In this document: one piece after another, positions 1-64,000 of the stretch
Position numbering within the stretch: the stretch's first letter is position 1
Layout: every line of letters begins with the position of its first letter
Source: Escherichia phage REP1
Reading direction: 5' to 3' (one strand)
DNA: 64,000 nucleotides
Sequence record: OQ174500.1
The notes under the pieces: generated by a model
Told to the model about the DNA's origin: nothing
The model's input: the letters and a program-made list of their open reading frames with translations, nothing else
Databases searched by the model: none
Made by a program: the position numbers and the translations under genes

Positions 1-173
1 CAGTTGTAAAAGAGCCTAAAGTAGAAAAGGTTGATAACCTGAGCGAAGAACGTGAATATCTCAATGCTCGTTTGATTGAAGTTGAAGCCCAGATTGCCGA
101 ACACACCAAATTGTTAAAAGCTCTTAATGCAAAAGCAAATGGTTTACGTAATGCTATTGAGGTATTGAAATGA
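1..173 (+). CDS. 3' end of an upstream gene (partial, start beyond window); coiled-coil-like C-terminus
   Basis: Open frame from window edge to TGA at 171-173, overlapping next ATG (ATGA); translation ...[42 protein letters not shown]. Confidence 0.35.
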   Translation, partial: VVKEPKVEKVDNLSEEREYLNARLIEVEAQIAEHTKLLKALNAKANGLRNAIEVLK

Positions 174-559
174 AAAAGCGTTTATTAGAAGACATTGCAG
201 CTTCAAGTAATTCCAGTTTAATTAAAATTATTATGGCTGGTGAGGAAGATGATATGGAAATGCGTGGAAAGATTCACGGCTGCGACGATTTAGATTTTAA
301 ACCTCCAGCATGGGATGCTATTATGGCTATGGTTGAACGCCGCGAAAGGGCTTCTAAAAACGTTCCTAATTGCCCTGAATGCGGTACTGAACAAGTTCAA
401 TTGATTAACTGGCGTAAACCAGAGCTTGAATATAAATGCCGTCAATGTAAACATAAATTCAGTAAGCATGCTCCGGAAATGGTTAAATTGCCTGACTCTA
501 CTGAGTTCTTTAAAGAACTTGTGAGTGTTCAACCAATGCCTAATAATATTTTGGATTAA
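170..559 (+). CDS. hypothetical protein with Cys4 zinc-ribbon (CPECG...CRQC)
   Basis: 129-aa ORF in track; ATG overlapping upstream stop; CxxC..CxxC motif. Confidence 0.55.
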
Positions 560-561
560 AA

Positions 562-804
562 ATGACCAAGCGTAAAGAATATATGGAGGCTGCTGAAAAG
601 GCAGTCCGTGAATTAGCAATAGCTTATTATAATGAACACGGTAAATTTCCTGATAGATACAGCGTGCTTAAATCTGCTTTAACTCGTTCATACAAAAATA
701 TGCTATCAGAAGTAAGTGATATTATATACAAACATAAAGAACAAACAGGCCAAAGTCTTGATTACGATGAGACTTTTAAACAAGTACTAGGAATTAAGGA
801 ATAA
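562..804 (+). CDS. hypothetical early protein
   Basis: 80-aa ORF, tightly packed 3 nt after upstream stop. Confidence 0.5.
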
Positions 805-805
805 T

Positions 806-1069
806 ATGTTTAAAGTATATGGTTATGATAGCAACATCCATAAATGTGTGTATTGTGATAATGCAAAGCGTCTTTTGACCGTGAAGAAACAGCCGTTTGA
901 ATTTATCAACATTATGCCGGAAAAAGGTGTTTTTGATGATGAGAAAATCGCTGAGCTTCTGACTAAACTAGGTCGTGATACTCAAATCGGCTTAACAATG
1001 CCCCAAGTATTTGCTCCTGATGGAAGTCATATTGGTGGATTTGACCAACTGCGAGAATATTTTAAATGA
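806..1069 (+). CDS. nrdC: phage thioredoxin/glutaredoxin NrdC
   Basis: 87 aa; CVYC redox motif; sequence matches my recollection of T4 thioredoxin (MFKVYGYDSNIHKCVYCDNAKRLL...). Confidence 0.85.
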   Translation: MFKVYGYDSNIHKCVYCDNAKRLLTVKKQPFEFINIMPEKGVFDDEKIAELLTKLGRDTQIGLTMPQVFAPDGSHIGGFDQLREYFK

Positions 1070-1281
1070 TGCTCGAAGGAACTGACTATATTCATGATTA
1101 CCGCGGAAGCGCGGTATATGTAGGTGATGAAGTTGCAGTTTATTATGGGTATGGAACTTTGATGACAGCAAAGGTTATTCAAATTAAAAATAATCGTGCT
1201 AAACTTGAAGTTTATTATTCTAACGGTGAAAAGTCTATTTCTAAGTGGAAATACGGCGATTGTATGGTCAAACTGGGGTAA
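1066..1281 (+). CDS. hypothetical protein
   Basis: 71-aa ORF, ATG overlaps nrdC stop. Confidence 0.45.
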   Translation: MMLEGTDYIHDYRGSAVYVGDEVAVYYGYGTLMTAKVIQIKNNRAKLEVYYSNGEKSISKWKYGDCMVKLG

Positions 1282-1283
1282 AT

Positions 1284-1454
1284 ATGATTTACGATATTAA
1301 TGTAGCAAGAGCTCCGTCAATGGTTACTATTCCTGCTGAAGAACTAGATCGTCTTCATAAAATTGAAGAACTTCTTTGGGAAATTGAATCTGATTTGCCA
1401 TCAGGATTAGAATCCTGGATTGATTATGAAGAACTTAATAAATTGCGAAATTAA
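1284..1454 (+). CDS. hypothetical small protein
   Basis: In-frame ATG (M14 of track ORF 1245..1454) just after upstream stop; 56 aa. Confidence 0.4.
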   Translation: MIYDINVARAPSMVTIPAEELDRLHKIEELLWEIESDLPSGLESWIDYEELNKLRN

Positions 1455-1464
1455 TTGGTGAAAA

Positions 1465-1785
1465 ATGACTATTGAAAATAAATTAGATGTTGATGCAGTT
1501 CTGAGCGAAATTATTGAAGACCATGATGCATTTTCGGAAAACTATGATTTCGATTTTTCCGATTATCTTAAACCTGTCGAAATAGAAGACTGGGTGCAAG
1601 ATGGTAAATGTCAATATCGTCAGTGTGTTTACTTTAGTCCAAAACATAATGTACATGTAGCGGTAAATGAATCTCGGTCAGGTTCTTATCATTCTGATTG
1701 GTATTATGCAGTTCCTACCGTTGAACTGGTTGAGCTTCGAGAACGTGTAGTAACTCAGACAGTAAGAGAATGGATTACGCTATAA
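1465..1785 (+). CDS. hypothetical protein
   Basis: 106-aa ORF with ATG start. Confidence 0.5.
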   Translation: MTIENKLDVDAVLSEIIEDHDAFSENYDFDFSDYLKPVEIEDWVQDGKCQYRQCVYFSPKHNVHVAVNESRSGSYHSDWYYAVPTVELVELRERVVTQTVREWITL

Positions 1786-1908
1786 AACCTTGGTGGGCGG
1801 CTAGATGGGAAACTGTAGAGCCAGAGCCGGAAGAACCGGTTTACACTGATGAAGAAACGGTGTATAATGAACCAACGATAAATGACTTAATTGATATGGA
1901 GATGGGAC

Positions 1909-2394
1909 ATGATTACAGTAGATAAGTGGTTTAGAATTAATCGTGCTGATACAGGGCTGTGTAATTACTGGCCGGAACTTAGTGCAGGTACTGTCTTTAA
2001 AGTTCGTGAACTTGCAAAAGAATGTGAAGATGATATAGAACCTGATACTGGAATTATTGAAATTGAACTTTCTGATGGAAAGATTATTAACATCTACGAT
2101 AAGCCAATTACGTATTGGTGTTTGTGGAATACTGAATCAGTCGAAAATGGCGAAATTGAAGAAGTTGTAGAGCGAACTAATCAAGTTGTTCAGAAGCCTA
2201 AAGCCGATTTTCAAGGTGAACGTATTTCATACGCATTAGCTAAATTAGCTGCACAAGAAAATAACGATGGCTATGAAGGTAACCTGATGCAAGCTGCCGC
2301 AGAATACATTGAATGGCTTGAAACTCAAATTTCTTTTTCTGACCGAATGATTCAGCAATATAAGCGATTGCATCAAATGTTTTACAATACTTGA
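1909..2394 (+). CDS. pin: Pin-like protein (inhibitor of host Lon protease), by position and length
   Basis: 161 aa from first ATG of track ORF 1891..2394; lies immediately upstream of gene 49 as pin does in T4. Confidence 0.55.
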   Translation: MITVDKWFRINRADTGLCNYWPELSAGTVFKVRELAKECEDDIEPDTGIIEIELSDGKIINIYDKPITYWCLWNTESVENGEIEEVVERTNQVVQKPKADFQGERISYALAKLAAQENNDGYEGNLMQAAAEYIEWLETQISFSDRMIQQYKRLHQMFYNT

Positions 2395-2405
2395 AAATAA
2401 TAAAT

Positions 2406-2435
2406 ACCCTTATCTATTTAAGGTAAGGGTTTATT
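2406..2435 (+). terminator. hairpin (ACCCTTA...TAAGGGT) followed by T-rich tract
   Basis: Perfect 7-bp inverted repeat with 11-nt loop, then TTATT; between pin and gene 49. Confidence 0.4.
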
Positions 2436-2909
2436 ATGTTATTGACTGGCAAATTATATAAAGAAGAAAAACAGAAATTTTATGATGCACAAAACGGTAA
2501 ATGCTTAATTTGCCAACGAGAACTAAATCCTGATGTTCAAGCTAATCATCTTGACCATGACCATGAATTAAATGGACCAAAAGCAGGAAAGGTACGTGGA
2601 TTGCTTTGTAATCTCTGTAATGCCGCAGAAGGTCAAATGAAGCATAAATTTAATCGTTCTGGCTTAAAGGGACAAGGTGTTGATTATCTTGAATGGTTAG
2701 AAAATTTACTTACTTATTTAAAATCCGATTACACCCAAAATAATATTCACCCTAACTTTGTTGGAGATAAATCAAAGGAATTTTCTCGTTTAGGAAAAGA
2801 GGAAATGATGGCCGAGATGCTTCAAAGAGGATTTGAATATAATGAATCTGACACCAAAACACAATTAATAGCTTCATTTAAGAAGCAGCTTAGAAAGAGT
2901 TTAAAATGA
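2436..2909 (+). CDS. 49: endonuclease VII (Holliday-junction resolvase)
   Basis: 157 aa; CLICQ...CNLCN zinc site; matches T4 gp49 sequence and length. Confidence 0.9.
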   Translation: MLLTGKLYKEEKQKFYDAQNGKCLICQRELNPDVQANHLDHDHELNGPKAGKVRGLLCNLCNAAEGQMKHKFNRSGLKGQGVDYLEWLENLLTYLKSDYTQNNIHPNFVGDKSKEFSRLGKEEMMAEMLQRGFEYNESDTKTQLIASFKKQLRKSLK

Positions 2910-4723
2910 CAATTGAAAAAGAAATTGAAGGATTGATTCATAAAACTAATAAAGACCTTTTAAACGAGAATGCTAATAAAGATTCTCGTGTTTTTCCAAC
3001 TCAACGGGACCTTATGGCTGGTATTGTGTCTAAACACATTGCCAAAAATATGGTCCCGTCTTTTATTATGAAAGCGCATGAAAGCGGAATTATTCATTTC
3101 CATGATATTGATTATTCCCCTGCTCTTCCATTTACTAATTGCTGTTTAGTAGATTTAAAAGGAATGCTTGAGAATGGATTTAAATTAGGCAATGCTCAAA
3201 TTGAAACGCCTAAATCGATTGGTGTTGCTACTGCAATTATGGCACAAATTACTGCACAAGTTGCTTCCCATCAATACGGCGGAACGACTTTTGCTAATGT
3301 AGATAAAGTACTTTCTCCTTATGTTAAACGCACCTATGCAAAACATATTGAGGATGCAGAAAAATGGCAAATCGCTGATGCGTTGAATTATGCTCAATCC
3401 AAAACAGAAAAAGATGTATACGATGCATTCCAAGCTTATGAATATGAAGTAAATACTCTCTTTAGTTCAAACGGACAAACGCCTTTTGTAACAATTACAT
3501 TTGGTACGGGAACTGACTGGACTGAACGAATGATTCAGAAAGCAATTCTGAAAAATCGTATTAAAGGTCTTGGTCGTGATGGAATAACTCCTATTTTCCC
3601 TAAGCTTGTTATGTTTGTTGAAGAAGGTGTTAATCTTTATAAAGACGATCCGAACTATGATATTAAACAGCTTGCTCTAGAGTGCGCAAGCAAAAGAATG
3701 TATCCTGATATTATTTCAGCTAAGAACAATAAAGCTATCACCGGCTCATCTATTCCTGTTTCTCCAATGGGTTGTCGTAGTTTCTTGAGTGTGTGGAAAG
3801 ATTCGACTGGCAATGAAATTCTTGATGGACGTAATAATCTCGGTGTTGTAACACTGAATCTTCCTCGTATCGCGTTAGATTCTTATATTGGAACACAATT
3901 CAATGAACAGAAATTTGTTGAGCTATTTAATGAACGAATGGATCTGTGTTTTGAAGCATTGATGTGTAGAATTAGTTCCTTAAAAGGAGTTAAAGCGACT
4001 GTTGCTCCTATTCTTTACCAAGAAGGTGCATTCGGGGTTCGTCTTAAACCTGATGACGATATAATTGAGTTATTTAAAAATGGTAGAAGTTCAGTGTCTC
4101 TAGGATACATTGGTATTCACGAATTGAATATTCTTGTCGGTCGTGATATTGGACGAGAAATTTTAACTAAAATGAATGCTCATCTTAAGCAGTGGACTGA
4201 AAGAACCGGATTTGCTTTTAGTTTATATTCGACTCCTGCTGAAAACCTTTGTTATCGCTTCTGTAAACTTGATACAGAAAAATATGGAAGTGTAAAAGAT
4301 GTTACCGATAAAGGCTGGTACACTAACAGTTTCCACGTTTCAGTAGAAGAAAATATTACTCCGTTTGAAAAGATTTCTCGTGAAGCGCCATATCATTTCA
4401 TTGCGACAGGTGGTCACATTTCTTATGTTGAACTTCCTGATATGAAAAATAACTTAAAGGGTCTTGAGGCCGTATGGGATTATGCTGCACAACATTTAGA
4501 TTATTTTGGTGTTAACATGCCAGTAGATAAATGTTTTACATGTGGAAGTACCCATGAAATGACTCCTACTGAAAATGGATTTGTTTGTTCTATTTGTGGA
4601 GAAACTGATCCTAAAAAGATGAACACAATAAGAAGAACATGTGGTTATTTGGGAAATCCGAACGAACGCGGATTTAATCTCGGCAAAAATAAAGAAATCA
4701 TGCATAGGGTTAAGCACCAATGA
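2906..4723 (+). CDS. nrdD: anaerobic ribonucleoside-triphosphate reductase NrdD, uninterrupted
   Basis: 605 aa; C-terminal glycyl-radical motif RTCGYLG and Cys4 zinc ribbon (CFTCGS...CSICGE); continuous ORF. Confidence 0.95.
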   Translation: MTIEKEIEGLIHKTNKDLLNENANKDSRVFPTQRDLMAGIVSKHIAKNMVPSFIMKAHESGIIHFHDIDYSPALPFTNCCLVDLKGMLENGFKLGNAQIETPKSIGVATAIMAQITAQVASHQYGGTTFANVDKVLSPYVKRTYAKHIEDAEKWQIADALNYAQSKTEKDVYDAFQAYEYEVNTLFSSNGQTPFVTITFGTGTDWTERMIQKAILKNRIKGLGRDGITPIFPKLVMFVEEGVNLYKDDPNYDIKQLALECASKRMYPDIISAKNNKAITGSSIPVSPMGCRSFLSVWKDSTGNEILDGRNNLGVVTLNLPRIALDSYIGTQFNEQKFVELFNERMDLCFEALMCRISSLKGVKATVAPILYQEGAFGVRLKPDDDIIELFKNGRSSVSLGYIGIHELNILVGRDIGREILTKMNAHLKQWTERTGFAFSLYSTPAENLCYRFCKLDTEKYGSVKDVTDKGWYTNSFHVSVEENITPFEKISREAPYHFIATGGHISYVELPDMKNNLKGLEAVWDYAAQHLDYFGVNMPVDKCFTCGSTHEMTPTENGFVCSICGETDPKKMNTIRRTCGYLGNPNERGFNLGKNKEIMHRVKHQ

Positions 4724-5190
4724 ATTATGATAGATTTTATCCTTGCGATTTTGTTAATGGTCCTGGCTGCAGGACCGTTCTTTTCGTTACAGGTTGTTTG
4801 CATAAATGCGAAGGGTGTTATAATAAATCAACATGGAATGCTAGAAATGGTGTTCCATTCACTGGTGAAACACTAGAACAATTAATTGAATGTTTGAATA
4901 ATGATTATATAGAAGGATTGACTATAACCGGAGGTGACCCTCTCTATCCTGATAACAGAGACGTGATTCACTCTGTGGTTCAAACTATTAAAAATCTTTA
5001 TCCCAATAAAAGCATTTGGTTGTGGACAGGATATAAGTTTGAAGATATTAAACAACTAGAAATGCTTAAATATGTTGATGTTATTATTGATGGGAAGTAT
5101 GAGAAAAATCTTCCGACTAAAAAGCTGTGGCGAGGATCAGATAATCAGCGACTTTGGTCAAATACCGATGGGGTGTGGAAACATGATTAA
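4720..5190 (+). CDS. nrdG: anaerobic RNR activating enzyme NrdG (radical SAM)
   Basis: 156 aa; CxxxCxxC cluster (CLHKCEGC); ATGA overlap with nrdD stop. Confidence 0.9.
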   Translation: MNYDRFYPCDFVNGPGCRTVLFVTGCLHKCEGCYNKSTWNARNGVPFTGETLEQLIECLNNDYIEGLTITGGDPLYPDNRDVIHSVVQTIKNLYPNKSIWLWTGYKFEDIKQLEMLKYVDVIIDGKYEKNLPTKKLWRGSDNQRLWSNTDGVWKHD

Positions 5191-5305
5191 ATTGAATTAT
5201 ATTATGGACACTATAAATGATATGATTTTTCATTTTGGTCCAGAATTTTATTCGCAATATAGTTTAGTGCTTATCAATGCTTGGTTAATCAATTAAGGGT
5301 AAAAT

Positions 5306-5521
5306 ATGTATAAATTTCGTAAAGGTTTAGCTGATTTTCTTACAACTGTAACGTTCTTTCTGTTTATGGCAGTTGGAGCTATTTTTCTTATTCCTTTTAT
5401 TGTTGTATTTTTCGTGATTAGTTTAATTTCTCCAGAAAAGGGCTTATCTTCTAGTGAGTTCAATGAGCGTCTGGATAAAATTACTAACAAGCTGAATGCG
5501 GTTCTTGATAAAAAGGATTAA
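5306..5521 (+). CDS. hypothetical small membrane protein
   Basis: 71 aa; hydrophobic segment FFLFMAVGAIFLIPFIVVFFVISLI; AAGGG Shine-Dalgarno. Confidence 0.5.
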   Translation: MYKFRKGLADFLTTVTFFLFMAVGAIFLIPFIVVFFVISLISPEKGLSSSEFNERLDKITNKLNAVLDKKD

Positions 5522-5523
5522 TT

Positions 5524-5835
5524 ATGATTAGTTTTGAGCGGTATGTAGTAGAGAGTTGGAATGGTTTTGATATGTTCGGTAATGACTATTATTTCTATGA
5601 ATGTAGTCTGAACCCAAGCTTCTGGGCTGGACGTGAACAAGACCTCGAAGAAATCAACGCTCGTGCCGATTTGTTAGGTGAACTGCCTACGGTTTATTTT
5701 ACCTTTGATGAATCCGGCTTCGTTATCCAGGTTTATTTTCCTGAAGAAAACTCTGGTGAGGATTCTGTTAATCCTCCTTATTGGGCTTACCAAGGAATTA
5801 TTTCTCGTGGAACAAAACTCGAACTTAAAGAATAA
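5524..5835 (+). CDS. hypothetical acidic protein
   Basis: 103-aa ORF with AAGGA RBS. Confidence 0.5.
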   Translation: MISFERYVVESWNGFDMFGNDYYFYECSLNPSFWAGREQDLEEINARADLLGELPTVYFTFDESGFVIQVYFPEENSGEDSVNPPYWAYQGIISRGTKLELKE

Positions 5836-5836
5836 G

Positions 5837-6130
5837 ATTGAAGTCTATGGAATTCCAGATGAAGTAGGTCGTTGTCCTGGATGTCAATCAGTTACAAAAC
5901 TTCTAAAGGAGCTCAATGCTCCTTTTACTTTTTATAAAGTTCTTACTAATAATGGTAAGATTGAGTATGATCGTCAACTGATTGTATCTCTTGCTAAACG
6001 CGCTGGATTCACATCTCTTAACATTCGTTATCCAGTCATTTTCATTAATGATTCCAGACAAAAGAACATTAAACACTTCAAAGAAACTCTCATTTCACTT
6101 GGATATGATAGAGATATCATAGAAGACTAA
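5837..6130 (+). CDS. glutaredoxin/NrdH-like redoxin (CPGC), start codon unresolved (possible ATT)
   Basis: Translation IEVYGIPDEVGRCPGCQSV...YPVIFIND is a glutaredoxin fold; no ATG/GTG/TTG in frame between upstream TAA (5833-5835) and the domain. Confidence 0.55.
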   Translation: MEVYGIPDEVGRCPGCQSVTKLLKELNAPFTFYKVLTNNGKIEYDRQLIVSLAKRAGFTSLNIRYPVIFINDSRQKNIKHFKETLISLGYDRDIIED

Positions 6131-6133
6131 GAT

Positions 6134-6156
6134 GGGCCCTCTGGGCCTTTCTTTCT
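6134..6156 (+). terminator. rho-independent terminator hairpin GGCCC-tct-GGGCC + T tract
   Basis: GC stem then TTTCTTTCTT directly after redoxin ORF. Confidence 0.6.
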
Positions 6157-6211
6157 TACATTCTGTATATTACCATTCTAAGCTATCGTTCCTTTCTTAT
6201 CATTCCCTAAA

Positions 6212-6260
6212 ATATTTTTCACAAAGTTGTTTACAACAAGTTCAAACCGTGGTATTATTA
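6212..6260 (+). promoter_or_regulatory. T4-type early promoter (A/T UP element, -35 GTTTAC, -10 TATTAT)
   Basis: aatatttttcacaaagttGTTTACaacaagttcaaaccgtggTATTAT; matches T4 early promoter consensus. Confidence 0.6.
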
Positions 6261-6288
6261 ACATATGAATTACCTTTGAGGAATTGAT

Positions 6289-6471
6289 ATGATTATGGTT
6301 GATAAAGAAATTAAAAAGGGACAGTATTATCTCATTAATGGTAATGCTGTTCGTGTTACTCATGTAAATAGTTTTGAAGTTTGCTATATTATACTCAAGT
6401 TACATAAACGCATGATTTGCGATCGTGCTGCATTTAGTTCAGTTGCTAAGGAAATTAAACTCCATGGGTAA
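6289..6471 (+). CDS. hypothetical protein
   Basis: 60 aa; GAGGAA RBS 6 nt upstream of ATG; downstream of early promoter. Confidence 0.45.
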   Translation: MIMVDKEIKKGQYYLINGNAVRVTHVNSFEVCYIILKLHKRMICDRAAFSSVAKEIKLHG

Positions 6472-6757
6472 AACGTATCGTCGTAAAGATTTAAAAGTAC
6501 GTGATTATGACTATTTCGGAAAGCGTAAAGCTCCTGATGGTGTAAGTCATAAAGATATGGTTGAAAACATTTTTCGCTCAGATAAATGGCGTAGAATGAA
6601 AGGCATTGATTCAGAAGTTAAAGATGAGCTAAATCGCCAATTACGTGGTGAAGTAAGAAAGTTGAAAAAATCAGTTTACATTGACGATGATTTTGATTAT
6701 AATACTTCTCAACGAGTTGCTAAACGTAAATCAAACGAGTGTTATCGTTACAGCTGA
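6464..6757 (+). CDS. hypothetical basic protein
   Basis: 97 aa from ATG (in frame with track ORF 6425..6757); Lys/Arg rich. Confidence 0.5.
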   Translation: MGKTYRRKDLKVRDYDYFGKRKAPDGVSHKDMVENIFRSDKWRRMKGIDSEVKDELNRQLRGEVRKLKKSVYIDDDFDYNTSQRVAKRKSNECYRYS

Positions 6758-6764
6758 GGAAAAT

Positions 6765-6896
6765 ATGAATATCAAACGAATGCTTTTTAAGCAGGGGTTA
6801 TACACTTTAAATGTTACTCCAAAAGGCGATACAACTAAGTGGTCAGTAAATGACTGGATTAAATTCATTGATGAAAATGGTAATTGGGAAATTTAA
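6765..6896 (+). CDS. hypothetical small protein
   Basis: 43 aa; strong GAGGAAAA RBS before ATG. Confidence 0.4.
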   Translation: MNIKRMLFKQGLYTLNVTPKGDTTKWSVNDWIKFIDENGNWEI

Positions 6897-7097
6897 ATGA
6901 ATCCTGAATCTAAATTATCGCAACGAATTGCCGAAGCTCGTCGTCAGTTCTTTGAAAATATGATAGCACAAGGTATTGATGATGAAGTTTTTCTAAACTG
7001 GTTTTGGAATCACAAATATTCAAGTTGCTCAGGAGCAATATTAATATCAGCCGCAATGATGTACGAAGGCTGGAAGGGTGCCAAAAAGTTTAGCTAA
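6897..7097 (+). CDS. hypothetical protein
   Basis: 66 aa; ATG overlaps upstream stop. Confidence 0.5.
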   Translation: MNPESKLSQRIAEARRQFFENMIAQGIDDEVFLNWFWNHKYSSCSGAILISAAMMYEGWKGAKKFS

Positions 7098-7115
7098 GGG
7101 CTTCGGCCCTTTTTG
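7097..7115 (+). terminator. rho-independent terminator AGGGCTTCGGCCCT + TTTTT
   Basis: UUCG-tetraloop GC hairpin followed by T run. Confidence 0.7.
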
Positions 7116-7149
7116 GATAATAAAATTTTAACGTAATTGAGGATAATGT

Positions 7150-7476
7150 ATGACTATTCAAATTAAAAACGTCATTAATTCTTACGCATATGATAAAGTA
7201 GTTTCTTTGCTAGAAAAAGGCGATATTGTAACTCCTCAAAGTTTGGATAAATGGGAAAAAGAGCTTCATCAAACGATGAAACAGAATGATCAGAAGATTG
7301 GACGCAATACTGTCCGTGAATTGTTGGTTCAATATATCTTGTCAGAATTTGATGTTAAAGCTTTTGGTGTAGAATCTAAAGCTTATCAAAAGCATGAAAT
7401 TTCCGATAAAACTATTCGTCGCATGAAAAATCAACGCAAGAAAAAATTTGCAGACCTGAAAATTACTAAGGTATAA
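7150..7476 (+). CDS. hypothetical protein
   Basis: 108-aa ORF. Confidence 0.5.
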   Translation: MTIQIKNVINSYAYDKVVSLLEKGDIVTPQSLDKWEKELHQTMKQNDQKIGRNTVRELLVQYILSEFDVKAFGVESKAYQKHEISDKTIRRMKNQRKKKFADLKITKV

Positions 7477-7478
7477 TT

Positions 7479-7694
7479 ATGAACGAAGCTCTTATTAACG
7501 ATTTGCGTCTTGCTGGATATGAAGTAAATACAAATGGCATTGGTTTAACTCAAATTGAAGGAAACGGATTCATCCTTGAGTATGAATTTAGCCAATGGTG
7601 GTTATATGCCAATTATGGCGAATTGATTGAATACGTTGACCAATTTGATTCACTAGATGCAGCTCTTGAAGCGGCTAAGTTGATGAATGTATGA
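7479..7694 (+). CDS. hypothetical protein
   Basis: 71-aa ORF. Confidence 0.5.
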   Translation: MNEALINDLRLAGYEVNTNGIGLTQIEGNGFILEYEFSQWWLYANYGELIEYVDQFDSLDAALEAAKLMNV

Positions 7695-7960
7695 AATTTA
7701 TTAATATTTCTATTACTATTGAAAATTATGGCATTTTCTATGTTGACCAATACATGAAAATTTCATTTTTCCCAAATAAGACTGGTGTTGGATATTGGGA
7801 AAGCCATGTTTCTGAATTAAATGAAAGTGAATATGTTAGTACACATGAAAAGTTTTTAGACTTTTTATATCATGCTGATCTAACTAGTCATTATATAGAT
7901 ATTCATGAATTTAAAAAGATGATGGAAAAAGTATTCCAAGCATACTGTTTACTTAGATAA
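7691..7960 (+). CDS. hypothetical protein
   Basis: 89-aa ORF; ATGA overlap. Confidence 0.5.
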   Translation: MKFINISITIENYGIFYVDQYMKISFFPNKTGVGYWESHVSELNESEYVSTHEKFLDFLYHADLTSHYIDIHEFKKMMEKVFQAYCLLR

Positions 7961-8038
7961 CTGATATCCTCTATGCTTTAAGATAGATCTTCAAATATTA
8001 TGATATAATAGATCTATGAATTGAGCTAAGAGGTGAAA

Positions 8039-8596
8039 ATGTCAGAAACTAAGCCTAAATATAATTACGTAAACAATAAAGAGCTTTTACAAGCTATTAT
8101 TGATTGGAAAACAGAATTAGCAAATAATAAAGACCCAAATAAAGTAGTTCGTCAGAATGATACTATCGGATTAGCCATTATGCTTATTGCAGAAGGCTTA
8201 TCTAAGCGTTTCAACTTTTCAGGATACACCCAGTCTTGGAAACAAGAAATGATTGCAGATGGTATAGAAGCTTCTATTAAGGGGCTTCACAATTTTGATG
8301 AAACGAAATATAAAAACCCACATGCATATATAACTCAAGCTTGTTTTAATGCATTCGTCCAGCGTATTAAAAAAGAACGTAAGGAAGTTGCAAAGAAATA
8401 TAGTTACTTCGTTCACAATGTCTATGACAGCCGTGACGACGATATGGTTGCGTTAGTAGATGAAACTTTTATTCAAGACATCTATGATAAAATGACGCAT
8501 TACGAAGAATCAACCTATAGAACACCGGGGGCTGAAAAGAAAAGTGTTGTAGACGATTCTCCTAGTTTGGATTTTTTATATGAGGCTAACGATTAA
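8039..8596 (+). CDS. 55: late-transcription sigma factor gp55
   Basis: 185 aa from ATG (track ORF begins at upstream GTG); [24 protein letters not shown]... matches T4 gp55. Confidence 0.9.
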
Positions 8597-8798
8597 CCTC
8601 TCCGGATTCTTGGAAGAAATACCTGAAGTTGAAGCTATTCCCTATTTACTTAAAATGTATCTCAGGGAAGTTTTAGCTCTTGACATTGATATTGATCCAG
8701 AAAATCCGTATGATACCGCTTTTAAATCTAATGGTGTAGAATTAAACTATCGGTATCATTTAACAGATGATGATTTTTATTTTATATTAGAGAAATAA
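8580..8798 (+). CDS. hypothetical protein
   Basis: 72-aa ORF overlapping gp55 3' end. Confidence 0.45.
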
Positions 8799-8799
8799 T

Positions 8800-9117
8800 A
8801 TGACTGATAAACCCGAAATTAATGATGAAGTGGAAAAGCTTATTTCTTCTATTGAAGAAAAGAACCGTCTTGAAGCAGAAAGAAAAGCAAATAAGTTATT
8901 GTCTAAAAACAAACGCGAACTGAACCGTCTTTATAAACACGCTCAGATTGCAGCTGAAAACAATAATTTTGCTCAATACGAATATGCTATCAAGAAAAGT
9001 CGGGATATTCTAAAACAGCCATATAACGATGAACTTATTAGTATTCTTTGGAAGACTACTAGATCGCAGATTGAGGATATGATTGATGCTTACACACGTA
9101 AAATTCAAGCGTCTTAA
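8800..9117 (+). CDS. hypothetical protein (coiled-coil-like)
   Basis: 105-aa ORF. Confidence 0.5.
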   Translation: MTDKPEINDEVEKLISSIEEKNRLEAERKANKLLSKNKRELNRLYKHAQIAAENNNFAQYEYAIKKSRDILKQPYNDELISILWKTTRSQIEDMIDAYTRKIQAS

Positions 9118-9289
9118 AATTAATGCAGGATTTACTGAATCTTTGAATGGTCATCTTTGTGTGAAAATTTCTGAAAAAGAATACCATGATAGTTCAATTA
9201 AAGAAGTTAATCCTCCTATTGTAAGAGCAGACCCTAATATGAAAGTGTGGGTTGATTCTTATCAAGTCAAAAAATGGTGGCAACTGTGA
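9086..9289 (+). CDS. hypothetical protein
   Basis: 67 aa from ATG within track ORF 9083..9289. Confidence 0.45.
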   Translation: MLTHVKFKRLKINAGFTESLNGHLCVKISEKEYHDSSIKEVNPPIVRADPNMKVWVDSYQVKKWWQL

Positions 9290-9464
9290 AAGATGAACGC
9301 CCAGACTTGTGAAATAGATTATAATAAAATTCGTTCCTCTAAAGTAGAAATGATGAGACGCTTTAAAGAGTCTCATGATAAAGCTAAAGCAGAAGGAACT
9401 ATAACATATAAGCGTATAAAATTTAGAAGCTCTAATGAGCCTCTGTATGGTGTATTATGCGGAT

Positions 9465-9485
9465 AGGAGCTTCGGCTCCTATATT
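9465..9485 (+). terminator. hairpin AGGAGCTTCGGCTCCT, probable terminator
   Basis: UUCG-loop hairpin; weak T tract. Confidence 0.5.
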
Positions 9486-9532
9486 GCTTTATAAATTTTT
9501 GGTAAAATAAACCAAAACAATGAGGATATTAA

Positions 9533-10735
9533 ATGAAAGTATGCATTTTTATGGCTCGAGGTCTTGAAGGTTGTGGCGTAACTAAATTTTCTCTTGAGCA
9601 GCGTGATTGGTTTATTAAAAATGGTCATGAAGTAACTTTGGTTTATGCTAAAGATAAATCATTTACCCGTAATTGCGCGCATGATTATAAATCATTTTCA
9701 ATTCCGGTTTTATTGGCAAAAGAATACGATAAAACACTTAAACTGGTAAATGATTGTGATATTCTAATTATCAATTCAGTTCCTGCTACTTCGGTTGAAG
9801 AAGACACTATTAATAACTATAAAAAAATTATTGATAACATTAAACCTTCTGTTCGTGTTGTAGTTTATCAACATGACCATTCTTCTCTTTCTTTGCGTCG
9901 AAATTTGGGATTAGAAGAAACTGTTCGTCGAGCTGATGTTATTTTTAGCCATTCTGATAATGGTGATTTTAATAAAGTTCTGATGAAAGAATGGTATCCA
10001 GAAACTGTTTCTCTGTTTGATGATATTGAAGAAGCACCGACAGTATATAACTTTCAGCCTCCTATGGATATTGCGAAGGTTCGGTCAACATACTGGAAAG
10101 ATGTTTCTGAAATTAACATGAATATCAACCGTTGGATTGGTCGTACGACTACATGGAAAGGTTTTTATCAGATGTTTGATTTTCATGAAAAACATCTTAA
10201 ACCTGCAGGACTAAGTACTATTATGGAAGGTCTGGAACGTTCTCCAGCGTTCATTCCCATTAAAGAAAAAGGAATTCCATACGAGTATTATCGTCTTCAT
10301 CAAGTAGACCAAATTAAAATTGCTCCTAATTTGCCAACGCAAATTCTTGACCGTTATGTAAATAGCGAAATGCTTGAACGTATGAGTAAATCCGGATTTG
10401 GTTATCAGCTGAGTAAGTTGGACAAAAAATATCTACAACGTTCTTTAGAATATACTCATCTCGAGCTTGGTGCATGTGGAACAATTCCGGTATTTTGGAA
10501 ATCTACTGGCGAAAATTTAAAATTCCGTGTTGATAATACTCCTTTGACCTCGCATGATAGCGGTATCATTTGGTTTGATGAAAATGACATGGAATCAACA
10601 TTTGAACGTATTAAAGAACTGTCATCTGACCGAGCTCTTTATGACCGTGAGCGAGAAAAAGCATATGAATTTTTGTATCAGCATCAAGATTCAAGCTTCT
10701 GCTTTAAAGAACAGTTTGACATTATTACAAAATAA
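9533..10735 (+). CDS. agt: DNA alpha-glucosyltransferase
   Basis: 400 aa, same length as T4 alpha-gt; position between 55 and 47. Confidence 0.85.
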   Translation: MKVCIFMARGLEGCGVTKFSLEQRDWFIKNGHEVTLVYAKDKSFTRNCAHDYKSFSIPVLLAKEYDKTLKLVNDCDILIINSVPATSVEEDTINNYKKIIDNIKPSVRVVVYQHDHSSLSLRRNLGLEETVRRADVIFSHSDNGDFNKVLMKEWYPETVSLFDDIEEAPTVYNFQPPMDIAKVRSTYWKDVSEINMNINRWIGRTTTWKGFYQMFDFHEKHLKPAGLSTIMEGLERSPAFIPIKEKGIPYEYYRLHQVDQIKIAPNLPTQILDRYVNSEMLERMSKSGFGYQLSKLDKKYLQRSLEYTHLELGACGTIPVFWKSTGENLKFRVDNTPLTSHDSGIIWFDENDMESTFERIKELSSDRALYDREREKAYEFLYQHQDSSFCFKEQFDIITK

Positions 10736-10756
10736 AGGGCTTCGGCCCTTTAGCTT
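10735..10756 (+). terminator. rho-independent terminator AAGGGCTTCGGCCCTT
   Basis: GC hairpin with UUCG loop right after agt stop. Confidence 0.7.
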
Positions 10757-10782
10757 TATGCGGAGTTTGATATAATGATATT
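10750..10782 (+). promoter_or_regulatory. middle (MotA-dependent) promoter-like element
   Basis: GCTTTA Mot-box-like sequence, 12 nt, then TATAAT. Confidence 0.4.
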
Positions 10783-10911
10783 TCTTGGATATGTGATACT
10801 TTTTCTTGCATTTTATCTATTCACTAGAGCATGTTGGATTGGGTTCTTTAGCACTCCAGATGGATTTATTTCAATAATTTTATTTTGCATTTCAATGACG
10901 GTTCTTGATAT

Positions 10912-11535
10912 ATGAAAAAATATATAACTTATTTAACAATATATAGTGGAGATAAACTTCCTCCTTTTTATATTGGATCTACATCTTTAGATAGGCATTT
11001 AGCTGGATATCATGGATCAGTTTTATCTAAAAAGTATAAGAAAATTTATAATAAAGAACTTTCAGATAACCCGCATCTATTTGATTCATGCATTTTAGCT
11101 GAATTTGATACGCGTGAAGAAGCTATTAAATGCGAGCTATATTATCAACGATTGCATGATGCAGTTAAAAATCCATTATTCTTTAATATGTCATATGCTG
11201 CTCCAAAAGGTTCATTTGGAAGAGATATTAAAGGACAAAATCATCCATTATATGGTTCTCATAATTGTAAAGGAAATATACATTCACATGATCCATTAAC
11301 AGGAAAATCTGCATTTTTACCTTATATTCCAGAAGGTTATGTAAAAGGAAGGTCAAATAAATTTAAAGCTTCATCACATAATAAAGGTAAAAAATGGTAT
11401 AATAACGGAGTTAAGCAAATGTTATGTCATGAACCTCCTGGTCCTGAATGGACAAAAGGAAAAATTAAAGAACTGGTTTCAAAAGCAGCTAAATTAGGAT
11501 GGAAAAGACACCATGAAAATACTAAACTTGGGTGA
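10912..11535 (+). CDS. GIY-YIG family homing-endonuclease-like protein (seg-like)
   Basis: 207 aa; N-terminal TIY-(9 aa)-YIGSTS...R..H module consistent with GIY-YIG; 3' end overlaps gene 47 start by 23 nt. Confidence 0.6.
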   Translation: MKKYITYLTIYSGDKLPPFYIGSTSLDRHLAGYHGSVLSKKYKKIYNKELSDNPHLFDSCILAEFDTREEAIKCELYYQRLHDAVKNPLFFNMSYAAPKGSFGRDIKGQNHPLYGSHNCKGNIHSHDPLTGKSAFLPYIPEGYVKGRSNKFKASSHNKGKKWYNNGVKQMLCHEPPGPEWTKGKIKELVSKAAKLGWKRHHENTKLG

Positions 11536-12532
11536 TTGGCATTTAGGCGTTAAAGCTGATGATGAGTGGATTCGCGGTATTCAAATTGATGGAATTAAGC
11601 AAGCGATAGAATATTCTAAGAAAAATGGAATTACGGTATGGATTCAATACGGTGATATTTTTGATGTGCGAAAAGCGATCACGCATAAAACTATGGAGTT
11701 TGCCCGTGAAATAGTTCAAATGCTTGATGGTGCTGGAATCACATTACATACTATTGTAGGAAATCACGATCTCCACTACAAAAATGTAATGCATCCAAAT
11801 GCTTCTACTGAGCTTTTGGCTAAATATCCTAATGTTAAAGTATATGATAAGCCTACTACAGTAGATTTTGACGGATGTTTGATTGATTTAATTCCTTGGA
11901 TGTGTGAAGAAAATACTGGTGAAATTCTTGAACACATCAAAACTTCATCTGCTTCTTTTTGTGTTGGTCACTGGGAACTGAATGGATTTTATTTTTATAA
12001 AGGAATGAAATCTCACGGTCTTGAACCTGATTTCCTTAAGACTTATAAAGAAGTGTGGTCTGGTCACTTCCATACTATCTCTGAGGCTGCTAACGTCAGA
12101 TATATTGGGACACCATGGACACTAACTGCAGGTGACGAGAATGACCCTCGCGGGTTCTGGATGTTTGATACAGAAACAGAACGAATGGAATTTATTCCAA
12201 ACAATACTACCTGGCATCGTAGAATTCATTATCCATTTAAAGGAAAAATTGACTATAAAGATTTTACAAATCTATCAGTACGTGTTATAGTAACTGAAGT
12301 AGACAAAAATCTGACGAAGTTTGAATCTGAACTAGAGAAAGTTGTGCATTCATTACGAGTTGTGTCAAAGATTGATAACTCTGTCGAGTCAGATGACAGT
12401 GAAGAAGTTGAAGTTCAATCTCTTCAGACGTTGATGGAAGAATACATTAATGCAATTCCAGACATCACTGATTCTGATCGCGAAGCACTTATTCAATATG
12501 CAAATCAGTTATATGTAGAGGCAACACAATGA
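11513..12532 (+). CDS. 47: recombination nuclease subunit gp47 (Mre11/SbcD-like)
   Basis: 339 aa; phosphoesterase motifs GDWHLG, GNHD; matches T4 gp47. Confidence 0.92.
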   Translation: MKILNLGDWHLGVKADDEWIRGIQIDGIKQAIEYSKKNGITVWIQYGDIFDVRKAITHKTMEFAREIVQMLDGAGITLHTIVGNHDLHYKNVMHPNASTELLAKYPNVKVYDKPTTVDFDGCLIDLIPWMCEENTGEILEHIKTSSASFCVGHWELNGFYFYKGMKSHGLEPDFLKTYKEVWSGHFHTISEAANVRYIGTPWTLTAGDENDPRGFWMFDTETERMEFIPNNTTWHRRIHYPFKGKIDYKDFTNLSVRVIVTEVDKNLTKFESELEKVVHSLRVVSKIDNSVESDDSEEVEVQSLQTLMEEYINAIPDITDSDREALIQYANQLYVEATQ

Positions 12533-12792
12533 CTTTTGATGAATTTAAAAATGTTATGATGAGTCAGCATTTTGAATGCGAAGTAAAAGATGATATTGGT
12601 CATAAAGAAATTATTGAATATTGGTTTGAACCGCTAGAGGTTGAAGATAATTGTATTAAAAAGGTTACAGTCTGCACTGACTGGGCTGTATCTTTTAACT
12701 TCAACATTTTAGATAATGACACACCTAAATCATTACGAGATATGGCTGTATCTTGTATTAAGGATGCATACTGTGAAGTTTTCGACATTTGA
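12529..12792 (+). CDS. hypothetical protein (46.2-like position)
   Basis: 87-aa ORF, ATGA overlap with gene 47. Confidence 0.5.
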   Translation: MTFDEFKNVMMSQHFECEVKDDIGHKEIIEYWFEPLEVEDNCIKKVTVCTDWAVSFNFNILDNDTPKSLRDMAVSCIKDAYCEVFDI

Positions 12793-12979
12793 CATTAATG
12801 ATGAATTCATAGCAAACATTGATTATACCGAAGAAGATTCTAGATATGTTGGAATAATTTATATTACATCAAAAACAGCACAAGGTGTTGTTTGCATGGC
12901 TGAATTTGATGAATACTTTTTAGATTATGATGATATGATAGAATGGTCTAAAAGATACATTAAAAGGAATCTTTTGTGA
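12716..12979 (+). CDS. hypothetical protein (46.1-like position); start uncertain (12716 or 12764)
   Basis: Track ORF overlaps the previous ORF; internal ATG at 12764. Confidence 0.4.
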   Translation: MTHLNHYEIWLYLVLRMHTVKFSTFDINDEFIANIDYTEEDSRYVGIIYITSKTAQGVVCMAEFDEYFLDYDDMIEWSKRYIKRNLL

Positions 12980-14658
12980 AGAATTTTAAACTAAACCGAG
13001 TTAGGTATCAAAATATAATGTCAGTAGGTGGAAATCCTATTGACATTCAATTAGATAAGGTTCAAAAAACTCTTATTACTGGACGAAATGGCGGTGGTAA
13101 GTCTACTATGTTAGAAGCCATCACATTTGGGCTTTTTGGCAAGCCATTTCGCGATGTAAAGAAAGGTCAATTAATAAACAGCACAAATAAGAAAGAACTT
13201 TTAGTTGAACTGTGGATGGAATATGATGAGAAAAAGTACTATATCAAAAGAGGACAAAAACCGAACGTTTTTGAAATCACCGTTAACGGTACACGTCTTA
13301 ATGAATCTGCCAGCAGTAAAGATTTCCAAGCAGAATTTGAACAGCTTATCGGAATGTCATATGCCAGTTTCAAGCAGATTGTTGTCCTTGGTACAGCAGG
13401 GTATACCCCTTTCATGGGTTTGTCGACCCCTGCACGAAGAAAGCTTGTGGAAGACCTGCTTGAGGTAGGAACATTAGCTGAAATGGATAAGCTTAATAAA
13501 GCACTAATACGTGAATTAAATTCGCAGAACCAAGTGCTTGATGTTAAAAAAGATAGTATTATCCAACAAATTAAAATATATAATGATAATGTTGAACGCC
13601 AGAAAAAATTGTCTGGTGACAACCTTACTCGTCTACAAAATATGTATGATGATTTGGCAAAAGAAGCTAGAACGCTAAAATCGGAAATAGAAGAAGCTAA
13701 TGAAAGATTAGTTAATATTGTTTTGGATGAAGACCCGACTGATGCATTTAATAAAATCGGTCAAGAAGCAGTTTTAATTAAATCAAAAATTGACTCGTAT
13801 AATAAAGTCATTAATATGTATCACGAAGGTGGATTATGTCCAACCTGTTTGTCACAATTAAGTTCCGGTGATAAAGTTGTTTCTAAAATTAAAGATAAAG
13901 TTTCTGAATGTACGCATTCGTTTGAACAGCTTTCAACACACCGTGATAATTTAAAAGTTCTTGTCGATGAATACCGAGATAATATTAAAACCCAACAGTC
14001 GTTGGCGAATGATATTCGCAATAAAAAGCAATCCCTAATCACAACGGTAGATAAAGCTAAAAAAGTTAAAGCAGCTATAGAAAAAGCATCTTCTGAGTTT
14101 ATTGACCATGCTGATGAAATAGCACTGCTTCAAGAAGAACTTGATAAAATTATTAAGACAAAAACTAATTTAGTAATGGAAAAATACCACCGAGGAATTT
14201 TGACTGATATGCTCAAAGATTCTGGTATTAAAGGTGCTATTATTAAAAAGTACATTCCATTATTTAATAAGCAGATTAACCATTATCTTAAAATAATGGA
14301 AGCGGATTATGTGTTTACATTAGATGAAGAATTTAATGAGACAATTAAATCCCGTGGTCGTGAAGATTTTAGTTATGCTTCATTCAGTCAAGGTGAAAAA
14401 GCGCGAATTGATATTGCTCTTTTATTTACTTGGCGTGATATTGCTGAAAAAGTTTCAGGTGTTAAAATAAACACACTAATTCTTGATGAAGTTTTTGATT
14501 CAGCGACCGACGTTGAAGGTGTAAAAGCTATTTCAACTATTTTAGATAGTTTAAAAAATACTAATGTTTTTGTTATTTCACATAGAGACCATGACCCGCA
14601 AGCATACGGTCAGCATCTTCAAATGAAGAAAGTTGGTCGATTTACTGTAATGGTTTAA
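12976..14658 (+). CDS. 46: recombination nuclease ATPase subunit gp46 (Rad50/SbcC-like)
   Basis: 560 aa; Walker A GRNGGGKST; zinc hook CPTC; GTG start; matches T4 gp46. Confidence 0.92.
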   Translation: MKNFKLNRVRYQNIMSVGGNPIDIQLDKVQKTLITGRNGGGKSTMLEAITFGLFGKPFRDVKKGQLINSTNKKELLVELWMEYDEKKYYIKRGQKPNVFEITVNGTRLNESASSKDFQAEFEQLIGMSYASFKQIVVLGTAGYTPFMGLSTPARRKLVEDLLEVGTLAEMDKLNKALIRELNSQNQVLDVKKDSIIQQIKIYNDNVERQKKLSGDNLTRLQNMYDDLAKEARTLKSEIEEANERLVNIVLDEDPTDAFNKIGQEAVLIKSKIDSYNKVINMYHEGGLCPTCLSQLSSGDKVVSKIKDKVSECTHSFEQLSTHRDNLKVLVDEYRDNIKTQQSLANDIRNKKQSLITTVDKAKKVKAAIEKASSEFIDHADEIALLQEELDKIIKTKTNLVMEKYHRGILTDMLKDSGIKGAIIKKYIPLFNKQINHYLKIMEADYVFTLDEEFNETIKSRGREDFSYASFSQGEKARIDIALLFTWRDIAEKVSGVKINTLILDEVFDSATDVEGVKAISTILDSLKNTNVFVISHRDHDPQAYGQHLQMKKVGRFTVMV

Positions 14659-14713
14659 TTTATAAGAGATTATGCTTTAATTTATTAGAGTATAATCTCT
14701 ATGGAGGAAAAAC

Positions 14714-14902
14714 ATGGAATATTCAACTGGACAGCATTTATTAACTTTTCCTGAAATAAAACGATATATTCTGAGAAATAATTTTTCTAATGAAGAGCAT
14801 ATAGTTACTGAATCTATGCTTAGGAATGCATTTAAAGCAGAATATACAAAAATAATGTCCAATAGAAATGAAGCTTGGACTGTTACTGATTATTATGACT
14901 AA
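14714..14902 (+). CDS. hypothetical protein (45.2-like)
   Basis: 62 aa; GGAGGAAAA RBS. Confidence 0.5.
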   Translation: MEYSTGQHLLTFPEIKRYILRNNFSNEEHIVTESMLRNAFKAEYTKIMSNRNEAWTVTDYYD

Positions 14903-14911
14903 AGGTGTATT

Positions 14912-15301
14912 ATGACTAAAATTACTGTGAATTATACTGTTGACGTAAAAGATATTCAGCCAAAACACGTGCGTTCTGAATCAAATCCACAAAACCAAAA
15001 TAAAATTCGTCGAGCATGGGTTTTGTCTCTTTCTGATAACGCAATGGAAGTTATTCAGAACAAAATTAAATCTGCACCTGCTCGTCATGCGTATTATGAA
15101 GCTATCGATCGTGAAGTAAGTAATAAATGGATTGAACTAATGCGCAAACATACTACAGAATCCCTAAACGCCGGTGCTAAATTTATTATGACTTCATGTG
15201 GTGAACGCCTTGAAGATGATTATTGTGGTAATGCAGATGAACGTCTAATTGTTGCTGCTCAAATTGTTGCGGAAACAATTGCGGCTGATTTTAATCGTTA
15301 A
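14912..15301 (+). CDS. rpbA: RNA polymerase binding protein RpbA
   Basis: 129 aa, same length and position as T4 rpbA. Confidence 0.65.
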
Positions 15302-15304
15302 TTG

Positions 15305-15335
15305 CTTTATTAAATTAGTTATAAAATTAAATCTC
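15305..15335 (+). promoter_or_regulatory. middle-promoter-like element upstream of gene 45
   Basis: GCTTTA box followed about 10 nt later by TATAAA. Confidence 0.35.
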
Positions 15336-15356
15336 ATTTGAATTGAAGGAAATTAC

Positions 15357-16043
15357 ATGAAACTGTCTAAAGATACTACTGCTCTGCTTAAAAATTTCGC
15401 TACTATTAACTCCGGTATTATGCTTAAATCCGGTCAATTTATTATGACTCGCGCAGTTAATGGTACAACTTATGCGGAAGCAAATATTTCTGACGTTATT
15501 GATTTTGATGTAGCAATTTACGATTTGAACGGTTTTCTCGGTATTCTGTCTCTAGTTAATGATGATGCAGAAATTTCCCAGTCAGAAGATGGAAATATTA
15601 AAATTGCTGATGCCCGTTCAACAATTTTTTGGCCAGCAGCCGATCCGAGTACAGTAGTTGCTCCTAATAAACCAATTCCATTCCCGGTAGCATCTGTTGT
15701 TACTGAAATTAAAGCTGAAGACCTTCAACAACTGTTGCGTGTATCTCGTGGTCTGCAAATTGATACAATTGCTATCACGGTAAAAGAAGGTAAAATCGTA
15801 ATTAACGGTTTTAATAAAGTAGAAGATTCTGCTCTGACCCGTGTTAAATATTCTTTGACTCTTGGTGATTATGATGGTGAAAATACATTTAATTTCATTA
15901 TCAATATGGCAAATATGAAAATGCAACCAGGAAATTATAAACTTCTGCTCTGGGCAAAAGGTAAACAAGGTGCTGCTAAATTTGAAGGTGAACATGCGAA
16001 TTATGTAGTAGCTCTTGAAGCTGATTCTACCCACGATTTTTAA
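15357..16043 (+). CDS. 45: sliding clamp gp45
   Basis: 228 aa; sequence matches T4 gp45. Confidence 0.95.
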   Translation: MKLSKDTTALLKNFATINSGIMLKSGQFIMTRAVNGTTYAEANISDVIDFDVAIYDLNGFLGILSLVNDDAEISQSEDGNIKIADARSTIFWPAADPSTVVAPNKPIPFPVASVVTEIKAEDLQQLLRVSRGLQIDTIAITVKEGKIVINGFNKVEDSALTRVKYSLTLGDYDGENTFNFIINMANMKMQPGNYKLLLWAKGKQGAAKFEGEHANYVVALEADSTHDF

Positions 16044-16046
16044 TAG

Positions 16047-16065
16047 AGGGCTTCGGCCCTTTATA
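16047..16065 (+). terminator. hairpin AGGGCTTCGGCCCT between genes 45 and 44
   Basis: UUCG-loop GC hairpin + TTTAT. Confidence 0.6.
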
Positions 16066-16094
16066 ATTTACACTAAAACTTGAATGAGGAAATT

Positions 16095-17054
16095 ATGATT
16101 ACCGTAAATGAAAAAGAACACATTCTTGAACAGAAATATCGTCCATCTACTATCGATGAATGTATTCTTCCCGCCTTTGATAAAGAAACCTTTAAATCTA
16201 TTACAAGTAAAGGTAAGATTCCACATATTATTCTTCATTCTCCTTCTCCAGGAACAGGTAAAACAACTGTAGCAAAAGCATTGTGTCATGATGTAAATGC
16301 TGATATGATGTTTGTAAATGGATCAGACTGTAAAATTGATTTCGTTCGTGGTCCTTTAACTAATTTTGCGAGTGCAGCTTCATTTGATGGTCGTCAAAAA
16401 GTAATCGTTATTGATGAATTTGACCGCTCAGGTTTAGCAGAATCTCAGCGACATCTTCGTTCCTTTATGGAAGCTTATAGTTCAAACTGTAGTATTATTA
16501 TTACTGCTAACAATATTGATGGTATTATTAAACCACTTCAGTCACGCTGCCGAGTTATTACGTTCGGTCAACCGACCGATGAAGATAAAATTGAAATGAT
16601 GAAGCAGATGATTCGTCGATTGACTGAAATCTGTAAACATGAAGGTATTGCTATAGCTGATATGAAAGTTGTAGCAGCTTTGGTTAAAAAGAATTTTCCT
16701 GATTTTCGTAAAACTATTGGCGAGCTCGATAGTTATTCATCTAAAGGTGTTTTGGATGCTGGTATTTTATCACTGGTTACTAACGATCGTGGTGCTATTG
16801 ATGATGTTCTTGAGTCTCTCAAAAATAAAGATGTTAAACAACTCAGAGCTTTAGCACCAAAATATGCAGCCGATTATTCGTGGTTCGTGGGTAAACTTGC
16901 CGAAGAAATCTATTCACGTGTAACTCCACAGAGTATTATTCGTATGTACGAAATTGTCGGCGAAAATAATCAGTATCATGGTATTGCAGCTAATACTGAA
17001 TTGCATTTAGCTTATCTTTTCATTCAATTAGCATGCGAAATGCAGTGGAAGTGA
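16095..17054 (+). CDS. 44: clamp loader large subunit gp44 (AAA+)
   Basis: 319 aa from ATG after GAGGAAA RBS (track ORF starts at upstream ATG 16080); Walker [18 protein letters not shown] motif. Confidence 0.95.
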
Positions 17055-17055
17055 T

Positions 17056-17619
17056 ATGAGCTTATTTGAAGATGATATTCAATTAAACGAGCATCAAGTT
17101 GCTTGGTATTCTAAAGATTGGACAGCTGTCCAATCTGCTGCTGATACTTTTAAAGAAAAAGCTGAAAATGAATTTTTTGAAATAATTGGAGCTATTAATA
17201 ATAAAACTAAATGCTCTATTGCTCAAAAAGATTATTCAAAATTCATGGTTGAAAATGCATTATCACAATTTCCAGAGTGCATGCCAGCTGTATATGCTAT
17301 GAATTTAATTGGATCAGGCTTAAGTGATGAAGCTCATTTTAATTATCTAATGGCTGCAGTTCCTCGTGGTAAAAGATATGGTAAATGGGCAAAACTAGTT
17401 GAAGATTCCACCGAAGTATTGATTATTAAGTTACTTGCTAAGCGGTATCAAGTTAATACAAATGATGCAATTAACTATAAATCAATTCTTACTAAAAATG
17501 GAAAACTACCTTTAGTATTAAAAGAACTTAAAGGATTAGTCACGGATGATTTTTTAAAAGAAGTGACTAAGAACGTAAAAGAACAGAAACAACTCAAAAA
17601 ACTAGCATTGGAATGGTAA
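17056..17619 (+). CDS. 62: clamp loader small subunit gp62
   Basis: 187 aa; matches T4 gp62. Confidence 0.9.
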
Positions 17620-17620
17620 A

Positions 17621-17989
17621 ATGATTGAAATTACTCTTAAAAAACCTGAAGATTTTCTGAAAGTAAAAGAAACTTTGACTCGTATGGGAATTGCTAATAA
17701 TAAAGATAAAGTTCTGTATCAGTCCTGTCATATTCTTCAGAAAAAAGGACTATACTATATCGTTCATTTTAAAGAAATGCTTCGTATGGATGGCCGTCAA
17801 GTTGAAATGACAGAAGAAGATGAAGTTCGTCGTGATTCGATTGCATGGCTGTTAGAAGATTGGGGACTGATTGAAATCGTTCCTGGACAAAGAACTTTTA
17901 TGAAAGATTTAACTAATAACTTCCGAGTTATTTCTTTTAAACAAAAACATGAATGGAAACTCGTTCCTAAATATACGATTGGTAATTAA
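17621..17989 (+). CDS. regA: translational repressor RegA
   Basis: 122 aa; matches T4 RegA. Confidence 0.93.
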   Translation: MIEITLKKPEDFLKVKETLTRMGIANNKDKVLYQSCHILQKKGLYYIVHFKEMLRMDGRQVEMTEEDEVRRDSIAWLLEDWGLIEIVPGQRTFMKDLTNNFRVISFKQKHEWKLVPKYTIGN

Positions 17990-17999
17990 GGTAAATTAT

Positions 18000-18224
18000 A
18001 TGACACAATCAGAGATTCAGTTTACCGAAGCTTTTCTAATATTCGAAAATCTAAAACAAACATATGGTCTGTCTTCTACCCAACTGGTTTTTGACCTCCC
18101 GGAAGATAAACAAAAAGAATTCCAACGATTAGTTTACCCACGCCAACGCGCATTTCATGCGATTATCAAAACCACAAATAAAGATGGCAAGTCCGTTATA
18201 TCGCGTCGTACAATAGAAATTTAA
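18000..18224 (+). CDS. hypothetical protein between regA and gene 43
   Basis: 74 aa from ATG (M18 of track ORF 17949..18224); followed by terminator. Confidence 0.4.
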   Translation: MTQSEIQFTEAFLIFENLKQTYGLSSTQLVFDLPEDKQKEFQRLVYPRQRAFHAIIKTTNKDGKSVISRRTIEI

Positions 18225-18227
18225 AGC

Positions 18228-18252
18228 AAAGGGGCTTCGGCCCCTTATTTGG
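18228..18252 (+). terminator. rho-independent terminator AAGGGGCTTCGGCCCCTT + TTT
   Basis: GC hairpin with UUCG loop. Confidence 0.7.
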
Positions 18253-18265
18253 AGTATAATATATC

Positions 18266-18300
18266 AAGAGCCTAATAACTCGGGCTATAAACTAAGGAAT
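18266..18300 (+). promoter_or_regulatory. gene 43 translational operator-like hairpin adjacent to the Shine-Dalgarno
   Basis: GAGCCUAAUAACUCGGGCU hairpin then AAGGAA and ATG; resembles the T4 gp43 autoregulatory operator. Confidence 0.5.
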
Positions 18301-18304
18301 ATCT

Positions 18305-21001
18305 ATGAAAGAATTTTATATCTCTATCGAAACAGTCGGAAATAACATTGTTGAACGTTATATTGATGAAAATGGAAAGGAACGTACTCGTGAAGTAGAA
18401 TATCTTCCAACTATGTTTAGACACTGTAAGGAAGAATCAAAATACAAAGACATTTACGGTAAAAACTGTGCTCCTCAAAAATTTCCATCAATGAAAGATG
18501 CCCGAGATTGGATGAAACGAATGGAAGACATCGGTCTCGAAGCTCTCGGTATGAACGATTTTAAACTCGCTTATATCAGTGATACATACGGTTCAGAAAT
18601 TGTTTATGACCGAAAATTTGTTCGTGTAGCTAACTGTGACATTGAGGTTACTGGTGATAAATTTCCTGACCCAATGAAAGCTGAATATGAAATTGATGCT
18701 ATCACTCATTACGATTCAATTGATGATCGTTTTTATGTTTTCGACCTTTTGAATTCAATGTATGGTTCAGTATCAAAATGGGATGCAAAGTTAGCTGCTA
18801 AGCTTGACTGTGAAGGTGGTGATGAAGTTCCTCAAGAAATTCTTGACCGAGTAATTTATATGCCATTCGATAATGAGCGTGATATGCTCATGGAATATAT
18901 CAATCTCTGGGAACAGAAACGACCTGCTATTTTTACTGGTTGGAATATTGAGGGGTTTGACGTTCCGTATATCATGAATCGCGTTAAAATGGTTCTCGGT
19001 GAACGTAGTATGAAACGCTTCTCTCCAATCGGTCGAGTAAAATCTAAACTAATTCAAAATATGTACGGTAGCAAAGAAATTTATTCTATTGATGGCGTAT
19101 CTATTCTTGATTATTTAGATTTGTACAAGAAATTCGCTTTTACTAATTTGCCGTCATTCTCTTTGGAATCAGTTGCTCAACATGAAACCAAAAAAGGTAA
19201 ATTACCATACGACGGTCCTATTAATAAACTTCGTGAGACTAATCATCAACGATACATTAGTTATAACATCATTGACGTAGAATCAGTTCAAGCAATTGAT
19301 AAAATTCGCGGGTTTATCGATCTAGTTTTAAGTATGTCTTATTACGCTAAAATGCCTTTTTCCGGTGTAATGAGTCCTATTAAAACTTGGGATGCTATTA
19401 TTTTTAACTCATTGAAAGGTGAACATAAGGTTATTCCTCAACAAGGTTCGCACGTTAAACAGAGTTTTCCGGGTGCATTCGTATTTGAACCTAAACCAAT
19501 TGCTCGTCGATATATTATGAGTTTTGACTTGACGTCTCTGTATCCGAGCATTATTCGTCAGGTTAACATTAGTCCTGAGACTATTCGTGGACAGTTTAAA
19601 GTTCATCCAATTCATGAATATATCGCAGGAACAGCTCCTAAACCGAGTGATGAATATTCTTGTTCTCCGAATGGATGGATGTATGATAAGCATCAAGAAG
19701 GTATCATTCCAAAGGAAATCGCTAAAGTATTTTTCCAGCGTAAAGATTGGAAAAAGAAAATGTTCGCTGAAGAAATGAATGCCGAAGCTATTAAAAAGAT
19801 TATTATGAAAGGCGCAGGGTCCTGTTCAACTAAACCAGAAGTTGAACGATATGTTAAGTTCAGTGATGATTTCTTAAATGAACTATCGAATTATACTGAA
19901 TCTGTTCTCAATAGTCTGATTGAGGAATGTGAAAAAGCGGCTACACTTGCTAATACAAATCAACTGAACCGTAAAATTCTCATTAACAGTCTTTATGGTG
20001 CTCTTGGTAATATTCATTTCCGTTACTATGATTTGCGAAATGCTACTGCTATCACAATTTTCGGCCAAGTTGGTATTCAGTGGATTGCTCGTAAAATTAA
20101 TGAATATCTGAATAAAGTATGCGGAACTAATGGTGAAGATTTCATCGCAGCAGGTGATACTGATTCGGTATATGTTTGTGTAGATAAAGTTATTGAAAAA
20201 GTTGGTCTTGACCGATTCAAAGAGCAGAACGATTTGGTTGAATTCATGAATCAGTTCGGTAAGAAAAAGATGGAACCTATGATTGATGTTGCATATCGTG
20301 AGTTATGTGATTATATGAATAACCGCGAGCATCTGATGCATATGGACCGTGAAGCTATTTCTTGTCCTCCACTTGGTTCAAAGGGCGTTGGCGGATTTTG
20401 GAAAGCGAAAAAGCGTTATGCTCTGAACGTTTATGATATGGAAGATAAGCGTTTTGCTGAACCACATCTAAAAATCATGGGTATGGAAACTCAGCAGAGT
20501 TCAACGCCTAAAGCGGTCCAAGAAGCTCTCGAAGAAAGTATTCGTCGTATTCTTCAGGAAGGTGAAGAGTCTGTCCAAGAATATTACAAAAACTTCGAGA
20601 AAGAATATCGTCAACTTGACTATAAAGTTATTGCTGAAGTAAAAACTGCGAACGATATAGCGAAATATGATGATAAAGGTTGGCCAGGATTTAAATGCCC
20701 GTTCCATATTCGTGGTGTGCTAACTTATCGTCGAGCTGTTAGTGGTCTGGGTGTAGCTCCAATTTTGGATGGAAATAAGGTAATGGTTCTTCCATTGCGT
20801 GAAGGAAATCCATTTGGTGACAAGTGCATTGCTTGGCCGTCGGGCACAGAACTTCCAAAAGAAATTCGTTCTGATGTACTGTCTTGGATTGACTACTCAA
20901 CTTTGTTCCAAAAATCGTTTGTTAAACCGCTTGCGGGTATGTGTGAATCGGCTGGTATGGACTATGAAGAAAAAGCTTCGTTAGACTTCCTGTTTGGCTG
21001 A
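18305..21001 (+). CDS. 43: DNA polymerase gp43 (family B)
   Basis: 898 aa; pol motifs DLTSLYPS and GDTDS; matches T4 gp43. Confidence 0.97.
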   Translation: MKEFYISIETVGNNIVERYIDENGKERTREVEYLPTMFRHCKEESKYKDIYGKNCAPQKFPSMKDARDWMKRMEDIGLEALGMNDFKLAYISDTYGSEIVYDRKFVRVANCDIEVTGDKFPDPMKAEYEIDAITHYDSIDDRFYVFDLLNSMYGSVSKWDAKLAAKLDCEGGDEVPQEILDRVIYMPFDNERDMLMEYINLWEQKRPAIFTGWNIEGFDVPYIMNRVKMVLGERSMKRFSPIGRVKSKLIQNMYGSKEIYSIDGVSILDYLDLYKKFAFTNLPSFSLESVAQHETKKGKLPYDGPINKLRETNHQRYISYNIIDVESVQAIDKIRGFIDLVLSMSYYAKMPFSGVMSPIKTWDAIIFNSLKGEHKVIPQQGSHVKQSFPGAFVFEPKPIARRYIMSFDLTSLYPSIIRQVNISPETIRGQFKVHPIHEYIAGTAPKPSDEYSCSPNGWMYDKHQEGIIPKEIAKVFFQRKDWKKKMFAEEMNAEAIKKIIMKGAGSCSTKPEVERYVKFSDDFLNELSNYTESVLNSLIEECEKAATLANTNQLNRKILINSLYGALGNIHFRYYDLRNATAITIFGQVGIQWIARKINEYLNKVCGTNGEDFIAAGDTDSVYVCVDKVIEKVGLDRFKEQNDLVEFMNQFGKKKMEPMIDVAYRELCDYMNNREHLMHMDREAISCPPLGSKGVGGFWKAKKRYALNVYDMEDKRFAEPHLKIMGMETQQSSTPKAVQEALEESIRRILQEGEESVQEYYKNFEKEYRQLDYKVIAEVKTANDIAKYDDKGWPGFKCPFHIRGVLTYRRAVSGLGVAPILDGNKVMVLPLREGNPFGDKCIAWPSGTELPKEIRSDVLSWIDYSTLFQKSFVKPLAGMCESAGMDYEEKASLDFLFG

Positions 21002-21013
21002 TAGAATAAATCT

Positions 21014-21036
21014 AGGGACCTCCGGGTCCCTTTTTC
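21014..21036 (+). terminator. rho-independent terminator AGGGACCTCCGGGTCCCT + TTTTT
   Basis: 8-bp GC stem + T run after gene 43. Confidence 0.7.
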
Positions 21037-21099
21037 ATACAAGTAATATAAATCTATACTTATGAAAAACAGATGATTCTGGACCTTTAGAATTCCCTA

Positions 21100-21150
21100 A
21101 AAAATTTTTCACAAAACTGTTTACAAGACTGTTCCTCTGTGGTACTATAC
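21100..21150 (+). promoter_or_regulatory. T4-type early promoter (GTTTAC -35, TACTAT -10)
   Basis: aaaaatttttcacaaaactGTTTACaagactgttcctctgtggTACTAT. Confidence 0.6.
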
Positions 21151-21182
21151 AACTATCAGCTAATACGGATTTGGAGAATAAA

Positions 21183-21419
21183 ATGAAAATTGTTTATGGT
21201 TGCTTAGCAGTGTGTTTAGTTGCATTAGCAGCAGTTCCATTTGTTAGTGTTGAAAATGATACTCAACCTGTGATTGAATCTAGCACCGTTATTCACACTA
21301 ATGGTAAAATATCAGTTAAAATTGATGATAATCTTCATGTGAATACAAATGGATCTTTAGGTGTGCAAATGGGTAATACCTGCATAAGCACTACTGGAGT
21401 AATTACTACTTGCATTTGA
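21183..21419 (+). CDS. hypothetical secreted/membrane protein
   Basis: 78 aa from ATG; N-terminal hydrophobic signal-like segment. Confidence 0.5.
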   Translation: MKIVYGCLAVCLVALAAVPFVSVENDTQPVIESSTVIHTNGKISVKIDDNLHVNTNGSLGVQMGNTCISTTGVITTCI

Positions 21420-21429
21420 GGAAATTATT

Positions 21430-21810
21430 ATGAAAATCGCTATTTTGGTTATTGCATTAGGTCTTACTGGTTGTGTAGCTCAAGGACCGGTAGTAAATCA
21501 GTCTGATGTAGGAAAAATTGTAAACTGTTCAAGCAAATTTTATAATCCTAATGTCAAGTGTTATAAAGAAGCTCCAAAACAGACAGTAGAACAAATGCAG
21601 GCGAATTTTGACGAAGCTATTCGTCCAGATGAATCTGCTCAAGCATATCGTAATTCGGATGTAATTACACGCGAAGAAAAAATTGAAAACTACTGCGCCG
21701 AGCTTTGGGCTAATTGGGCTAATAATTACCAATGGCGTACTGGTAAAAATGCTCCGATGGAGTATGTAGTGAATTCTTATAATTCATGTGTAAAAAATTT
21801 GACTAAGTGA
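21430..21810 (+). CDS. putative lipoprotein
   Basis: 126 aa; signal peptide with lipobox LTGC. Confidence 0.5.
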   Translation: MKIAILVIALGLTGCVAQGPVVNQSDVGKIVNCSSKFYNPNVKCYKEAPKQTVEQMQANFDEAIRPDESAQAYRNSDVITREEKIENYCAELWANWANNYQWRTGKNAPMEYVVNSYNSCVKNLTK

Positions 21811-21817
21811 GGAAAAC

Positions 21818-22069
21818 ATGGAAACTTTAGTAGCAGGTTCAATTTTTATGGTTTTAGTTTCAGGCGTGTTGGCTATTATTATATACATGCTTCCATGGTT
21901 TATCGCCTTGATGCGTGGGTCAAAATCGACAGTAGGAATCTTTTTCACATCTTTACTGTTTAACTGGTCAATTATTGGTTGGTTTATTACATTTATTTGG
22001 TCAATTGCGGGTGAAACTAAAAAGTCTGCACAGCCAAATCAGGTAATTATCATCAGAGAGAAGGAATGA
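21818..22069 (+). CDS. imm: Imm-like membrane protein (superinfection immunity), by size and position
   Basis: 83 aa, two hydrophobic helices; just upstream of gene 42. Confidence 0.5.
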   Translation: METLVAGSIFMVLVSGVLAIIIYMLPWFIALMRGSKSTVGIFFTSLLFNWSIIGWFITFIWSIAGETKKSAQPNQVIIIREKE

Positions 22070-22215
22070 AAAGCAAAATTATAACAGTGTTGCTTTTAAT
22101 CTTGATGATTATAATAAGTATATACTATAGTGTAACGGTTCCTCTTATGATTCCAACTATTATTTTAGGTTGGGGTTTATTACTGTTACAAGTTAAATAT
22201 GAATGTATCAATTGA
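22066..22215 (+). CDS. hypothetical small membrane protein
   Basis: 49 aa hydrophobic ORF; ATGA overlap with upstream stop; not in ORF track (<60 aa). Confidence 0.35.
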   Translation: MKSKIITVLLLILMIIISIYYSVTVPLMIPTIILGWGLLLLQVKYECIN

Positions 22216-22222
22216 GGTTTAA

Positions 22223-22963
22223 ATGATTAGTGACTCTATGACAGTTGAAGAAATCCGTCTTCATTTGGGGCTTGCATTAAAAGAAAAAGATTTCGTAGTT
22301 GATAAAACTGGTGTTAAAACTATTGAAATTATTGGCGCATCATTTGTAGCAGATGAACCGTTTATTTTTGGCGCTCTTAATGATGAATACATTCAGCGTG
22401 AACTTGAATGGTATAAATCTAAAAGCTTGTTTGTTAAAGATATTCCAGGTGAAACACCAAAGATTTGGCAGCAGGTAGCATCTTCTAAAGGCGAAATTAA
22501 CTCGAATTATGGTTGGGCTATTTGGTCAGAAGATAACTATGCCCAGTATGATATGTGTTTAGCTGAACTTGGTCAAAATCCTGATTCTCGACGTGGTATC
22601 ATGATTTATACTCGTCCATCCATGCAATTTGATTACAATAAAGATGGTATGTCAGATTTCATGTGTACTAATACAGTACAGTACCTGATTCGTGATAAGA
22701 AAGTCAATGCAGTAGTAAGCATGCGCTCAAATGATGTGGTCTTCGGATTCCGTAATGATTATGCATGGCAAAAATACGTATTAGATAAATTAGTATCTGA
22801 TTTGAATGCCGGCGATTCAACTCGTCAGTATAAAGCAGGTTCTATTATATGGAATGTTGGAAGTCTTCATGTATATTCTCGTCATTTTTACTTGGTTGAT
22901 CATTGGTGGAATACTGGCGAAACTCATATTGTGAAAAAAGATTATAACGGTGAGTGGAAATGA
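22223..22963 (+). CDS. 42: dCMP hydroxymethylase
   Basis: 246 aa; matches T4 gp42. Confidence 0.95.
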   Translation: MISDSMTVEEIRLHLGLALKEKDFVVDKTGVKTIEIIGASFVADEPFIFGALNDEYIQRELEWYKSKSLFVKDIPGETPKIWQQVASSKGEINSNYGWAIWSEDNYAQYDMCLAELGQNPDSRRGIMIYTRPSMQFDYNKDGMSDFMCTNTVQYLIRDKKVNAVVSMRSNDVVFGFRNDYAWQKYVLDKLVSDLNAGDSTRQYKAGSIIWNVGSLHVYSRHFYLVDHWWNTGETHIVKKDYNGEWK

Positions 22964-23802
22964 TTCAATTCGTAATTCCAAGCTATCAACGCGTAGGGGC
23001 AGTTTCTGCCCTTGATATGTTTCCGACTGATTATGAACCACATATTGTAGTGCGTGAACATGAAGAAAAAGCTTATCATGACGCTTATGGGTCTAGAGTT
23101 AAAATTATAACTATTCCTGATGATGTAAACGGAATTGCCGGTACTCGTAAAGCAATTACTGATATGTATGCAGGTCAACGAATCTGGATGATTGACGATG
23201 ATACTACTATTCGTATGAGTTCAATGCGAAAAAGAGATGATCGTCGTTGCGTAGATAAAGTCAATCAATTGACTCGTGAACAGTTCTATGAATTGATTCA
23301 ATATGTTGAGGATGCCATGGATTGTGGGTATTATCATGGCCATGCTCGTCTACCTATTTTTAAAATTACTTCATCTTGGGGTAATTATCGTGAAAATTCA
23401 TATGGATTCACGAATACATGGTATGACCTCGGAAAACTTACGACAGAACAAATTGGGTATGGAAAAATTGATTTATGCGAAGATATGTATGCATTTCTCA
23501 ATTTAATTAATCAAGGTTATCCGCATTTGGCCTTGTTCAAATATCTGGTTGTATCTGGAAAAGCACAAGCTCCTGGCGGGTGCAGTTCAATTCGCAGTAA
23601 TTCTAAACATAATAGAGCGCTTGAGCAGATCAATAGAGAGTTTCCAGAGCAAGCTCGTTGGAAAACTTCTAATATTGAAAAACGAAAATCGTTGGGTGAA
23701 GAAGACGAGCCATTAAAGGTTCTTCGTATGTGTGTTTCACGTAAAGAAAAATCAGAAGCATTTCATAAGTTTAATGCTATTCATCCAATAGCAGTTGATT
23801 AA
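22960..23802 (+). CDS. putative glycosyltransferase with DXD motif (candidate beta-glucosyl-HMC alpha-glucosyltransferase), occupying the beta-gt position
   Basis: 280 aa; MIDDDTTI DXD motif; not similar to T4 beta-gt as I recall it. Confidence 0.5.
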   Translation: MIQFVIPSYQRVGAVSALDMFPTDYEPHIVVREHEEKAYHDAYGSRVKIITIPDDVNGIAGTRKAITDMYAGQRIWMIDDDTTIRMSSMRKRDDRRCVDKVNQLTREQFYELIQYVEDAMDCGYYHGHARLPIFKITSSWGNYRENSYGFTNTWYDLGKLTTEQIGYGKIDLCEDMYAFLNLINQGYPHLALFKYLVVSGKAQAPGGCSSIRSNSKHNRALEQINREFPEQARWKTSNIEKRKSLGEEDEPLKVLRMCVSRKEKSEAFHKFNAIHPIAVD

Positions 23803-23830
23803 TGCCTAAATTTATTGTGTTATAATTACT
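23797..23830 (+). promoter_or_regulatory. middle-promoter-like element upstream of uvsX
   Basis: TGCCTAAA (Mot-box-like), about 12 nt, then TATAAT. Confidence 0.35.
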
Positions 23831-23879
23831 CTATCTTTAACCAGTGAGGAAAATATAATGATGCCTATGGAAAAAATGA

Positions 23880-25061
23880 ATGTCTATTGCAGATTTAAAA
23901 TCCCGTTTGATTAAAGCTTCCACTTCTAAAATGACTGCTGAACTGACTACATCTAAATTCTTTAATGAAAAGGATGTAATCCGTACAAAAATCCCAATGC
24001 TTAATATTGCTATTTCTGGTGCGATTGATGGCGGCATGCAGTCTGGTTTAACTATTTTCGCAGGGCCTTCTAAACACTTTAAATCAAATATGTCTTTGAC
24101 TATGGTTGCGGCATATTTGAACAAATATCCTGACGCGGTTTGTCTATTCTATGATAGTGAATTTGGTATTACTCCAGCTTATTTGCGATCCATGGGAGTT
24201 GACCCGGAACGAGTAATTCATACGCCGATTCAGTCAGTTGAACAGCTGAAAATTGATATGGTGAACCAGCTTGAAGCTATTGAGCGTGGTGAAAAGGTTA
24301 TTGTATTCATCGACTCAATCGGTAATATGGCTTCTAAGAAAGAAACGGAAGATGCCTTAAATGAAAAATCTGTGGCAGATATGACTCGTGCTAAATCACT
24401 GAAGTCATTATTCCGTATTGTTACTCCTTATTTTAGCATTAAAAATATTCCGTGCGTTGCGGTTAACCATACAATTGAAACAATTGAAATGTTTAGTAAA
24501 ACCGTGATGACAGGTGGTACAGGCGTAATGTATTCGGCTGATACAGTATTCATTATCGGTAAGCGTCAGATTAAAGATGGTTCTGATCTTCAGGGGTATC
24601 AATTTGTTCTAAATGTAGAAAAATCTCGTACCGTTAAAGAAAAAAGTAAATTCTTTATTGATGTTAAATTTGACGGTGGTATTGATCCTTATTCTGGATT
24701 GCTAGATATGGCTCTTGAATTAGGATTTGTAGTAAAACCTAAAAATGGTTGGTATGCTCGTGAATTTCTTGACGAAGAAACCGGCGAGATGATTCGCGAA
24801 GAAAAATCTTGGCGTGCAAAAGATACCAACTGCACTACATTCTGGGGTCCTTTATTTAAGCATCAACCATTCCGAGATGCTATTAAACGTGCTTATCAAT
24901 TAGGTGCTATTGATAGTAATGAAATTGTTGAAGCTGAAGTTGATGAATTGATTAACTCAAAGGTTGAAAAATTTAAATCTCCAGAAAGTAAAAGTAAATC
25001 AGCAGCTGATTTAGAAACTGACCTCGAACAGTTAAGTGATATGGAAGAATTTAATGAATAA
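23880..25061 (+). CDS. uvsX: recombinase UvsX (RecA-like)
   Basis: 393 aa; Walker A GPSKHFKS; matches T4 UvsX. Confidence 0.95.
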   Translation: MSIADLKSRLIKASTSKMTAELTTSKFFNEKDVIRTKIPMLNIAISGAIDGGMQSGLTIFAGPSKHFKSNMSLTMVAAYLNKYPDAVCLFYDSEFGITPAYLRSMGVDPERVIHTPIQSVEQLKIDMVNQLEAIERGEKVIVFIDSIGNMASKKETEDALNEKSVADMTRAKSLKSLFRIVTPYFSIKNIPCVAVNHTIETIEMFSKTVMTGGTGVMYSADTVFIIGKRQIKDGSDLQGYQFVLNVEKSRTVKEKSKFFIDVKFDGGIDPYSGLLDMALELGFVVKPKNGWYAREFLDEETGEMIREEKSWRAKDTNCTTFWGPLFKHQPFRDAIKRAYQLGAIDSNEIVEAEVDELINSKVEKFKSPESKSKSAADLETDLEQLSDMEEFNE

Positions 25062-25398
25062 AGATGATTTAGATTTAGATCTAGAAATTATCGACGAATC
25101 CCCCTCTTCGGAGGGGGAAGAAGAAAGAAAAGAACGTCTTTTTAATGAATCTCTTAAGATAATTAAATCTGCCATGGAAAATGTTATCCAGGAGATTGTC
25201 ATTAAACTAGAAGATGGTTCTACACACATTGTGTATGTGACAAAATTAGATTGGGTTGATGGAAAAGTCGTAATGGACTTTGCTGTTCTTGACCAAGAAA
25301 GAAAAGCTGAGTTAGCTCCTCATGTAGAAAAATGTATTACAATGCAACTACAAGATGCATTTAATAAAAGGTCAAAGAAAAAGTTTAAATTCTTTTAA
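25054..25398 (+). CDS. 40: gp40-like protein (head vertex assembly chaperone), by position
   Basis: 114 aa from ATG overlapping uvsX stop; acidic. Confidence 0.5.
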   Translation: MNKDDLDLDLEIIDESPSSEGEEERKERLFNESLKIIKSAMENVIQEIVIKLEDGSTHIVYVTKLDWVDGKVVMDFAVLDQERKAELAPHVEKCITMQLQDAFNKRSKKKFKFF

Positions 25399-25407
25399 GG
25401 AGTAAGT

Positions 25408-26835
25408 GTGGTAGAAATTATTCTTTCTCATCTCATATTTGATCAAGCTTATTTTTCAAAAGTTTGGCCATATATGGATTCAGAATATTTTGAAAGTGGT
25501 CCAGCTAAAAATACATTCAAATTAATTAAATCTCATGTTAACGAGTATCATAGCGTTCCATCTATTAATGCGTTAAATGTTGCGTTAGAAAATAGTTCAT
25601 TTACTGAAACAGAATATTCTGGTGTAAAAACACTTATTTCAAAACTGGCTGATTCTCCAGAAGACCACAGTTGGTTAGTAAAAGAAACAGAAAAATATGT
25701 TCAGCAAAGGGCGATGTTTAATGCTACGTCTAAAATAATCGAAATTCAAACTAATGCTGAACTTCCTCCGGAAAAACGAAATAAGAAAATGCCGGATGTT
25801 GGTGCTATTCCTGACATCATGCGTCAAGCATTATCAATTTCATTTGATAGCTACGTTGGTCATGATTGGATGGATGACTACGAAGCACGCTGGCTATCTT
25901 ATATGAATAAAGCTCGTAAGGTTCCATTTAAACTTCGTATTTTGAATAAAATTACAAAAGGCGGAGCTGAAACAGGAACACTGAACGTTTTAATGGCTGG
26001 CGTTAACGTTGGTAAATCATTAGGACTTTGCTCATTAGCAGCAGATTATTTGCAGCTTGGTCATAACGTTCTTTATATCTCCATGGAAATGGCAGAAGAA
26101 GTCTGTGCTAAACGTATTGATGCTAACATGCTCGATGTTTCTCTTGACGATATTGATGATGGACATATTTCTTACGCCGAATATAAAGGAAAAATGGAAA
26201 AATGGCGTGAGAAATCTACTCTCGGTCGTTTAATCGTTAAGCAATATCCTACTGGTGGAGCAGACGCTAATACATTCAGGTCTCTCTTGAATGAATTGAA
26301 GCTCAAGAAGAATTTTGTTCCAACAATCATTATTGTCGACTATCTAGGTATTTGTAAATCTTGCCGCATTAGAGTTTATTCAGAAAATAGTTACACAACT
26401 GTTAAAGCTATCGCAGAGGAATTACGTGCTCTGGCTGTTGAAACAGAAACTGTTCTTTGGACTGCAGCACAGGTTGGTAAACAAGCTTGGGACTCTTCCG
26501 ATGTTAACATGAGCGATATTGCAGAATCTGCTGGTCTTCCAGCAACAGCTGATTTTATGCTTGCGGTCATTGAAACCGAGGAGCTAGCAGCTGCTGAACA
26601 ACAACTCATTAAGCAAATCAAATCACGATATGGTGATAAGAATAAGTGGAATAAGTTTTTGATGGGTGTTCAAAAAGGAAATCAAAAGTGGGTAGAAATT
26701 GAACAAGATTCTACTCCAACTGAAGTGAGTGAAGTAGCAGGTTCACAACAGATTCAGGCTGAACAGAATCGCTATCAAAGAAATGAATCCACTCGAGCTC
26801 AGTTAGATGCTTTGGCAAATGAATTAAAATTTTAG
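25408..26835 (+). CDS. 41: replicative DNA helicase gp41 (DnaB-like)
   Basis: 475 aa; GTG start; Walker A GVNVGKS; matches T4 gp41. Confidence 0.95.
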   Translation: MVEIILSHLIFDQAYFSKVWPYMDSEYFESGPAKNTFKLIKSHVNEYHSVPSINALNVALENSSFTETEYSGVKTLISKLADSPEDHSWLVKETEKYVQQRAMFNATSKIIEIQTNAELPPEKRNKKMPDVGAIPDIMRQALSISFDSYVGHDWMDDYEARWLSYMNKARKVPFKLRILNKITKGGAETGTLNVLMAGVNVGKSLGLCSLAADYLQLGHNVLYISMEMAEEVCAKRIDANMLDVSLDDIDDGHISYAEYKGKMEKWREKSTLGRLIVKQYPTGGADANTFRSLLNELKLKKNFVPTIIIVDYLGICKSCRIRVYSENSYTTVKAIAEELRALAVETETVLWTAAQVGKQAWDSSDVNMSDIAESAGLPATADFMLAVIETEELAAAEQQLIKQIKSRYGDKNKWNKFLMGVQKGNQKWVEIEQDSTPTEVSEVAGSQQIQAEQNRYQRNESTRAQLDALANELKF

Positions 26836-26866
26836 TTTACAAGCTGGCAAGACTATGGTATAGTAG
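26835..26866 (+). promoter_or_regulatory. T4-type early promoter (GTTTAC, 18 nt, TATAGT)
   Basis: Directly downstream of gene 41, upstream of dmd. Confidence 0.5.
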
Positions 26867-26893
26867 TCTTGTTGGTTAAATGAGGAGATTGTT

Positions 26894-27076
26894 ATGGAAT
26901 TAGTAAAGGTAGTTTTTATGGGGTGGTTTAAGAATGAAAGCATGTTTACTAAAGAAATCACAATGATGAAAGATGACGTTCAATGGGCTACTACTCAATA
27001 TGCTGAAGTTAATAAAGCATTAGTTAAAGCTTTCATTGATGACAAGCAAGTGTGTGAAGTAGATTGCAGAGGATAA
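26894..27076 (+). CDS. dmd: Dmd antitoxin (inhibitor of host RnlA/LsoA toxins)
   Basis: 60 aa; MELVKVVFMGWFKNESMFTKEI... matches T4 Dmd. Confidence 0.85.
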   Translation: MELVKVVFMGWFKNESMFTKEITMMKDDVQWATTQYAEVNKALVKAFIDDKQVCEVDCRG

Positions 27077-27077
27077 T

Positions 27078-27335
27078 ATGCATATTGTTTTATTTAAACC
27101 TACTCCGTATAATGTTAGGAAAAATACTCAATTCAAGGCACTTATTGCGGATACGTGGGAATTGGTGTTAGATATTCCAGCAGAAGAAAGTCCTCCATTT
27201 GGTCGAGTGGAATTTATTAAGTTTGCTGTGCGCCCTACGAAGCGACAGATTCGCCAATGCAAAAGATACTTTCGTAAAATCGTCAAGTTAGAGAAACAGT
27301 TTGTAACATGTGATTATGCAGAAGTTTTAAAATAG
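27078..27335 (+). CDS. hypothetical protein (61.4-like)
   Basis: 85-aa ORF. Confidence 0.5.
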   Translation: MHIVLFKPTPYNVRKNTQFKALIADTWELVLDIPAEESPPFGRVEFIKFAVRPTKRQIRQCKRYFRKIVKLEKQFVTCDYAEVLK

Positions 27336-27337
27336 CT

Positions 27338-27366
27338 GTTTACTTTTGTTGGAAATTGATATACTA
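27338..27366 (+). promoter_or_regulatory. early promoter (GTTTAC ... TATACT)
   Basis: ctGTTTACttttgttggaaattgaTATACT upstream of sp. Confidence 0.45.
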
Positions 27367-27395
27367 TATAAACATAAACTACTGAGGAGATTATC

Positions 27396-27689
27396 ATGAA
27401 AAAATTTATTTTTGCTACAATTTTTACTTTGGCTTCTTGTGCTGCTCAGCCTTCTATGGCAGGATATGATAAAGATTTGTGTGAATGGTCTATGACTGCA
27501 GATCAGACTGAAGTTGAAACTCAAATTGAAGCGGATATTATGAATATCGTTGAGCGCGATCGTCCTGAAATGAAAGCTGAAGTGCAAAAACAACTTAAGT
27601 CTGGTGGTGTAATGCAGTATAATTATGTTCTGTATTGCGATAAAAACTTTAATAACAAAAATATCGTAACCGAAATCACAGGCGAATAA
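27396..27689 (+). CDS. sp: spackle periplasmic protein Sp
   Basis: 97 aa; N-terminal signal peptide MKKFIFATIFTLASCAAQPSMA; length and position match T4 sp. Confidence 0.75.
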   Translation: MKKFIFATIFTLASCAAQPSMAGYDKDLCEWSMTADQTEVETQIEADIMNIVERDRPEMKAEVQKQLKSGGVMQYNYVLYCDKNFNNKNIVTEITGE

Positions 27690-27690
27690 T

Positions 27691-28323
27691 ATGATTTATT
27701 ATATGCACAAAAATCCACCGTTTAAATACGGTAAATTTCCTGATGCACAATGTTATAATATAACGCCTGATGAAAATAACCGTGGATATCTTATTGGCAC
27801 AATTTTTGTAATTGTTAAAGATAACGAAATCGTTGCCTGGGCAGATTTTAAAGGTACAACATATGATGTTAATCCGGTGCCTTTCACATATTACAATTTA
27901 ATGGATTTGGCATACGATTATAATTGGTTTAATCATGACACTTTGGCTCATATTGAAGGTGTAGGATTTGATATTTCATATTCGGAATACACTTTAAGCC
28001 CTATGAGTCGAGCCCATAAAGAACCTGAATATTTTTCATTTAGGAAACGTTTAAACTTTAAACGCAGCACAGAGTATGTCGGTGGAATCTTTGTTAAAGA
28101 TAATCGAATTATTCGTATTAATTATGCTTTGAGCGTTAGTCAAAAAGATATTGATGTTGATTTAGATTTCACTGAAAATAATATTAATAATATTGCTTCT
28201 GTGTATTTTGGTATCGATCACAAAATTGTAATATGTGGATATGAATTACCGTTTGAAGAACAGCCTAAAGTAAAAGTTTCTATTGACGATCAAATTTTTA
28301 ATGCTTTTATGAATAAAGGTTAA
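27691..28323 (+). CDS. hypothetical protein with internal domain repeat (61.2-like)
   Basis: 210 aa; two VKDNxI-containing repeats; C-terminal SIDDQIFNAFMNKG. Confidence 0.5.
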   Translation: MIYYMHKNPPFKYGKFPDAQCYNITPDENNRGYLIGTIFVIVKDNEIVAWADFKGTTYDVNPVPFTYYNLMDLAYDYNWFNHDTLAHIEGVGFDISYSEYTLSPMSRAHKEPEYFSFRKRLNFKRSTEYVGGIFVKDNRIIRINYALSVSQKDIDVDLDFTENNINNIASVYFGIDHKIVICGYELPFEEQPKVKVSIDDQIFNAFMNKG

Positions 28324-28324
28324 T

Positions 28325-28681
28325 ATGTATAGTTCTGAATTTTCATATTTAAAAATGGAAAAAATTTCATACGATTTTATAGATGAAAAGGTTTATTACA
28401 GTTTCCATGAACCGCGTTTTAATAGTGAGGTTGGGTTTATTGTAGTAAAAGACAATTTCATTTTAAAGATATATTCGGCATTAAAGGATTTTCACTACGA
28501 AAATATTAACCTAAAATTTGATAAAGAAAACGTTCGTAATTGTGCAGTAACAATTACAGGAAATAAAGGTACATGTGTTATGCTATCTGATGAAATTAAT
28601 GATTTGCTAAATGATGCAGAAAATATTACTGCGCCATCTATTGATGACCAAATTTTTAATGCTTTTATGAATAGAGGTTAA
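28325..28681 (+). CDS. hypothetical protein, paralog of preceding ORF
   Basis: 118 aa; VKDNFIL motif and near-identical C-terminal SIDDQIFNAFMNRG. Confidence 0.45.
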   Translation: MYSSEFSYLKMEKISYDFIDEKVYYSFHEPRFNSEVGFIVVKDNFILKIYSALKDFHYENINLKFDKENVRNCAVTITGNKGTCVMLSDEINDLLNDAENITAPSIDDQIFNAFMNRG

Positions 28682-28682
28682 T

Positions 28683-28847
28683 ATGAAAACATATAAAGAA
28701 TTTATTAAAGAAGATATGGTCGCTGGAGATTCAGGTGGTAATCCTGAAAATATCTCTACTGGAACAACGTCAGGTGCTGTAGTAAATAAAGGTCCTGAAC
28801 AGATTCCTAAAAAGAAAAAAGAGGAATCTAAAGAAAAAGAAGAGTAA
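28683..28847 (+). CDS. hypothetical small Lys/Glu-rich protein (61.1-like); end uncertain
   Basis: ATG 1 nt after upstream stop; about 42-54 aa depending on exact reading. Confidence 0.3.
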   Translation: MKTYKEFIKEDMVAGDSGGNPENISTGTTSGAVVNKGPEQIPKKKKEESKEKEE

Positions 28848-28849
28848 AA

Positions 28850-29878
28850 ATGTCATCAATACCTTGGATTGATAATGAGTTTGCATACCGTGCATTAGCT
28901 CATCTACCTAAATTCACACAAGTAAATAATAGTTCAACTTTTAAATTACGGTTTAGATGTCCTGTTTGTGGAGATTCAAAAACCGATCAAAATAAAGCCC
29001 GTGGATGGTATTATGGCGATAATAATGAAGGAAATATTCATTGTTATAACTGTAATTATCATGCACCAATCGGAATATATTTAAAGGAGTTTGAACCTGA
29101 TTTATATCGTGAGTATATCTTTGAAATAAGAAAAGAAAAAGGTAAAAGTCGTCCAGTAGAAAAACCTAAAGAACTTCCTAAGCAACCTGAGAAGAAAATA
29201 ATTAAATCTCTTCCGTCATGTGTTAGATTAGATAAACTGGCGGAAGACCATCCAATTATAAAATATGTAAAAGCTCGTTGTATTCCAAAGGATAAATGGA
29301 AATATCTTTGGTTTACAACCGAATGGCCTAAATTAGTTAATAGCATAGCACCGGGAACATACAAAAAGGAAATTTCTGAGCCTCGTCTTGTTATTCCAAT
29401 TTATAATGCTAATGGAAAAGCTGAGTCTTTTCAAGGACGTGCATTAAAGAAAGATGCTCCACAAAAGTATATCACCATCAAAGCTTATCCTGAGGCAACA
29501 AAAATTTACGGTGTTGAACGAGTTAAAGATGGTGATGTATATGTTCTAGAAGGACCCATCGATTCACTTTTTATTGAAAATGGTATAGCCATTACTGGCG
29601 GTCAATTAGACCTAGAAGTTGTTCCATTTAAAGATAGACGAGTGTGGGTTTTAGATAATGAACCTCGTCACCCTGACACTATCAAACGAATGACTAAATT
29701 AGTTGATGCAGGAGAAAGGGTTATGTTTTGGGATAAATCTCCCTGGAAATCAAAAGATGTTAATGATATGATTAGAAAGGAAGGTGCAACCCCTGAACAA
29801 ATTATGGAATATATGAAAAATAATATTGCCCAGGGGTTGATGGCTAAAATGCGGTTATCTAAATATGCTAAGATTTAA
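28850..29878 (+). CDS. 61: DNA primase gp61
   Basis: 342 aa; N-terminal zinc ribbon CPVCGDS...CYNCNYH; matches T4 gp61. Confidence 0.93.
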   Translation: MSSIPWIDNEFAYRALAHLPKFTQVNNSSTFKLRFRCPVCGDSKTDQNKARGWYYGDNNEGNIHCYNCNYHAPIGIYLKEFEPDLYREYIFEIRKEKGKSRPVEKPKELPKQPEKKIIKSLPSCVRLDKLAEDHPIIKYVKARCIPKDKWKYLWFTTEWPKLVNSIAPGTYKKEISEPRLVIPIYNANGKAESFQGRALKKDAPQKYITIKAYPEATKIYGVERVKDGDVYVLEGPIDSLFIENGIAITGGQLDLEVVPFKDRRVWVLDNEPRHPDTIKRMTKLVDAGERVMFWDKSPWKSKDVNDMIRKEGATPEQIMEYMKNNIAQGLMAKMRLSKYAKI

Positions 29879-30075
29879 ATTAACCCAACTAAAGCAAATG
29901 CTAAATCTACAAATGTATCAAGAGTAACCACTGGAATATTAATACCATGTGCAATTGCAATAGGTGATAGAATAAAGTTCCAGAGTAAAATTCCTACCAT
30001 AGCAGAAATAGTAAAAGCTATACGTTTTTTATTACCTTTTATGGCATTAACAAGTGCCATTAATTTTTGTACCAT
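29875..30075 (-). CDS. hypothetical small membrane protein encoded antisense to the early genes
   Basis: 66 aa, two hydrophobic segments; strong SD (AAGGAGGA) 3 nt upstream of ATG on - strand; AATAAATA late-promoter-like box upstream. Confidence 0.4.
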   Translation of the reverse strand: MVQKLMALVNAIKGNKKRIAFTISAMVGILLWNFILSPIAIAHGINIPVVTLDTFVDLAFALVGLI

Positions 30076-30087
30076 ATATCCTCCTTA

Positions 30088-30118
30088 TTGCTTTATATTT
30101 ATTGTATAATTAATCTAC
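30088..30118 (+). promoter_or_regulatory. middle-promoter-like element upstream of gene 56
   Basis: GCTTTA box, then TATAAT about 12 nt downstream. Confidence 0.4.
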
Positions 30119-30144
30119 TAACCCATGAATTGAAAGGAAAAATA

Positions 30145-30663
30145 ATGGCTTACTTTAATGAATGTGCTCATTTGATCGAAGGTGTTGATAAAGCAAATCG
30201 TGCATATGCTGAGAATATTATGCACAATATTGACCCACTGCAGGTTATGCTTGATATGCAGCGGCATTTACAGATTCGTTTGGCTAATGATAAACCAGAA
30301 ACAAATCGTCATCCTGATTCACTTGAAACTGCAGGAGAAGTTCTTGCTTGGTTGCGAAACCAAGACGATTATATCGCAGATGAAACTCGCGAGCTATATA
30401 CTTCTCTTGGTGGTATGAGTAATGGTGAAAAAGAAGCTTCTGCCGTATGGAAACCTTGGAAGAAACGTTATTCTGAAATGCAATCCAAGAAAATTCAAGA
30501 CTTATCTCCTGAAGATCAGCTTGAAATTAAATTTGAACTGATTGACCAATTTCACTTTTTCATGAATAAATTTATTGCTCTTGGAATGTCAGCTGAAGAA
30601 ATCTTTAAACTTTATTACCTGAAAAATGCTGAAAACTTCGCTCGTCAAGACCGAGGTTATTAA
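30145..30663 (+). CDS. 56: dCTP pyrophosphatase gp56 (MazG-like)
   Basis: 172 aa from ATG after GAAAGGAAA RBS (track ORF begins upstream); MAYFNECAHLIEG... consistent with T4 gp56. Confidence 0.8.
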   Translation: MAYFNECAHLIEGVDKANRAYAENIMHNIDPLQVMLDMQRHLQIRLANDKPETNRHPDSLETAGEVLAWLRNQDDYIADETRELYTSLGGMSNGEKEASAVWKPWKKRYSEMQSKKIQDLSPEDQLEIKFELIDQFHFFMNKFIALGMSAEEIFKLYYLKNAENFARQDRGY

Positions 30664-30857
30664 TGGCTCGTTTAAATAAGCGTCAGCTTAAGAAAGCTCA
30701 TAAGAAACGTATTGACCAACTATTTAAAGATTATGACAAGGAGCTCGTGTGTGAGCTCTTAACTAATCAACTTCGTATGGTTGAAGTTATAGAAGGTCCT
30801 GACGAAATTTTTGTCAGTGAAGAAGCTTTAAAATTAATTATAGAGCATTCAAAATGA
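30663..30857 (+). CDS. hypothetical protein (soc.2-like position)
   Basis: 64-aa ORF. Confidence 0.5.
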   Translation: MARLNKRQLKKAHKKRIDQLFKDYDKELVCELLTNQLRMVEVIEGPDEIFVSEEALKLIIEHSK

Positions 30858-31027
30858 AAATATCCAAAGAAGAATTTATTAGACGTCAAAAAGCTTTAAT
30901 TAATTTACACGAGTGGTATGCTTATCAACTTAAAGTAGATAGCTCTAATATAAATGCTGTAATGGCTTTATATAAACAAATTCAAGATGAACACGAATTC
31001 CTGGCACAAGTTTTCATTGAAGACTGA
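30854..31027 (+). CDS. hypothetical protein (soc.1-like position)
   Basis: 57 aa; ATGA overlap; not in ORF track. Confidence 0.35.
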   Translation: MKISKEEFIRRQKALINLHEWYAYQLKVDSSNINAVMALYKQIQDEHEFLAQVFIED

Positions 31028-31035
31028 TATAAATA
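31028..31035 (+). promoter_or_regulatory. late promoter TATAAATA for soc
   Basis: Exact TATAAATA about 30 nt upstream of soc ATG with AAGGAG RBS between. Confidence 0.7.
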
Positions 31036-31066
31036 CACCTGTAATTAAACAATAAAGGAGTTTATT

Positions 31067-31303
31067 ATGGGTGGTTTCGTTAACATCAAGACCTTTACTC
31101 ATCCAGCAGGTGAAGGCAAAGAAGTTAAAGGTATGGAAGTTTCTGTAGCATTTGATGTATATTCAAATGAACACCGTATTGCAGATTCTCATTATCAAAT
31201 CTTTCCGTCAGAAAAAGCAGCTTATTCTGATGTAGTTTCCGATGCAGCAACTTGGAAAACTAAGAATGCTGCAATGTTTACACCTACAGAAATAGGTGGT
31301 TAA
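31067..31303 (+). CDS. soc: small outer capsid protein Soc
   Basis: 78 aa; VNIKTF...YQIFPSEKAAYS similar to T4 Soc; preceded by late promoter. Confidence 0.85.
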   Translation: MGGFVNIKTFTHPAGEGKEVKGMEVSVAFDVYSNEHRIADSHYQIFPSEKAAYSDVVSDAATWKTKNAAMFTPTEIGG

Positions 31304-31310
31304 TAATTCA

Positions 31311-31335
31311 AGGACTCCTTCGGGAGTCCTTTTTC
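31311..31335 (+). terminator. rho-independent terminator AGGACTCCTTCGGGAGTCCT + TTTTT
   Basis: 8-bp stem, UUCG loop, T run. Confidence 0.7.
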
Positions 31336-31400
31336 ATTTTACTGGTTTACTTTCCAAAATGAGTATGGTATAATAGAATTATCTTATAGAGGAGAGTACT

Positions 31401-31607
31401 ATGTTAAATCGTTGGATTAAACCAAATGAAGATTTAGATATTATCATTTCACGGCATGTAATGAAGAAATATGAACTGCAGCCATGGTCTACAGAAGTTG
31501 TTGTGCACTCATTTATGATGTACGCAGATGGTTCTGTCGAATTTAATGCAGAGATTCGATATGATTATGGCGAAAAGCAAGTCGAATTCAAGAGAGGCTT
31601 TTTGTAA
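31401..31607 (+). CDS. hypothetical protein
   Basis: 68-aa ORF. Confidence 0.45.
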   Translation: MLNRWIKPNEDLDIIISRHVMKKYELQPWSTEVVVHSFMMYADGSVEFNAEIRYDYGEKQVEFKRGFL

Positions 31608-31948
31608 TGTTTATCTTTAATTGGTTTAAAAGTTTCTTTACGGATTTTTTCTCTACAACTCCGGGGGAAGGTGTAGTTCCTATTTCAAATGACTACCTTC
31701 CTTTAACTGTAGTTGAGTATGTTTATATGGGAGATGGAACAGTAGAAGCAGTCACTATGACTTATGAAGAAGCCCAAGAATATTATAAAAATCCTTGGCG
31801 CTGGTCAGTACCTACTACATCATCTAACACACAGAATACACAGTCTAGTTCTGATTCATATGACACTAATGTTCCTGTTCATGTATGGACGGGCGATTCG
31901 TGTGGAAGTTCTTGCGATTCTAGTTGTTCATCTACATCTTGTGATTGA
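31607..31948 (+). CDS. hypothetical protein with Ser/Cys-rich C-terminal tail
   Basis: 113 aa; C-terminus [17 protein letters not shown]. Confidence 0.5.
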
Positions 31949-31956
31949 GGAAAATT

Positions 31957-32442
31957 ATGGAAGCGATTTTGTTTGAAATGTATATTAGCAGTAATAGTAT
32001 GTCGTTTGCTAAAGACGTTCCAATTACCGTAGCAGTAATGATTGATAAGGGTTATTGTGACCCAATGTATCTCGTAGAAAATTTTGTTTCAATGCCAGTT
32101 CCAGAAGATGCTGAAATAAAACTTAAAAAGATCGGAATTATTGAAACTGTACCAAATATTCCGTTTAGAGCAATTGAAGCATTTACTAAATCCGAATACA
32201 TTAATGTTAGCGCAGAACAATATAATGATAAACCTTTATCTTTCTATTCGTATGATTCAGTATATAGCTGGAAAATAGATAAAGGAAATAAATTTATAAT
32301 TGTGAGTGAAGATGCTTTATCATACTTTATTTCTTCTGTATGGAATAGTTTACATCCAAATTTGCTAAAAATTCATGAATTTGATGATGCTCCTACTGTT
32401 GTTTTAGGTAAAACAAATGAAAGTTCTGAAGAAAATGCTTGA
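31957..32442 (+). CDS. hypothetical protein
   Basis: 161 aa from ATG after GAGGAAA RBS. Confidence 0.5.
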
Positions 32443-32620
32443 ATGGTTCAGTAGACCAAACTCAATGTACATTGATGATGGCTGGGTTGAACAAGCAAAT
32501 AAAGAAATGCAGAACGAATCAGAAGAATGGATGAAATCAATGATTAGTGCTGAGAAAGAAAAGAAATTAGAACGCTCAGCGCTTAAATTGATGAGAGACA
32601 TCTATGGTGATAAATCATGA
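32417..32620 (+). CDS. hypothetical protein
   Basis: 67-aa ORF. Confidence 0.4.
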
Positions 32621-32781
32621 TCAAAGATATGACGTTGGAAGAGGCAAAGGCTAAAGCAAATGAAGCCTTGGATTTGCTTCTTAAAATTGGCAGTAAAATG
32701 ATGGAAGAAAATGAAAAATACATTCAGGAAAATAAAATTCCTGACGGTCCATTAGTAGGCAAAAGGAAATCACATGATTGA
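32617..32781 (+). CDS. hypothetical small protein
   Basis: 54 aa; ATGA overlaps at both ends; not in ORF track. Confidence 0.35.
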
Positions 32782-33244
32782 AGTAGCAAAATTATATTCA
32801 ATAGAATTTATGTCTAAAGAAGGTAAATCAGTAAATACACTTGATAAAAAATGCTCGTTAATTATTCCTTTAGCAGAAAATCCGGATATTTTAATTAAAG
32901 ATATAAAAGAAAGAAAATATCCAGAAAATGTTATTCTAATTATAAAGCATACTGAAGATATTTTGCAGAATACAGATTCACCATTTTCTTCTTCTGAAGC
33001 TTTAACTATTAAAGGCTATAAAAGAGCTCATGAATATGGTCTTTTTGACATGTTTGAAGACGATAAAGTTAAATTAGCGAGTCAACCTTCTAAAAGTAAA
33101 ACATTCATTATTGAAGATATTAAAGATATAAATGCATTTGTTAGGATGGTCTGGGCTCATTTTGATGTTGGACTACGCTGGAGAATGTCCGAAGAAGAAA
33201 GAAAGATTATTGAAGCTAATCGTCAATTTGGTTTTTATCGCTAG
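32774..33244 (+). CDS. hypothetical protein (mrh-region)
   Basis: 156-aa ORF. Confidence 0.5.
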
Positions 33245-33252
33245 GAATTAGT

Positions 33253-33435
33253 ATGGATTTATTTGAGATGTTAGAAGATAATCATTCTACGAATATCCAG
33301 AATGATTCTAGTGATTATAAGAAAGAATACCGTATAGTATTACAGAATTATGGAATTGAAGCCCCAGATGCTCTTCTAGAAGAACTAGCTTCATACCATC
33401 TTGACCCTCCGCCTTGGGCTCCCTGGGCAAAATAA
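33253..33435 (+). CDS. hypothetical protein
   Basis: 60-aa ORF. Confidence 0.45.
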   Translation: MDLFEMLEDNHSTNIQNDSSDYKKEYRIVLQNYGIEAPDALLEELASYHLDPPPWAPWAK

Positions 33436-33439
33436 TTCA

Positions 33440-33478
33440 AAAAGTTGTTTACTTTCCTTTCTAACGATGATATGATAG
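33440..33478 (+). promoter_or_regulatory. early promoter (GTTTAC, 18 nt, TATGAT)
   Basis: aaaaagttGTTTACtttcctttctaacgatgaTATGAT. Confidence 0.5.
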
Positions 33479-33502
33479 CTTCTGAAGTATACGGAGGCTA
33501 TC

Positions 33503-34126
33503 ATGATTATTAATCTTGCAGATGTTGAACAGTTATCTATAAAAGCTGAAAGCGTTGATTTTCAATATGATATGTATAAAAAGGTCTGTGAAAAATTTAC
33601 TGACTTTGAGCAGTCTGTTCTTTGGCAATGTATGGAAGCTAAAAAGAATGAAGCTCTTCATCGGCAGTTGAATAAAATCGTTAAAAAGCATTTAACTAAA
33701 TCACCTTATCAGTTATATCGCGGTATATCAAAATCGACAAAAGAACTTATTAAAGATTTACAGGTTGGAGAAGTGTTTTCAACGAACAGGGTAGATTCAT
33801 TTACTACTAGTTTGCATACAGCGTGTTCTTTTTCTTATGCTGAATATTTCACTGAAACAATACTTCGTTTAAAAACTGATAAAGCTTTTAATTATTCTGA
33901 CCATATCAGCGATATTATACTTTCTTCTCCTAATACTGAGTTTAAGTATACATATGAAGACACTGATGGATTAGATTCAGAAAGAACTGATAACTTAATG
34001 ATGATTGTACATGAACAAGAATGGATGATTCCAATTGGAAAGTATAAAATAACTTCTATTTCAAAAGAAAAATTACACGATTCATTTGGAACATTTAAAG
34101 TTTATGATATTGAGGTAGTTGAATGA
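33503..34126 (+). CDS. modB: ADP-ribosyltransferase ModB-like
   Basis: 207 aa; R (YRGIS), S-T-S-like (FSTNR, SFTTS) and EQEWMIP (E-x-E) motifs. Confidence 0.7.
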   Translation: MIINLADVEQLSIKAESVDFQYDMYKKVCEKFTDFEQSVLWQCMEAKKNEALHRQLNKIVKKHLTKSPYQLYRGISKSTKELIKDLQVGEVFSTNRVDSFTTSLHTACSFSYAEYFTETILRLKTDKAFNYSDHISDIILSSPNTEFKYTYEDTDGLDSERTDNLMMIVHEQEWMIPIGKYKITSISKEKLHDSFGTFKVYDIEVVE

Positions 34127-34725
34127 AATACTCAGTAATGCAACTAAAAGATTTTAAAATAAAATCAATGGATGCATCGGTGCGTGCTTCTATTCGTGAA
34201 GAATTACTTTCTGAAGGGTTTAATTTATCTGAAATTGAACTTTTAATTCATTGTATTACCAACAAACCAGATGACCATACTTGGTTAAATGAAATAATCA
34301 AATCTCGTTTGGTTCCAAACGATAAACCTCTTTGGAGAGGTGTTCCAGTCGAGACTAAGCAGGTGTTAAATCAAGGAATTGATATTATTACATTTGATAA
34401 AGTCGTATCAGCTTCATATGATAAAAATATAGCTCTACATTTTGCTTCCGGTTTAGAGTATAACACACAGGTTATTTTTGAATTCAAAGCTCCTATGGTA
34501 TTCAATTTCCAGGAGTATGCTATAAAAGCTCTACGCTGTAAAGAATACAATCCAAACTTTAAGTTTCCGGATAGCCATCGTTATCGTAATATGGAATTAG
34601 TTTCAGATGAACAAGAAGTAATGATACCAGCTGGAAGTGTATTTAAAATTGCAGATAGATATGAGTACAAAAAGTATTCAACATACACTATCTATACTCT
34701 TGATTTTGAAGGATTTAATCTATAA
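34123..34725 (+). CDS. modA: ADP-ribosyltransferase ModA-like
   Basis: 200 aa; LWRG, SASYD, EQEVMIP motifs; paralog of preceding gene. Confidence 0.7.
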   Translation: MKYSVMQLKDFKIKSMDASVRASIREELLSEGFNLSEIELLIHCITNKPDDHTWLNEIIKSRLVPNDKPLWRGVPVETKQVLNQGIDIITFDKVVSASYDKNIALHFASGLEYNTQVIFEFKAPMVFNFQEYAIKALRCKEYNPNFKFPDSHRYRNMELVSDEQEVMIPAGSVFKIADRYEYKKYSTYTIYTLDFEGFNL

Positions 34726-34764
34726 TGGAAGGACTTAGATTCATTATACCATGAAATTTTTAAA

Positions 34765-34812
34765 GCATTTTTACATAAAGTTGTTTACAATCTGAAGTAA
34801 AAATGTTATAGT
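34765..34812 (+). promoter_or_regulatory. early promoter (GTTTAC ... TATAGT)
   Basis: ttttacataaagttGTTTACaatctgaagtaaaaatgtTATAGT. Confidence 0.5.
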
Positions 34813-34850
34813 ATAAGTAGTTAACCCGTCCGTGAGAAAAATAGAAAAAT

Positions 34851-35597
34851 ATGAAACTGACTAATAATCAAATTCGTAAAATTAAACGTCGTTTAGAGCA
34901 CACTCAGGCATCTGCAAAAAGACGTTCTAAAGATTTTAACTTAGACTTCAATTACATTAAGAATATTTTAGATCAAAAAGTTTGTGCCTATTCAGGAGAA
35001 CCTTTTGATAATCGTATTGAAGGAGAGAAATTATCATTAGAACGTTTTGATAATAACATTGGATACATTAAAGGGAATGTTATTGCAGTAAAGAAAAAGT
35101 ATAATACATTTCGTTCTGATTACACTTTAGAAGAGTTGATTGAAAAGCGTGATTTATTTGCTTTGCGAATTGGTCGTTCATCTGCGAAAAAAGTTCATAA
35201 ACTAAATTTAGATGAAAAGAAATGGGCTAAAATCAAAAAGACTTATAATCAAATTAAAGCTATACAGAAAAAACGTGAAAACCGAATTGAACACATTTCT
35301 CAGCTTTCTAAATCAAAACAGACCTCTGACATTAAGCTAAGGATTATAGCACTTAAAGCTCGTATTGATGGTTCTCGCATAGCAGAAGGCGCTGAAGTTG
35401 TTAAACTGAACGTTCTTCTTAAAGGCTCGGATTGGAAAATTGTGAAAAAGTTGTCAGAAGCAGAAATGCAATATGATATGTGTGATAAAATTATTCAAGG
35501 TGTAGAGCGGTATCAAAACTTGTCTTTTATTGATAAACTTAAACTGAAAAGAGGATACCCGCTAAATTGTTCAATTTTTAAACTTATCCGAGGATAA
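34851..35597 (+). CDS. hypothetical basic protein (srd-position; function uncertain)
   Basis: 248 aa; Lys/Arg rich; between modA and dda. Confidence 0.4.
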   Translation: MKLTNNQIRKIKRRLEHTQASAKRRSKDFNLDFNYIKNILDQKVCAYSGEPFDNRIEGEKLSLERFDNNIGYIKGNVIAVKKKYNTFRSDYTLEELIEKRDLFALRIGRSSAKKVHKLNLDEKKWAKIKKTYNQIKAIQKKRENRIEHISQLSKSKQTSDIKLRIIALKARIDGSRIAEGAEVVKLNVLLKGSDWKIVKKLSEAEMQYDMCDKIIQGVERYQNLSFIDKLKLKRGYPLNCSIFKLIRG

Positions 35598-35598
35598 T

Positions 35599-35910
35599 AT
35601 GGTTTATGTATATGCGATAGTTTACCGAGACAAAGACGGATTTACTGCGCCAGTTCCACTTGATGAACATCGTCCTGCTGTGTTTTTTGAAAGAGAGATT
35701 GCTGATAGAGTTTTTACTACTCTCAAAGACCAATATCGACTAGCTTTAGGTATGGGAATTCCAAGACTAGTTGAGACTCCACGCAAGTTTTGGTTTAATA
35801 AAATAGAAGTTAAACATGTTAAGCCTGATGTAGATACACAAAGATTATATCAACGAATTCTAGATACTGGGCGTATTGTTAGTATTCCAATTGCAGGGAC
35901 TTTCCGATGA
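35599..35910 (+). CDS. hypothetical protein (dda.1-like)
   Basis: 103-aa ORF. Confidence 0.5.
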   Translation: MVYVYAIVYRDKDGFTAPVPLDEHRPAVFFEREIADRVFTTLKDQYRLALGMGIPRLVETPRKFWFNKIEVKHVKPDVDTQRLYQRILDTGRIVSIPIAGTFR

Positions 35911-37226
35911 CATTTGATGATTTGACAGAAGGCCAGAAAAATGCCTTTAACATCGTTATGAGGGCTATTAAAGAAAAGAAACATCATGTAACTATTAATG
36001 GACCTGCTGGTACTGGTAAGACTACTCTTACTAAGTTCATCATTGAAGCTTTAATATCAACAGGCGAAACTGGTATCATTTTGGCAGCTCCTACACATGC
36101 AGCTAAAAAGATTCTTTCAAAACTGTCGGGGAAAGAAGCGAGTACTATTCACAGTATTCTTAAAATTAACCCAGTTACGTATGAAGAAAACGTTCTTTTT
36201 GAACAGAAGGAAGTACCAGATTTAGCTAAATGCAGGGTATTAATCTGCGACGAAGTGTCAATGTATGATAGAAAGCTATTTAAAATTCTGCTTTCAACTA
36301 TTCCACCTTGGTGTACTATAATTGGAATAGGTGATAATAAGCAAATTAGACCTGTTGATCCAGGAGAAAATACTGCTTATATCAGTCCATTCTTTACACA
36401 CAAAGATTTTTATCAGTGTGAACTTACTGAAGTTAAACGCAGTAATGCTCCTATTATTGATGTAGCTACTGATGTTCGCAACGGTAAGTGGATTTATGAT
36501 AAAGTTGTTGACGGGCATGGAGTACGTGGATTTACTGGTGATACCGCTTTACGCGATTTTATGGTAAATTATTTTTCAATCGTAAAATCATTAGATGATT
36601 TGTTTGAAAATCGCGTAATGGCATTTACGAATAAATCTGTTGACAAGTTAAATAGCATTATTCGTAAAAAGATTTTTGAAACTGATAAAGATTTTATTGT
36701 TGGTGAAATTATTGTAATGCAGGAACCATTAATTAAAACATATAAAATTGATGGAAAGCCTGTGTCAGAAATTATTTTTAATAACGGACAATTAGTTCGT
36801 ATTATAGAAGCAGAGTATACATCAACGTTTGTTAAAGCTCGTGGTGTTACTGGAGAATACTTAATTCGTCATTGGGATTTAACAGTAGAAACTTATGGCG
36901 ATGATGAATATTATCGTGAAAAGATTAAAATAATTTCATCTGATGAAGAGCTATATAAGTTTAACCTGTTTTTAGGTAAAACGGCAGAAACTTATAAAAA
37001 TTGGAACAAAGGCGGAAAAGCTCCGTGGAGTGATTTTTGGGATGCTAAATCACAGTTTAGTAAAGTGAAAGCACTTCCTGCATCAACATTCCATAAAGCT
37101 CAGGGTATGTCTGTAGACCGTGCTTTCATTTATACGCCTTGTATTCATTATGCAGATGCTGAACTAGCTCAACAACTTCTTTATGTTGGTGTAACACGTG
37201 GTCGTTATGATGTATTTTATGTGTGA
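35907..37226 (+). CDS. dda: DNA helicase Dda (SF1)
   Basis: 439 aa; Walker A GPAGTGKTT; matches T4 Dda. Confidence 0.93.
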   Translation: MTFDDLTEGQKNAFNIVMRAIKEKKHHVTINGPAGTGKTTLTKFIIEALISTGETGIILAAPTHAAKKILSKLSGKEASTIHSILKINPVTYEENVLFEQKEVPDLAKCRVLICDEVSMYDRKLFKILLSTIPPWCTIIGIGDNKQIRPVDPGENTAYISPFFTHKDFYQCELTEVKRSNAPIIDVATDVRNGKWIYDKVVDGHGVRGFTGDTALRDFMVNYFSIVKSLDDLFENRVMAFTNKSVDKLNSIIRKKIFETDKDFIVGEIIVMQEPLIKTYKIDGKPVSEIIFNNGQLVRIIEAEYTSTFVKARGVTGEYLIRHWDLTVETYGDDEYYREKIKIISSDEELYKFNLFLGKTAETYKNWNKGGKAPWSDFWDAKSQFSKVKALPASTFHKAQGMSVDRAFIYTPCIHYADAELAQQLLYVGVTRGRYDVFYV

Positions 37227-37232
37227 GGCTAT

Positions 37233-37493
37233 ATGATTAACATCAATTCAAAATATTTAAATCGTCTAATAGATGGTATAAGGAAGCATACTAATAAGCA
37301 AGATAATCTCGATGTTATGGTAACAGGAGCTGAGCTCCTTCATAAGCTTTATCTTATAAGTGATACTATATTAGCAATTAAACGAATTGAAAAACAATCA
37401 TATCACAGTAATACAGATACGGTAATTACACTAGATGAAAGTGTCTGTAAATTACTAATTAAATTTGAGGAAGCTATTCGTGGAAATAACTAA
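37233..37493 (+). CDS. hypothetical protein, first of three tandem small ORFs
   Basis: 86-aa ORF. Confidence 0.5.
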   Translation: MININSKYLNRLIDGIRKHTNKQDNLDVMVTGAELLHKLYLISDTILAIKRIEKQSYHSNTDTVITLDESVCKLLIKFEEAIRGNN

Positions 37494-37725
37494 AGATCAG
37501 TTTTATCTTCTTCAGGATAAAGTTAGCGAAATTTATGAAATTGCTCATGGTAAAAATCGTGAAACTGTAAAAATTGAATCTAGTAAGTTGATGCTTCAAT
37601 TAGAAGAAATTGAACGAGATTTAATTGCGTTAGAATTCTTTTGCGGTGAAGTGAAAACTGTTACAATTAATGATTATGTTTTAGGCGAAATTAGCTATCT
37701 TTATGAGGCGATTATTAATGATTGA
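37465..37725 (+). CDS. hypothetical protein (paralog family; probable start at GTG 37480)
   Basis: Track start is TTG; GAGGAAG RBS precedes GTG at 37480. Confidence 0.45.
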   Translation: MRKLFVEITKDQFYLLQDKVSEIYEIAHGKNRETVKIESSKLMLQLEEIERDLIALEFFCGEVKTVTINDYVLGEISYLYEAIIND

Positions 37726-37960
37726 ATTAAGTTGGTACCAATTTAAATCTCTTATGACAAATGTTAAAGCTGTCATTGAAGAAAATTCAGGACCTGATAA
37801 TGTTACTATTCGCGAAAAAGCTTTAAAGATAGTATACAGTCTTGAAGAGATACAAAAAGATATTGAATCTATGGCAAAATTTATTGATGAGCCTATTAAT
37901 AAAGTTTATATTCAAGACTATACTGTAGGTCAAATTCGCGATTTAGCAAGGAAAATTTAA
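37718..37960 (+). CDS. hypothetical protein (paralog of preceding ORF)
   Basis: 80 aa; shared LEEIxxDI and DYxxGxI pattern. Confidence 0.45.
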   Translation: MIELSWYQFKSLMTNVKAVIEENSGPDNVTIREKALKIVYSLEEIQKDIESMAKFIDEPINKVYIQDYTVGQIRDLARKI

Positions 37961-38643
37961 TGTTTGATTTTATTATAGATTTTGAAACAATGGGAAGTGG
38001 TGAAAAAGCAGCTGTTATTGATTTGGCTGTAATTGCTTTTGACCCTAATCCAGAAGTCGTTGAAACATTTGATGAATTAGTTTCACGTGGCATTAAAATC
38101 AAATTTGATTTAAAAAGCCAAAAAGGACATCGTCTTTTTACTAAAAGCACTATCGAATGGTGGAAGAATCAATCCCCTGAAGCTCGAAAAAATATTGCGC
38201 CATCAGATGAAGATGTAAGCACTATCGATGGTATTGCAAAATTTAATGATTACATCAATGCGCATAATATCGATCCTTGGAAATCTCAAGGCTGGTGCCG
38301 TGGAATGTCGTTTGATTTTCCAATTTTAGTCGATCTCATTCGCGATATTCAACGTCTTAACGGCGTTTCCGAGAATGAGCTTGATACATTTAAGTTAGAA
38401 CCGTGTAAATTCTGGAATCAGCGTGATATTCGTACCAGAATTGAAGCACTTCTCCTTGTTCGTGATATGACTACGTGTCCTCTTCCAAAAGGAACTTTAG
38501 ATGGATTCGTTGCGCATGATTCCATTCATGACTGTGCGAAAGACATCCTGATGATGAAGTATGCTTTGCGCTATGCTATGGGTCTTGAAGATGCTCCGTC
38601 AGAGGAAGAGTGCGATCCTCTATCTCTTCCAACAAAACGATAA
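37960..38643 (+). CDS. dexA: exonuclease A (DEDDh 3'-5' exonuclease)
   Basis: 227 aa; N-terminal DFETMG exo I motif; matches T4 DexA. Confidence 0.9.
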   Translation: MFDFIIDFETMGSGEKAAVIDLAVIAFDPNPEVVETFDELVSRGIKIKFDLKSQKGHRLFTKSTIEWWKNQSPEARKNIAPSDEDVSTIDGIAKFNDYINAHNIDPWKSQGWCRGMSFDFPILVDLIRDIQRLNGVSENELDTFKLEPCKFWNQRDIRTRIEALLLVRDMTTCPLPKGTLDGFVAHDSIHDCAKDILMMKYALRYAMGLEDAPSEEECDPLSLPTKR

Positions 38644-38644
38644 A

Positions 38645-38682
38645 AAGTTGTTTACTTCCTCGGTTAGTTGTGGTATTATAAC
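38645..38682 (+). promoter_or_regulatory. early promoter (GTTTAC ... TATTAT)
   Basis: aaaagttGTTTACttcctcggttagttgtggTATTAT. Confidence 0.5.
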
Positions 38683-38706
38683 ACCATAGCTACTGAGGAT
38701 AATAAA

Positions 38707-39210
38707 ATGAAAATTTATCGTGTTGAATCATCATTTAGTATTCTTAATTATGAAGATGCTATAACAATACGTCGAGATCTTTGTGTTCAAATAACTCCGT
38801 ACAGGAGTATAATGGATTCATGGAGCGAAGAGTGGTTATTACACGTAGGTTATGACAGACCTAATTTTATGCATCATAGTAATGATAATAAAAGAATTCC
38901 TCTTCCGCACGAAGACAAACTATTAGTTAAAAATGCTAATATAGCAATTAATACTAATTTTGAGAAAGAAGAATATGTAGGCGTAGATCACTATATTCCA
39001 GGATGGTTTATAGCTCTTTATCATTTTGCTTTTGCTAGTGAATATGATATGATGAGATGGTTCACACGAGAAGAGCGTGAAGAATTAGCTTCTAAAGGAT
39101 TTTATCTCGCTGTATACGAAGTACCTGAAGATAAAGTTATCATTGGTGGGCATCAAGTAATGTTCCGCAAGTCACATGCCGAATTAAAAGGCTTTATTAC
39201 CTTAGATTAA
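38707..39210 (+). CDS. hypothetical early protein
   Basis: 167 aa from ATG after GAGGA RBS. Confidence 0.5.
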   Translation: MKIYRVESSFSILNYEDAITIRRDLCVQITPYRSIMDSWSEEWLLHVGYDRPNFMHHSNDNKRIPLPHEDKLLVKNANIAINTNFEKEEYVGVDHYIPGWFIALYHFAFASEYDMMRWFTREEREELASKGFYLAVYEVPEDKVIIGGHQVMFRKSHAELKGFITLD

Positions 39211-39220
39211 AGAGAAAATT

Positions 39221-39658
39221 ATGATTAAAAATAATGCTGTTTATCAATTGAAAAAATTTGATGAAATTAAGAATTTTTCGGTACTGTCTAATACAGCTCA
39301 TAATAAGTTTTGTGAACTTCTTGGTTTAACTGGCGGATATCCTTTTACTGTTATTAGTGTTAATAGCGGAATTCTTATCGGTATGATGTATATTGAAATT
39401 AGAAACTATTATGGAATGGTATCACCGCTTATTATTTATGAAAAAGATTTTAGTCTATTGACAGAAATTGAAAAACCTGAAGATCCAACTGATCTGCTGT
39501 GTAAGGCAGTTTATATTCGTCGTCCATTCGCGAATCCTGTGGGTGGATGGGTGACTGATCAGTGGATTGAAGATGGTGTTGAACTTCTGAACGTAGTTCA
39601 TGCTGGAGAGTACTCTGTAGTTCCTCGCAGCGCAGTGATTAATGTTCGTGTAAGCTAG
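39221..39658 (+). CDS. hypothetical protein sharing C-terminal domain with the next two ORFs
   Basis: 145 aa; C-terminal GGWVTDQWIEDGVELLNVVHAGEYSVVP. Confidence 0.55.
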   Translation: MIKNNAVYQLKKFDEIKNFSVLSNTAHNKFCELLGLTGGYPFTVISVNSGILIGMMYIEIRNYYGMVSPLIIYEKDFSLLTEIEKPEDPTDLLCKAVYIRRPFANPVGGWVTDQWIEDGVELLNVVHAGEYSVVPRSAVINVRVS

Positions 39659-39688
39659 TTTACAAACTCTTGGACCAGAGTATAATGG
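39658..39688 (+). promoter_or_regulatory. early promoter (GTTTAC, 17 nt, TATAAT)
   Basis: taGTTTACaaactcttggaccagagTATAAT. Confidence 0.5.
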
Positions 39689-39729
39689 TCCTGCGGAGTA
39701 TAAATCTTAACAACAAAGAGAGAAAAATT

Positions 39730-40203
39730 ATGATTACTATCGGTGAAATTAAGCGTGTATCGTCTGCATCTCGTTCTAAAGCTGCAGGTCGTCTAGTTGA
39801 AGTGGTAGGACTTCGTACTAATGGTACTGGTCGTGTTAAAGAAGTTAAAGTTCGAATCATTCCTAGTTCTGGAAAAACTGAAACTCAGTACGCTTACGTA
39901 AGTCCTAAATTTCTGGAAACTCGTGTTAGCTCTCATTTTGCTTCTGTTGAAGAAGTTGAATCCACTGAGTCTAATGCACAATTTAAATGGGCGTTGTGTA
40001 AAGGCGTTGAATTTGTAACTGATGAAGAATTCGATTATATTGATGATTTCGCTGGTCCAAGTAAAACTGATAGGATGTGTGGCTTCATCACAGACCAATG
40101 GGTTGAAGATGGTGAAAAGCTCTACAATATCGTATTCTTAGGTGACTTCCGGGTTGTTGAAGAATCTGAAATCACTCGTTATGCTTCTCCTCATAAAGCT
40201 TAA
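39730..40203 (+). CDS. hypothetical protein, tandem paralog
   Basis: 157 aa; ASRSKAAGRLVEV N-term and GFITDQWVEDGEKLYNIVFLGDFRVV C-term. Confidence 0.55.
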   Translation: MITIGEIKRVSSASRSKAAGRLVEVVGLRTNGTGRVKEVKVRIIPSSGKTETQYAYVSPKFLETRVSSHFASVEEVESTESNAQFKWALCKGVEFVTDEEFDYIDDFAGPSKTDRMCGFITDQWVEDGEKLYNIVFLGDFRVVEESEITRYASPHKA

Positions 40204-40212
40204 GGAATTATT

Positions 40213-40632
40213 ATGAATATTGTAAATCTCTCTACTGGTGATTACGTATATGTATCCGTTGCTTCTCGTTCTAAAGTTGCAGGAAAGCTGGTTGAAGTTC
40301 TTTCTGTAAGTGATCCAGTTTTTGGTCGTAACGAGGTTAAAGTTCGTGACGCTGATGGTAACATTGGTTATGTCTCAAGTCAGTTCATTGAGCCAGAAGA
40401 AAGCGCATTTAAATGGAAACTTTGTTCTTCAGTTTTAGTTGTAAAAGACCATAAATTCACAATTGCGGCGGCAACAGATGGAACTCCATGGACAACGAAT
40501 CAAGTCGCTGGTTTTATTTCGGACCGTTGGGTAGAAGATGGTGTCAAGCTCTACAATATTGTTTTTGCAGGCCAGTTCATGGTAGTTCCTGAATTCCAAA
40601 TTAAAAAATGGTGCGAAGCAGCTTTAGCATAA
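40213..40632 (+). CDS. hypothetical protein, tandem paralog
   Basis: 139 aa; ASRSKVAGKLVEV and GFISDRWVEDGVKLYNIVFAGQFMVV. Confidence 0.55.
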   Translation: MNIVNLSTGDYVYVSVASRSKVAGKLVEVLSVSDPVFGRNEVKVRDADGNIGYVSSQFIEPEESAFKWKLCSSVLVVKDHKFTIAAATDGTPWTTNQVAGFISDRWVEDGVKLYNIVFAGQFMVVPEFQIKKWCEAALA

Positions 40633-40738
40633 ATTTGCATAAAGTTTAAAATTTTTCATAAAACTATATACATCAGTAGTTGATTATGGTACTATATCAA
40701 TATCAACTACTGATACAGAAAACAACTTGGAGAATAAA

Positions 40739-41008
40739 ATGGAAAATTTAATTATCATCGAGCAATCTTTCAATGATTATGGTATGGCTTATGGTTATCG
40801 TGCGATAATGGAAGATTCTCGTGGATGTGTTATCGATATTGCTGAATGTAAAGATTTACTGCAGCTTTTGAAGATTGTTCGCAAAAATTGGGATTGTGAA
40901 AATATTAAAGTTCGAGTTGTTACAGAAGAAGAAACTGTTTTTCATGATGTAAAATTTGCCAAAGGTGCTGCTACTCTTCTGAAACGCATCGCTCCACTGT
41001 TCAATTAA
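40739..41008 (+). CDS. hypothetical protein
   Basis: 89 aa from ATG after GGAGAA RBS. Confidence 0.5.
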   Translation: MENLIIIEQSFNDYGMAYGYRAIMEDSRGCVIDIAECKDLLQLLKIVRKNWDCENIKVRVVTEEETVFHDVKFAKGAATLLKRIAPLFN

Positions 41009-41021
41009 TGAGGAAATTGTA

Positions 41022-41237
41022 ATGAAACGTAAAATTGTTCAGAATTGCACTAATGACGAATTTGAAGATGTATTATTTGATCCAGATTTGGTAGTGGTTC
41101 AAAAGGAACATACCGTTAAGTTTACTCACTTGACTTCGGTTTATGTGTATGAGAAAGTCGGTGATAAACAGCCAATTTACGGTGTATTTCGTGAAATTAC
41201 TGAAAACGGCACAACTTACTGGAAGGAAATTTATTAA
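41022..41237 (+). CDS. hypothetical protein
   Basis: 71-aa ORF. Confidence 0.5.
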
Positions 41238-41650
41238 TGGCTATTAAATTTGAAGTTAATAAATGGTATCAATTTAAAAATAAACAAGCTCAAGAAAATT
41301 TTATTAAAGACCATACTGAAAACGGACTCTACGCACGACGTTTAGGTATGTATCCTTTTAAAATTTTAGATGTGGACGCTCTTGGGCGTCCAATTAAAAT
41401 TTTGTCATCTACTGGAAATTTAGTACTATCTTCTGGTAAAGATGTTTTGGATGAAGACTTTATTTGGCTTTCAAAAAGTGAAGCTGGGTTCTTTGATGAA
41501 GTGGAAAATCCATATCAGGCAGCTGAAGAGCAGGAAGACCCTGCACCAGTAATTGACCCATCTGAGTTTCCTTTAATGAAAATTACTATTGAAAATAATT
41601 ACCAAGCATGGTCTTTATATCAGATGCTGAAAGCTCACTTTAAGGAATAA
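41237..41650 (+). CDS. hypothetical protein
   Basis: 137-aa ORF. Confidence 0.5.
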
Positions 41651-41652
41651 TT

Positions 41653-41829
41653 ATGCCACTTTATGATTATAAATGTCAATTCAAAGACTGTGCAAAAGAA
41701 TACGAAAAAATCAAGAAAATTTCTGAAAGGGATACTGATGTATGTCCTGATTGTTATCGGCTGGCTGTTCGGTTAGTTTCCGCTCCTAAGCGTGTGAATG
41801 GCGGATTTTACGACTTGCTTAAAGGGTAA
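41653..41829 (+). CDS. small zinc-ribbon protein (FmdB-type CxxC...CxxC)
   Basis: 58 aa MPLYDYKCQFKDC...CPDC; tightly packed between flanking ORFs; not in track. Confidence 0.4.
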   Translation: MPLYDYKCQFKDCAKEYEKIKKISERDTDVCPDCYRLAVRLVSAPKRVNGGFYDLLKG

Positions 41830-41831
41830 TT

Positions 41832-42092
41832 ATGAAATATGTTAATCGTTCTATCGCAGCATTAGTATTAGCAGTATCTTTAGTAGGATGTACTGATGCT
41901 GATAATGCAACTAAAATTTTATCATCAAGTGGTTTTACTAATATTGAAATCACTGGATATAACTGGTTCGGTTGCTCTGAAAATGATTTCCAACATACTG
42001 GATTTCGTGCTATTGGACCTACCGGGCAGAAAGTAGAAGGAACAGTATGTTCTGGGCTGTTCTTTAAGGATTCAACTATTCGTTTTAAATAA
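41832..42092 (+). CDS. putative lipoprotein
   Basis: 86 aa; signal peptide with lipobox LVGC. Confidence 0.5.
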   Translation: MKYVNRSIAALVLAVSLVGCTDADNATKILSSSGFTNIEITGYNWFGCSENDFQHTGFRAIGPTGQKVEGTVCSGLFFKDSTIRFK

Positions 42093-42116
42093 AAGGCCTT
42101 CGGGCCTTTAGCTTTA
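42093..42116 (+). terminator. rho-independent terminator AAGGCCTTCGGGCCTT
   Basis: GC hairpin with UUCG loop + T-rich. Confidence 0.65.
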
Positions 42117-42137
42117 TGATTACTGGAGTATAATATT
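42103..42137 (+). promoter_or_regulatory. middle-promoter-like element upstream of gene 39
   Basis: GCTTTA box, 12 nt, TATAAT. Confidence 0.4.
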
Positions 42138-42158
42138 CCCGAAACCAAACGAGGATAA

Positions 42159-43979
42159 GTGATGATTAAGAATGAAATTAAAATTCTGAGCGATATTGAA
42201 CATATCAAAAAGCGTAGCGGCATGTACATTGGCTCTTCAGCTAATGAAATGCATGAGCGCTTTCTGTTTGGTAAATGGGAAAGTGTTCAGTATGTACCTG
42301 GTCTTGTTAAGCTTATTGATGAAATTATCGATAACTCAGTAGATGAAGGTATTCGTACTAAGTTTAAATTCGCGAATAAAATTAATGTTACCATTAAAAA
42401 TAATCAGGTAACAGTTGAAGATAATGGTCGCGGTATTCCACAAGCGATGGTTAAAACACCTACCGGTGAAGAAATTCCTGGTCCAGTTGCTGCTTGGACT
42501 ATTCCAAAAGCAGGTGGTAACTTCGGTGATGATAAAGAACGCGTCACTGGTGGTATGAATGGTGTTGGTTCTAGTTTGACAAACATTTTTTCTGTGATGT
42601 TTGTCGGTGAAACTGGCGATGGTCAAAATAATATTGTAGTTCGTTGTTCAAATGGCATGGAAAATAAATCATGGGAAGATATTCCTGGAAAATGGAAAGG
42701 AACCCGTGTTACTTTCATTCCTGATTTTATGTCATTTGAAACTAATGAGCTGTCCCAAGTTTATCTTGACATTACACTAGATCGTCTCCAAACACTTGCT
42801 GTTGTTTATCCTGATATTCAATTTACCTTTAATGGTAAAAAGGTTCAGGGTAATTTTAAGAAATACGCACGCCAATATGATGAACATGCTATCGTTCAAG
42901 AACAAGAAAATTGTTCTATTGCGGTTGGTCGTTCACCGGATGGATTTCGTCAGTTAACTTATGTGAATAACATTCACACTAAGAATGGTGGCCATCATAT
43001 TGACTGTGTTATGGATGATATTTGTGAAGACCTTATTCCACAAATCAAACGTAAGTTCAAAATTGATGTAACTAAAGCACGCGTTAAAGAATGTTTGACT
43101 ATCGTTATGTTTGTTCGTGATATGAAAAACATGCGATTTGATTCTCAAACTAAAGAGCGTTTGACTTCTCCATTTGGCGAAATTCGTAGTCATATTCAAC
43201 TTGATGCTAAAAAGATTTCACGTGCTATTCTAAATAATGAAGCAATTCTAATGCCAATTATTGAAGCAGCATTAGCTCGTAAATTGGCAGCAGAAAAAGC
43301 AGCAGAAACTAAAGCAGCTAAAAAGGCTTCTAAAGCTAAGGTTCATAAACATATTAAAGCGAATCTTTGCGGTAAAGATGCTGACACTACTCTTTTCTTG
43401 ACTGAAGGTGATTCTGCTATCGGATATCTTATTGATGTTCGTGATAAAGAACTTCATGGTGGTTATCCATTACGTGGTAAAGTTCTTAATAGTTGGGGTA
43501 TGTCATATGCTGATATGCTTAAAAACAAAGAACTATTTGATATTTGCGCAATCACTGGATTAGTTCTTGGTGAAAAGGCTGAAAACTTGAATTATCATAA
43601 TATTGCTATTATGACCGATGCTGACCATGATGGTCTAGGAAGCATTTATCCTTCTCTGCTCGGATTTTTTAGTAATTGGCCAGAATTGTTTGAGCAAGGA
43701 CGAATTCGCTTTGTCAAAACTCCTGTAATCATCGCTCAGGTCGGTAAAAAACAAGAATGGTTTTATACAGTCGCTGAATATGAGAGTGCCAAAGATGCTC
43801 TACCTAAACATAGCATCCGTTATATTAAAGGACTTGGCTCTTTGGAAAAATCTGAATATCGTGAGATGATTCAAAACCCAGTATATGATGTTGTTAAACT
43901 TCCTGAGAACTGGAAAGAGCTTTTTGAAATGCTCATGGGGGATAATGCTGACCTTCGTAAAGAATGGATGAGCCAGTAG
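42159..43979 (+). CDS. 39: DNA topoisomerase II large subunit gp39 (GyrB-like), unsplit
   Basis: 606 aa; GHKL ATPase motif EIIDNSVDE; Toprim motifs LTEGDSA and TDADHDG; single continuous ORF. Confidence 0.93.
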   Translation: MMIKNEIKILSDIEHIKKRSGMYIGSSANEMHERFLFGKWESVQYVPGLVKLIDEIIDNSVDEGIRTKFKFANKINVTIKNNQVTVEDNGRGIPQAMVKTPTGEEIPGPVAAWTIPKAGGNFGDDKERVTGGMNGVGSSLTNIFSVMFVGETGDGQNNIVVRCSNGMENKSWEDIPGKWKGTRVTFIPDFMSFETNELSQVYLDITLDRLQTLAVVYPDIQFTFNGKKVQGNFKKYARQYDEHAIVQEQENCSIAVGRSPDGFRQLTYVNNIHTKNGGHHIDCVMDDICEDLIPQIKRKFKIDVTKARVKECLTIVMFVRDMKNMRFDSQTKERLTSPFGEIRSHIQLDAKKISRAILNNEAILMPIIEAALARKLAAEKAAETKAAKKASKAKVHKHIKANLCGKDADTTLFLTEGDSAIGYLIDVRDKELHGGYPLRGKVLNSWGMSYADMLKNKELFDICAITGLVLGEKAENLNYHNIAIMTDADHDGLGSIYPSLLGFFSNWPELFEQGRIRFVKTPVIIAQVGKKQEWFYTVAEYESAKDALPKHSIRYIKGLGSLEKSEYREMIQNPVYDVVKLPENWKELFEMLMGDNADLRKEWMSQ

Positions 43980-44011
43980 TTTACTTTACCACAAGGATGT
44001 GGTATAATTAA
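43979..44011 (+). promoter_or_regulatory. early promoter (GTTTAC ... TATAAT)
   Basis: taGTTTACtttaccacaaggatgtggTATAAT. Confidence 0.5.
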
Positions 44012-44033
44012 TTGGGCAAATGAGGATATTGAA

Positions 44034-44237
44034 ATGAAATCATATAAAGTAAATTTAGAACTTTTTGATAAAGCAGTTCATCGAGAATATAGAATCATTC
44101 AACGCTTTTTCGATATGGGAGAAGCCGAAGAATTTAAAAACCGCTTTAAAGATATTAGAGATAAAATTCAATCCGACACCGCAACTAAAGATGAACTACT
44201 AGAAGTTGCTGAAGTTATTAAGCGTAATATGAATTAA
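44034..44237 (+). CDS. hypothetical protein (rIIA.1-like)
   Basis: 67-aa ORF. Confidence 0.5.
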
Positions 44238-44247
44238 TGAGGAAATT

Positions 44248-46425
44248 ATGATTATCACCACTGAAAAAGAAACAATTCTTGGTAATGGTTCTAAATCAAA
44301 AGCATTTAGCATCACAGCATCTCCTAAAGTATTTAAAATTCTGTCATCTGATTTGTATACAAACAAAATTCGCGCAGTTGTTCGTGAATTGATTACCAAC
44401 ATGATTGATGCCCATGCTCTCAATGGAAATCCTGAAAAATTTATCATACAAGTTCCTGGACGTTTAGATCCACGATTTGTTTGCCGAGATTTTGGTCCGG
44501 GTATGAGCGATTTTGATATTCAGGGTGATGATAATTCTCCTGGTCTGTATAATTCATACTTCAGTTCATCTAAGGCTGAATCTAACGATTTCATTGGCGG
44601 ATTTGGTTTAGGTTCTAAATCTCCGTTTAGTTATACTGATACGTTTAGTATTACTTCGTATCATAAAGGTGAAATTCGTGGTTATGTAGCTTACATGGAT
44701 GGTGATGGCCCACAGATTAAACCTACATTCGTAAAAGAAATGGGTCCAGATGATAAAACTGGTATTGAAATCGTAGTTCCAGTTGAAGAAAAAGACTTTA
44801 GAAACTTTGCTTATGAAGTTTCTTATATCATGCGACCGTTCAAAGATTTGGCTATCATTAATGGTCTTGACCGCGAAATTGATTATTTTCCTGATTTTGA
44901 TGATTATTATGGTGTAAATCCAGAAAGATACTGGCCTGATCGTGGTGGATTATATGCTATCTATGGCGGTATTGTTTATCCTATCGATGGTGTTATTAGA
45001 GACCGTAACTGGCTAAGCATTCGCAATGAAGTGAATTACATTAAGTTTCCAATGGGTTCACTTGATATTGCTCCATCTCGCGAGGCTCTTTCACTAGATG
45101 ATCGCACTCGTAAAAATATCATTGAACGAGTTAAAGAACTCAGTGAGAAAGCATTTAATGAAGATGTAAAACGATTTAAAGAATCTACATCTCCTCGTCA
45201 CACATATCGCGAATTAATGAAGATGGGGTATTCTGCTCGAGATTATATGATTAGTAATTCAGTCAAATTCACGACTAAAAATCTGTCATATAAAAAGATG
45301 CAGAGCATGTTTGAACCTGACAGTAAGTTATGCAATGCAGGAGTTGTGTATGAAGTAAATCTTGACCCTCGACTGAAACGCATTAAGCAAAGTCATGAAA
45401 CTTCAGCCGTTGCATCAAGTTATCGTCTGTTTGGTATTAATACAACAAAAATTAATATCGTTATTGATAATATTAAAAATCGTGTTAATATTGTTCGTGG
45501 ATTAGCACGTGCGTTAGATGATAGTGAATTTAATAACACTTTGAATATTCATCATAACGAACGCCTTTTGTTTATTAACCCAGAAATAGAATCGCAGATT
45601 GATTTACTTCCTGATATTATGGCGATGTTTGAAAGTGATGAAGTTAACATTCATTATTTGTCAGAAATTGAAGCTTTAGTAAAAAGTTATATTCCAAAGG
45701 TAGTTAAAAGTAAAGCTCCTCGTCCTAAAGCTGCTACAGCATTTAAGTTTGAAATTAAAGATGGGCGTTGGGAAAAAGAGGAATTATTTACACTTACGTC
45801 AGAAGCAGATGAAATTACTGGTTATGTAGCGTATATGCATCGTTCTGATATTTTCTCTATGGATGGTACTACATCACTTTGTCATCCATCTATGAATATT
45901 TTGATTCGTATGGCTAATCTTATTGGCATTAATGAATTTTATGTTATTCGTCCGCTTTTACAGAAAAAGGTAAAAGAACTCGGTCAGTGCCAATGTATTT
46001 TTGAAGCTTTGCGTGATTTATATGTAGATGCTTTTGATGATGTAGATTATGATAAGTATGTAGGTTATTCAAGTTCAGCTCAACGATATATTGATAAAAT
46101 TATCAAGTATCCTGAACTAGATTTTATGATGAAGTACTTCAGTACAGATGAAGTTTCTGAAGAATATACACGACTTGGTAATATGGTTAGTTCATTACGC
46201 GGTGTGTATTTCAATGGTGGAAAAGATACCATCGGTCATGATATCTGGACAGTAACTAATCTCTTTGATGAATTATCACGTAATGCTTCAAAAAATAGTG
46301 ATAAAATGGTTGCTGAGTTTACCAAGAAATTCCGTATTGTTTCCGACTTCATCGGTTATCGCAACTCTTTAAGTGATGATGAAGTTTCCCAAATCGCTAA
46401 AACTATGAAGGCCCTTGCGGCCTAA
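44248..46425 (+). CDS. rIIA: rIIA protein (membrane-associated, GHKL-like N-terminus)
   Basis: 725 aa, same length as T4 rIIA; position between 39 and rIIB. Confidence 0.9.
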
Positions 46426-46436
46426 TAAGGAAAATT

Positions 46437-47375
46437 ATGTACAATATTAAATGCCTGACCAAAAACGAACAAGCTGAAATTGTTAAGCTGTATTCAAGTG
46501 GTAATTACACCCAACAGGAATTGGCTGATTGGCAAGGTGTATCGGTTGACACAATTCGTCGTGTTTTGAAAAATGCTGAAGAAGCTAAACGCTCTAAAGT
46601 TACTATTAGCGGTGATATTACAATTAAAGTTAATAGCGATGCAGTTATTGCTCCAGTTGCTAAATCTGACATTATTTGGAATGCATCTAAAAAATTCATT
46701 TCAATTACTGTTGACGGTGTAACTTATAACGCAACTCCTAATACTCATTCAAACTTCCAGGAAATTCTTAATCTGCTTGTAGCAGATAAGTTGGAAGAAG
46801 CGGCACAAAAAATTAATGTTCGTCGCGCTGTTGAAAAATATATTTCCGGCGATGTTCGAATTGAAGGCGGAAGCTTGTTCTATCAAAATATCGAATTACG
46901 GTCTGGTTTAGTTGATCGTATTCTCGATTCGATGGAAAAAGGTGAAAACTTTGAATTTTATTTTCCGTTCTTGGAAAATCTGCTGGAAAACCCAAGCCAG
47001 AAAGCGGTATCTCGACTCTTTGATTTCTTGGTAGCAAACGATATTGAAATTACAGAAGATGGTTACTTCTATGCTTGGAAAGTAGTTCGTGACAACTACT
47101 TTGACTGTCACTCAAACACCTTTGATAACAGTCCTGGTAAAGTAGTTAAAATGCCGCGTACTCGTGTGAATGACGATGATACACAAACTTGTTCTCGTGG
47201 TCTGCATGTATGTTCTAAATCTTATATTCGTCACTTTGGCAGTTCAACCAGCCGAGTTGTAAAAGTTAAAGTACATCCACGTGATGTAGTATCAATTCCG
47301 ATTGATTACAACGATGCTAAAATGCGTACCTGCCAATACGAAGTAGTTGAAGACGTTACTGAACAATTTAAATAA
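46437..47375 (+). CDS. rIIB: rIIB protein
   Basis: 312 aa, same length as T4 rIIB. Confidence 0.9.
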   Translation: MYNIKCLTKNEQAEIVKLYSSGNYTQQELADWQGVSVDTIRRVLKNAEEAKRSKVTISGDITIKVNSDAVIAPVAKSDIIWNASKKFISITVDGVTYNATPNTHSNFQEILNLLVADKLEEAAQKINVRRAVEKYISGDVRIEGGSLFYQNIELRSGLVDRILDSMEKGENFEFYFPFLENLLENPSQKAVSRLFDFLVANDIEITEDGYFYAWKVVRDNYFDCHSNTFDNSPGKVVKMPRTRVNDDDTQTCSRGLHVCSKSYIRHFGSSTSRVVKVKVHPRDVVSIPIDYNDAKMRTCQYEVVEDVTEQFK

Positions 47376-47393
47376 GGGCTTCGGCCCTTATCA
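47374..47393 (+). terminator. rho-independent terminator AAGGGCTTCGGCCCTT
   Basis: GC hairpin after rIIB. Confidence 0.65.
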
Positions 47394-47407
47394 TATTAAG
47401 GAAAATT

Positions 47408-47602
47408 ATGTTAGGTTATCAAGCACGAGTAAAAGAAGAATACGATCAATTAATGCTCAAAATTAATGCACTGAGCAAATTTTTAGAAAGCGCAAAGTTT
47501 CTAACAGTTAACGCAGTTGAGCAAGAACTGCTACTTTCGCAGTTCATCTCAATGAAATCTTATGCTGAGTGTCTAGAGAAAAGAATCGCACAATTCAAAT
47601 AA
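47408..47602 (+). CDS. hypothetical protein (D1 region)
   Basis: 64-aa ORF. Confidence 0.5.
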   Translation: MLGYQARVKEEYDQLMLKINALSKFLESAKFLTVNAVEQELLLSQFISMKSYAECLEKRIAQFK

Positions 47603-47605
47603 AAT

Positions 47606-47628
47606 AAGGGCTTCGGCCCTTTTGTTTT
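47606..47628 (+). terminator. rho-independent terminator AGGGCTTCGGCCCT + TTTTGTTTT
   Basis: GC hairpin + T tract. Confidence 0.7.
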
Positions 47629-47665
47629 AAGAGAAATTATGATTCCGACATAAAGGAAAGTTTAA

Positions 47666-48223
47666 ATGCAGAAAACGAATCCGGGTTTACAGAGACTATT
47701 TCAGATTCCGACATTTACCCTATCGAACAGTGACTTGACTAGTGAAATGAAGGTCAAAATTGCTGATACAGCAAGATACTCTTTAAAACAAAACCCGAAC
47801 CAGGATAAAGCAGAAGTTATCGAAAGATGCCGTATCGCTGTGTACGCAGAGTTTTTTGTGGCAGATTGGCTAAGCGGATATGTCAATAAAGGCCAAGAAA
47901 ATGTCGATGATCCGTACACGTATGCATGGGATGTTTTAGCGCATCCAAAATATTGCGGGCTTCGTGTAGAAGTCAAAACACATCAAACTGACTCGCGTTG
48001 GATTTCGGTAACAACGGGATGCAGCGGAGAGTATCCATATGGTTCTGGAATAAATTTAGGGCCCATTCTAAATCATCAAGTCGCTGACTGTATAATTATA
48101 TTCAACACTAAAGAAATTCATCCAGGTGTCATCCAGTACACTCCGAAGTTCATCGGTGACAGAGAAGACCTTCGTAAGGTTGTAAGAAAAAGCAACTACA
48201 ACGGATGGTATCTTTCCATTTAA
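47666..48223 (+). CDS. denB: endonuclease IV DenB
   Basis: 185 aa, length and position as T4 denB. Confidence 0.75.
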   Translation: MQKTNPGLQRLFQIPTFTLSNSDLTSEMKVKIADTARYSLKQNPNQDKAEVIERCRIAVYAEFFVADWLSGYVNKGQENVDDPYTYAWDVLAHPKYCGLRVEVKTHQTDSRWISVTTGCSGEYPYGSGINLGPILNHQVADCIIIFNTKEIHPGVIQYTPKFIGDREDLRKVVRKSNYNGWYLSI

Positions 48224-48227
48224 AAAT

Positions 48228-48284
48228 TTTTTCACAAAACGGTTTACATACCACAAGGACCGTGGTACTATACAACTATCAACT
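48228..48284 (+). promoter_or_regulatory. early promoter (GTTTAC ... TACTAT)
   Basis: aaaaattttttcacaaaacgGTTTACataccacaaggaccgtggTACTAT. Confidence 0.6.
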
Positions 48285-48308
48285 ACTGATACGGATTTGG
48301 AGAATAAA

Positions 48309-48572
48309 ATGAAATTTAAATTTTATTACGCTAAACATAAAATAACTGATGAGTTTGTGTCAGTTGAATATTCGAGCGATGATGAAGGCATGATTTATAC
48401 TCGCTTAGGATTATCGCATTGGGAGTCTGATCAGCCTTATTTTTCAACTCCTGAAGAAATTACACGCTTAGTTAATGGTCATATGAATGACCACTGGAAT
48501 GTAATTCTTTCAGATAGTCTTAAAGAGGCTATTAATAGTAATGAAATGAAAATCGCTGAGATTGAGCTATGA
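48309..48572 (+). CDS. hypothetical protein
   Basis: 87 aa from ATG after GGAGAA RBS. Confidence 0.5.
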   Translation: MKFKFYYAKHKITDEFVSVEYSSDDEGMIYTRLGLSHWESDQPYFSTPEEITRLVNGHMNDHWNVILSDSLKEAINSNEMKIAEIEL

Positions 48573-48757
48573 GTTCACTATGGTGGTGTTTCGTTTGGTT
48601 AATTAGTATTCCATTAATTTGTTTAACATTTACTTTTGTAATGAGGTTATTATGAAAATTTTGAATTCTGTACTTATTGCTTGCGCGTGGTGGGTTGCAC
48701 AGGTTTCAGCGGTAGTAGTTGGTATTCACATTTATTACGAATATTTTTAAAAAAGTT

Positions 48758-48800
48758 GTTTACAAGACTGTTCTTCCGTGGTACTATTACCCTATCAACT
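48758..48800 (+). promoter_or_regulatory. early promoter (GTTTAC ... TACTAT)
   Basis: aaaaagttGTTTACaagactgttcttccgtggTACTAT. Confidence 0.55.
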
Positions 48801-48815
48801 ACGGAGGAACAGAAA

Positions 48816-48929
48816 ATGAAAAAGATTATTAAAGCTATATGGAATGTAGTTATAATACTAATAGTTTTGAGTATATTCCCAATCGTTTTAATGATTGATG
48901 TATTAAACGTTTACTTTGGATTTATGTGA
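48816..48929 (+). CDS. hypothetical small membrane peptide
   Basis: 37 aa hydrophobic; strong GGAGGAA RBS. Confidence 0.35.
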   Translation: MKKIIKAIWNVVIILIVLSIFPIVLMIDVLNVYFGFM

Positions 48930-48936
48930 GGAAAAT

Positions 48937-49134
48937 ATGAAGCGTAAACGCAGTGCTTTTACATTTATTGAATGGTTTTTCGATAATATTTTTCCGGCTT
49001 TATTCATTTTCATGCTGATTTTTGCCTTAGGTTCAGTTGTAGTTGGAATCTATTTGATGACAGTAGTCGGAATTGATATTCATCAAAATGGTTTAAAATC
49101 CGTGGTTGAAACAATTTGGAACGGTGTAAAATGA
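48937..49134 (+). CDS. hypothetical small membrane protein
   Basis: 65 aa; GAGGAAAA RBS; hydrophobic core. Confidence 0.4.
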   Translation: MKRKRSAFTFIEWFFDNIFPALFIFMLIFALGSVVVGIYLMTVVGIDIHQNGLKSVVETIWNGVK

Positions 49135-49241
49135 TGAATTTGTTGAGCGGTTGGTTTTATATTCTTATGTTTTACATTGGTGCAAATTTTCCATATTGGA
49201 TGGGATGGTCAACAACTGCATTCGGATTTTATACTCCTTGA
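49131..49241 (+). CDS. hypothetical small membrane peptide
   Basis: 36 aa; ATGA overlap; not in track. Confidence 0.3.
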   Translation: MMNLLSGWFYILMFYIGANFPYWMGWSTTAFGFYTP

Positions 49242-49249
49242 GGTAAATT

Positions 49250-49465
49250 ATGAAAAGTTTTAAAGATGTAAAAGTTGGTGAAATTTTTTGTTTAGATAAC
49301 GGTGATCAGTTAATTCGTATTTCACCTCTTAAGAGCACCAGCGAGAAAATGACAGTTAACGCTACTTTAGCAAATAACAGTAATGAACGTTTCTGTATTG
49401 AAAATGATACTGAAACTTACACCGTAGAAGAATTCTGGGAATTGAGCGTCGACTGCGACGATTAA
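49250..49465 (+). CDS. hypothetical protein
   Basis: 71-aa ORF. Confidence 0.5.
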   Translation: MKSFKDVKVGEIFCLDNGDQLIRISPLKSTSEKMTVNATLANNSNERFCIENDTETYTVEEFWELSVDCDD

Positions 49466-49525
49466 TTTAATGGCCGTGTGTATTCATGCGGCCTTGGAGT
49501 AGAAAATAATTTAGAGGAAATTAAT

Positions 49526-49969
49526 ATGAAATACATGACTGTTACTGATCTGAATGATGCAGGCGCTACTGTTATTGGTACAATCAAGGGTGGTGAGTGG
49601 TTTTTGGGAACTCCGCATAAAGATATTTTATCTAAACCTGGATTTTACTTTTTAGTAAGTGAATTCGATGGTTCATGCGTATCTGCACGATTTTATGTAG
49701 GTAATCAGCGTTCTAAGCAAGGATTCAGTGCAGTTCTAAGTCATATTCGTCAACGCCGGTCTCAACTTGCGCGTACTATTGCAAATAACAATATGGTATA
49801 CGCAGTGTTTTATCTGCCTGCTTCTAAGATGAAACCTCTGACGACGGGATTTGGAAAAGGTCAGTTAGCTTTGGCGTTTACTCGTAATCATCATTCTGAG
49901 TATCAAACACTTGAAGAAATGAACCGTATGTTGGCTGATAACTTTAAATTCGTTTTGCAGGCATATTAA
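49526..49969 (+). CDS. ndd: nucleoid disruption protein Ndd
   Basis: 147 aa from ATG after GAGGAAA RBS; [10 protein letters not shown]... matches my recollection of T4 Ndd. Confidence 0.75.
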
Positions 49970-50049
49970 TGAGTAATTTCCATAACGAACATGTGATGCA
50001 GTTTTATCGTAATAATTTTAAAACTAAAGGCGTCTTCGGACGCCAGTGA
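49969..50049 (+). CDS. stp: Stp peptide (26 aa; activator of host PrrC anticodon nuclease)
   Basis: [26 protein letters not shown]; ATG overlaps ndd stop; not in track (<60 aa). Confidence 0.75.
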
Positions 50050-50056
50050 GGAAAAT

Positions 50057-50212
50057 ATGAATATTGCAAAATTATTAGGAGTTATTTCATTTATTTGTTG
50101 GATAGTAGCATGTGTTTTAACTATCTGTATTGATGCCAGCAGTGTGTTTTCGCAGGCTTTAGCCCAAGGTATGTGTGCATATTTAACATTTGTGTTGTTA
50201 TCTAATGATTAA
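50057..50212 (+). CDS. ac: Ac-like small membrane protein (acridine sensitivity)
   Basis: 51 aa hydrophobic; GAGGAAAA RBS; position between stp and 52. Confidence 0.55.
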   Translation: MNIAKLLGVISFICWIVACVLTICIDASSVFSQALAQGMCAYLTFVLLSND

Positions 50213-50345
50213 GAAAATCTTGGGCTATTCATTAGCCCTTGCTATTTTATTGATAGCGTTATATTACGGAATAATGTTCGGATTAATTCAAGTCGTGCTT
50301 TTCATTTCTGATGTTATTATGGCACTACATTCACTAGTATGGTAA
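50205..50345 (+). CDS. hypothetical small membrane peptide (52.1-like)
   Basis: 46 aa hydrophobic; overlaps ac stop. Confidence 0.35.
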   Translation: MIKKILGYSLALAILLIALYYGIMFGLIQVVLFISDVIMALHSLVW

Positions 50346-50349
50346 ATTT

Positions 50350-51678
50350 ATGCAACTGAATAATCGCGATTTAAAAAGTATCATTGATAATGAAGCATTG
50401 GCTTATGCTATGTACACGGTTGAAAATCGTGCTATCCCAAATATGATTGACGGATTTAAGCCAGTTCAACGATTTGTTATTGCTCGAGCTCTTGATTTGG
50501 CACGAGGAAATAAAGATAAGTTTCACAAACTCGCTTCTATTGCAGGTGGTGTAGCGGACCTTGGATATCATCATGGTGAAAACTCCGCACAAGACGCAGG
50601 CGCTTTGATGGCTAATACTTGGAATAATAACTTTCCTCTGTTAGATGGTCAAGGAAACTTTGGTTCTCGTACCGTTCAAAAGGCAGCTGCGAGTCGTTAT
50701 ATTTTTGCTCGTGTAAGTAAAAATTTCTATAGCGTATATAAAGATACTGAATATGCTCCGGTACATCAAGATAAAGAACACATTCCGCCTGCTTTTTATT
50801 TGCCTATTATTCCTACTGTTCTTCTTAATGGTGTTTCCGGTATTGCAACTGGTTATGCAACTTACATTCTTCCTCATAGCGTTTCTTCTGTCAAGAAAGC
50901 TGTACTGCAAGCTCTTCAAGGAAAGAAAGTAACTAAACCGAAGGTTGAATTCCCAGAATTTCGTGGTGAAGTCGTTGAAATTGACGGTCAATATGAAATT
51001 CGTGGAACATACAAGTTTACTTCACGAACTCAAATGAATATCACTGAGATTCCGTATAAGTATGATCGTGAAACTTATGTGAGTAAAATCTTAGACCCAC
51101 TTGAAGATAAAGGCTTCATTACATGGGATGATGCTTGTGGTGAGCACGGCTTCGGCTTTAAAGTTAAATTCCGTAAAGAATATTCTTTGAGCGATAACGA
51201 AGAAGAACGCCATGCAAAAATTATGAAAGACTTCGGGTTGATTGAGCGTCGTTCTCAGAATATTACCGTCATTAATGAGAAAGGAAAGCTACAAGTTTAC
51301 GATAACGTAGTTGATTTAATTAAAGATTTCGTTGAAGTTCGTAAAACTTATGTCCAAAAACGAATTGATAACAAAATTAAAGAAACTGAGTCAGCTTTTC
51401 GTTTAGTCTTTGCCAAGGCGCATTTCATTAAGAAAGTAATTTCAGGTGAAATTGTTGTACAAGGTAAAACTCGTAAAGAACTGACCGAAGAACTTTCTAA
51501 AATTGATATGTATTCTTCTTATGTTGATAAACTAGTTGGTATGAACATTTTTCATATGACTTCCGACGAAGCAAAGAAACTTGCTGAAGAAGCTAAAGCT
51601 AAAAAAGAAGAAAACGAATATTGGAAAACTACTGATGTAGTTACAGAATACACTAAAGATTTAGAGGAAATCAAATGA
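50350..51678 (+). CDS. 52: DNA topoisomerase II medium subunit gp52 (GyrA-like)
   Basis: 442 aa; N-terminal AYAMYTVENRAIP...KPVQR motif; matches T4 gp52. Confidence 0.93.
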   Translation: MQLNNRDLKSIIDNEALAYAMYTVENRAIPNMIDGFKPVQRFVIARALDLARGNKDKFHKLASIAGGVADLGYHHGENSAQDAGALMANTWNNNFPLLDGQGNFGSRTVQKAAASRYIFARVSKNFYSVYKDTEYAPVHQDKEHIPPAFYLPIIPTVLLNGVSGIATGYATYILPHSVSSVKKAVLQALQGKKVTKPKVEFPEFRGEVVEIDGQYEIRGTYKFTSRTQMNITEIPYKYDRETYVSKILDPLEDKGFITWDDACGEHGFGFKVKFRKEYSLSDNEEERHAKIMKDFGLIERRSQNITVINEKGKLQVYDNVVDLIKDFVEVRKTYVQKRIDNKIKETESAFRLVFAKAHFIKKVISGEIVVQGKTRKELTEELSKIDMYSSYVDKLVGMNIFHMTSDEAKKLAEEAKAKKEENEYWKTTDVVTEYTKDLEEIK

Positions 51679-51824
51679 GTCCATTCATTGGTATCACAAG
51701 CGCTGCATTAGTATCTGGTAGCATTTTACTGGCGGGTTTAGGTGTTGTTCTAGCCGTAGCAGGAGGTCTTCTTGCATTCGGAATTCAACGTGTTATCATG
51801 ACAGTTATCACAGTCATGCAGTAA
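51675..51824 (+). CDS. hypothetical small membrane peptide
   Basis: 49 aa hydrophobic; ATGA overlap with gene 52 stop. Confidence 0.35.
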   Translation: MSPFIGITSAALVSGSILLAGLGVVLAVAGGLLAFGIQRVIMTVITVMQ

Positions 51825-51828
51825 TTTT

Positions 51829-51856
51829 AGGGAGAGCCGAGGCTCTCCCTTTTTTA
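51829..51856 (+). terminator. rho-independent terminator AGGGAGAGCCGAGGCTCTCCCT + TTTTTT
   Basis: 9-bp stem + T run. Confidence 0.75.
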
Positions 51857-51865
51857 TTTCAAAAA

Positions 51866-51918
51866 TTTTTTCACAAAACGGTTTACAACCAAAGCATACT
51901 ATGGTACTATACAACTAT
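51866..51918 (+). promoter_or_regulatory. early promoter (GTTTAC ... TACTAT)
   Basis: aaaaattttttcacaaaacgGTTTACaaccaaagcatactatggTACTAT. Confidence 0.6.
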
Positions 51919-51951
51919 CAACTATTGATACAGAATTACGGAGATTAGAAA

Positions 51952-52587
51952 ATGTCTAAAGTAACTTACATCATCAAAGCTTCTAACGATGTTCTGAATG
52001 AAAAAACCGCTGCGATTTTAATTACTATTGCTAAGAAAGATTTCATTACAGCTGCAGAAGTTCGTGAGGTGCATCCAGATTTAGGTAACGCAGTAGTTAA
52101 TAGTAATATTGGGGTGTTGATTAAAAAAGGCCTGGTGGAGAAATCAGGTGATGGACTAATCATTACTGGTGAAGCTCAGGATATTATTTCAAATGCAGCA
52201 ACTTTATACGCACAGGAAAACGCTCCTGAACTGCTGAAAAAACGAGCAACTCGTAAAGCTCGCGAAATTACTTCTGATATGGAAGAAGATAAAGACTTCA
52301 TGTTAAAACTTTTAGATGAAAATGGATTTGTTCTTAAAAAGGTTGAAACTTATCGTAGTAACTATCTCGCTATTTTAGAAAAACGCACTCACGGAATTCG
52401 TAATTTTGAAATTAATAACAATGGAAATATGCGAATTTTTGGATACAAAATGATGGAACATCATATTCAGAAATTTACTGATATCGGAATGTCATGTAAA
52501 ATCGCTAAAAACGGTAATGTGTATCTTGACATTAAACGCTCGGAAGAAAACATTGAAGCAGTAATCACTGTAGCATCTGAACTGTGA
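51952..52587 (+). CDS. motA: middle-transcription activator MotA
   Basis: 211 aa, same length and position as T4 motA. Confidence 0.8.
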   Translation: MSKVTYIIKASNDVLNEKTAAILITIAKKDFITAAEVREVHPDLGNAVVNSNIGVLIKKGLVEKSGDGLIITGEAQDIISNAATLYAQENAPELLKKRATRKAREITSDMEEDKDFMLKLLDENGFVLKKVETYRSNYLAILEKRTHGIRNFEINNNGNMRIFGYKMMEHHIQKFTDIGMSCKIAKNGNVYLDIKRSEENIEAVITVASEL

Positions 52588-52597
52588 GGAATAAATA

Positions 52598-52927
52598 ATG
52601 AACAAGTTAGAAATTATCAATGAACTTCGTCGTTGTGCAGAACCCACTCAAGAGGGGTGGGATATCTGGTACCATGGAGCTTATCTTGGAACTATCGTAA
52701 AGATTAAGACTGGTAAATACATGATTATTCGTGAAAGTAAAGATGCTCCAGTAGGTATTCGCAATAATTTCATGGCAGCGATAAGTTCCTTTACAGATGC
52801 AGCTTACGAAATTTACCTTGCCGATTATAAAGAATTCCAGGAATCTCAACCGGTTATTCGCTCAATTGGCGTTAACAAAGCTCGACAGAAAACTTTGTGG
52901 CAGCGTATTAAAGGATGGTTTAAATGA
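52598..52927 (+). CDS. hypothetical protein
   Basis: 109-aa ORF. Confidence 0.5.
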
Positions 52928-53385
52928 ACCCATTTATCAATCGTTTAAAAATGCTGAATGTTCCTTTATCTCGTGAGACTCCAGAAAGTCTTGTTGAAAA
53001 ATTTAAAGCGCATGGTTATAAATGCACAGAAGAAGATATTCTGAAAGAAGTTCCTGAAATCTGTTGGCAGACTGCGTATTGGGATGAAAACCAAAAGTAT
53101 CAACGACGAATTGTCTGTGCAGCCAACCGTTTTAAATTAAAAGATGGACGAACTCTTATTATTCCAGGTGCTCGTCATTATTCTAAAGATATGGCAGAAG
53201 TTTTAGATGTAGTTAAACCTCAATTAGTTACTCAACAAGTTTGTAATGATGACCAAGGGTTTATTGACCAATATAGTAATTATTGGACACGTGAAGAAGC
53301 AATGATTATTGCAACTTACGCTGGACAAGTACGTATTGAACGTGGTGGTAATGAAAAAGAACTTTACTCTGAGGACCTTTACTAA
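52924..53385 (+). CDS. hypothetical protein
   Basis: 153-aa ORF. Confidence 0.5.
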
Positions 53386-53681
53386 TGAATATTAAAAAGT
53401 TTCAAATTGATGGAATTAAGAATCAAATCCAGGCGTTGGAATATGCTAATAAAATGATGTCAACTAATTGGGGAATTTATGCCAATGAACCGGGATTTAA
53501 GTTCTGCGATATGGAATTCACTAAAAAGCTTGTAGGAAAAGATTATGTATGTCCATTTAGTTCTATAATAAATGACATGTTAAAACCCGCTTTACGCGAT
53601 CTTTATATTGCGATGAACGAAGAAATGATAAAAGAACTAAAACGTCAACTGAAGGTGATTCAATTTGGCCAGGGAAATTAA
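53385..53681 (+). CDS. hypothetical protein
   Basis: 98-aa ORF. Confidence 0.5.
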   Translation: MNIKKFQIDGIKNQIQALEYANKMMSTNWGIYANEPGFKFCDMEFTKKLVGKDYVCPFSSIINDMLKPALRDLYIAMNEEMIKELKRQLKVIQFGQGN

Positions 53682-53883
53682 TTCAAAATCCGATTATTTT
53701 AATTCTCTTAATGATAAAGATAAAAATCTAATACGGCATTTTATCGTTGAGATGGGATATACTGATACACGTGATTTAAGAGAACATATATTTGAATGTG
53801 GTGTAGCTAAAAAGTTTTCATTCACATGCAAATGTTTGAGAGAGGTAATTCAGCACTATGAACAATTTAGTCGCAAAACATAA
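53665..53883 (+). CDS. hypothetical protein
   Basis: 72-aa ORF. Confidence 0.45.
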   Translation: MAREINSKSDYFNSLNDKDKNLIRHFIVEMGYTDTRDLREHIFECGVAKKFSFTCKCLREVIQHYEQFSRKT

Positions 53884-53966
53884 TTTTAATAAAGCTTCTG
53901 TTCATAAGGATAAGAAGAAAGCGTTTAAAGAATCTAATCGCAAACAGAAACATAAGGGGAAGGTCT

Positions 53967-54245
53967 ATGATTATTGATTCTCAATCCGTGGTTCAATACA
54001 CAATCAAAATTGATATTCTAGAAAAGCTATATAAGTTTCTACCAAACCTATACCATTCAATTGTTAATGAATTAGTTGAAGAACTGCATCTTGAGAATAA
54101 TGATTTCTTGATTGGAACTTATAAAGACCTCTCAAAAGCAGGATATTTTTACGTAATTCCAGCTCCAGGAAAAAGTATTGATGATGTATTAAAAATTATA
54201 ATGATTTATGTCCATGATTACGAAATTGAAGATTATTTCGAATGA
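53967..54245 (+). CDS. hypothetical acidic protein (possible Arn-like anti-restriction protein, by size/position only)
   Basis: 92 aa, acidic; lies in the motA-asiA interval where T4 has arn. Confidence 0.35.
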   Translation: MIIDSQSVVQYTIKIDILEKLYKFLPNLYHSIVNELVEELHLENNDFLIGTYKDLSKAGYFYVIPAPGKSIDDVLKIIMIYVHDYEIEDYFE

Positions 54246-54394
54246 GTCATAATCTTGAAAAAGTAATCGAGCATAATGTAGCTCAGGAACGTAAGTCGTT
54301 CAAGGAATTCGTAGAAAAAATTTTTGAAGAAAATAACACAGACCAGTTTACAAATCAAGCGTCTGATGATATTATAACAAAGTCAACTAATTGA
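54242..54394 (+). CDS. hypothetical small protein
   Basis: 50 aa; ATGA overlap; not in track. Confidence 0.3.
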   Translation: MSHNLEKVIEHNVAQERKSFKEFVEKIFEENNTDQFTNQASDDIITKSTN

Positions 54395-54406
54395 GTGGTA
54401 TAGTTA

Positions 54407-54679
54407 ATGAATAAAAACATTGATACAGTTCGTGAAATTATTACTGTTGCGTCTATTTTGATTAAATTTTCCAGAGAAGATATTGTTGAGAATCGTGCTA
54501 ATTTTATTGCATTTCTGAATGAGATTGGAGTAACGCATGAAGGTAGAAAATTAAATCAGAATTCATTCCGTAAAATTGTTTCTGAATTAACTCAAGAAGA
54601 TAAGAAAACCCTCATCGACGAATTCAACGAGGGTTTTGAGGGTGTATATCGATATCTAGAGATGTATACGAACAAATAA
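54407..54679 (+). CDS. asiA: anti-sigma70 factor AsiA
   Basis: 90 aa; matches T4 AsiA. Confidence 0.92.
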   Translation: MNKNIDTVREIITVASILIKFSREDIVENRANFIAFLNEIGVTHEGRKLNQNSFRKIVSELTQEDKKTLIDEFNEGFEGVYRYLEMYTNK

Positions 54680-55336
54680 TTATTTAGCCCTTCCTAATAT
54701 TCTGGCCGCCTGGGCACATATTGATTCAAGGCGGTCATTACTTATATGATCATTTCTATACCAGTACATGGTTATCGTTCCAGCATAGATATTATCCAAA
54801 TTAAAATATGGACAACTGTACATGTAGTTTATTTCAGGAGTAGGCTTTTTAGTTGGTAAAAAAGCAAATTTTGAGTTGGAATAATAATGACGTCCATTTA
54901 AATGAACTGTATATTCATCCATAGTTTTATCAACAGGATATCCTCCAAGTGATTTTTCAGTTATTGTTGAAGGTAATCTTCCTTCGTATGCTATAATATC
55001 AACAAAATAGTTTAAGTTTTTAGGGCGGAAAGAATACACCGCACTAAAGTCTGCCTCAGATGATATATGAACTATCTGGAGTTGTTCCAGGGCGACAGAT
55101 TCAAAGCGTGCATTTCTTTCCTTTTCAATAATTTCACTGTATGTTTCATACTTTGATTGCTTATAGTACTCAAAGAAACTATCTCCCCTATACCAAACAA
55201 TCGCCATCATAAATAAAAGAATTACGACAGCTACCCGGGAAGCAAGAACCTTCCCGGTAGCGTTATCTTTGAACAAGCGATCTAGAACACCAAACAGAAT
55301 ATCAGAGGGCGAAAATGATATTCTAGGTGCTGCCAT
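54680..55336 (-). CDS. t: holin T
   Basis: 218 aa; single TM segment VAVVILLFMMAIVWY; matches T4 holin. Confidence 0.92.
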   Translation of the reverse strand: MAAPRISFSPSDILFGVLDRLFKDNATGKVLASRVAVVILLFMMAIVWYRGDSFFEYYKQSKYETYSEIIEKERNARFESVALEQLQIVHISSEADFSAVYSFRPKNLNYFVDIIAYEGRLPSTITEKSLGGYPVDKTMDEYTVHLNGRHYYSNSKFAFLPTKKPTPEINYMYSCPYFNLDNIYAGTITMYWYRNDHISNDRLESICAQAARILGRAK

Positions 55337-55354
55337 AGACCCTCCTTTTAAGGA

Positions 55355-55362
55355 TATTTATT
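55355..55362 (-). promoter_or_regulatory. late-promoter-like AATAAATA upstream of t
   Basis: Reverse complement reads GAATAAATATCC, then AAGGAGGG SD and ATG. Confidence 0.4.
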
Positions 55363-55367
55363 CAAAA

Positions 55368-56153
55368 TTATACTCTTGAACCATATATTGTACCAACTTT
55401 AGTCCAAGATGGAGCATTACCAGTAACAGCTTTACCAGCAGCGCCGCCGTTATATTCTGATCCTTGACCGCGAATATTACATTTACCTCCTGCGGCACCG
55501 GCATCACCACCATTCCCGCCATTATAGATACCATTGACAGACCCTTTACCGGGCGCAGAAATAGTACCAGCAGTAGCACCCTGTTCCATATTAGCAGACC
55601 CACCAGCAGCACCAAATGGACGACCACCTCCACCGCCAAAAGTCAATCTCATTTGTGAAAAAGGAGAGTAGTATCCGCCGCCACCGCCGCCACCGCCACC
55701 TGCGATAACACCATTGTTATTAATACGTAATCTAGTTCCAATTCCGTTATTTATTGCAGTTCCTCCTGCTCCGCCAGCAGAGTTATTTCCACCATTCCCG
55801 CCGCGACCCCAAACATGCACGCCTGAATTGATATTAAGTGTCACGTATGCATTAGTTAATGAACTAGGAAAATCTAAGCAAGGTTGCCCAGCTGATGAAG
55901 AAACAATATTTCCTGTAATAGTAACAACAACAGGAGTACTACCTTGAGATTTGAGATAATTTATTAGCGTGTCTTTATTATATGAATTACTAGCGCCAAT
56001 ACTGTAATATACTTCTTTAGATTGCCCAGCCATTGAACTCATCCAACCGGGAACTGAAACACGAACTGCTCTCATCGCAGCATCCATCCAACGTTGTCCA
56101 GTTTCATTCACGGCAGATTCGCCAATCCAGCCAGGAACACCTACAATTGCCAT
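55368..56153 (-). CDS. 38: long tail fibre tip adhesin gp38 (T2/T6 type) with glycine-rich motifs
   Basis: 261 aa; several Gly-rich blocks (GGGGGGGGGYY, GGGGGRPFGAAGG, NGGNGGDAGAAGG) separating variable segments. Confidence 0.88.
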   Translation of the reverse strand: MAIVGVPGWIGESAVNETGQRWMDAAMRAVRVSVPGWMSSMAGQSKEVYYSIGASNSYNKDTLINYLKSQGSTPVVVTITGNIVSSSAGQPCLDFPSSLTNAYVTLNINSGVHVWGRGGNGGNNSAGGAGGTAINNGIGTRLRINNNGVIAGGGGGGGGGYYSPFSQMRLTFGGGGGRPFGAAGGSANMEQGATAGTISAPGKGSVNGIYNGGNGGDAGAAGGKCNIRGQGSEYNGGAAGKAVTGNAPSWTKVGTIYGSRV

Positions 56154-56161
56154 TAAAAATC

Positions 56162-56182
56162 CTTAGAGGGCCGAAGCCCTCT
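56162..56182 (-). promoter_or_regulatory. hairpin AGAGGGCTTCGGCCCTCT between genes 37 and 38 (attenuator or processing stem)
   Basis: GC hairpin in the 30-nt intergenic space on the - strand. Confidence 0.4.
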
Positions 56183-56183
56183 T

Positions 56184-59100
56184 TTACATAAGTTTAGATT
56201 CAAGTTCTTTTACACGAGAAGAAAGTGTTTTCACAGCTTCAACCAGAAGAGCAATCTGGGATTGAGAAGAAACAGTGAGTATTTTATTACCCTTAATATC
56301 TTCAACTTCACGAACTGCTTCTGGTAAAACATCTTGCAGTGTTTGAGCCACAATACCCGCTTCAGTTTGAACAATTTCACCGCCTATATAGTCAGCTTTA
56401 TCATAGATTAAACCATCAAGCTGTTCAACCTTTTCAAGAGCATTTTCAATAGGTCTGAAATTAGATTTCAAACGAATATCAGAACGAATATAAACGTTTG
56501 GGGCATTTATATTCATGTCAGAATAAGTGTCACCCGTTTGGAATCTCATTCGGCGTGCGGCATTAGTAATGATATCAAGAACTCCGTCAGCGGATTGTTT
56601 AATTCCGGTATCATTATCACCAAATGCTATACTATTTCCACCAAGTGCGTTATTGATATTAATACCAAATGAATTTGTTTGATTAATACCAGCTACAGTA
56701 GCATTATTTACTACAAAGCGGTTAGCTCCACCTGGAGTTTTTTCAAAGTAAGCAATATAGTTAGTTTCATCTGCAATTTCAATGCGGTTACCGCGAGAAG
56801 CATCACCAGCATGAAATATTCTCATATTTCTCGGGTTAGCACCAGACTTATCAAAGTTAATACTTCCATTATTTTTGATGTTAAGGCCATTATAAAACTC
56901 TGATACCCCAGAAACGCTCATAGAGTTTGAAATAGTTACTTTACCTGAATCGATATTGATAGAAAAAGGTCTCAAGCTATTATAAGAACCGGAGGCTTTA
57001 GTTTTATCAGTATCGGTATTTTTATCTGTTAATAATATATGGAACGTAGTACCATCATTATAAAACAGAGCAGCTGCAGAGCCACTTTCGTCGCCGTTAG
57101 ATTTGTGACGGAATCCTATAGTAGTATTTGCCACAAAAGTTGCATTTGTAGAAATATTAGAACTACCTGCATCAAAAACGCCTGAGCTATTATTAAGAAG
57201 TTTAAAAACACGACCTTTAACAGTATCTACAGGAAGCTCTTCTACTGGTGATTGTGTAGGCCCATATAATCCATGAACTACTACTGAAGCGTTTTCTGAA
57301 GTGCTATATTCTAATGTAAGTCTATTTAAATAAGTGCCACAATTAATATAAACATCATACTCATCGCCTGAGGTATTAATATACGCAATATCTTTAATAG
57401 CATCTGTTTCGCGTTGCCATAAAACACCATTAATTCCTTTAGGGCTGTTATTACCTGAACGCAATACAATTTCATTAATTGTTGCTTGTCTAAAAGTACC
57501 AACGTTAAATCCAGAACCACCAGTAATTTTAAATTGAACTGTAGCCACACCTTGAGGCATAGTTACTGTTGCCAATTTATACCAACCGCTATCGACAGAA
57601 TAATTAATCCAGCCGGTAGTTACTTTACGGTCTAAAGTAGTGTTTAAGTTAGCAAAATTACCAGAACCGTTGGTAATATTACCGTCAGTTCCTAGTTGGG
57701 CATTTCCGACTTTAAGAGGTTTACTGATTGACACGAAATTATCGCTTATAACAAGACCGTGTCCATAAGATTGACTATAAAGCGATAAATCACTTCCAGC
57801 GCCACCAAGACCAACATACCACGATCTAATTCCAGCTTTAGAACCTTGTAAATAATTAGCAGAAGAAGATGAAGGAGAATCTAGAGTAAGCGCTGCATTA
57901 CGTTCATTAATAGTTACTGGACATATCATTTTAATAGTTTTAAGACTATTACTTACTTGTAATAATCCTGTACCAGATCCAGAATCTCCTAAATGAACAT
58001 CATGCGACATTTTAACTGTGCCGGTGTTCAGTTCTATTATCAATGGTCTAAGATTACTTATACCGCCTGATTCTCCGGCACCTTTAGGAGTCGGGATAAT
58101 ATAAAGATTACTTTCCGAACGGCGGAAAATAGCACCATATTCAGCATTCCAAATTCTTAATGCATCAGCTGTTCCACCAATTTTTACCTGTCCAGTAATA
58201 GAAGAACCACCTTGGACAAACAAACCATTAGACATGGTAACATTGCCACCAAAAGAACCTGTACCAGAGGCACTTATATTTCCGAGCCCGACAATATGTC
58301 CAGTTTCGACAGTTCCGTTAAATTTAAAGTTAACCGGACCTACTGTTTGACCTGACGCAGGATTAGTACGTTGAGCGTAGAAATAATAACCTTGTGAATC
58401 TGAAACTTCGAATACAGTTTCTCTATTACCTGGAGTTGAGTTAAATGAGTTACCCCATGCTTTAATGGTTACAGTATTTTTATTCTGACCATTACGAGTG
58501 CCTGCATCCCAGTTAATGGTTTTTGTTCCGTCAACACCTGTAGGCGCTTTAAATGACAAAGCATTGGTATTGTCATCACCTGATAAAAATAACCCGGTAC
58601 GCATTGAAATACGTTGGGTTGAGTCAAATGTACCATCTGCTCTAATAGCAACTCTATTAGACCCAGTTTTAATATCTAAAATACCTGGCTCAACAAGAAG
58701 TCCATCGCCCATGTTAACAGACATACGACCCGTGCCACGGAAATAGTGATACATTTTAGAATTACTGCTATAACCGATATGAGTCTGACCGTCGCCGTTA
58801 TTATTATTACCATCAATATCGGTGCGTGCAGTAAACATTGCTTGGTTGTTATTTGGGAAATCCCAAGTAGAACCGGAATCTCGACTATAACCAACCATCA
58901 ATTTTTTAGTACTATTAATACCATTATTCAAAATGGTAGCGGATGAAATACCGTTAGCCATCAGGTCATAAACGCCATCACGGACCCATTTAATACCAGT
59001 ATCGTTATCGCCAATTGCAATACCAATGGAAATGGCAGACTCTAAAGGATAACGCCCATTTGTACCATTATCAGGAAGACCTACTGAAATAGATTTACCT

Positions 59101-59990
59101 GCGGTAATACGTCCAGAGGTATCAAACGCCCACTGGAAAGACGAAGGTCCTACGCCGGTCCACCAAGAAATTTCTTGCGGCTTTCCCGAACGACAGTCAA
59201 CTATTTCATGGAAAATGCTAGAAGTATTTGAAGCCCGCATTTTACGCATGTAGTTCAATCCGTTTGTATCACGGTCAGAACCATCTGCTGGTGGATTATA
59301 AATCCAAGTAGGTAAAGAAACAATGTCATAACCCGTGTCATTATTCGGTATAAAGGTTTTAGAACTCAGGTTAATATTTTTTGTATTGACGCGCGGTGCA
59401 GAAACAAATCCAGTTGCCGAGTTAATATTACCTGAAGCCGAAATATTACCTGCACGGACTTCAATACTGCCATTATCTACAATAAAACTACCGTTTCGAT
59501 TAAAAGTCCAATATTTTGAATCACCAGATTCATTGATATATTGAATTTTAAAACTTCCTTCATTTACTAACGTACCAACAGAAAAAGTTCCATCTTTATA
59601 GCGTTGTTTAATTAGCGGATGGTATTCTGAAGTAGAAGTAGTTGAACTCAAATCGGTAAAGATAGGAGCTTTATTTTTATGTTGGTTTGCCCAAGCACCA
59701 TTACCAGCAGTTTTAGGTAAAAATTCAATATATTTTCCTGCATAAACAAACTGGTTTCCATTAAGATTATATGTTCCATTTTGTAAATAATCACCAGTTT
59801 GAGTGATATTTCCACTGATATTACCGCCAGCGGAAATGCTTAAGTCAATGATATTTCCTGAATCATCTTTAGTAAAAATTGTTCTATCTTTTAAGTTTAT
59901 AGCCAATTCACCTTCGGCTAATACTGAAGCAGCAGGACGTGCACCTGCGATTTTGCTTCTTTTAAATTGTATTTGTTTTAAAGTAGCCAT
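56184..59990 (-). CDS. 37: long tail fibre distal subunit gp37 with C-terminal intramolecular chaperone-like domain
   Basis: 1268 aa; N-terminus and central blocks match T4 gp37; divergent C-terminal part ending ...ALLVEAVKTLSSRVKELESKLM. Confidence 0.92.
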   Translation of the reverse strand: MATLKQIQFKRSKIAGARPAASVLAEGELAINLKDRTIFTKDDSGNIIDLSISAGGNISGNITQTGDYLQNGTYNLNGNQFVYAGKYIEFLPKTAGNGAWANQHKNKAPIFTDLSSTTSTSEYHPLIKQRYKDGTFSVGTLVNEGSFKIQYINESGDSKYWTFNRNGSFIVDNGSIEVRAGNISASGNINSATGFVSAPRVNTKNINLSSKTFIPNNDTGYDIVSLPTWIYNPPADGSDRDTNGLNYMRKMRASNTSSIFHEIVDCRSGKPQEISWWTGVGPSSFQWAFDTSGRITAGKSISVGLPDNGTNGRYPLESAISIGIAIGDNDTGIKWVRDGVYDLMANGISSATILNNGINSTKKLMVGYSRDSGSTWDFPNNNQAMFTARTDIDGNNNNGDGQTHIGYSSNSKMYHYFRGTGRMSVNMGDGLLVEPGILDIKTGSNRVAIRADGTFDSTQRISMRTGLFLSGDDNTNALSFKAPTGVDGTKTINWDAGTRNGQNKNTVTIKAWGNSFNSTPGNRETVFEVSDSQGYYFYAQRTNPASGQTVGPVNFKFNGTVETGHIVGLGNISASGTGSFGGNVTMSNGLFVQGGSSITGQVKIGGTADALRIWNAEYGAIFRRSESNLYIIPTPKGAGESGGISNLRPLIIELNTGTVKMSHDVHLGDSGSGTGLLQVSNSLKTIKMICPVTINERNAALTLDSPSSSSANYLQGSKAGIRSWYVGLGGAGSDLSLYSQSYGHGLVISDNFVSISKPLKVGNAQLGTDGNITNGSGNFANLNTTLDRKVTTGWINYSVDSGWYKLATVTMPQGVATVQFKITGGSGFNVGTFRQATINEIVLRSGNNSPKGINGVLWQRETDAIKDIAYINTSGDEYDVYINCGTYLNRLTLEYSTSENASVVVHGLYGPTQSPVEELPVDTVKGRVFKLLNNSSGVFDAGSSNISTNATFVANTTIGFRHKSNGDESGSAAALFYNDGTTFHILLTDKNTDTDKTKASGSYNSLRPFSINIDSGKVTISNSMSVSGVSEFYNGLNIKNNGSINFDKSGANPRNMRIFHAGDASRGNRIEIADETNYIAYFEKTPGGANRFVVNNATVAGINQTNSFGININNALGGNSIAFGDNDTGIKQSADGVLDIITNAARRMRFQTGDTYSDMNINAPNVYIRSDIRLKSNFRPIENALEKVEQLDGLIYDKADYIGGEIVQTEAGIVAQTLQDVLPEAVREVEDIKGNKILTVSSQSQIALLVEAVKTLSSRVKELESKLM

Positions 59991-59998
59991 AAGTCCTC

Positions 59999-60661
59999 TT
60001 AATAATAGCCGAAATCTTGAACAGAATCCTTAATTACGATTTGGTCAAATCGTGGAACATGTGAAGGTTGAGATGCAGGATTCTGCGAGAAAAAGTTTGG
60101 CGCGGTTAAGTTACCTGTCATAGTGTCACCAGATCGTAACACTCTAGAGTTCGCATTTGCCGTAACAGTATTTATTGCTCCATCAACATAGTCCTTTCTA
60201 GTAAGGTCATTTGCTGATACAGGAGAAACTGCATTACTTCTTATTTGACCTACTGCTGTCACAACGCCTTTTGTACTAATATCACCATTACGTGCATTAA
60301 TTACAACAGTTCGGTCTGCTGAACCTTGTGATGATTTAAAACCAATACCATTCCATGAAACGATGTCAATATTTGCCATAGCAAAAGTAGCTGCATCACC
60401 GTTACCTGGATAAACACCGCACTGTTGACTACTACCTATAGTAGGAACATGTACTCCTCCATTAAATCGAACGGTCGCGGCGTAAGTACCACCATTAGCT
60501 TTAGAAACGAAATCGTTATCAGCAGCTTGTGGTTTATTATATTCTGAATATATTTTAAATGATTTATAGAGTACATCGTCACCGGCTGGATTCAATGGAA
60601 AATTTCCTTGATGCCAAATGACAGAGCCTCCGGTTGTTGAACCTACTTTTAAATCAGCCAT
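59999..60661 (-). CDS. 36: long tail fibre distal connector gp36
   Basis: 220 aa; matches T4 gp36. Confidence 0.93.
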   Translation of the reverse strand: MADLKVGSTTGGSVIWHQGNFPLNPAGDDVLYKSFKIYSEYNKPQAADNDFVSKANGGTYAATVRFNGGVHVPTIGSSQQCGVYPGNGDAATFAMANIDIVSWNGIGFKSSQGSADRTVVINARNGDISTKGVVTAVGQIRSNAVSPVSANDLTRKDYVDGAINTVTANANSRVLRSGDTMTGNLTAPNFFSQNPASQPSHVPRFDQIVIKDSVQDFGYY

Positions 60662-60685
60662 TGTATGCCCCTTTATTTTAATAGT

Positions 60686-60693
60686 ATTTATAA
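60686..60693 (-). promoter_or_regulatory. late promoter TATAAATA for gene 36
   Basis: Reverse complement of tatttata; followed by AAGGGG SD and ATG. Confidence 0.65.
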
Positions 60694-60694
60694 A

Positions 60695-60720
60695 GAAAAA
60701 GGGAACCCGAAGGCTCCCTC
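60695..60720 (-). terminator. rho-independent terminator after gene 35 (GGGAGCCTTCGGGTTCCC + TTTTT on - strand)
   Basis: GC hairpin with UUCG loop then T run, read on the - strand. Confidence 0.6.
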
Positions 60721-60723
60721 AAT

Positions 60724-61839
60724 TTATACTTCTCTAAATTCTTGCCCAAACACTTTACCAGTTTTAGACGATGCTTGTGTAGGAAGTACCATTATATCCG
60801 GAGGTGAAGCAGATTCACAGATATAATTAACACGAATACCATTGACGCCAAATTCAGCAGGTTTTGAAATTCCGCCATTTCTTGATACTTCAGAAAAGCT
60901 TAAATTTCTCATGCCACCTTGGCCAGCTTGTGCAGTTCTCTGTGCGTATATCGTAAATCCTACAGCGTTTTCTGGAACAACTACATAATCTTCCTTTAAT
61001 TCCCATGACCCAGCTTGCCCAGTAAACTCAGCTTGTGTCGAGGAAATATATCCATTCGATGCATTATAAAATCGAATGGATATATTCGTAGTTCCAAGAG
61101 CAAGTAAATCAGCATCAGCATATAACTGAGCTTTAAGATAAAGAACATCTCCAGGAATTAAATTATAATCAGATAATTTACTTATAGCAGCTGAAGTTGG
61201 TAATCTCGCAATTTCGTTATTAGTTCCACCGACTGCCGACATAAATTGCTCAACGCTTTCATACGTTCTTCTTGGAAACCCGGTAGCTCCTACATCTTCT
61301 AAACTATCAAATACAACATCTAAAATAGTTTGATAATCATCTGTGCTTTTTCTATTACTCAGTTTAACATGCTCTAATGCAATAGCTCTTTTAGAAGAAG
61401 TATAAAAAGCAGCATATGATACGTCAAATCTTGACAATATAGAGTCAGATGGAAAAGCAGACGTTCCGGCGGTTCTTAACCAAGATACTACTTCAGGAGG
61501 AAAATTAACCTTTCCGCTAGTTAATATAGCAACAATTCGATTATTCGTCAAAGAATTCATGAAACTAACAAAAGCAGCTGATGTAGTATCGTTTGAAGTC
61601 GAAAAGGCATATGACTTACTATCAACTAATGCTCCGGTGGAAGGGTCAAAAACTCTTAGATGAAGTCCTGCGCTAAATGTTTGATTTCCGACAGGATTAT
61701 CTTGAAATTTAACATATGGTCCTGCAGTAGAAAGCGGGCAAGAACCCGCTATACTTATTTTGTATCTTACTGAATTACTTTCCGATAAAAATGGCGTTTG
61801 GACATATCCTTGTCCAAACTCTGCCATAAATTTTTCCAT
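60724..61839 (-). CDS. 35: long tail fibre hinge connector gp35
   Basis: 371 aa; position and length as T4 gp35. Confidence 0.88.
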   Translation of the reverse strand: MEKFMAEFGQGYVQTPFLSESNSVRYKISIAGSCPLSTAGPYVKFQDNPVGNQTFSAGLHLRVFDPSTGALVDSKSYAFSTSNDTTSAAFVSFMNSLTNNRIVAILTSGKVNFPPEVVSWLRTAGTSAFPSDSILSRFDVSYAAFYTSSKRAIALEHVKLSNRKSTDDYQTILDVVFDSLEDVGATGFPRRTYESVEQFMSAVGGTNNEIARLPTSAAISKLSDYNLIPGDVLYLKAQLYADADLLALGTTNISIRFYNASNGYISSTQAEFTGQAGSWELKEDYVVVPENAVGFTIYAQRTAQAGQGGMRNLSFSEVSRNGGISKPAEFGVNGIRVNYICESASPPDIMVLPTQASSKTGKVFGQEFREV

Positions 61840-61847
61840 AATACCTC

Positions 61848-64000
61848 TTATTCAATCCATTCAAATTTAACAGATTTATTTACTGGGTCAGGAATAATGC
61901 GAACATTACCAATTCGTAAGAAATCGCGAATAGTAAGATTCCCCATTGTAGCATTATCAGATGGTAAAGCACCGATATCAGACGGCTGAGGAGGGTTACC
62001 TCCATCAAATACCTGAACAAAACTCGACCAAGAGTTTTTGGTTTTCTGCCATGTACGGGTCCAGCGAGTGGTACGTGCTTCTGGAGTCGTTGGATAAGTA
62101 ATCCAATCTTGGTAAAGCGAATCAAGTGTGTTACCAAACTGAGTCAATGTACCAGGAGATTTAACTTCTTCACCGCGTTCTAAGTATGGAAGTCCAGTCA
62201 CTTCATTAGTTTTTTCAACCATTTTAAAATAACCTGGGAACTGATTATAAGTGGCTGAATCATTAATGTCAATTGACCAGAATCCTACAGTATCAGATGT
62301 CGGTGCACGGGTGTATAAATCAGCGGTTTTAGTACCCTGAGAACGAATTCTCGAGTTAACAGTTAAACCACCTGAATTTATAGTAGCACCTTTGGCAATG
62401 ATTAAGCTTTCACCAATCGTTACTTGACCAGATGCATTATTAATAGCTAAAGGACGTAATCCATTAAATCCACCAGTCTGATCACCCGATGCAGTAAGCA
62501 TAAAATATGTGTTAGCAGCATCATTGCGAATAAAGAATCCATAATCACCGTTTATTGCTCTGAAAGCATTTGCAGACTTGCTAATGAATTCACCATTGGC
62601 TGTAACTGAACTACCAAATGTTGCTACGCCATTCGCATTCAATGAACCGGAAGCGTTAACATTTATTGGCATCACAGTACCATTAATGCTAAACGTAATA
62701 TTACCAGCTTTATTACGTTGAGAATAAAAGTGATTAGATGTTTCATCACCAACTTCAAATACAGTAGAACGTGTTGTATCTGATCCACCACCAAACTGAT
62801 TTCCCCAAACTCTGATAGTCATCGTCTGCGCTGGGTTAGTTCCAGTTTGAGGTCCTTTCTCAAAAATCAGACGAGTTGCCGTTCCAGTATTAGAAATAGT
62901 TAATGTACTATTTGCCGAAACTGAACCACCAAACGCAGCAGTACTAGATGATACAAGAGGGGCACTCAGATTCGTTTGTTGGGTTAATGTTAGTGAACCA
63001 TTAACTGTCTGCGCAATGTCCCTACGAATGAACTGAGATGAATCTAGACCATCCAATAAATTACTATCTACAGCTTTTGCTTTTAACGGCAAATAATTTG
63101 CTAATACACGGTTTAATTCATATGGTGATACTGCATAGCTATTTTTCTCATACAGTTCTAAATCTTGGGTAGAACCGACTGTATCATTACCAACGAATGT
63201 AATTGAACCAGATGAAGTTTTAACAAAACCTCTTATCGCAGTAGTAGCTGCCCAGGTAGGTTCACTCTGCACAATCCATTTTAAATTTTTTGGAGATACA
63301 GCAGTATTTGCTGATGTTCCAGTCACAGTTTCAGACTGAGTTGCAACTTTAATAACACCTTCTTGCGATTCGGTAGATTTAGTACCTAAAAGCTTTTTAG
63401 GAGTTATTAAAACATTATCTAATGTTCCTGCAGCAGCTTCAACCTGTGTAGCTACACGAAGTGTACCACGCTGTGTCTCATTTGCTTCAAGAATATTAAG
63501 GGTATAATGGTCCCAGAGAGTTCCTGATTCAACTAATCCAGATAGAGCAACAACAGAAGTACGATCAGTACTATTAAATCTGGTTTTAATTTTTAATGGT
63601 GTAGAGATACGAGTATCGTCGACGCCTGCGTCGAATTCAACTTGCGTAGCAATTTCAGCTATACCACTTAAACTTTCAGTTGCTCTACGGTCATTTAAAG
63701 TTTTAGGAGTGACTGCACGAGTATAATCAGTTCCTGTATTAACTTCACTTTGCGTAGCAATTTCAATTAAACCAATTCTTGCATCAGTTGATGTCTTTTT
63801 ATGTAACGTTTCTGGCGTTACAACCGCATTTGCCCATCCTTCTTGGCTTTGTCCAGCAATTACTTCACTTTCAACTGCTAAAATTACTGCACCTTGTTGC
63901 GTTGGAGTAGCTTTATACTGATCCAAGGCTTTAGGTGAAACAACTAAGTTATTAGTGTTTTTATTATAAACATTCGTACCATTTAATTCACGGCTAGAAG
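61848..64000 (-). CDS. 34: long tail fibre proximal subunit gp34, C-terminal portion (5' end beyond window)
   Basis: Open frame continues to the window edge; repetitive Thr/Ser/Gly-rich fibre sequence; upstream of 35 as in T4. Confidence 0.85.
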   Translation of the reverse strand, partial: SSRELNGTNVYNKNTNNLVVSPKALDQYKATPTQQGAVILAVESEVIAGQSQEGWANAVVTPETLHKKTSTDARIGLIEIATQSEVNTGTDYTRAVTPKTLNDRRATESLSGIAEIATQVEFDAGVDDTRISTPLKIKTRFNSTDRTSVVALSGLVESGTLWDHYTLNILEANETQRGTLRVATQVEAAAGTLDNVLITPKKLLGTKSTESQEGVIKVATQSETVTGTSANTAVSPKNLKWIVQSEPTWAATTAIRGFVKTSSGSITFVGNDTVGSTQDLELYEKNSYAVSPYELNRVLANYLPLKAKAVDSNLLDGLDSSQFIRRDIAQTVNGSLTLTQQTNLSAPLVSSSTAAFGGSVSANSTLTISNTGTATRLIFEKGPQTGTNPAQTMTIRVWGNQFGGGSDTTRSTVFEVGDETSNHFYSQRNKAGNITFSINGTVMPINVNASGSLNANGVATFGSSVTANGEFISKSANAFRAINGDYGFFIRNDAANTYFMLTASGDQTGGFNGLRPLAINNASGQVTIGESLIIAKGATINSGGLTVNSRIRSQGTKTADLYTRAPTSDTVGFWSIDINDSATYNQFPGYFKMVEKTNEVTGLPYLERGEEVKSPGTLTQFGNTLDSLYQDWITYPTTPEARTTRWTRTWQKTKNSWSSFVQVFDGGNPPQPSDIGALPSDNATMGNLTIRDFLRIGNVRIIPDPVNKSVKFEWIE

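Follow-up and report, generated by a model that had tools for sequence, protein, structure and literature searches.

Organization of the region between gene 41 and gene 61

The window analyzed here is a stretch of 64,000 nucleotides from Escherichia phage REP1 (OQ174500.1), a Tequatrovirus (T4-like) genome. The genes in and around the region of interest are given below, with the basis for each identification in parentheses.

23880–25061, plus strand: uvsX, 393 aa (ORF list)
25036–25398, plus strand: gene 40, 120 aa (ORF list)
25408–26835, plus strand: gene 41, primase-helicase subunit, 475 aa (ORF list; annotation in Phaginator, the nearest record)
26894–27076, plus strand: dmd (61.5), 60 aa (Pfam, PDB, identity to T4)
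27078–27335, plus strand: tifA (formerly 61.4), 85 aa (Pfam DUF7279, identity to T4)
27396–27689, plus strand: sp (61.3, spackle), 97 aa (Pfam T4_Spackle, PDB)
27691–28323, plus strand: adfA (61.2), 210 aa (Pfam AdfA, 1.3e-137)
28325–28681, plus strand: 118-aa ORF, relative of the C-terminal half of AdfA (Pfam AdfA, 1.1e-7; BLASTP)
28683–28847, plus strand: 61.1, 54 aa, function unknown (PHROG 1823, 7e-34; synteny with T4 61.1)
28850–29878, plus strand: primase gene 61, 342 aa (ORF list)

The dmd gene starts 58 nt past the gene 41 stop codon, and 61.1 is the final gene of the cluster, just ahead of gene 61. The preliminary description of this DNA had noted three small ORFs (dmd, 61.4, and sp) following gene 41, and the ORF coordinates equal the interval 26894–27689 exactly. 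Chance matches were ruled out by the Pfam results for the three products: Dmd matched PF17587 (6e-46, over residues 1–60 of 60), the 85-aa ORF matched PF23945 (DUF7279; 2.3e-20, with 72.7 bits where the cut-off is 24.5), and Sp matched PF25676 (T4_Spackle; 2.5e-44). These identities agreed with those from PHROGs; none of the six small proteins is covered by an NCBIfam model. A terminator scan of positions 26500–29000 found none. The ORFs on the opposite strand in this region, such as one of 88 aa at 27327–27593, were without support and overlapped well-supported genes, and they were treated as chance.

The sequence from 26700 to 27800 was 99.7% identical to that of Shigella phage vB_SboM_Phaginator, the closest record, and 97–98% identical to those of hundreds of Escherichia and Shigella T-even phages. 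The dmd-tifA-sp stretch was found in 600 phage records, with coverage of at least 80% in 500 of them.

The dmd and sp products

Dmd was identical to T4 Dmd at 59 of 60 residues, the difference being K52Q, and its gene occupies the same place as in T4, directly downstream of gene 41. It also matched the PDB chain 5hy3_B, "Antitoxin Dmd" (5.8e-37); entry 5HY3 is the RnlA–Dmd complex. Dmd is a direct inhibitor of the host RNase toxins RnlA and LsoA (PMC9391042). The earlier assignment of this protein as an antitoxin against RnlA/LsoA is upheld by the full-length Pfam match, the PDB match, and the near-identity to T4, which predict the same activity for the Dmd of this phage.

Sp matched the PDB chain 6x6o_A (2.1e-59) and was 93% identical to T4 Sp, with seven substitutions, four of which fall within the last seven residues. 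Its signal peptide comprises residues 1–22 (N-terminus MKKFIFATIFTLASCAAQPSMA), and the mature chain 7cn6_A aligns from Sp residue 23, which fits cleavage of this signal peptide. The T4 Sp of the Spackle structures (PDB 6X6O, 6XC0, and 7CN6) is likewise expressed from a promoter of its own. In the periplasm, Sp inhibits the gp5 tail lysozyme of T-even phages that superinfect the cell (PMC7677548). The preliminary description had presented Sp as a secreted protein acting in exclusion, in agreement with the signal peptide, the spackle match, and the published role in superinfection exclusion (PMC7677548). Because it inhibits the gp5 lysozyme of a superinfecting phage, Sp is an exclusion factor and not an anti-defense factor.

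Identity and coding status of the 85-aa ORF

The product of the 85-aa ORF has the same length as T4 gp61.4/TifA and is identical to it at 84 of 85 residues, the sole change being I83V; its identity to RB69 TifA is 57%. The TifA family corresponds to PHROG 2375. Residues 1–81 are identical in the window, T4, and T2 proteins, and the window protein differs from each of the other two only in the last four residues (C-terminal tails YAEVLK in the window, YAEILK in T4, and YAKVLK in T2). The I83V change sits in a dispensable C-terminal extension that is absent from RB69 TifA. In public data the V83 allele and the T4 allele are equally common (207 vs. 215 contigs), and the V83 allele of this phage would be expected to behave like that of T4. 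Residues F41, P53, T54, K55, R56, and R59 are all kept in the window protein.

Only 7 TifA relatives, all of them close, came from a word-indexed search for homologues. When 1.84 billion representatives were searched exhaustively with phmmer, 11 clusters were obtained at E ≤ 1e-3. The distant homologues P0009 through P0017 all have W27-E28 and the motif RPTKRQIR..KR.FRK in common, and the helix-cap and basic motif RPTKRQIRQ.KR.FRK is conserved in 10 divergent TifA homologues. Residues 52–73 of the window protein have a pI of 11.5, with 10 Lys and Arg residues vs. 1 Asp or Glu. One of the 11 clusters, P0008 (2435 aa, repetitive, with 0 matched stretches), was rejected as a compositional false positive.

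Relative to T4, tifA had 10 synonymous and 1 nonsynonymous nucleotide differences, and dmd had 4 and 1, respectively. Because synonymous changes predominate, we conclude that both are real coding genes under purifying selection. Some gene callers give versions of the tifA product of 93–98 aa with an N-terminal MTRK... extension, which would fit the alternative that the 85-aa ORF is a chance or mis-called frame, for example part of a longer 98-aa product starting within dmd. Any such upstream extension is shut off in the window by a TAG in frame at 27060–27062, which therefore sets the tifA start at 27078. The Pfam match, the conservation of both the Shine-Dalgarno sequence and the ATG, and the purifying selection also favor the 85-aa product, which is the one employed in the T4 experiments (PMC9391042). 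We regard a mis-called frame as exceedingly improbable. We have high confidence in the assignment of the 85-aa ORF as a tifA orthologue that would work like T4 TifA, the activity being predicted from the near-identity of the two proteins.

Promoters and operon structure

The transcription and translation signals of the segment are as follows.

26836–26864, plus strand: early-type sigma-70 promoter for dmd and tifA (TTTACA, 17-nt spacer, TG, TATAGT)
27069–27073, plus strand: tifA Shine-Dalgarno sequence GAGGA, within the last dmd codons and 4 nt ahead of the ATG
27339–27367, plus strand: second early-type promoter, upstream of sp (TTTACT, 17-nt spacer, TACTAT), read from the sequence

In the promoter scan the first of these promoters had 10 of 12 matches together with the extended TG, and both of its hexamers are unchanged in T4. 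The sp promoter, with 8 of 12 matches, fell under the threshold of the generic promoter scan; its T4 copy differs by one spacer base. Two promoters annotated in the record of phage Lutter map to window positions 26835–26864 and 27338–27367, and that record has no annotated promoter between dmd and tifA. The dmd stop codon (TAA, 27074–27076) is separated from the tifA ATG at 27078 by a gap of 1 nt, so no promoter fits between the two genes. According to the literature, dmd and tifA form a two-gene operon, both genes being expressed from one early promoter that lies upstream of dmd (PMC9391042). The layout seen here, taken with that literature, identifies dmd-tifA as an operon with a single predicted early promoter. 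The statement in the preliminary description that each of the three genes has its own early promoter consequently holds for dmd and sp, which have promoter-like sites upstream, and fails for 61.4, which shares the dmd promoter across the 1-nt gap.

Extent of the gene cluster

The promoter arrangement bears on the view that dmd, 61.4, and sp are one compact, co-evolving module in which every gene has a promoter to itself and the ORF in the middle is an anti-defense gene yet to be characterized. The three genes are all early genes, they adjoin one another in an unchanged order in Tequatrovirus and in Dhakavirus JS98, and public records keep 61.4 labeled as a hypothetical protein. Against these points, 61.4 has been characterized as TifA and is without a promoter of its own; the target of Sp is the lysozyme of incoming phage in the periplasm and no host defense (PMC7677548); and the anti-toxin cluster runs past sp to adfA. 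Moreover, RB69 has imm.1 and imm between tifA and sp, so only the dmd-tifA link is conserved. We consider a single module of this kind very unlikely. What stands of the compact module first described is the co-location of the three genes and the co-transcription of dmd with tifA; the separate transcription of sp and the extension of the cluster to adfA do not fit it.

A T4 "anti-TA island" composed of dmd, tifA, and adfA has been proposed (PMC9391042). In the window these three genes all lie between gene 41, which ends at 26835, and gene 61, which starts at 28850, and they have the same order, strand, and predicted early expression as in the T4 island. The window differs from T4 in having the additional 118-aa ORF between adfA and 61.1 and in carrying a diverged adfA allele.

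The adfA slot

The product of adfA is anti-DarT factor A. The window protein was 73% identical to T4 AdfA and 83% identical to RB69 AdfA, and its N-terminal 60 residues were strongly diverged from those of T4. At the specificity-determining position the window protein has Asn167, where RB69 has R164 and T4 has His; R164 (RB69) is non-neutralizing, and His (T4) is neutralizing.

The 118-aa ORF matched AdfA profile positions 113–211 in Pfam (31.9 bits, cut-off 27) and showed 38% identity by BLASTP (E 2e-11) with the C-terminal half of the window AdfA, and it forms a separate PHROG, 4122. It was present in 337 phage records, annotated as hypothetical every time. The contents of the slot differ among phages: T4 has adfA only, T2 has the 118-aa ORF instead of adfA, and the window has both. 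T2 has been described as naturally without adfA. The 3' ends of adfA and the 118-aa ORF are identical at 46 of 49 nt, and the two genes are otherwise diverged; phage Lutter has annotated promoters over both 3'-end copies. These shared ends and the Lutter promoters suggest either that a regulatory element is embedded here or that the ends mark a cassette junction.

A tentative reading, to which we give distinctly less than an even chance, is that the slot between sp and 61.1 is a swappable cassette, that the 118-aa protein is an extra anti-toxin factor, and that the Asn-containing AdfA has a distinct DarT specificity; the related idea that TifA has targets beyond ToxN is weaker. The target of the 118-aa protein could be, for example, a different DarT or another TA toxin.

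Function of TifA

Gene 61.4 was renamed tifA in 2022, when its product was described as a protein that inhibits the type III toxin ToxN (Srikant, Guegler and Laub, eLife 2022; PMC9391042), and a study of its mechanism followed (Guegler et al., NAR 2023; PMC10853763). When T4 was selected on E. coli carrying toxIN, amplification of the two-gene dmd-61.4 locus arose repeatedly, and T4 plaquing was restored by plasmid-encoded 61.4 and not by dmd (PMC9391042). TifA rescued cells from ToxN toxicity, and TifA-FLAG pulled down ToxN-His6 during infection (PMC9391042). Two CRISPR-made T4 tifA disruptions lowered plaquing approximately 100-fold on cells with chromosomal toxIN and not on those with the catalytic mutant (PMC9391042). 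At native dosage T4 TifA did not overcome plasmid-borne toxIN (PMC9391042), and the identical core implies that the same limit would apply to the window TifA. The work on ToxN inhibition, RNA binding, and deletion phenotypes covers the T4, T2, T6, and RB69 proteins (PMC9391042, PMC10853763). Both T4 and T2 TifA inhibit ToxN (PMC10853763); RB69 TifA, which is without the C-terminal extension, is more potent than T4 TifA.

The preliminary description had proposed the 85-aa ORF as an anti-defense factor by association. That proposal was right, and had already been proven in T4 by the ToxN rescue and the approximately 100-fold loss of plaquing on disruption (PMC9391042); the ORF was no longer unknown, having been characterized as TifA in 2022–2023 (PMC9391042, PMC10853763). 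The experiments suggested at that time, expression of the ORF against toxin-antitoxin systems and analysis of a deletion phenotype, are published for T4, and the phenotype is present (PMC9391042).

Because the native antitoxin of ToxN is an RNA, and because a pseudo-toxI is known in Pectobacterium phage PhiTE (PMC9391042), the effector might be the tifA transcript, acting as a pseudo-toxI RNA or as a decoy substrate as in the escape of PhiTE. In T4, deletion of the tifA start codon abolished activity, a tifA gene recoded at 55 of 258 nt stayed active, and removal of a putative ToxN site in tifA had no effect (PMC9391042). The inactivity of the start-codon deletion and the activity of the recoded gene identify the T4 TifA protein as the effector. 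In the window, toxI-like tandem repeats are absent from the region, and the 10:1 ratio of synonymous to nonsynonymous differences indicates constraint on the tifA protein. An Rfam scan of positions 26000–29500 found no RNA family at E values up to 1, which argues against an RNA element or pseudo-toxI. We give an RNA effector almost no chance. The PhiTE pseudo-toxI and other phage antitoxin mimics of that type share with TifA the toxIN target and the escape from abortive infection; they are RNA mimics of toxI, whereas TifA is a protein with an RNA co-factor and is unrelated to them in sequence.

With the protein as effector, the question of its main target arises. The substitutions P53A/T54A or K55A/R56A/R59A abolished RNA co-purification, ToxN neutralization, and co-precipitation, and loop residue 41 tunes the potency of TifA, F41S and F41H being stronger (PMC10853763). 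TifA homologues differ in which ToxN they neutralize, and several distant homologues neutralized none of the toxins tested (PMC10853763). TifA bound RNA, ssDNA, and dsDNA in vitro with no obvious sequence preference (PMC10853763), and native T4 TifA is a weak inhibitor of plasmid-borne ToxN. These observations would be accommodated if the main target of the orthologue in this phage were another type III toxin or a defense RNase, or if the protein shielded RNA in general. However, T4 and T2 TifA, which have the same 1–81 core as the window protein, neutralize the ToxN proteins of E. coli, P. atrosepticum, K. pneumoniae, and S. sonnei and are inactive on distant ToxN or TenpN (PMC10853763), and the phenotype of the T4 tifA mutant requires toxIN (PMC9391042). 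The toxin specificity of TifA argues against generic RNA coating. A different main target seems very unlikely to us. We infer that ToxN is the target in the Shigella and E. coli hosts of this phage, an assignment that is predictive because the homologues vary in ToxN specificity.

Predicted structure of TifA

An AF2 model of the window TifA made from a diverse alignment had a pLDDT of 78.5 and a pTM of 0.63; an earlier run on a shallow, near-identical alignment (pLDDT 52) was discarded. The model has strands at residues 2–6, 27–33, and 43–49 and a helix at residues 55–84 that begins directly past P53-T54, with only moderate confidence at residues 11–20 and 71–85. In the published AlphaFold model TifA is L-shaped: a three-stranded sheet at the N-terminus is followed by a loop of approximately 20 residues and then by a basic helix at the C-terminus, with P53-T54 as its cap (PMC10853763). 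The predicted fold of the window TifA matches this description. The ToxN–TifA interface in the published AlphaFold prediction is of low confidence (PMC10853763).

A search of PDB sequences with TifA returned nothing at E ≤ 1, and Foldseek against the PDB with the TifA model gave a best E value of 1.2, with no meaningful structural relative. Foldseek against BFVD returned only TifA homologues of T4-like phages.

Repeats flanking dmd-tifA

An exact 10-nt direct repeat, TGAGGAGATT (repeat family D1), is present in two copies.

26881–26890, plus strand: left copy, in the dmd ribosome-binding region
27383–27392, plus strand: right copy, in the sp ribosome-binding region

The copies are 502 nt apart, start to start, and bracket dmd-tifA. 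In T4, segmental amplifications of dmd-tifA are bounded by flanking 6- to 10-bp microhomologies. These T4 amplifications need the homing endonuclease SegB (PMC13096335). We infer that the TGAGGAGATT repeat is a candidate microhomology that may serve in amplification of dmd-tifA in this phage. Gene dosage at the dmd-tifA locus can rise by microhomology-mediated amplification.

Discussion

Taken together, the results make it very probable that this DNA is the early, two-promoter dmd-tifA-sp segment of a T4-type phage, in which TifA neutralizes ToxN, Dmd neutralizes RnlA and LsoA, and Sp inhibits the gp5 lysozyme; none of the results speaks against it. The parts of this reading that come from the present analysis are gene identity, operon layout, the conserved functional residues, and the predicted fold.

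According to this model, the promoter at 26836–26864 would produce a bicistronic dmd-tifA mRNA early in infection. The labile antitoxins that the host makes against RnlA and LsoA would decay after infection, and Dmd would then bind and block both toxins. Phage-induced shut-off of host transcription would likewise prevent resupply of the toxI RNA antitoxin and release ToxN, the endoribonuclease of the type III toxIN abortive-infection system, which would be neutralized by TifA. In this step the basic TifA helix would bind RNA, and the sheet and loop would touch ToxN near the groove for toxI or substrate. The resulting ToxN–TifA–RNA particle would keep ToxN on RNAs present in large amounts, 16S rRNA in particular, and there would then be no turnover on phage transcripts; such trapping of ToxN on abundant RNA is the proposal of Guegler et al. 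(PMC10853763). From the promoter at 27339–27367, Sp would be made and exported to the periplasm, where it would bind the lysozyme domain of gp5 from T-even phages that arrive later, leading to superinfection exclusion.

The dmd-tifA-sp finding is correct and already known, the question of 61.4 having been settled experimentally in 2022–2023. Annotation trails the literature at this locus: public records, PHROGs, and Pfam keep tifA as a hypothetical protein or a DUF. Because of this lag, a reading from sequence raised the settled function of 61.4 as an open question. Phage counter-defense is seen at this locus in textbook form, with two co-transcribed antitoxin mimics directed against RNase toxins lying beside an anti-DarT factor. 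The part that goes beyond the literature consulted is the variable slot just downstream, with adfA and the 118-aa ORF.

TifA reading frame and records of its homologues

Because of an in-frame ATG within dmd in T4 and some of its relatives, gene callers predict 93–98-aa forms of TifA (beginning MTRK). The segment of the window concerned is 27036–27078, and the proteins concerned are P0001 and P0002. This extension was rejected for the window, because it is closed by a TAG at 27060–27062. Some relatives have an 80-aa TifA with an alternative short C-terminus (…EKQLLMLVK). Among public records, the TifA copy of Shigella phage KNP5 is mislabelled as "DNA polymerase", and a 3.2-kb contig attributed to Enterococcus faecalis, probably through contamination, carries a 98-aa TifA. 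The closest record, that of Shigella phage Phaginator, mislabels the 54-aa homologue of 61.1 (4984–5148) as "putative major capsid protein".

Arrangement around dmd-tifA

The dmd-tifA operon is flanked on both sides by copies of an exact 10-nt direct repeat, TGAGGAGATT, located on the + strand at 26881–26890 and 27383–27392, which are the ribosome-binding regions of dmd and of sp, respectively. The length of this repeat matches that of the T4 microhomologies that bounded experimental dmd-tifA amplifications. RB69 (NC_004928) differs in having the superinfection-immunity genes imm and imm.1 (3012–3690) between tifA (61.4) and sp, so that the exclusion genes imm and sp are neighbors there, and two additional small ORFs, RB69ORF040c and RB69ORF041c, between gene 41 and dmd.

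The adfA region and the end of gene 61

Two further ORFs lie in this part of the window:

28325–28681, + strand, 118-aa ORF between adfA and 61.1
29875–30075, − strand, 66-aa hydrophobic ORF just past the primase gene 61, on the opposite strand from it

The 66-aa ORF is annotated as "hypothetical" in the Phaginator, Lutter and T2 records; the T4 record has no CDS annotated in the gene 61–dam interval.

The AdfA of the window (27691–28323, + strand) has 83% identity with the RB69 protein and 73% with the T4 protein; from the latter it differs greatly over the N-terminal ~60 aa. At the specificity-determining position it has Asn (N167), whereas the non-neutralizing RB69 protein has Arg (R164) and the neutralizing T4 protein has His.

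The 118-aa ORF is absent from T4, and in T2 it occupies the slot in place of adfA. It aligns with the C-terminal half of AdfA at 38% identity, shares with it a C-terminal SIDDQIFNAFMN(K/R)G, and passes the Pfam AdfA cut-off on profile positions 113–211 only; it has its own PHROG, 4122. All 337 phage records containing this ORF label it "hypothetical".

At the nucleotide level, adfA and the 118-aa ORF end alike: their 3′ ends (28279–28327 and 28637–28685, + strand) are identical at 46 of 49 positions, a match that spans the stop codon and the following ATG; outside it the two sequences have diverged. A promoter is annotated on each copy in the record of phage Lutter. One possibility is that cassettes are gained and lost by recombination at this shared 3′ end; another is that it is an embedded regulatory element.

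What the first reader, a model, noticed from the sequence alone, without database searches (positions are those of the whole stretch)
27691..28681. Domain duplication with a near-identical C-terminal tail in the 41-61 intergenic cluster
The 210-aa and 118-aa ORFs both end with SIDDQIFNAFMN(K/R)G, encoded by an almost identical ~45-nt DNA repeat. Both contain VKDNxI...Y.AL repeats, two copies in the larger protein and one in the smaller. This points to a recent duplication next to sp and dmd, a region devoted to exclusion and anti-toxin functions.
Basis: seen in the sequence. Interest (0 to 1): 0.4.

Follow-up and report, generated by a model that had tools for sequence, protein, structure and literature searches.

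The report
AdfA, half-size paralogue, promoter-bearing tail
The two ORFs are the known T4-like anti-DarT gene adfA (61.2) and an old, uncharacterised half-size paralogue; their near-identical ends reflect an invariant peptide tail overlapping a known middle promoter and the next gene's start signals, not a recent duplication.

Summary
ORFs 27691-28323 (210 aa) and 28325-28681 (118 aa) both end in SIDDQIFNAFMN(K/R)G, encoded by a 49-nt direct repeat (46/49 identical, 358 nt apart).

The 210-aa protein is AdfA, T4 gene 61.2, anti-DarT factor A. The 118-aa protein is a single-domain paralogue of AdfA's C-terminal half. That half holds the residue that sets DarT1 binding.

The duplication is old. 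DNA identity outside the tail is 46%. The 118-aa gene is under purifying selection, occurs in about 300 phage records, and stands alone in T2.

The tail is invariant in at least three protein families, all located directly after sp, in four Tevenvirinae genera. Its DNA also carries the mapped T4 middle promoter P61 (MotA box inside the N-A-F-M codons, -10 TAATAT across the stop/start overlap) and the next gene's ribosome-binding site.

Removing one 358-nt repeat unit converts the two-gene arrangement exactly into the T4 arrangement, so the repeats appear to act as recombination joints.

The functions of the 118-aa protein and of the tail peptide are inferred, not shown. Verdict: known gene plus an unstudied variant; moderate interest.

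The parts
27691..28323 (+). adfA (T4 gene 61.2), anti-DarT factor A, 210 aa. It has two predicted beta-rich domains followed by the C-terminal tail.
   Evidence: Pfam PF23813 AdfA, full length, 456 bits. It is 72% identical to T4 gp61.2 and 80% to Mosigvirus AdfA. Ec_O157kw annotates the orthologue as 'anti-DarT factor A'.
28325..28681 (+). 118-aa single-domain paralogue of the AdfA C-terminal half (phrog_4122, RB32 ORF033c family). T4 and T6 lack it; in T2 it is present without adfA.
   Evidence: Pfam AdfA 31.9 bits (cut-off 27) over profile positions 113-211. phrog_4122 242 bits. SW shuffle test without tails 0/2000. dN/dS 0.04-0.32. AF2 pLDDT 82, pTM 0.71.
28279..28327 (+). Tail repeat, copy 1. 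It encodes SIDDQIFNAFMNKG, then the adfA stop codon overlapping the start codon of the 118-aa gene.
28637..28685 (+). Tail repeat, copy 2. It encodes SIDDQIFNAFMNRG, then the stop codon overlapping the 61.1 start codon. It is identical to the 3' end of T4 gene 61.2.
28302..28326 (+). MotA-type middle-promoter motif inside copy 1: MotA box TGCTTTT 28302-28308, a 12-nt spacer, -10 TAATAT 28321-28326. The predicted start is near 28333, just inside the 118-aa ORF.
   Evidence: Pattern match. The same 27 nt is annotated 'promoter' in phage Lutter. It is paralogous to the mapped T4 P61.
28660..28684 (+). Orthologue of the T4 middle promoter P61: MotA box TGCTTTT 28660-28666, a 12-nt spacer, -10 TAATAT 28679-28684. 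The predicted start is A 28691, 8 nt downstream of the A of the 61.1 ATG.
   Evidence: T4 P61 start site 19122 (PMC2988021 Table 1), placed on NC_000866 coordinates. The sequence is identical to T4. Lutter annotates a promoter here. Pattern match.
28189..28191 (+). Codon for AdfA Asn167. It aligns with RB69 AdfA position 164, where His permits and Arg prevents DarT1 binding.
   Evidence: Alignment A1. Motif table. PMC11257639.
27812..27824 (+). 13-nt exact repeat TTGTTAAAGATAA, encoding the (I/F)VKDN beta-hairpin of the AdfA N-terminal domain. Its partner lies at 28091-28103 in the C-terminal domain.
   Evidence: family D4. AF2 strands flank both hairpins.

Best explanation
The window is a Tequatrovirus, and the interval holds two anti-defence-type genes. 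The first is adfA (61.2), a known inhibitor that binds the host DarT1 ADP-ribosyltransferase toxin. The second is an old, independently conserved, single-domain paralogue of AdfA's C-terminal domain. That domain carries the residue that decides DarT1 binding.

The shared end of about 49 nt is not a trace of recent duplication. It is a segment under several constraints at once.
(i) It encodes an invariant C-terminal peptide, (S/T/D/A)(I/V)DDQIFNAFM(N/K)(K/R)(G/D). AF2 predicts the peptide as an amphipathic helix on a flexible linker. At least three protein families carry it (AdfA, the 118-125-aa family and a 145-aa family), and all of them sit directly downstream of sp in Tequatro-, Mosig-, Gapriver- and Dhakaviruses.
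(ii) Its last 27 nt are a MotA-dependent middle promoter. This is T4 P61, with the MotA box in the AAT GCT TTT ATG codons and the -10 TAATAT spanning the stop and start codons.
(iii) The (A/G)AGGT in its last two codons is the Shine-Dalgarno sequence for the next gene.

Because the two copies are direct repeats 358 nt apart, homologous recombination between them removes or adds exactly the 118-aa gene. That gives the T4/T6 arrangement.

Shown here: gene identities, paralogy, distribution, tail invariance, promoter geometry, and exact colinearity after in-silico deletion. Taken from the literature: AdfA binds DarT1, and P61 is a mapped promoter. Inferred: the 118-aa protein is a second toxin-binding inhibitor with another specificity, and the tail peptide docks onto a conserved partner or mediates oligomerisation.
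For: Gene identity: Pfam AdfA 456 bits for the 210-aa protein and 31.9 bits (above the 27 cut-off) for the 118-aa protein. phrogs 3781 and 4122 cross-match.

Context: 41-dmd-61.4-sp-adfA-118-61.1-61.

Old paralogy: 46% DNA identity outside the tail. The 118-aa gene is found in 337 records, including hits at 31-49% identity in other genera. It stands alone in T2, BF15 and L006. dN/dS is 0.04-0.32.

Tail peptide: it is invariant in every homologue examined, while codons differ between genera. The exact peptide gives 0 hits in 185,579 prokaryotic genomes. It gives 12 metagenome contigs, all T4-like; in all nine contigs where the upstream region is present, the tail gene follows sp directly.

Promoter: T4 P61 starts at 19122 (PMC2988021). 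On NC_000866 this places the -10 TAATAT, a 12-nt spacer and the box TGCTTTT exactly in the 61.2 tail. Both copies match TGCTTY-N12-14-TANNNT; the window has 24 such sites against 7.7 +/- 2.7 expected. Both copies are annotated as promoters in phage Lutter.

Recombination: the sp-to-61.1 interval is 624 nt with adfA only and 982 nt with the same allele type plus the 118-aa gene, a difference of exactly 358 nt; it is 990 nt with the window allele type plus 118, and 367-369 nt with 118 only. In-silico removal of one repeat unit from MG-36 or Shfl2 is gap-free and 98% identical to KRT47 and IMGVR-d over 1050 nt. The copy next to 61.1 always carries AGA GGT, whichever gene owns it. adfA-only phages are not monophyletic by adfA sequence.

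Structure: in the 118-aa model a beta5-alpha-beta-alpha core has pLDDT about 90, followed by a linker below 50 and a tail helix at 54-59.
Against: No experiment here or in the literature tests the 118-aa protein.

T4 delta-adfA has no DarTG1 phenotype, so even AdfA's natural target is unclear (PMC11257639).

The window AdfA has Asn, not the DarT1-permissive His, at the specificity position.

RB69 AdfA has an intact tail but Arg164 and does not bind DarT1. The tail alone therefore does not confer DarT1 binding.

The MotA-box core varies between genera (GCT, GCC, GCA), so promoter function outside Tequatrovirus is uncertain.

Homologues were partly found through the tail itself, so tail-less relatives could have been missed.

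The polarity of the 358-nt event (loss or gain) is not resolved.
Confidence: 0.75

Rival explanations
1. Recent tandem duplication: the 118-aa gene is a young copy of the 3' half of adfA, and the identical tail is what has not yet diverged.
For: The genes are adjacent and in the same orientation. They share a 49-nt repeat with 46/49 identity. The bodies are homologous.
Against: Divergence is all-or-none: 94% in the tail against 46% DNA identity immediately upstream. The small gene is a separate family with orthologues in other genera. It occurs without adfA in T2. An unrelated-looking 145-aa family carries the same tail.
Confidence: 0.04
2. The tail is conserved purely as DNA (middle promoter, Shine-Dalgarno sequence, stop/start overlap), and the peptide is an incidental read-out with no role of its own.
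For: The mapped T4 promoter P61 lies exactly in the tail. N-A-F-M, as AAT GCT TTT ATG, almost spells a MotA box. The last two codons form the ribosome-binding site. Given the peptide, 5.5 differing codons are expected between the two window copies and 2 are observed (P = 0.03).
Against: Between genera, the synonymous third position of the Ala codon changes (T, C, A). That position is the centre of the MotA box GCTT. Asp, Gln, Ile and Phe codons also vary, yet none of the nine residues DDQIFNAFM changes. The DDQIF part lies upstream of the MotA box, outside the known promoter elements. Some Dhakavirus copies have TGATAT, a poor -10, but keep the peptide.
Confidence: 0.12
3. Concerted evolution only: the tails stay alike through repeated gene conversion or recombination between the copies and between co-infecting phages, without selection on the segment.
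For: In L009 both copies share the unusual codons CAG, GCC and TTC, while sister genomes L004 and L008 differ between copies. Shfl2, RB33 and MG-36 have no synonymous difference between copies. Over the seven codons upstream of the promoter part, my own arithmetic from the codon frequencies gives P of about 0.01. Exact 358-nt indels show that the repeats do recombine.
Against: Conversion cannot explain zero amino-acid change across four genera, whose tails differ at synonymous sites. It also cannot explain the peptide in single-copy genomes such as Mosigvirus, Dhakavirus and T4.
Confidence: 0.08
4. The 118-aa ORF is a decaying fragment or a chance ORF, not a functional gene.
For: It is absent from T4 and T6. 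It is dispensable in those phages.
Against: dN/dS is 0.04-0.32 across ten phages. Length is conserved at 117-125 aa across genera. The AF2 core is confident. It is retained as the only family member in T2-type genomes.
Confidence: 0.02

Closest known systems
AdfA (anti-DarT factor A; T4 gp61.2; Pfam PF23813), LeRoux et al. 2022 as described in PMC11257639 / PMC11825919
   Same: The 210-aa ORF is a full-length orthologue in the same genomic position. The 118-aa ORF matches the C-terminal half of the family profile above Pfam's cut-off. It keeps the VKDN hairpin, the (T/K)EN..x..A helix that holds the specificity residue, and the tail.
   Different: The window AdfA has Asn at the His/Arg164 specificity site, an allele the papers read here do not mention. 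The 118-aa protein has one domain instead of two, is about 35% identical, is absent from T4, and has never been tested. The cited papers call T2 'naturally lacking an adfA homolog' although T2 carries this paralogue.
T4 MotA/AsiA-dependent middle promoter P61 (start site 19122; Marshall, Sharma and Hinton 1999, listed in PMC2988021 Table 1)
   Same: Copy 2 of the repeat is identical in sequence to the T4 promoter region: box TGCTTTT, 12-nt spacer, -10 TAATAT. Copy 1 differs by one spacer base.
   Different: In this phage a second copy precedes the extra 118-aa gene. Neither copy has been mapped experimentally here. The literature read here does not mention that the promoter lies inside conserved coding sequence.
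PeSL mobile regulatory cassettes of T4-type phages (Arbiol et al. 2010, PMC2839356; Comeau et al. 2014, PMC4122927)
   Same: Short promoter-bearing repeats lie at gene boundaries, and their positions coincide with exact gain or loss of an ORF between close relatives.
   Different: As described from my own recollection of those papers beyond their abstracts, PeSLs are intergenic early promoter plus stem-loop units. This repeat is coding, carries a middle promoter, and has no stem-loop.
Dmd and other antitoxin-mimic or toxin-binding phage proteins of the same cluster (PMC10286901)
   Same: A small early-region protein, encoded next to dmd and sp, that neutralises a host toxin by direct binding.

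Membership tests
AdfA (Pfam PF23813) | Profile match above the curated gathering score | tested here: met
   The 210-aa protein scores 456.4 bits over 1-211/211. The 118-aa protein scores 31.9 bits against a cut-off of 27, but only over profile positions 113-211.
AdfA (Pfam PF23813) | Two-domain architecture of about 208-216 aa | tested here: not met
   This verdict is for the 118-aa protein, which has a single domain. The 210-aa protein meets the feature.
AdfA (Pfam PF23813) | Location directly downstream of sp, between genes 41 and 61 of a Tevenvirinae genome | tested here: met
AdfA (functional definition: neutralises DarT1) | His at RB69 position 164, which is required for DarT1 association in the two-hybrid assay | tested here: not met
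   The window AdfA has Asn167 and the 118-aa protein has Asn72 at the aligned column. The His/Arg rule comes from PMC11257639.
AdfA (functional definition: neutralises DarT1) | Physical binding to a DarT toxin and rescue from it | not testable with these tools
   This needs co-expression or two-hybrid experiments.
T4 middle promoter (MotA/AsiA sigma appropriation) | MotA box (a/t)(a/t)(a/t)TGCTTtA positioned 12 +/- 1 bp upstream of a -10 TAnnnT | tested here: met
   Both copies read TAATGCTTTT-N12-TAATAT, with 6 of 7 box positions matching. The consensus is from PMC2988021.
T4 middle promoter (MotA/AsiA sigma appropriation) | Correspondence to an experimentally mapped start site | tested here: met
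   T4 P61 starts at 19122. The derived -10 and box fall on the 61.2 tail, which is identical to window copy 2. Copy 1 has no T4 counterpart.
T4 middle promoter (MotA/AsiA sigma appropriation) | MotA-dependent transcription in this phage | not testable with these tools
   This needs 5'-end mapping in motA+ and motA- infections.
PeSL mobile regulatory cassette | Intergenic early promoter plus stem-loop terminator | tested here: not met
   The repeat is coding. The RNA folds are not more stable than shuffles (z +2.0 and -1.2). No terminator-like site was found.
PeSL mobile regulatory cassette | Repeats coincide with exact boundaries of ORF gain or loss between close relatives | tested here: met
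Recent segmental duplication | High DNA identity along the whole duplicated unit | tested here: not met
   Identity is 46% outside the 49-nt tail.
gp45 sliding-clamp-binding C-terminal peptide (a lead from memory) | SLDFL(F/Y)-type motif, as at the C-termini of gp43 and gp55 | tested here: not met
   The window gp43 ends ...ASLDFLFG and gp55 ends ...[10 protein letters not shown]. The tail shares only S-(I/L)-D.

The most novel reading that the evidence does not exclude
The sp-adjacent genes form a small, T4-like-phage-specific superfamily of modular 'variable beta-rich domain plus invariant docking tail' proteins. In this reading AdfA is a fusion of a 145-aa-type module and a 118-aa-type module, which Gapriverviruses still encode as two adjacent genes. 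The invariant tail tethers differently specific toxin-binding domains to one conserved partner, or to each other. The 118-aa protein is then an independent counter-defence factor against a DarT-like or other toxin, so phages such as T2, said to 'lack adfA', would still carry half of the system.
Probability: 0.25. Interest if true: 0.6.

Novelty: new variant of a known kind. Interest (0 to 1): 0.4.

Why it matters
AdfA is one of the few known phage inhibitors of the DarTG defence system, and its natural target in T4-like phages is still unclear. About 300 sequenced phages, including T2, carry an unstudied single-domain paralogue of exactly the AdfA domain that sets toxin specificity. This gives the DarT field a direct candidate for further counter-defence activity and a minimal domain for structural work.

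An invariant peptide tail overlapping a mapped middle promoter and the next gene's translation signals is a compact example of multi-layer coding. It explains a striking local conservation without recent duplication.

The same repeats explain how T4 and T6 lost, or other phages gained, a gene by an exact 358-nt event. That extends the idea of promoter-bearing repeats as shuffling joints in T4-type genomes into coding sequence.

Tried and rejected
(1) RNA structure in the repeat. Folds of 28265-28345 and 28623-28703 are not more stable than shuffles.

(2) A generic sigma-70 promoter and terminator scan of 26700-29000. Hits were not above chance and there was no terminator. The scan cannot see MotA-type promoters, which needed a dedicated pattern.

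(4) Host mimicry of the tail. The exact peptide-encoding pattern is absent from 185,579 bacterial and archaeal genomes.

(5) Tail as a gp45 clamp-binding peptide. It does not match the SLDFL(F/Y) ends of the window's own gp43 and gp55.

(6) BLASTP of the bodies without tails found nothing, and global-mode hhalign gave meaningless statistics. I replaced these with local hhalign and shuffle-calibrated Smith-Waterman.

(7) NCBIfam has no model for any of these proteins.

(8) The word-indexed protein search reached only close relatives. The exhaustive profile search showed the family is tiny, with 10 representative clusters in 1.84 billion proteins.

(9) The original AdfA paper (PMC9250638) is not held, so AdfA facts are cited from the follow-up paper and a review.

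(10) My count of 'only third positions vary' in the 27-nt core is circular, because the search pattern allowed only those positions to vary. I do not use it as evidence.
Full report
OBSERVATION. The two + strand ORFs are as described: 27691-28323 (210 aa) and 28325-28681 (118 aa). They end in SIDDQIFNAFMNKG and SIDDQIFNAFMNRG. The repeat finder reports one 49-nt direct repeat, 28279-28327 and 28637-28685, 46/49 identical and 358 nt apart. It runs through the stop codon into the TAATATG that holds the next gene's start. Immediately upstream of the repeat the aligned DNA is only 46% identical (111/240). VKDN occurs twice in the large protein and once in the small one. A 13-nt exact repeat encodes the two copies in the large protein.

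WHAT THE GENES ARE. The window is a Tequatrovirus: it is 99.8% identical to Shigella phage Phaginator over 26800-29000. The gene order is 41, dmd, 61.4, sp, the 210-aa ORF, the 118-aa ORF, 61.1, 61. The 210-aa protein matches Pfam PF23813 'Anti-DarT factor A' end to end at 456 bits and is the orthologue of T4 gp61.2. According to PMC11257639, AdfA was found through RB69 escape mutants. The R164H form associates with the DarT1 toxin in a bacterial two-hybrid assay, and the Arg164 form does not. The T4 allele restores RB69 infectivity on DarTG1 cells when expressed ectopically, yet T4 delta-adfA has no phenotype.

The 118-aa protein matches the same Pfam profile at 31.9 bits (cut-off 27), but only over positions 113-211, the C-terminal half. 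It is the founding member of phrog_4122. With both tails removed, its body is still clearly homologous to the AdfA C-half: Smith-Waterman 70 against 29 +/- 5.6 in 2000 shuffles and hhalign E = 3e-3. The shared features are the G-x-I-x-VKDN-x-I hairpin and the (T/K)EN-x-x-x-x-A helix. That helix holds the column of RB69 residue 164.

NOT A RECENT DUPLICATION. The 118-aa gene is found in 337 phage records by tblastn. About 294 of these are at 80% identity or more, and others are 31-49% identical in other genera. It is under purifying selection, with dN/dS 0.04-0.32 against nine relatives. It occurs in three arrangements:
- sp-adfA-118-61.1: the window, Shfl2, RB33, RB27, AV122. At least 157 records have the contiguous junction.
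- sp-adfA-61.1: T4, T6, KRT47.
- sp-118-61.1 without adfA: T2, BF15, L006.
The papers on AdfA describe T2 as naturally lacking an adfA homologue, so this paralogue seems to have gone unnoticed. An exhaustive profile search of 1.84 billion representative proteins finds only 10 clusters. The superfamily is therefore tiny and confined to T4-like phages.

THE TAIL AS A PEPTIDE. Every homologue I examined ends in x(I/V)DDQIFNAFM(N/K)(K/R)(G/D). This covers:
- AdfA of Tequatrovirus and Mosigvirus (208-216 aa).
- The 117-125-aa family, including members only about 20-45% identical in the body (P0024, P0027, P0029).
- A 145-aa family, phrog_8539, in 86 records that include the JS98/JS10 (Dhakavirus) and VR-series/SP18 (Gaprivervirus) phages; those genus names are my own assignment, since one search lists no taxonomy. 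Its body shows no significant sequence similarity to AdfA, only the tail and a weak N-terminal motif. Its BFVD model is nevertheless a Foldseek hit for the 118-aa model (E = 4.5e-4, TMq 0.56).
Gapriverviruses carry a 145-aa gene and a gene of about 120 aa in tandem, each with its own tail.

All these genes sit directly downstream of sp. Codons in the tail differ between genera: GAT/GAC, CAA/CAG, ATT/ATA, GCT/GCC/GCA, TTT/TTC, AGA/CGA. The nine core residues never change. The exact peptide is absent from 185,579 prokaryotic genomes. In 241 million metagenome records it occurs on 12 contigs, all T4-like. One caveat applies: several searches were partly driven by the tail, so tail-less relatives could have been missed.

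AF2 models the 118-aa protein with a confident beta5-alpha-beta-alpha core (pLDDT about 90). The linker is disordered (residues 101-105 below 50) and the tail helix is low-confidence (54-59). From this I infer, without proof, that the tail is a docking or oligomerisation helix rather than part of the core. RB69 AdfA has an intact tail but Arg164 and does not bind DarT1, so the tail alone is not the DarT1-binding element.

THE TAIL AS DNA. The annotators of phage Lutter placed 27-nt 'promoter' features on both tail copies. Hinton's review lists a T4 middle promoter 'P61' with its start site at 19122. It gives the consensus as (a/t)(a/t)(a/t)TGCTTtA placed 12 +/- 1 bp from a -10 TAtaaT (PMC2988021).

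On NC_000866, position 19122 is the A that lies 8 nt downstream of the A of the 61.1 start codon. The -10 (-12 to -7) is then TAATAT. This is the last T of the Gly codon, the TAA stop of 61.2 and the AT of the 61.1 ATG. The 12-nt spacer is ATGAATAGAGGT, and the MotA box is TGCTTTT, inside AAT GCT TTT ATG (N-A-F-M).

Window copy 2 is identical to this T4 sequence; copy 1 differs by one spacer base. Both match TGCTTY-N12-14-TANNNT. That pattern is enriched in the window, with 24 sites against 7.7 +/- 2.7 expected. The (A/G)AGGT in the last two codons is also the ribosome-binding site of the next gene.

The segment is therefore constrained at three or four levels. This accounts for most of the DNA-level identity. 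Given the peptide and the phage's codon usage, 5.5 differing codons are expected between the window copies and 2 are seen (P = 0.03). In the seven codons upstream of the promoter part, about 3.1 differences are expected and 2 are seen; this is my own arithmetic from the frequencies.

Some homogenisation is still likely. Shfl2, RB33 and MG-36 have no synonymous difference at all between copies. L009 shares unusual codons between its two copies, unlike its sister genomes. The peptide constraint is at least as strong as the promoter constraint, because the centre of the MotA box (the third base of the Ala codon) varies between genera while the peptide does not.

THE REPEATS AS RECOMBINATION JOINTS. 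The sp-to-61.1 interval has a fixed length for each arrangement:
- 624 nt in adfA-only phages.
- 982 nt in phages with the same allele type plus the 118-aa gene, which is 624 + 358.
- 990 nt in phages with the window allele type plus the 118-aa gene.
- 367-369 nt in 118-only phages.
Removing one repeat unit in silico from MG-36 or Shfl2 gives a sequence colinear with KRT47 and IMGVR-d. It has no gap and 20-25 mismatches in 1050 nt, spread over both flanks.

The copy next to 61.1 always reads AAT AGA GGT, whichever gene owns it. The proximal copy reads AAA GGT, or AGA GAT in RB27. adfA-only phages do not group together by adfA sequence: KRT47 is 98% identical to MG-36, which has both genes, but 95% to T4. 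The switch has therefore happened more than once or has spread by recombination. Polarity is not proven. The tandem two-gene state in Gapriverviruses suggests that two tail-bearing genes is the old condition.

T2-type genomes keep TAGAGGTTA(A/G)TATG upstream of the 118-aa gene. This may be a remnant of the adfA end, or simply the ribosome-binding site.

INTERNAL REPEAT IN AdfA. AF2 (pLDDT 71) predicts the same order of elements in both halves of AdfA: four to five strands with VKDN at a hairpin, then a helix. The 118-aa model has the same order. Sequence support for N-half homology is weak. hhalign gives E = 1.1e-3 against the 118 family over 44 columns and 2.9e-3 against the C-half over 11 columns. 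Shuffle P is 0.07 and 0.02. The claim of 'two copies in the larger protein' is plausible but not established.

FUNCTION. Established in the literature: AdfA-type proteins block DarT1 by binding it. Inferred here: the 118-aa protein is a stand-alone version of the specificity-bearing domain and probably binds a different toxin variant. Its aligned 'position 164' is Asn in most phages and His in one divergent lineage. The window's AdfA also has Asn there (N167), as do AV122 and one IMG/VR phage. Close relatives have His, and the papers read here do not mention the Asn allele.

T4 also carries AdfN against DarTG1 and AdfM/tk.4 against DarTG2, so layered and redundant anti-DarT genes are normal in this group.

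Both genes lie downstream of a good early-type promoter located before dmd: 26836-26864, matching 10 of 12 positions, with a TG motif. The equivalent site is annotated as a promoter in Lutter. They are joined by overlapping stop and start codons, which fits early co-expression.

NOVELTY. adfA and P61 are already known. Three points are not in the literature I could search: the single-domain paralogue as a family member present in T2, the invariant tail shared by three sp-adjacent families, and the overlap of that tail with P61 together with its role as an exact indel joint. I rate the finding as a new variant of a known kind, of moderate interest.

Noticed in passing
window 28189-28191 (AdfA Asn167): The window's AdfA has Asn at the column of RB69 residue 164, where His allows and Arg prevents DarT1 binding. 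AV122 and one IMG/VR phage share Asn, while 95%-identical relatives have His. The papers read here do not mention the Asn allele.
   Followed up: partly
window 28683-28847 (61.1); L016 3079-3546, L019 2700-3167: The 54-aa 61.1 protein corresponds to the C-terminal third of a 155-aa protein in Mosigviruses (phrog_2086 positions 109-154 of 156). This suggests a fusion or fission at this gene. The mapped P61 start lies 8 nt inside the 61.1 ORF, so P61 transcripts cannot translate 61.1 from its annotated ATG.
   Followed up: partly
L018 2565-2786 (also L008, L009, L013-L020); window 27078-27335: A second DUF7279 (61.4-like) gene of 73 aa sits downstream of the tail-bearing genes in Dhaka- and Gapriverviruses. 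The sp/tail-gene block is therefore flanked by paralogous 61.4-like genes in those genera.
   Followed up: no
L003 1985-2003 (T2); L006; L026 (BF15): In adfA-less phages the 118-aa gene is preceded by TAGAGGTTA(A/G)TATG. This resembles the last 14 nt of adfA (ATAGAGGTTAATATG). It could be a deletion scar or just the conserved ribosome-binding site and start.
   Followed up: partly
L014 3167-4800: In one Dhakavirus-like IMG/VR contig the primase gene 61 appears broken into several short ORFs with duplicated segments. A 176-aa ORF (MGSGGPLSRAKEKYGLENFEREILE...) is inserted ahead of it. This could be a homing-endonuclease-type insertion or an assembly problem.
   Followed up: no
window, whole: The MotA-box plus -10 pattern TGCTTY-N12-14-TANNNT occurs 24 times in the window against 7.7 +/- 2.7 expected. 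Most sites are on the + strand upstream of early and middle genes, giving a usable map of candidate middle promoters.
   Followed up: no
L024 395-586 (RB27): In RB27 the position of dmd is occupied by a 192-nt ORF annotated only as hypothetical, where dmd is 183 nt in the other phages. I did not check whether it is a divergent dmd or a replacement.
   Followed up: no
window 27691-28323 compared with relatives: adfA itself is mosaic. The window allele is closer to Mosigvirus AdfA (80% amino-acid identity) than to T4 AdfA (72%). AV122 combines a T4-type 5' part with a window-type 3' part, and P0012 shows the reverse pattern, which implies recombination inside the gene.
   Followed up: partly

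Follow-up and report, generated by a model that had tools for sequence, protein, structure and literature searches.

The window analysed here is a stretch of 64,000 nucleotides from Escherichia phage REP1 (OQ174500.1), which represents a Tequatrovirus and, at the locus considered below, is 99% identical to MLF4, SHBML-50-1, and RB18. The local gene order is 61 - ORF - 56 - soc.2, without dam and without segF. Gene 61, coding for DNA primase (28850..29878, + strand), and gene 56, coding for dCTPase (30145..30663, + strand), were both assigned from the list of open reading frames and the RB18 annotation, and between them lies an ORF on the opposite strand (29875..30075, - strand, stop codon included), which starts with ATG and comprises 66 codons (translation: MVQKLMALVNAIKGNKKRIAFTISAMVGILLWNFILSPIAIAHGINIPVVTLDTFVDLAFALVGLI). 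Based on the list of open reading frames, a PHROG match and its dN/dS, the ORF was assigned as the coding sequence of a 66-aa small membrane protein of the Dam.1/RB69ORF029w/PHROG 2024 family. It is convergent with gene 61 and divergent from gene 56, the start of which is 70 nt away. The stop codons of the ORF (29875-29877) and of the primase gene (29876-29878) overlap, and 4 nt are common to both genes. In RB18, the closest annotated relative, the ORF is the sole feature on the - strand among 20 features in 6.6 kb. The main elements of this arrangement had been described in a first-pass annotation of the DNA and withstand closer inspection: an ORF of 66 aa on the - strand, running against the early genes; a near-consensus Shine-Dalgarno sequence and a late-promoter-like box upstream of it; and a 3' end that extends over the stop codon of gene 61.

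The Shine-Dalgarno sequence, AAGGAGGA (30079..30086, - strand), ends 3 nt before the ATG of the ORF, and the late-promoter box, AATAAATA (30096..30103, - strand), is located 20 nt before the ATG and is of the gp55 type with A at -13. The spacing between ribosome binding site and box is shorter than in all close relatives, reflecting a 2-bp deletion in the window. On the + strand, the 70-bp spacer contains a middle-type promoter of gene 56 (30087..30110), which is divergent from the ORF and was recognized by alignment with RB18, the dam-56 intergenic region of T4, VR7, and JK36. It consists of ATTGCTTTA at 30087-30095, which resembles the MotA box, the consensus of which is well established for T4, and of TATAAT at 30105-30110. 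The late box of the ORF is therefore found inside the spacer of the gene 56 promoter, on the other strand.

The ORF product is already known as a protein family. It matches PHROG 2024 ("unknown function") with E=1.4e-31, residues 2-66 covering profile positions 1-65 of 65, and it is identical to a hypothetical protein of Escherichia phage MLF4. Hundreds of records of T4-like phages list the gene product as hypothetical, RB32ORF030w, RB69ORF029w, and VR7ORF033w among them, and in phage T4T the orthologue has been named dam.1 (ADJ39749.1). The protein of T4/T4T is 95-97% identical to that of the window, depending on which of two alignment tools is used. Sequence comparison thus identifies the ORF as an orthologue of T4T Dam.1, RB69ORF029w, and RB32ORF030w, which is already catalogued and not new. 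The T4 reference records NC_000866 and AF158101 leave the ORF unannotated, and it is intact in T4 at 17738-17938 (+ strand), within the 309 bp that separate dam from gene 61; the exact T4 version of the protein occurs in the protein collection in raw assemblies only, without NCBI accession. A literature search did not find the names dam.1, RB69ORF029w, or RB32ORF030w, and a search of the literature on T4 ribosome profiling and start-site mapping returned nothing on the ORF. A transcriptome and proteome study of T4 quantified RefSeq-annotated genes only (PMC9697503) and is blind to the ORF, because the RefSeq annotation of T4 does not include it. The first-pass annotation had considered a late, convergently transcribed membrane peptide at this place unusual. 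This view does not hold: the gene sits here in essentially every Tequatrovirus, T4 included, as well as in Mosigvirus, Gaprivervirus, Kanagawavirus, Marfavirus, and Jiaodavirus, and has been annotated before.

Several lines of evidence indicate that the ORF encodes a protein on which selection acts. Within Tequatrovirus, dN/dS is 0.05-0.3 for most pairs, and the 24 variable sites are distributed as 8, 2, and 14 over codon positions 1, 2, and 3, respectively. Between genera, dN/dS amounts to 0.16-0.45 at a nucleotide identity of 54-62%, and at this divergence the frame of the ORF is the only one among six that is free of stop codons in all six genera compared (Tequatrovirus, Mosigvirus, Gaprivervirus, Kanagawavirus, Marfavirus, and Jiaodavirus). 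About 502 phage records encode the ORF protein at an identity of at least 89% (tblastn), compared to 501 that encode the primase at 95% or more; for the wider family, with the protein of the second subtype as query, about 945 records were counted, compared to 953 with a primase of at least 60% identity. The ORF of the window shares the position of the T4-like family members, flanked by gene 56 (or dam) on one side and, in convergent orientation, by gene 61 on the other. Gaprivervirus possesses two tandem paralogues, one of each subtype, and in VR7, where the second paralogue and a gap of 206 bp are present, the overlap with gene 61 is absent. In the more distant T4-like phages Pseudotevenvirus GAP161, Aeromonas phage 44RR, and one Acinetobacter phage, no convergent ORF follows the primase gene. 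The first-pass annotation had proposed conservation of the ORF and its Shine-Dalgarno sequence in related phages as a check, and both are kept, with GGAGG in 18 of 18 loci and the frame open in six genera. As judged from these comparisons, the ORF is a genuine protein-coding gene under purifying selection, which essentially all enterobacterial Tevenvirinae have kept, with its place and orientation unchanged.

Late expression of this gene is suggested by the sequence preceding it. In each of the 18 loci examined, which come from the six genera, GGAGG precedes the ATG and the motif ATAAATA lies further upstream, at 13-23 nt from the ATG; the flanks have diverged and the upstream neighbor of the box differs by locus (gene 56, dam, or a MazG-like gene). 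The base that precedes ATAAATA varies and can be A, G, C, or T: the box is a perfect TATAAATA in IME523 and PhiKpNIH-6, and the box of the ORF in T4 reads GATAAATA, a rarer deviation. Among 50 late sites of T4, 32 are perfect and 9 have A at -13, the commonest variant, the rest being mostly other single deviations (PMC2988020), and position -13 is poorly conserved across T4-like phages (Nolan et al., PMC1524935). T4 late transcripts, moreover, can be of either polarity (PMC2988020). In the window, ATAAATA is depleted four-fold, with 10 occurrences on both strands compared to 39.2+-5.8 expected from dinucleotide shuffles, and five of these ten boxes are followed by a ribosome binding site and an ATG within 18-31 nt, namely those of gene 49 (endonuclease VII), soc, gene 36 (gp36), the holin gene t, and the ORF. 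The 9-mer at the ORF box, AATAAATAT, is identical to that at the box of t. The ORF thus has a box of the TATAAATA type directly ahead of it, and no sigma-70-like promoter was seen upstream of it on the - strand. A mild negative is that a late-promoter search of RB69 with a hidden Markov model gave no site ahead of ORF029w (Nolan et al., PMC1524935). Taken as a prediction from sequence, late expression of the ORF is well supported. Because the late box spans -13 to -6 relative to the transcript start (PMC1524935), transcription would begin near 30090, and the leader would measure about 15 nt.

The T4 record places oriA at the 5' end of gene 56 and names the transcript of gene 56 as its primer, and the gene 56 promoter of the window aligns with the T4 promoter in the dam-56 intergenic region. 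The statement in the first-pass annotation that oriA lies in this interval was roughly right as to the region; oriA belongs to gene 56, however, and in T4 dam is located between oriA and the ORF, so that the late box is apart from the gene 56 promoter. Since dam is absent from the window, the late box here directly abuts the middle promoter of gene 56.

The protein product was modeled with AlphaFold2 from an alignment of 14 sequences, giving a mean pLDDT of 80 and helices at residues 2-12, 16-42, and 52-63. Only the helix 16-42 is of membrane length, whereas the helix 2-12 is short and amphipathic, and the C-terminal helix 52-63 has 12 residues. The N-terminal flank carries a charge of +5 and the 24-residue C-terminal tail a charge of -2; in 17 of 17 family representatives, the positive charge of the N flank equals or exceeds that of the C flank. 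For RB69ORF029w, a transmembrane segment has been predicted at 21-41 (Nolan et al., PMC1524935 supplement). A single-pass topology, in which the N-terminus is cytoplasmic and a short amphipathic helix lies in the periplasm, can be inferred from these features, rather than a hairpin of two transmembrane segments. The description of a hydrophobic protein with two helices was accordingly correct in regarding the product as a small membrane protein, but not in the number of membrane-length helices. After its basic N-terminus, the window protein exhibits the core motif of the family, W-N-[FYL]-x3-P-x5-G-x3-P, in which W32, N33, F34, P38, G44, and P48 are invariant in two family alignments and W and P are kept across 17 representatives; an acidic residue at position 53 is conserved as well. 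Family motifs are kept down to 25% identity. All conserved residues map either to the outer half of the transmembrane helix or to the juxtamembrane loop that follows, a position that points to action through intramembrane or periplasmic-face contact, either between copies of the protein or between it and a membrane-protein partner, and not to an enzyme; helix-helix contacts would fit this pattern.

Searches of Pfam, NCBIfam, PADLOC, and PDB sequences with the protein and 17 representatives yielded nothing above threshold, and comparison of the AlphaFold2 model with viral structures by Foldseek returned family members only. A profile search of 1.84 billion cluster representatives detected only 16 small proteins of the same family at E <=1e-3, all of 45-70 aa and none annotated. 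With three distant members as queries, tblastn gave no match in the phage collection, and a scan of the genome collection with the single protein came back empty. The phages that carry the distant members are unrelated and in part temperate; in them, the members are encoded co-directionally in late operons, in late or tail modules. Their neighbors include a gene for a gp49-like endonuclease VII or a GIY-YIG protein, a small protein with a transmembrane segment and a coiled coil, and a protein of about 180 aa belonging to PHROG 1924. This context agrees with a late function, without saying which. Some candidate interpretations were considered and rejected. A neighboring protein of 94 aa is not a conserved partner: in T4-like phages it is MazG-like and unrelated to the 94-aa transmembrane and coiled-coil proteins that accompany the distant members. 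A lysis cassette cannot be argued from the distant members either, as a lysozyme gene was found near one locus only (L022), on the other strand. For a type I toxin (Ldr and similar), a single sub-threshold match to Ldr_toxin with E=0.1 was obtained in 1 of 17 representatives, and the strand opposite the ORF is intergenic and contains no small-RNA gene.

Downstream of the ORF, a long hairpin with a fold z-score of -4.1 is located within the 3' end of gene 61 (29787..29839, - strand), 36-88 nt from the ORF stop. It has a stem of 14 bp and no U-run. In each of the nine phages examined that have a T4-type primase end, a hairpin of -10 to -22 kcal/mol occupies the corresponding position; the weakest is that of PhiKpNIH-6 (-10.4), and that of VR7, a genome without the overlap, has -18.2. 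In Jiaodavirus, with a value of about -8, the hairpin is lacking and a GC-rich terminator directly follows the ORF. Covariation in the hairpin, assessed by pair counting, is only weakly above controls, the observed score being reached in 27 of 500 shuffles; its strand preference is mixed, and the consensus structure computed with RNAalifold did not contain it. The hairpin is regarded as a candidate 3'-end structure of the late transcript.

The explanation that best fits the whole of these observations, to which we assign a probability of about three in four, is that of a genuine gene which is transcribed late and encodes a single-pass protein of the inner membrane; that there is a gene here, that its timing is late, and that its product resides in a membrane is, taken jointly, very probable. 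The ORF would be silent early in infection. After the start of replication, RNA polymerase with gp55, gp33, and gp45 would start at about 30090 and proceed leftwards on the - strand, producing, with the short leader of roughly 15 nt, a transcript of about 300 nt that runs into the 3' end of gene 61 and probably ends at, or is stabilized by, the hairpin at 29787-29839. The product would be an inner-membrane protein that keeps its basic N-terminus (+5) in the cytoplasm and spans the membrane with one helix at about 16-42, placing the 24-residue acidic tail with its short amphipathic helix on the periplasmic side.

Alternative explanations differ in what they take to be the product of the locus. 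One of them, an unexpressed chance ORF in an AT-rich intergenic spacer, can draw on the omission of the ORF from the RefSeq and GenBank reference records of T4 and on its length, since 66 codons are not rare in DNA with 35% GC and the length of the ORF by itself is not significant. The ORF nevertheless goes beyond chance because of purifying selection, the single open frame in six genera, and the box and GGAGG in 18 of 18 loci; these observations, together with the dN/dS values and the record counts, contradict a chance origin, which is accordingly extremely improbable. It could also be supposed that the locus acts mainly through its RNA, or through being transcribed at all, with the peptide secondary: antisense transcription into gene 61 and occlusion of the gene 56/oriA promoter by occupancy of the box would then bring about a late shut-off of primase, dCTPase, and origin priming. 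All T4-like loci indeed preserve the convergence with gene 61, Tequatrovirus, Mosigvirus, Kanagawavirus, and Marfavirus combine the 4-nt overlap with the lack of an intergenic terminator, the late box lies within the middle-promoter spacer of gene 56 in phages without dam, and a stable hairpin is found in the overlapped part of gene 61. However, it is the protein sequence itself that is under purifying selection, with motifs preserved to 25% identity; the overlap is not conserved, given the gap and paralogue of VR7 and the canonical terminator of Jiaodavirus; dam parts the box from the gene 56 promoter in T4; and the distant members are co-directional with their late operons. As an account of the locus this is quite improbable. 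Antisense action or promoter occlusion may come in as an additional role, but the constraint on the protein, and the lack of conservation of both the overlap and the promoter nesting, exclude it as the main function under selection. Changing the box from AATAAATA to AATGCATA would offer a means to tell effects of the protein from effects of transcription.

Two further alternatives accept the protein and assign it an activity. One is that of a lysis protein like a holin, antiholin, or pinholin, which would form or gate lesions in the membrane at a late stage of infection; holin/antiholin-like activity had been brought up in the first-pass annotation. It would accord with a small, membrane-embedded product that has at least one transmembrane domain, as seen in helix 16-42 of the model and in the hydropathy profile, and with a late promoter that shares its 9-mer with the holin gene t. 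One orthologue is labeled 'Holin' in UniProt, 3 of 17 family members have sub-threshold matches to GTA_holin_3TM (best E=0.03), and the conserved Asn within the transmembrane helix would presumably favor oligomerization. Yet the UniProt label is automatic, no Pfam or NCBIfam holin model reaches threshold, and the window already encodes a canonical T holin (Pfam E=1e-116). No endolysin gene adjoins the ORF in any T4-like locus, where the neighbors are the primase, dCTPase, dam, or MazG-like genes, and the C-terminal 24 residues are hydrophobic and acidic (net -2) instead of forming a highly charged hydrophilic tail. With neither endolysin linkage nor charged tail nor family match to back the automatic label, the proposal of holin- or antiholin-like activity finds little in its favor, and such a function is unlikely. 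An inner-membrane protein that mediates superinfection exclusion or blocks DNA entry, like T4 Imm or HK97 gp15, is rather unlikely as well, in view of the early expression of the known T4 exclusion genes, compared to the solely late-type promoter of the ORF, and of the failure to detect a Pfam family at E <=1 for the window protein or an exclusion family in the 17 representatives. What suggests it is the small size and inner-membrane location of a protein with conserved residues at the periplasmic face, the co-occurrence with spackle, which in all positive T4-like loci that were seen lies at a distance of about 1 kb, although this linkage may be mere synteny, and the genomic position of the distant members in temperate phages, which follow tail or host-specificity genes and are near an integrase gene or a prophage end. 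Exclusion genes are often located near integrase genes or prophage ends.

Returning to the late, single-pass inner-membrane protein, a function in late envelope control as an accessory factor acting at the periplasmic face, either in lysis timing or lysis inhibition or in superinfection protection, may be offered as a tentative guess, based solely on topology, timing, and the position of the motif. No family or structure in the Pfam, NCBIfam, PADLOC, PDB, and viral fold searches, and no neighbor, tied the protein to lysis or exclusion. A more speculative and on balance doubtful extension is that the ORF, being near-universal in the T-even clade, probably late, and missing from the T4 reference annotation, represents an overlooked part of a classic T-even envelope phenomenon, such as lysis inhibition with signaling at the periplasmic face, or late exclusion. 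In phages without dam it might also belong to a compact switch, in which occupancy of the late promoter within the gene 56/oriA middle promoter helps to turn off origin priming.

As a finding in the window, the ORF is an ordinary, correctly spotted hypothetical gene that is already catalogued, and the remaining interest lies in an uncharacterized core late membrane protein. Its retention in essentially every enterobacterial T4-like phage makes it very likely that the gene is useful to the phage. As long as the T4 reference is without the ORF, however, transcriptome, proteome, and knock-down screens that use this annotation cannot detect the gene; adding the coding sequence (T4 17738-17938, + strand) to the reference could help to assign a role to a further late membrane protein in a model phage.

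Among known systems, the closest counterparts of the ORF are T4T Dam.1, RB69ORF029w, RB32ORF030w, and VR7ORF033w, which share its family, length, position, and orientation. Nothing essential sets them apart from the ORF of the window, other than that the window is without dam and segF, so that the ORF abuts the gene 56 promoter. With T4 soc and gene 49, the ORF has in common a gp55 promoter of the TATAAATA type, a short leader, a strong ribosome binding site, and a site inside the early/middle region, but soc and 49 are encoded on the strand of the early genes, whereas the ORF is of opposite polarity and converges on gene 61. T4 Imm and Sp resemble the ORF product as small envelope proteins, and sp is located about 1 kb from the ORF; their genes, in contrast, are early and on the other strand, and the proteins have no sequence similarity to the ORF product. 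The T4 holin T, the antiholin RI, and other small lysis proteins are comparable in the inferred late timing and the inner-membrane site, and the box 9-mer of the ORF is that of t, whereas the ORF protein shows no homology to them, is not linked to an endolysin gene, and has neither a large periplasmic domain nor a charged tail at its C-terminus.

Several intact copies of the antisense ORF, the 66-codon small membrane-protein gene of the PHROG 2024/Dam.1 family at window 29875-30075 (-), are missing from the annotation of other phages. The T4 copy (L003 3739-3939, corresponding to T4 17738-17938, + strand) is intact and unannotated in both NC_000866 and AF158101, and the same is true of the copy of Enterobacter phage IME523 (L005 1468-1677) in its RefSeq record, where the late box upstream of the ORF, the gp55 promoter element, is a perfect TATAAATA. 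Gaprivervirus genomes (VR7, VR25 and VR26) carry a second, unannotated paralogue, which begins 9 nt past the first copy and is of the Kanagawavirus/Marfavirus subtype (MGTLFYQIWKL...). This second paralogue comprises 66 aa in VR25 and VR26 (1701-1901 in both L017 and L018) and 89 aa in VR7 (L004 1701-1970), where the frame extends antisense into gene 61 (primase).

Outside the T4-like phages, family members are located downstream of tail-tip or tail-fibre genes (L020 3260-5082; L022 3777-6213; L024 5263-6153). They occur together with genes for a coiled-coil protein of 81-94 aa, whose N-terminal part holds a transmembrane segment, and for an endonuclease VII resembling gp49 or a GIY-YIG protein resembling SegE. 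Two of these loci also share a homologous protein of ~180 aa (PHROG 1924, pairwise E=3e-8). These genes recur as a module.

Between the antisense ORF and gene 56 (dCTPase), the window differs from every close relative by a 2-bp (TA) deletion: window 30088-30104 reads AATAAATATAAAGC, the same site in RB18 and others reads AATAAATATATAAAGC, and a 601-bp query accordingly spans 603 bp in BLAST matches to close relatives. The deletion places the late box 20 nt instead of 22 nt from the ATG of the antisense ORF. On the other strand, it leaves the gene 56 middle promoter with 9 bp rather than 11 bp between its MotA box and TATAAT, a shorter spacer that might weaken this promoter. ATAAATA, the core of the late promoter, occurs 10 times in the whole window vs 39.2±5.8 expected, an approximately four-fold shortage that fits with spurious late promoters being selected against.

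Two potential RNA structures lie in or near gene 61 (primase). A terminator-like hairpin followed by a T-run (ATGGCATTAACAAGTGCCAT TAATTTTTGT; window 30041-30070, + strand), opposite codons 2-12 of the antisense ORF and ~165 nt downstream of the gene 61 stop, could end gene 61 transcripts ahead of the gene 56 promoter. T4 has the identical sequence at this hairpin, and VR7 and JK36 show no evident counterpart; the number of terminator-like hairpins returned by the scan is within chance. Inside gene 61, an inverted repeat with a 14-bp stem (window 29787-29839; primase codons for ATPEQ...AQGLM) yields a stable fold on either strand (z=-4.1). Of the phages examined, all nine with a primase end of the T4 type (VR7 and eight genomes in which the stops of gene 61 and the ORF overlap) have a comparable hairpin, which Jiaodavirus lacks. 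Some of the changes in the arms appear to compensate each other (L026); overall, the covariation statistics are weak.

Upstream of gene 61, two adjoining + strand ORFs of 210 and 118 aa (window 27691-28323 and 28325-28681) end in a common motif, SIDDQIFNAFMN[KR]G, and are annotated in RB18 as gp61.2 and as an ORF with "some similarity to gp61.2"; window 27691-28681 therefore represents a tandem partial duplication. Between gene 56 and soc, the window contains soc.2 and another small ORF. Compared with T4 15331-18963, window 28850-31303 has neither dam (DNA adenine methylase) nor the gene for the homing endonuclease SegF, the two genes that flank gene 56 in T4.

Follow-up and report, generated by a model that had tools for sequence, protein, structure and literature searches.

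In Escherichia phage REP1, the interval from dda (helicase) to dexA (exonuclease) probably houses three paralogs in tandem that diverged long ago, individual copies being prone to loss at short repeats and the products being proposed here to act as binding proteins. The proposal concerns a single family of small proteins (76-86 aa), found only in T4-like phages, that is located between dda and dexA and coupled to dexA. Single copies are lost precisely, through recombination between repeats of 5-6 bp at gene boundaries, and unequal recombination at short homologies may likewise have given rise to the array itself. The open reading frames (ORFs) as such are already annotated in hundreds of genomes and the three-gene arrangement is common. 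What is new with respect to searchable records, family libraries and papers is that the first ORF appears to belong, so far unrecognized, to the DexA.1/DexA.2 family as its third member, that T4 lost this gene by a short-repeat deletion, and that the number of copies ranges from zero to three.

Organization of the dda-dexA interval

The window, i.e. the whole stretch of 64,000 nucleotides of sequence record OQ174500.1 that was analyzed, comes from a Tequatrovirus (T4-like phage). On its + strand the genes follow each other in the order srd, dda.1, dda, three small ORFs and dexA. The features considered below are as follows.

34851-35597, + strand: srd
35599-35910, + strand: dda.1
35907-37226, + strand: dda (DNA helicase), upstream flank; ORF of 439 aa, with dda annotated at the same position in RB51 and T4
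37233-37493, + strand: ORF1, 86 aa, ATG start; ortholog of RB14ncORF017c
37236-37240, + strand: ATTAA, 5-bp direct repeat of the ORF1 deletion in T4-type phages, left copy
37458-37462, + strand: ATTAA, right copy, within the 3′-terminal part of ORF1, a short distance 5′ of the dexA.2 ribosome-binding site
37480-37725, + strand: dexA.2 (UniProt Y00H in T4), 81 aa, GTG start
37715-37720, + strand: TTAATG, 6-bp direct repeat of the dexA.1 deletion (EP01, vB_SsoM_113), left copy
37718-37960, + strand: dexA.1 (UniProt Y00G in T4), 80 aa, ATG start
37957-37962, + strand: TTAATG, right copy, bridging the stop of dexA.1 and the start of dexA, 242 nt from the left copy
37960-38643, + strand: dexA (exonuclease A), downstream flank; 1-nt overlap between its start codon and the stop codon of dexA.1

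The three overlapping + strand ORFs, described in an earlier note on this DNA as filling the gap between dda and dexA, cover positions 37233-37960 exactly. Their maximal lengths are 86, 86 and 85 aa, and the likely real genes encode 86, 81 and 80 aa; a GAGG Shine-Dalgarno motif precedes each of them by 5-10 nt, and the gene models are the same as those of RB51, T6, Sf25 and T4. In RB51 the three ORFs are annotated as RB14ncORF017c, dexA.2 and dexA.1. Through successive overlaps of 14, 8 and 1 nt along ORF1-dexA.2-dexA.1-dexA, the three small genes are coupled in translation to each other and to dexA. The 728-bp stretch is 98-99% identical to its counterpart in many T-even-type phages (496 matching records, 304 of them with at least 80% coverage). 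The GC content of the three small genes is 28-29%, versus 34-38% for dda and dexA. The region 34500-39000 contains no more promoter- and terminator-like sites than shuffled sequence does, and no Rfam family was found anywhere in the window.

ORF1, dexA.2 and dexA.1 are real genes under purifying selection, with a constraint ∼10 times weaker than that acting on dda and dexA. In pairwise comparisons of seven phages, dN/dS amounts to 0.04-0.21 for ORF1, 0.00-0.15 for dexA.2 and 0.09-0.40 for dexA.1, versus 0.01-0.06 for dda and 0.00-0.03 for dexA. At the level of expression, T4 dda.1-dda-dexA.2-dexA.1 apparently form one middle-phase transcript (bioRxiv 10.1101/2024.04.04.588121), and the DexA.2 protein has been detected in T4-infected cells, where cGAS was found conjugated to its residue K5 (PMC10097602).

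Relationship of the three proteins

DexA.2 and DexA.1 are clear paralogs at the level of sequence. The pattern that the earlier note had recognized in the second and third ORFs corresponds to a BLASTP match with E=1e-10 and 31% identity over 83 residues. DexA.2 matches positions 1-80 of phrog_1700 (E 1.6e-49) and DexA.1 positions 80-159 of the same profile (E 5.6e-43). Both are orthologs of T4 proteins, DexA.2 (Y00H) and DexA.1 (Y00G) of PHROG 1700, which agree with them in position, overlaps and GTG start, show no material difference from the window proteins and are listed as hypothetical proteins; the window DexA.2 is 96% identical to that of T4, and DexA.1 differs from its T4 counterpart at ∼6 positions. 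A precomputed Pfam assignment, PF26837, is attached to protein P0005, which is identical to the window DexA.2. With 45-49% identity to Dhakavirus-type single-copy genes, dexA.1 is the copy orthologous to the single Dhakavirus gene.

The kinship of ORF1 is far less apparent. Its protein is 100% identical to that of RB51, and a word-indexed search returns only orthologs with at least 90% identity. It corresponds to RB14ncORF017c / RB14ORF015 (PHROG 4967; match to phrog_4967 with E 8e-59), annotated in T6 as 'hypothetical protein conserved in RB14, RB51' and treated as an orphan in searchable records, family libraries and papers, whereas the present analysis points to a divergent member of the DexA.1/DexA.2 family. 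Pairwise alignment, proposed in the earlier note as the check on a relationship between the three proteins, thus links DexA.2 with DexA.1 and leaves ORF1 aside: BLASTP of ORF1 against either of them gives nothing significant (E=21), and its identity to the DexA proteins is only ∼10-18%. By that pairwise test the claim of three related ORFs fails for ORF1, and it is through profiles and predicted structures that ORF1 nevertheless appears to belong with the other two.

Among profiles, phrog_5263, which represents the single Gaprivervirus gene between dda and dexA (E 1.7e-32), matches all three window proteins, ORF1 over its full length with E 1.8e-5, DexA.2 with 1.7e-7 and DexA.1 with 7e-4. A second profile was built from the genes that Gapriver-, Karam-, Moon- and Gelderlandvirus carry as single copies, with zero Tequatrovirus sequences. 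It scores 19.1 bits for ORF1, 36.7 bits for DexA.2 and 27.2 bits for DexA.1, values that none of 20,000 shuffles reached in any of the three cases; the best shuffle for ORF1 stops at 13.4 bits, and the alignment of ORF1 with the profile is in register over residues 1-80. When the same profile is run over all 555 six-frame segments of the window, the three ORFs take the first three places (E 1.7e-10, 1.8e-7 and 4e-5) and are the only full-length matches. The fourth-best match (5678-6130, E=0.01) is local, covers 22 residues and was rejected as chance; the ORF at that place looks glutaredoxin/thioredoxin-type, with a CPGC motif.

The profile signal of ORF1 weakens when the Gaprivervirus genes are left out. 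With hhalign, ORF1 is linked to the Gaprivervirus group with P=5e-4, and this group to DexA.1/DexA.2/Dhakavirus with P=1.8e-9; the two links differ by half of the protein, the former being mainly N-terminal and the latter mainly C-terminal. With a profile that leaves out the Gaprivervirus group, ORF1 scores only 2.7 bits and goes undetected, and with one made of Karam-, Moon- and Gelderlandvirus genes only it scores 9.2 bits, a value reached by 7 of 20,000 shuffles. The precomputed PF26837 tag is present on all DexA.1 and DexA.2 relatives and absent from the ORF1 orthologs.

Predicted structures point in the same direction. The AlphaFold2 model of ORF1, computed from an alignment of its own orthologs only (at least 90% identical), has a pLDDT of 85.6 and the succession E2-5 H6-22 H26-52 E64-67 H69-84, and that of DexA.1, with a pLDDT of 94.9, reads E2-5 H6-22 H26-53 E62-65 H67-79. 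The two models thus share a strand-helix-helix-strand-helix topology over ∼80 residues with matching element boundaries, and the family fold is predicted to consist of a three-helix core and a two-stranded mini-sheet. In Foldseek comparisons against predicted viral structures, the ORF1 model retrieves its own ortholog first and then, almost throughout, syntenic small proteins of other T4-like phages (TM-scores of 0.79/0.88 for Yersinia phage fHe-Yen9-01, 0.71/0.76 for CC31 and 0.69/0.73 for the DexA.2 of BECP11). Conversely, the DexA.1 model retrieves the ORF1 ortholog of Sf25 (TM 0.80/0.75, rmsd 2.1 Å), so that the matches are reciprocal. Searches of the PDB by fold gave no match (best E 0.84, TM < 0.56), and by sequence profile only weak hits to 34-residue GCN4 peptides (E at least 0.017). 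A coiled-coil or GCN4-like zipper identity was rejected, since these matches are weak and the models describe a compact bundle and not an extended coil. On the profile and predicted-structure evidence taken together, ORF1 is best regarded as a divergent third member of the DexA.1/DexA.2 family.

Copy number, short repeats and the origin of the array

Record counts are 496 for dexA.2, 479 for dexA.1 and 308 for ORF1, the last gene being thus found in 62% of the 496 Tequatrovirus records, with T6, RB14 and RB51 among the carriers. The three-gene form is the majority state of the genus. In other genera the number of small genes between dda and dexA is as follows.

Dhakavirus (JS10, PSD9): 1
Gaprivervirus (EAWsc9): 1
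Karamvirus (CC31): 1
Moonvirus (Merlin): 1
Gelderlandvirus (S16): 1
Mosigvirus (RB69): 0, dda lying directly beside dexA

In every single-copy case the gene overlaps the start of dexA. These genes of other Tevenvirinae (PHROG 5263; JS10 'dexA.1'; CC31p016; Merlin gp16; S16 gp8.1) resemble those of the window in length, position, overlap with the dexA start and predicted fold, and differ from them in being present as one copy versus three and in having only 14-49% identity to the window proteins. When 1.84 billion representative proteins were searched exhaustively by profile, no members came up beyond T4-like phage groups, matches to long repetitive proteins being judged noise. At the periphery stands Acinetobacter phage Acj9, of another subfamily, in which two small ORFs (92 and 71 aa) lie between dda and dexA; their lengths agree with the Foldseek matches E5EPF6 and E5EPF5 and their predicted fold is similar, while the profile signal is marginal or absent (7.3 bits, reached by 4 of 5,000 shuffles, and 2.2 bits), so that any membership of these ORFs would follow from fold and position only. 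In Aeromonas phage Aeh1, dexA adjoins the dUTPase gene, and the first 30 kb contain no dda and no gene of 76 or 83 aa; Aeh1 proteins occur among the weaker Foldseek matches.

Deletions account for part of this variation. As the earlier note stated, T4 has two small genes at this place, dexA.2 and dexA.1 only. The gap between dda and dexA.2 is 21 bp in T4, and together with the dexA.2 start it reads ATGATTAAATTTGAGGAAGCTATTCGTGGAAATAACTAA, which translates to MIKFEEAIRGNN followed by a stop, i.e. the first 2 and the last 10 codons of ORF1, in frame. The same junction, with its remnant of 12 ORF1 codons, is found in T4, ACG-C40, UFV-AREG1 and EP01. A deletion simulated on the window between the two ATTAA copies (37236 to 37458; 222 nt, 74 codons) gives the T4 remnant, beginning with ATGATTAAATTTGAGG; the dda-ORF1 spacer is 10 nt shorter in T4. 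The in-frame remnant shows that the T4 lineage lost ORF1 and that REP1 did not gain it. The dexA.1 deletion of EP01 and vB_SsoM_113 likewise joins short repeats, namely the TTAATG copies at 37715 and 37957; it places the dexA start at the former dexA.1 start and changes the C-terminus of DexA.2 from ...IND to ...INV. Four forms of the locus thus exist in Tequatrovirus: ORF1+dexA.2+dexA.1; dexA.2+dexA.1 (T4, ACG-C40, UFV-AREG1); ORF1+dexA.2 (vB_SsoM_113); and dexA.2 alone (EP01). In ime09, dexA.2 and dexA.1 form a putative fusion of 159 aa, which, if genuine and viable, would suggest a joint action of the two proteins.

Comparable events are documented in T4, which amplifies and deletes accessory genes at microhomologies of 2-10 bp (PMC9391042). 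At the dmd-tifA locus of T4 (Srikant et al. 2022, PMC9391042), small accessory genes likewise change in tandem copy number, and the ATTAA and TTAATG junctions of the REP1 locus fit the mechanism described there. The amplification at dmd-tifA is recent, with identical units and a known counter-defence function, whereas the dda-dexA copies are ancient and diverged. The dda-dexA locus is another case of T4 accessory genes reshaped by recombination at very short repeats. No DNA-level repeats were found among the three window genes, and the duplications are therefore old.

How the three genes came to stand side by side can be approached through their phylogeny. A neighbour-joining tree places DexA.1 together with the Dhakavirus-type gene, DexA.2 as sister to both, and ORF1 on a very long branch beside the Gaprivervirus gene. 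With 26-29% identity, this single-copy gene is also the closest to ORF1, so that ORF1 could be a xenolog of a Gaprivervirus-like gene, put beside a resident copy by illegitimate recombination at conserved gene boundaries, with DexA.1 corresponding to the Dhakavirus gene. Recombination within the array is indeed evident: between the window and RB51, ORF1 is identical (dS 0), and dS is 0.17 for dexA.2 and 0.13 for dda, which points to breakpoints within the array. The ORF1 branch is nevertheless very long in a tree that relies on ∼80 poorly conserved columns, and the sampled phages contain no close relative of ORF1 outside Tequatrovirus, so that a xenologous origin is rather unlikely. On either account, duplication in place or xenology, the event dates far back and the genes share a common ancestor.

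It is considerably less plausible that ORF1 is an unrelated small gene lying beside dexA.2, its resemblance to the family being due to chance or to convergence on a simple helical fold. The BLASTP result, the separate PHROG (phrog_4967) and the missing PF26837 tag would all agree with this reading, and moderate TM-scores are frequent among small helical proteins. Against it stand the full-length profile match that none of the 20,000 shuffles equalled, the match to phrog_5263, and the length, orientation, position and coupling that ORF1 has in common with the family; the nearly identical element boundaries of the predicted structures and the reciprocal Foldseek matches to syntenic genes also speak for homology.

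Finally, the extra copy seen in the earlier note is one gene more than the reference phage T4 possesses, but its explanation as a recent gain by duplication in the REP1 lineage can practically be dismissed in view of the remnant kept by T4, ACG-C40, UFV-AREG1 and EP01, the lack of DNA repeats and the low identity between copies, the presence of ORF1 in most Tequatrovirus records, and its long-standing annotation (RB14ncORF017c in RB51; T6).

Possible roles of the small proteins

Pfam and NCBIfam scans of the three window proteins and two orthologs gave no credible domain match. The names dextranase and exonuclease carried by DexA.2 and DexA.1 in RefSeq and GenBank were rejected, given that these proteins of only 80 aa have no glycoside-hydrolase or nuclease domain, no PDB relative and no catalytic-looking motif; the labels appear to have been propagated from the gene symbol. 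Positions conserved across DexA.1, DexA.2 and the Dhakavirus and Gaprivervirus proteins comprise a hydrophobic core and a D-Y..G motif at the junction of strand 2 and helix 3, of which only the Asp is widely kept, ORF1 included, and may serve as a helix cap. The three paralogs have pI values of 7.9, 4.4 and 5.1 and thus differ strongly in charge. Recombinant T4 Y00H (DexA.2) and Y00G (DexA.1) are soluble in E. coli, and His-tagged Y00G co-elutes with a ∼9 kDa band that the authors suggest to be an E. coli protein (PMC8076793). A literature search found no phenotype for the small dda-dexA proteins and nothing on PF26837.

It is tentatively proposed that the family members are soluble proteins without enzymatic activity, which bind a partner and modulate it; the paralogs may have diverged towards different partners or variants, as their pI values would allow. 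Such a partner could be a protein of the host, bound for the purpose of takeover or counter-defence, or the Dda/DexA machinery expressed together with the family. A host target is favoured by the copy-number polymorphism, the relaxed constraint and the charge divergence, and a role linked to Dda/DexA by the conserved coupling to dexA. On the evolutionary pattern and the one co-eluting band, the balance leans slightly towards a host protein, while the conserved adjacency to dexA would be just as compatible with a DexA-linked role. Judging by RB69 and EP01, neither Dda nor DexA needs the small genes in order to be kept.

One possibility, still speculative, is that the array encodes a diversifying group of binders aimed at the host, such as inhibitors of a defence or takeover target, with copy numbers from zero to three and pI values tracking host targets. 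If so, ORF1, DexA.2 and DexA.1 would be directed against separate host proteins or alleles, each neutralizing its own, and the first target would be the putative E. coli protein of ∼9 kDa that co-elutes with Y00G.

Alternatively, and on rather uncertain grounds too, the small proteins could be dedicated accessory subunits or regulators of DexA (or Dda) and not host-directed. The recurrence of a small gene between dda and dexA, overlapping the dexA start, in at least six Tevenvirinae genera is consistent with such a role, as are the two syntenic Acj9 ORFs with their similar predicted fold and the co-transcription with dda in T4. However, RB69 has no small gene at all, EP01 manages with one copy, and Aeh1 combines a dexA next to the dUTPase gene with no such small gene or dda in its first 30 kb. 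The small genes also evolve ∼10 times faster than dda and dexA, and DexA produced recombinantly is soluble by itself, probably as a dimer (PMC8076793).

Relatives with zero, one, two and three copies, together with the four dexA.2-containing combinations within one genus, constitute a natural series for probing the role of this well-expressed family. For the locus in hundreds of T4-like phages, the annotation can be tidied by grouping ORF1 with DexA.1/DexA.2 and by dropping 'dextranase' and 'exonuclease' from the names of the small proteins.

Probable mosaicism within the array and a possible gene fusion

Among the genes at the dda-dexA locus, ORF1 and its neighbours probably differ in history when compared with phage RB51. 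ORF1, the divergent third member of the DexA.1/DexA.2 family, shows 0 differences between the window and RB51, while dexA.2 beside it carries 7 synonymous differences and dda 33. Since ORF1 is identical to its RB51 counterpart but dexA.2 and dda are not, a recombination breakpoint probably lies inside the array, and this comparison of sequences (37233-37725) indicates mosaicism that would operate at the level of a single gene.

In the sequence of phage ime09 (positions 1748-2227), the dexA.2/dexA.1 overlap shows a 1-nt deletion, reading GGTTTTAATG instead of GATTATTAATG, which joins both genes into a single ORF of 159 aa. This fusion explains the length of 160 positions of phrog_1700, the PHROG profile matching both proteins. 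The ime09 ORF is either a natural fusion or a sequencing error, and no further fused protein was found among 122 cluster representatives. If natural, the fusion would hint that DexA.2 and DexA.1 act together.

Small ORFs at the same locus in Acj9

Acinetobacter phage Acj9, a member of a different subfamily (Twarogvirinae), also has two small ORFs of 71 and 92 aa between dda and dexA (12781-13274). Their lengths equal those of E5EPF5 and E5EPF6, the Foldseek matches of the DexA.1 and ORF1 models (TM 0.55-0.69). At the sequence level, a marginal signal is detected in the 92-aa ORF and none in the 71-aa ORF. The pair may be ancient, or it may have formed independently at the same locus.

Family assignment and database names

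In precomputed annotation, PF26837.1 is assigned to every DexA.1 and DexA.2 relative, including P0005, the database protein identical to DexA.2 of the window, whereas a local Pfam-A scan of DexA.1 and DexA.2 (37480-37960) gave no hit with a cutoff as loose as E<=1; apparently the annotation and the scan draw on different versions of Pfam. A search for the family name of PF26837 found none. DexA.2 is named 'dextranase' in RefSeq, both proteins are called 'exonuclease' in many GenBank and RefSeq records of T4-like phages, and one UniRef label reads 'tail sheath stabilizer'. No evidence from domain, fold or size was found for any of these names in DexA.1/DexA.2, and the names look like errors spread from the gene symbol.

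A second paralog set around motB

Just downstream of dexA, a second set of tandem paralogs occupies window positions 39221-40632:

39221-39658, ORF of 145 aa at the position of motB.1
39670-40203, motB, 177 aa as maximal ORF
40213-40632, ORF of 139 aa at the position of RB51ncORF010c, 'similar to motB' in the RB51 annotation

All three have in common the C-terminal motif G-[FW]-[IV]-[TS]-D-[QR]-W-[IV]-E-D-G...VV, and the 145-aa and 177-aa proteins align in BLASTP with 31% identity (E=2e-12).
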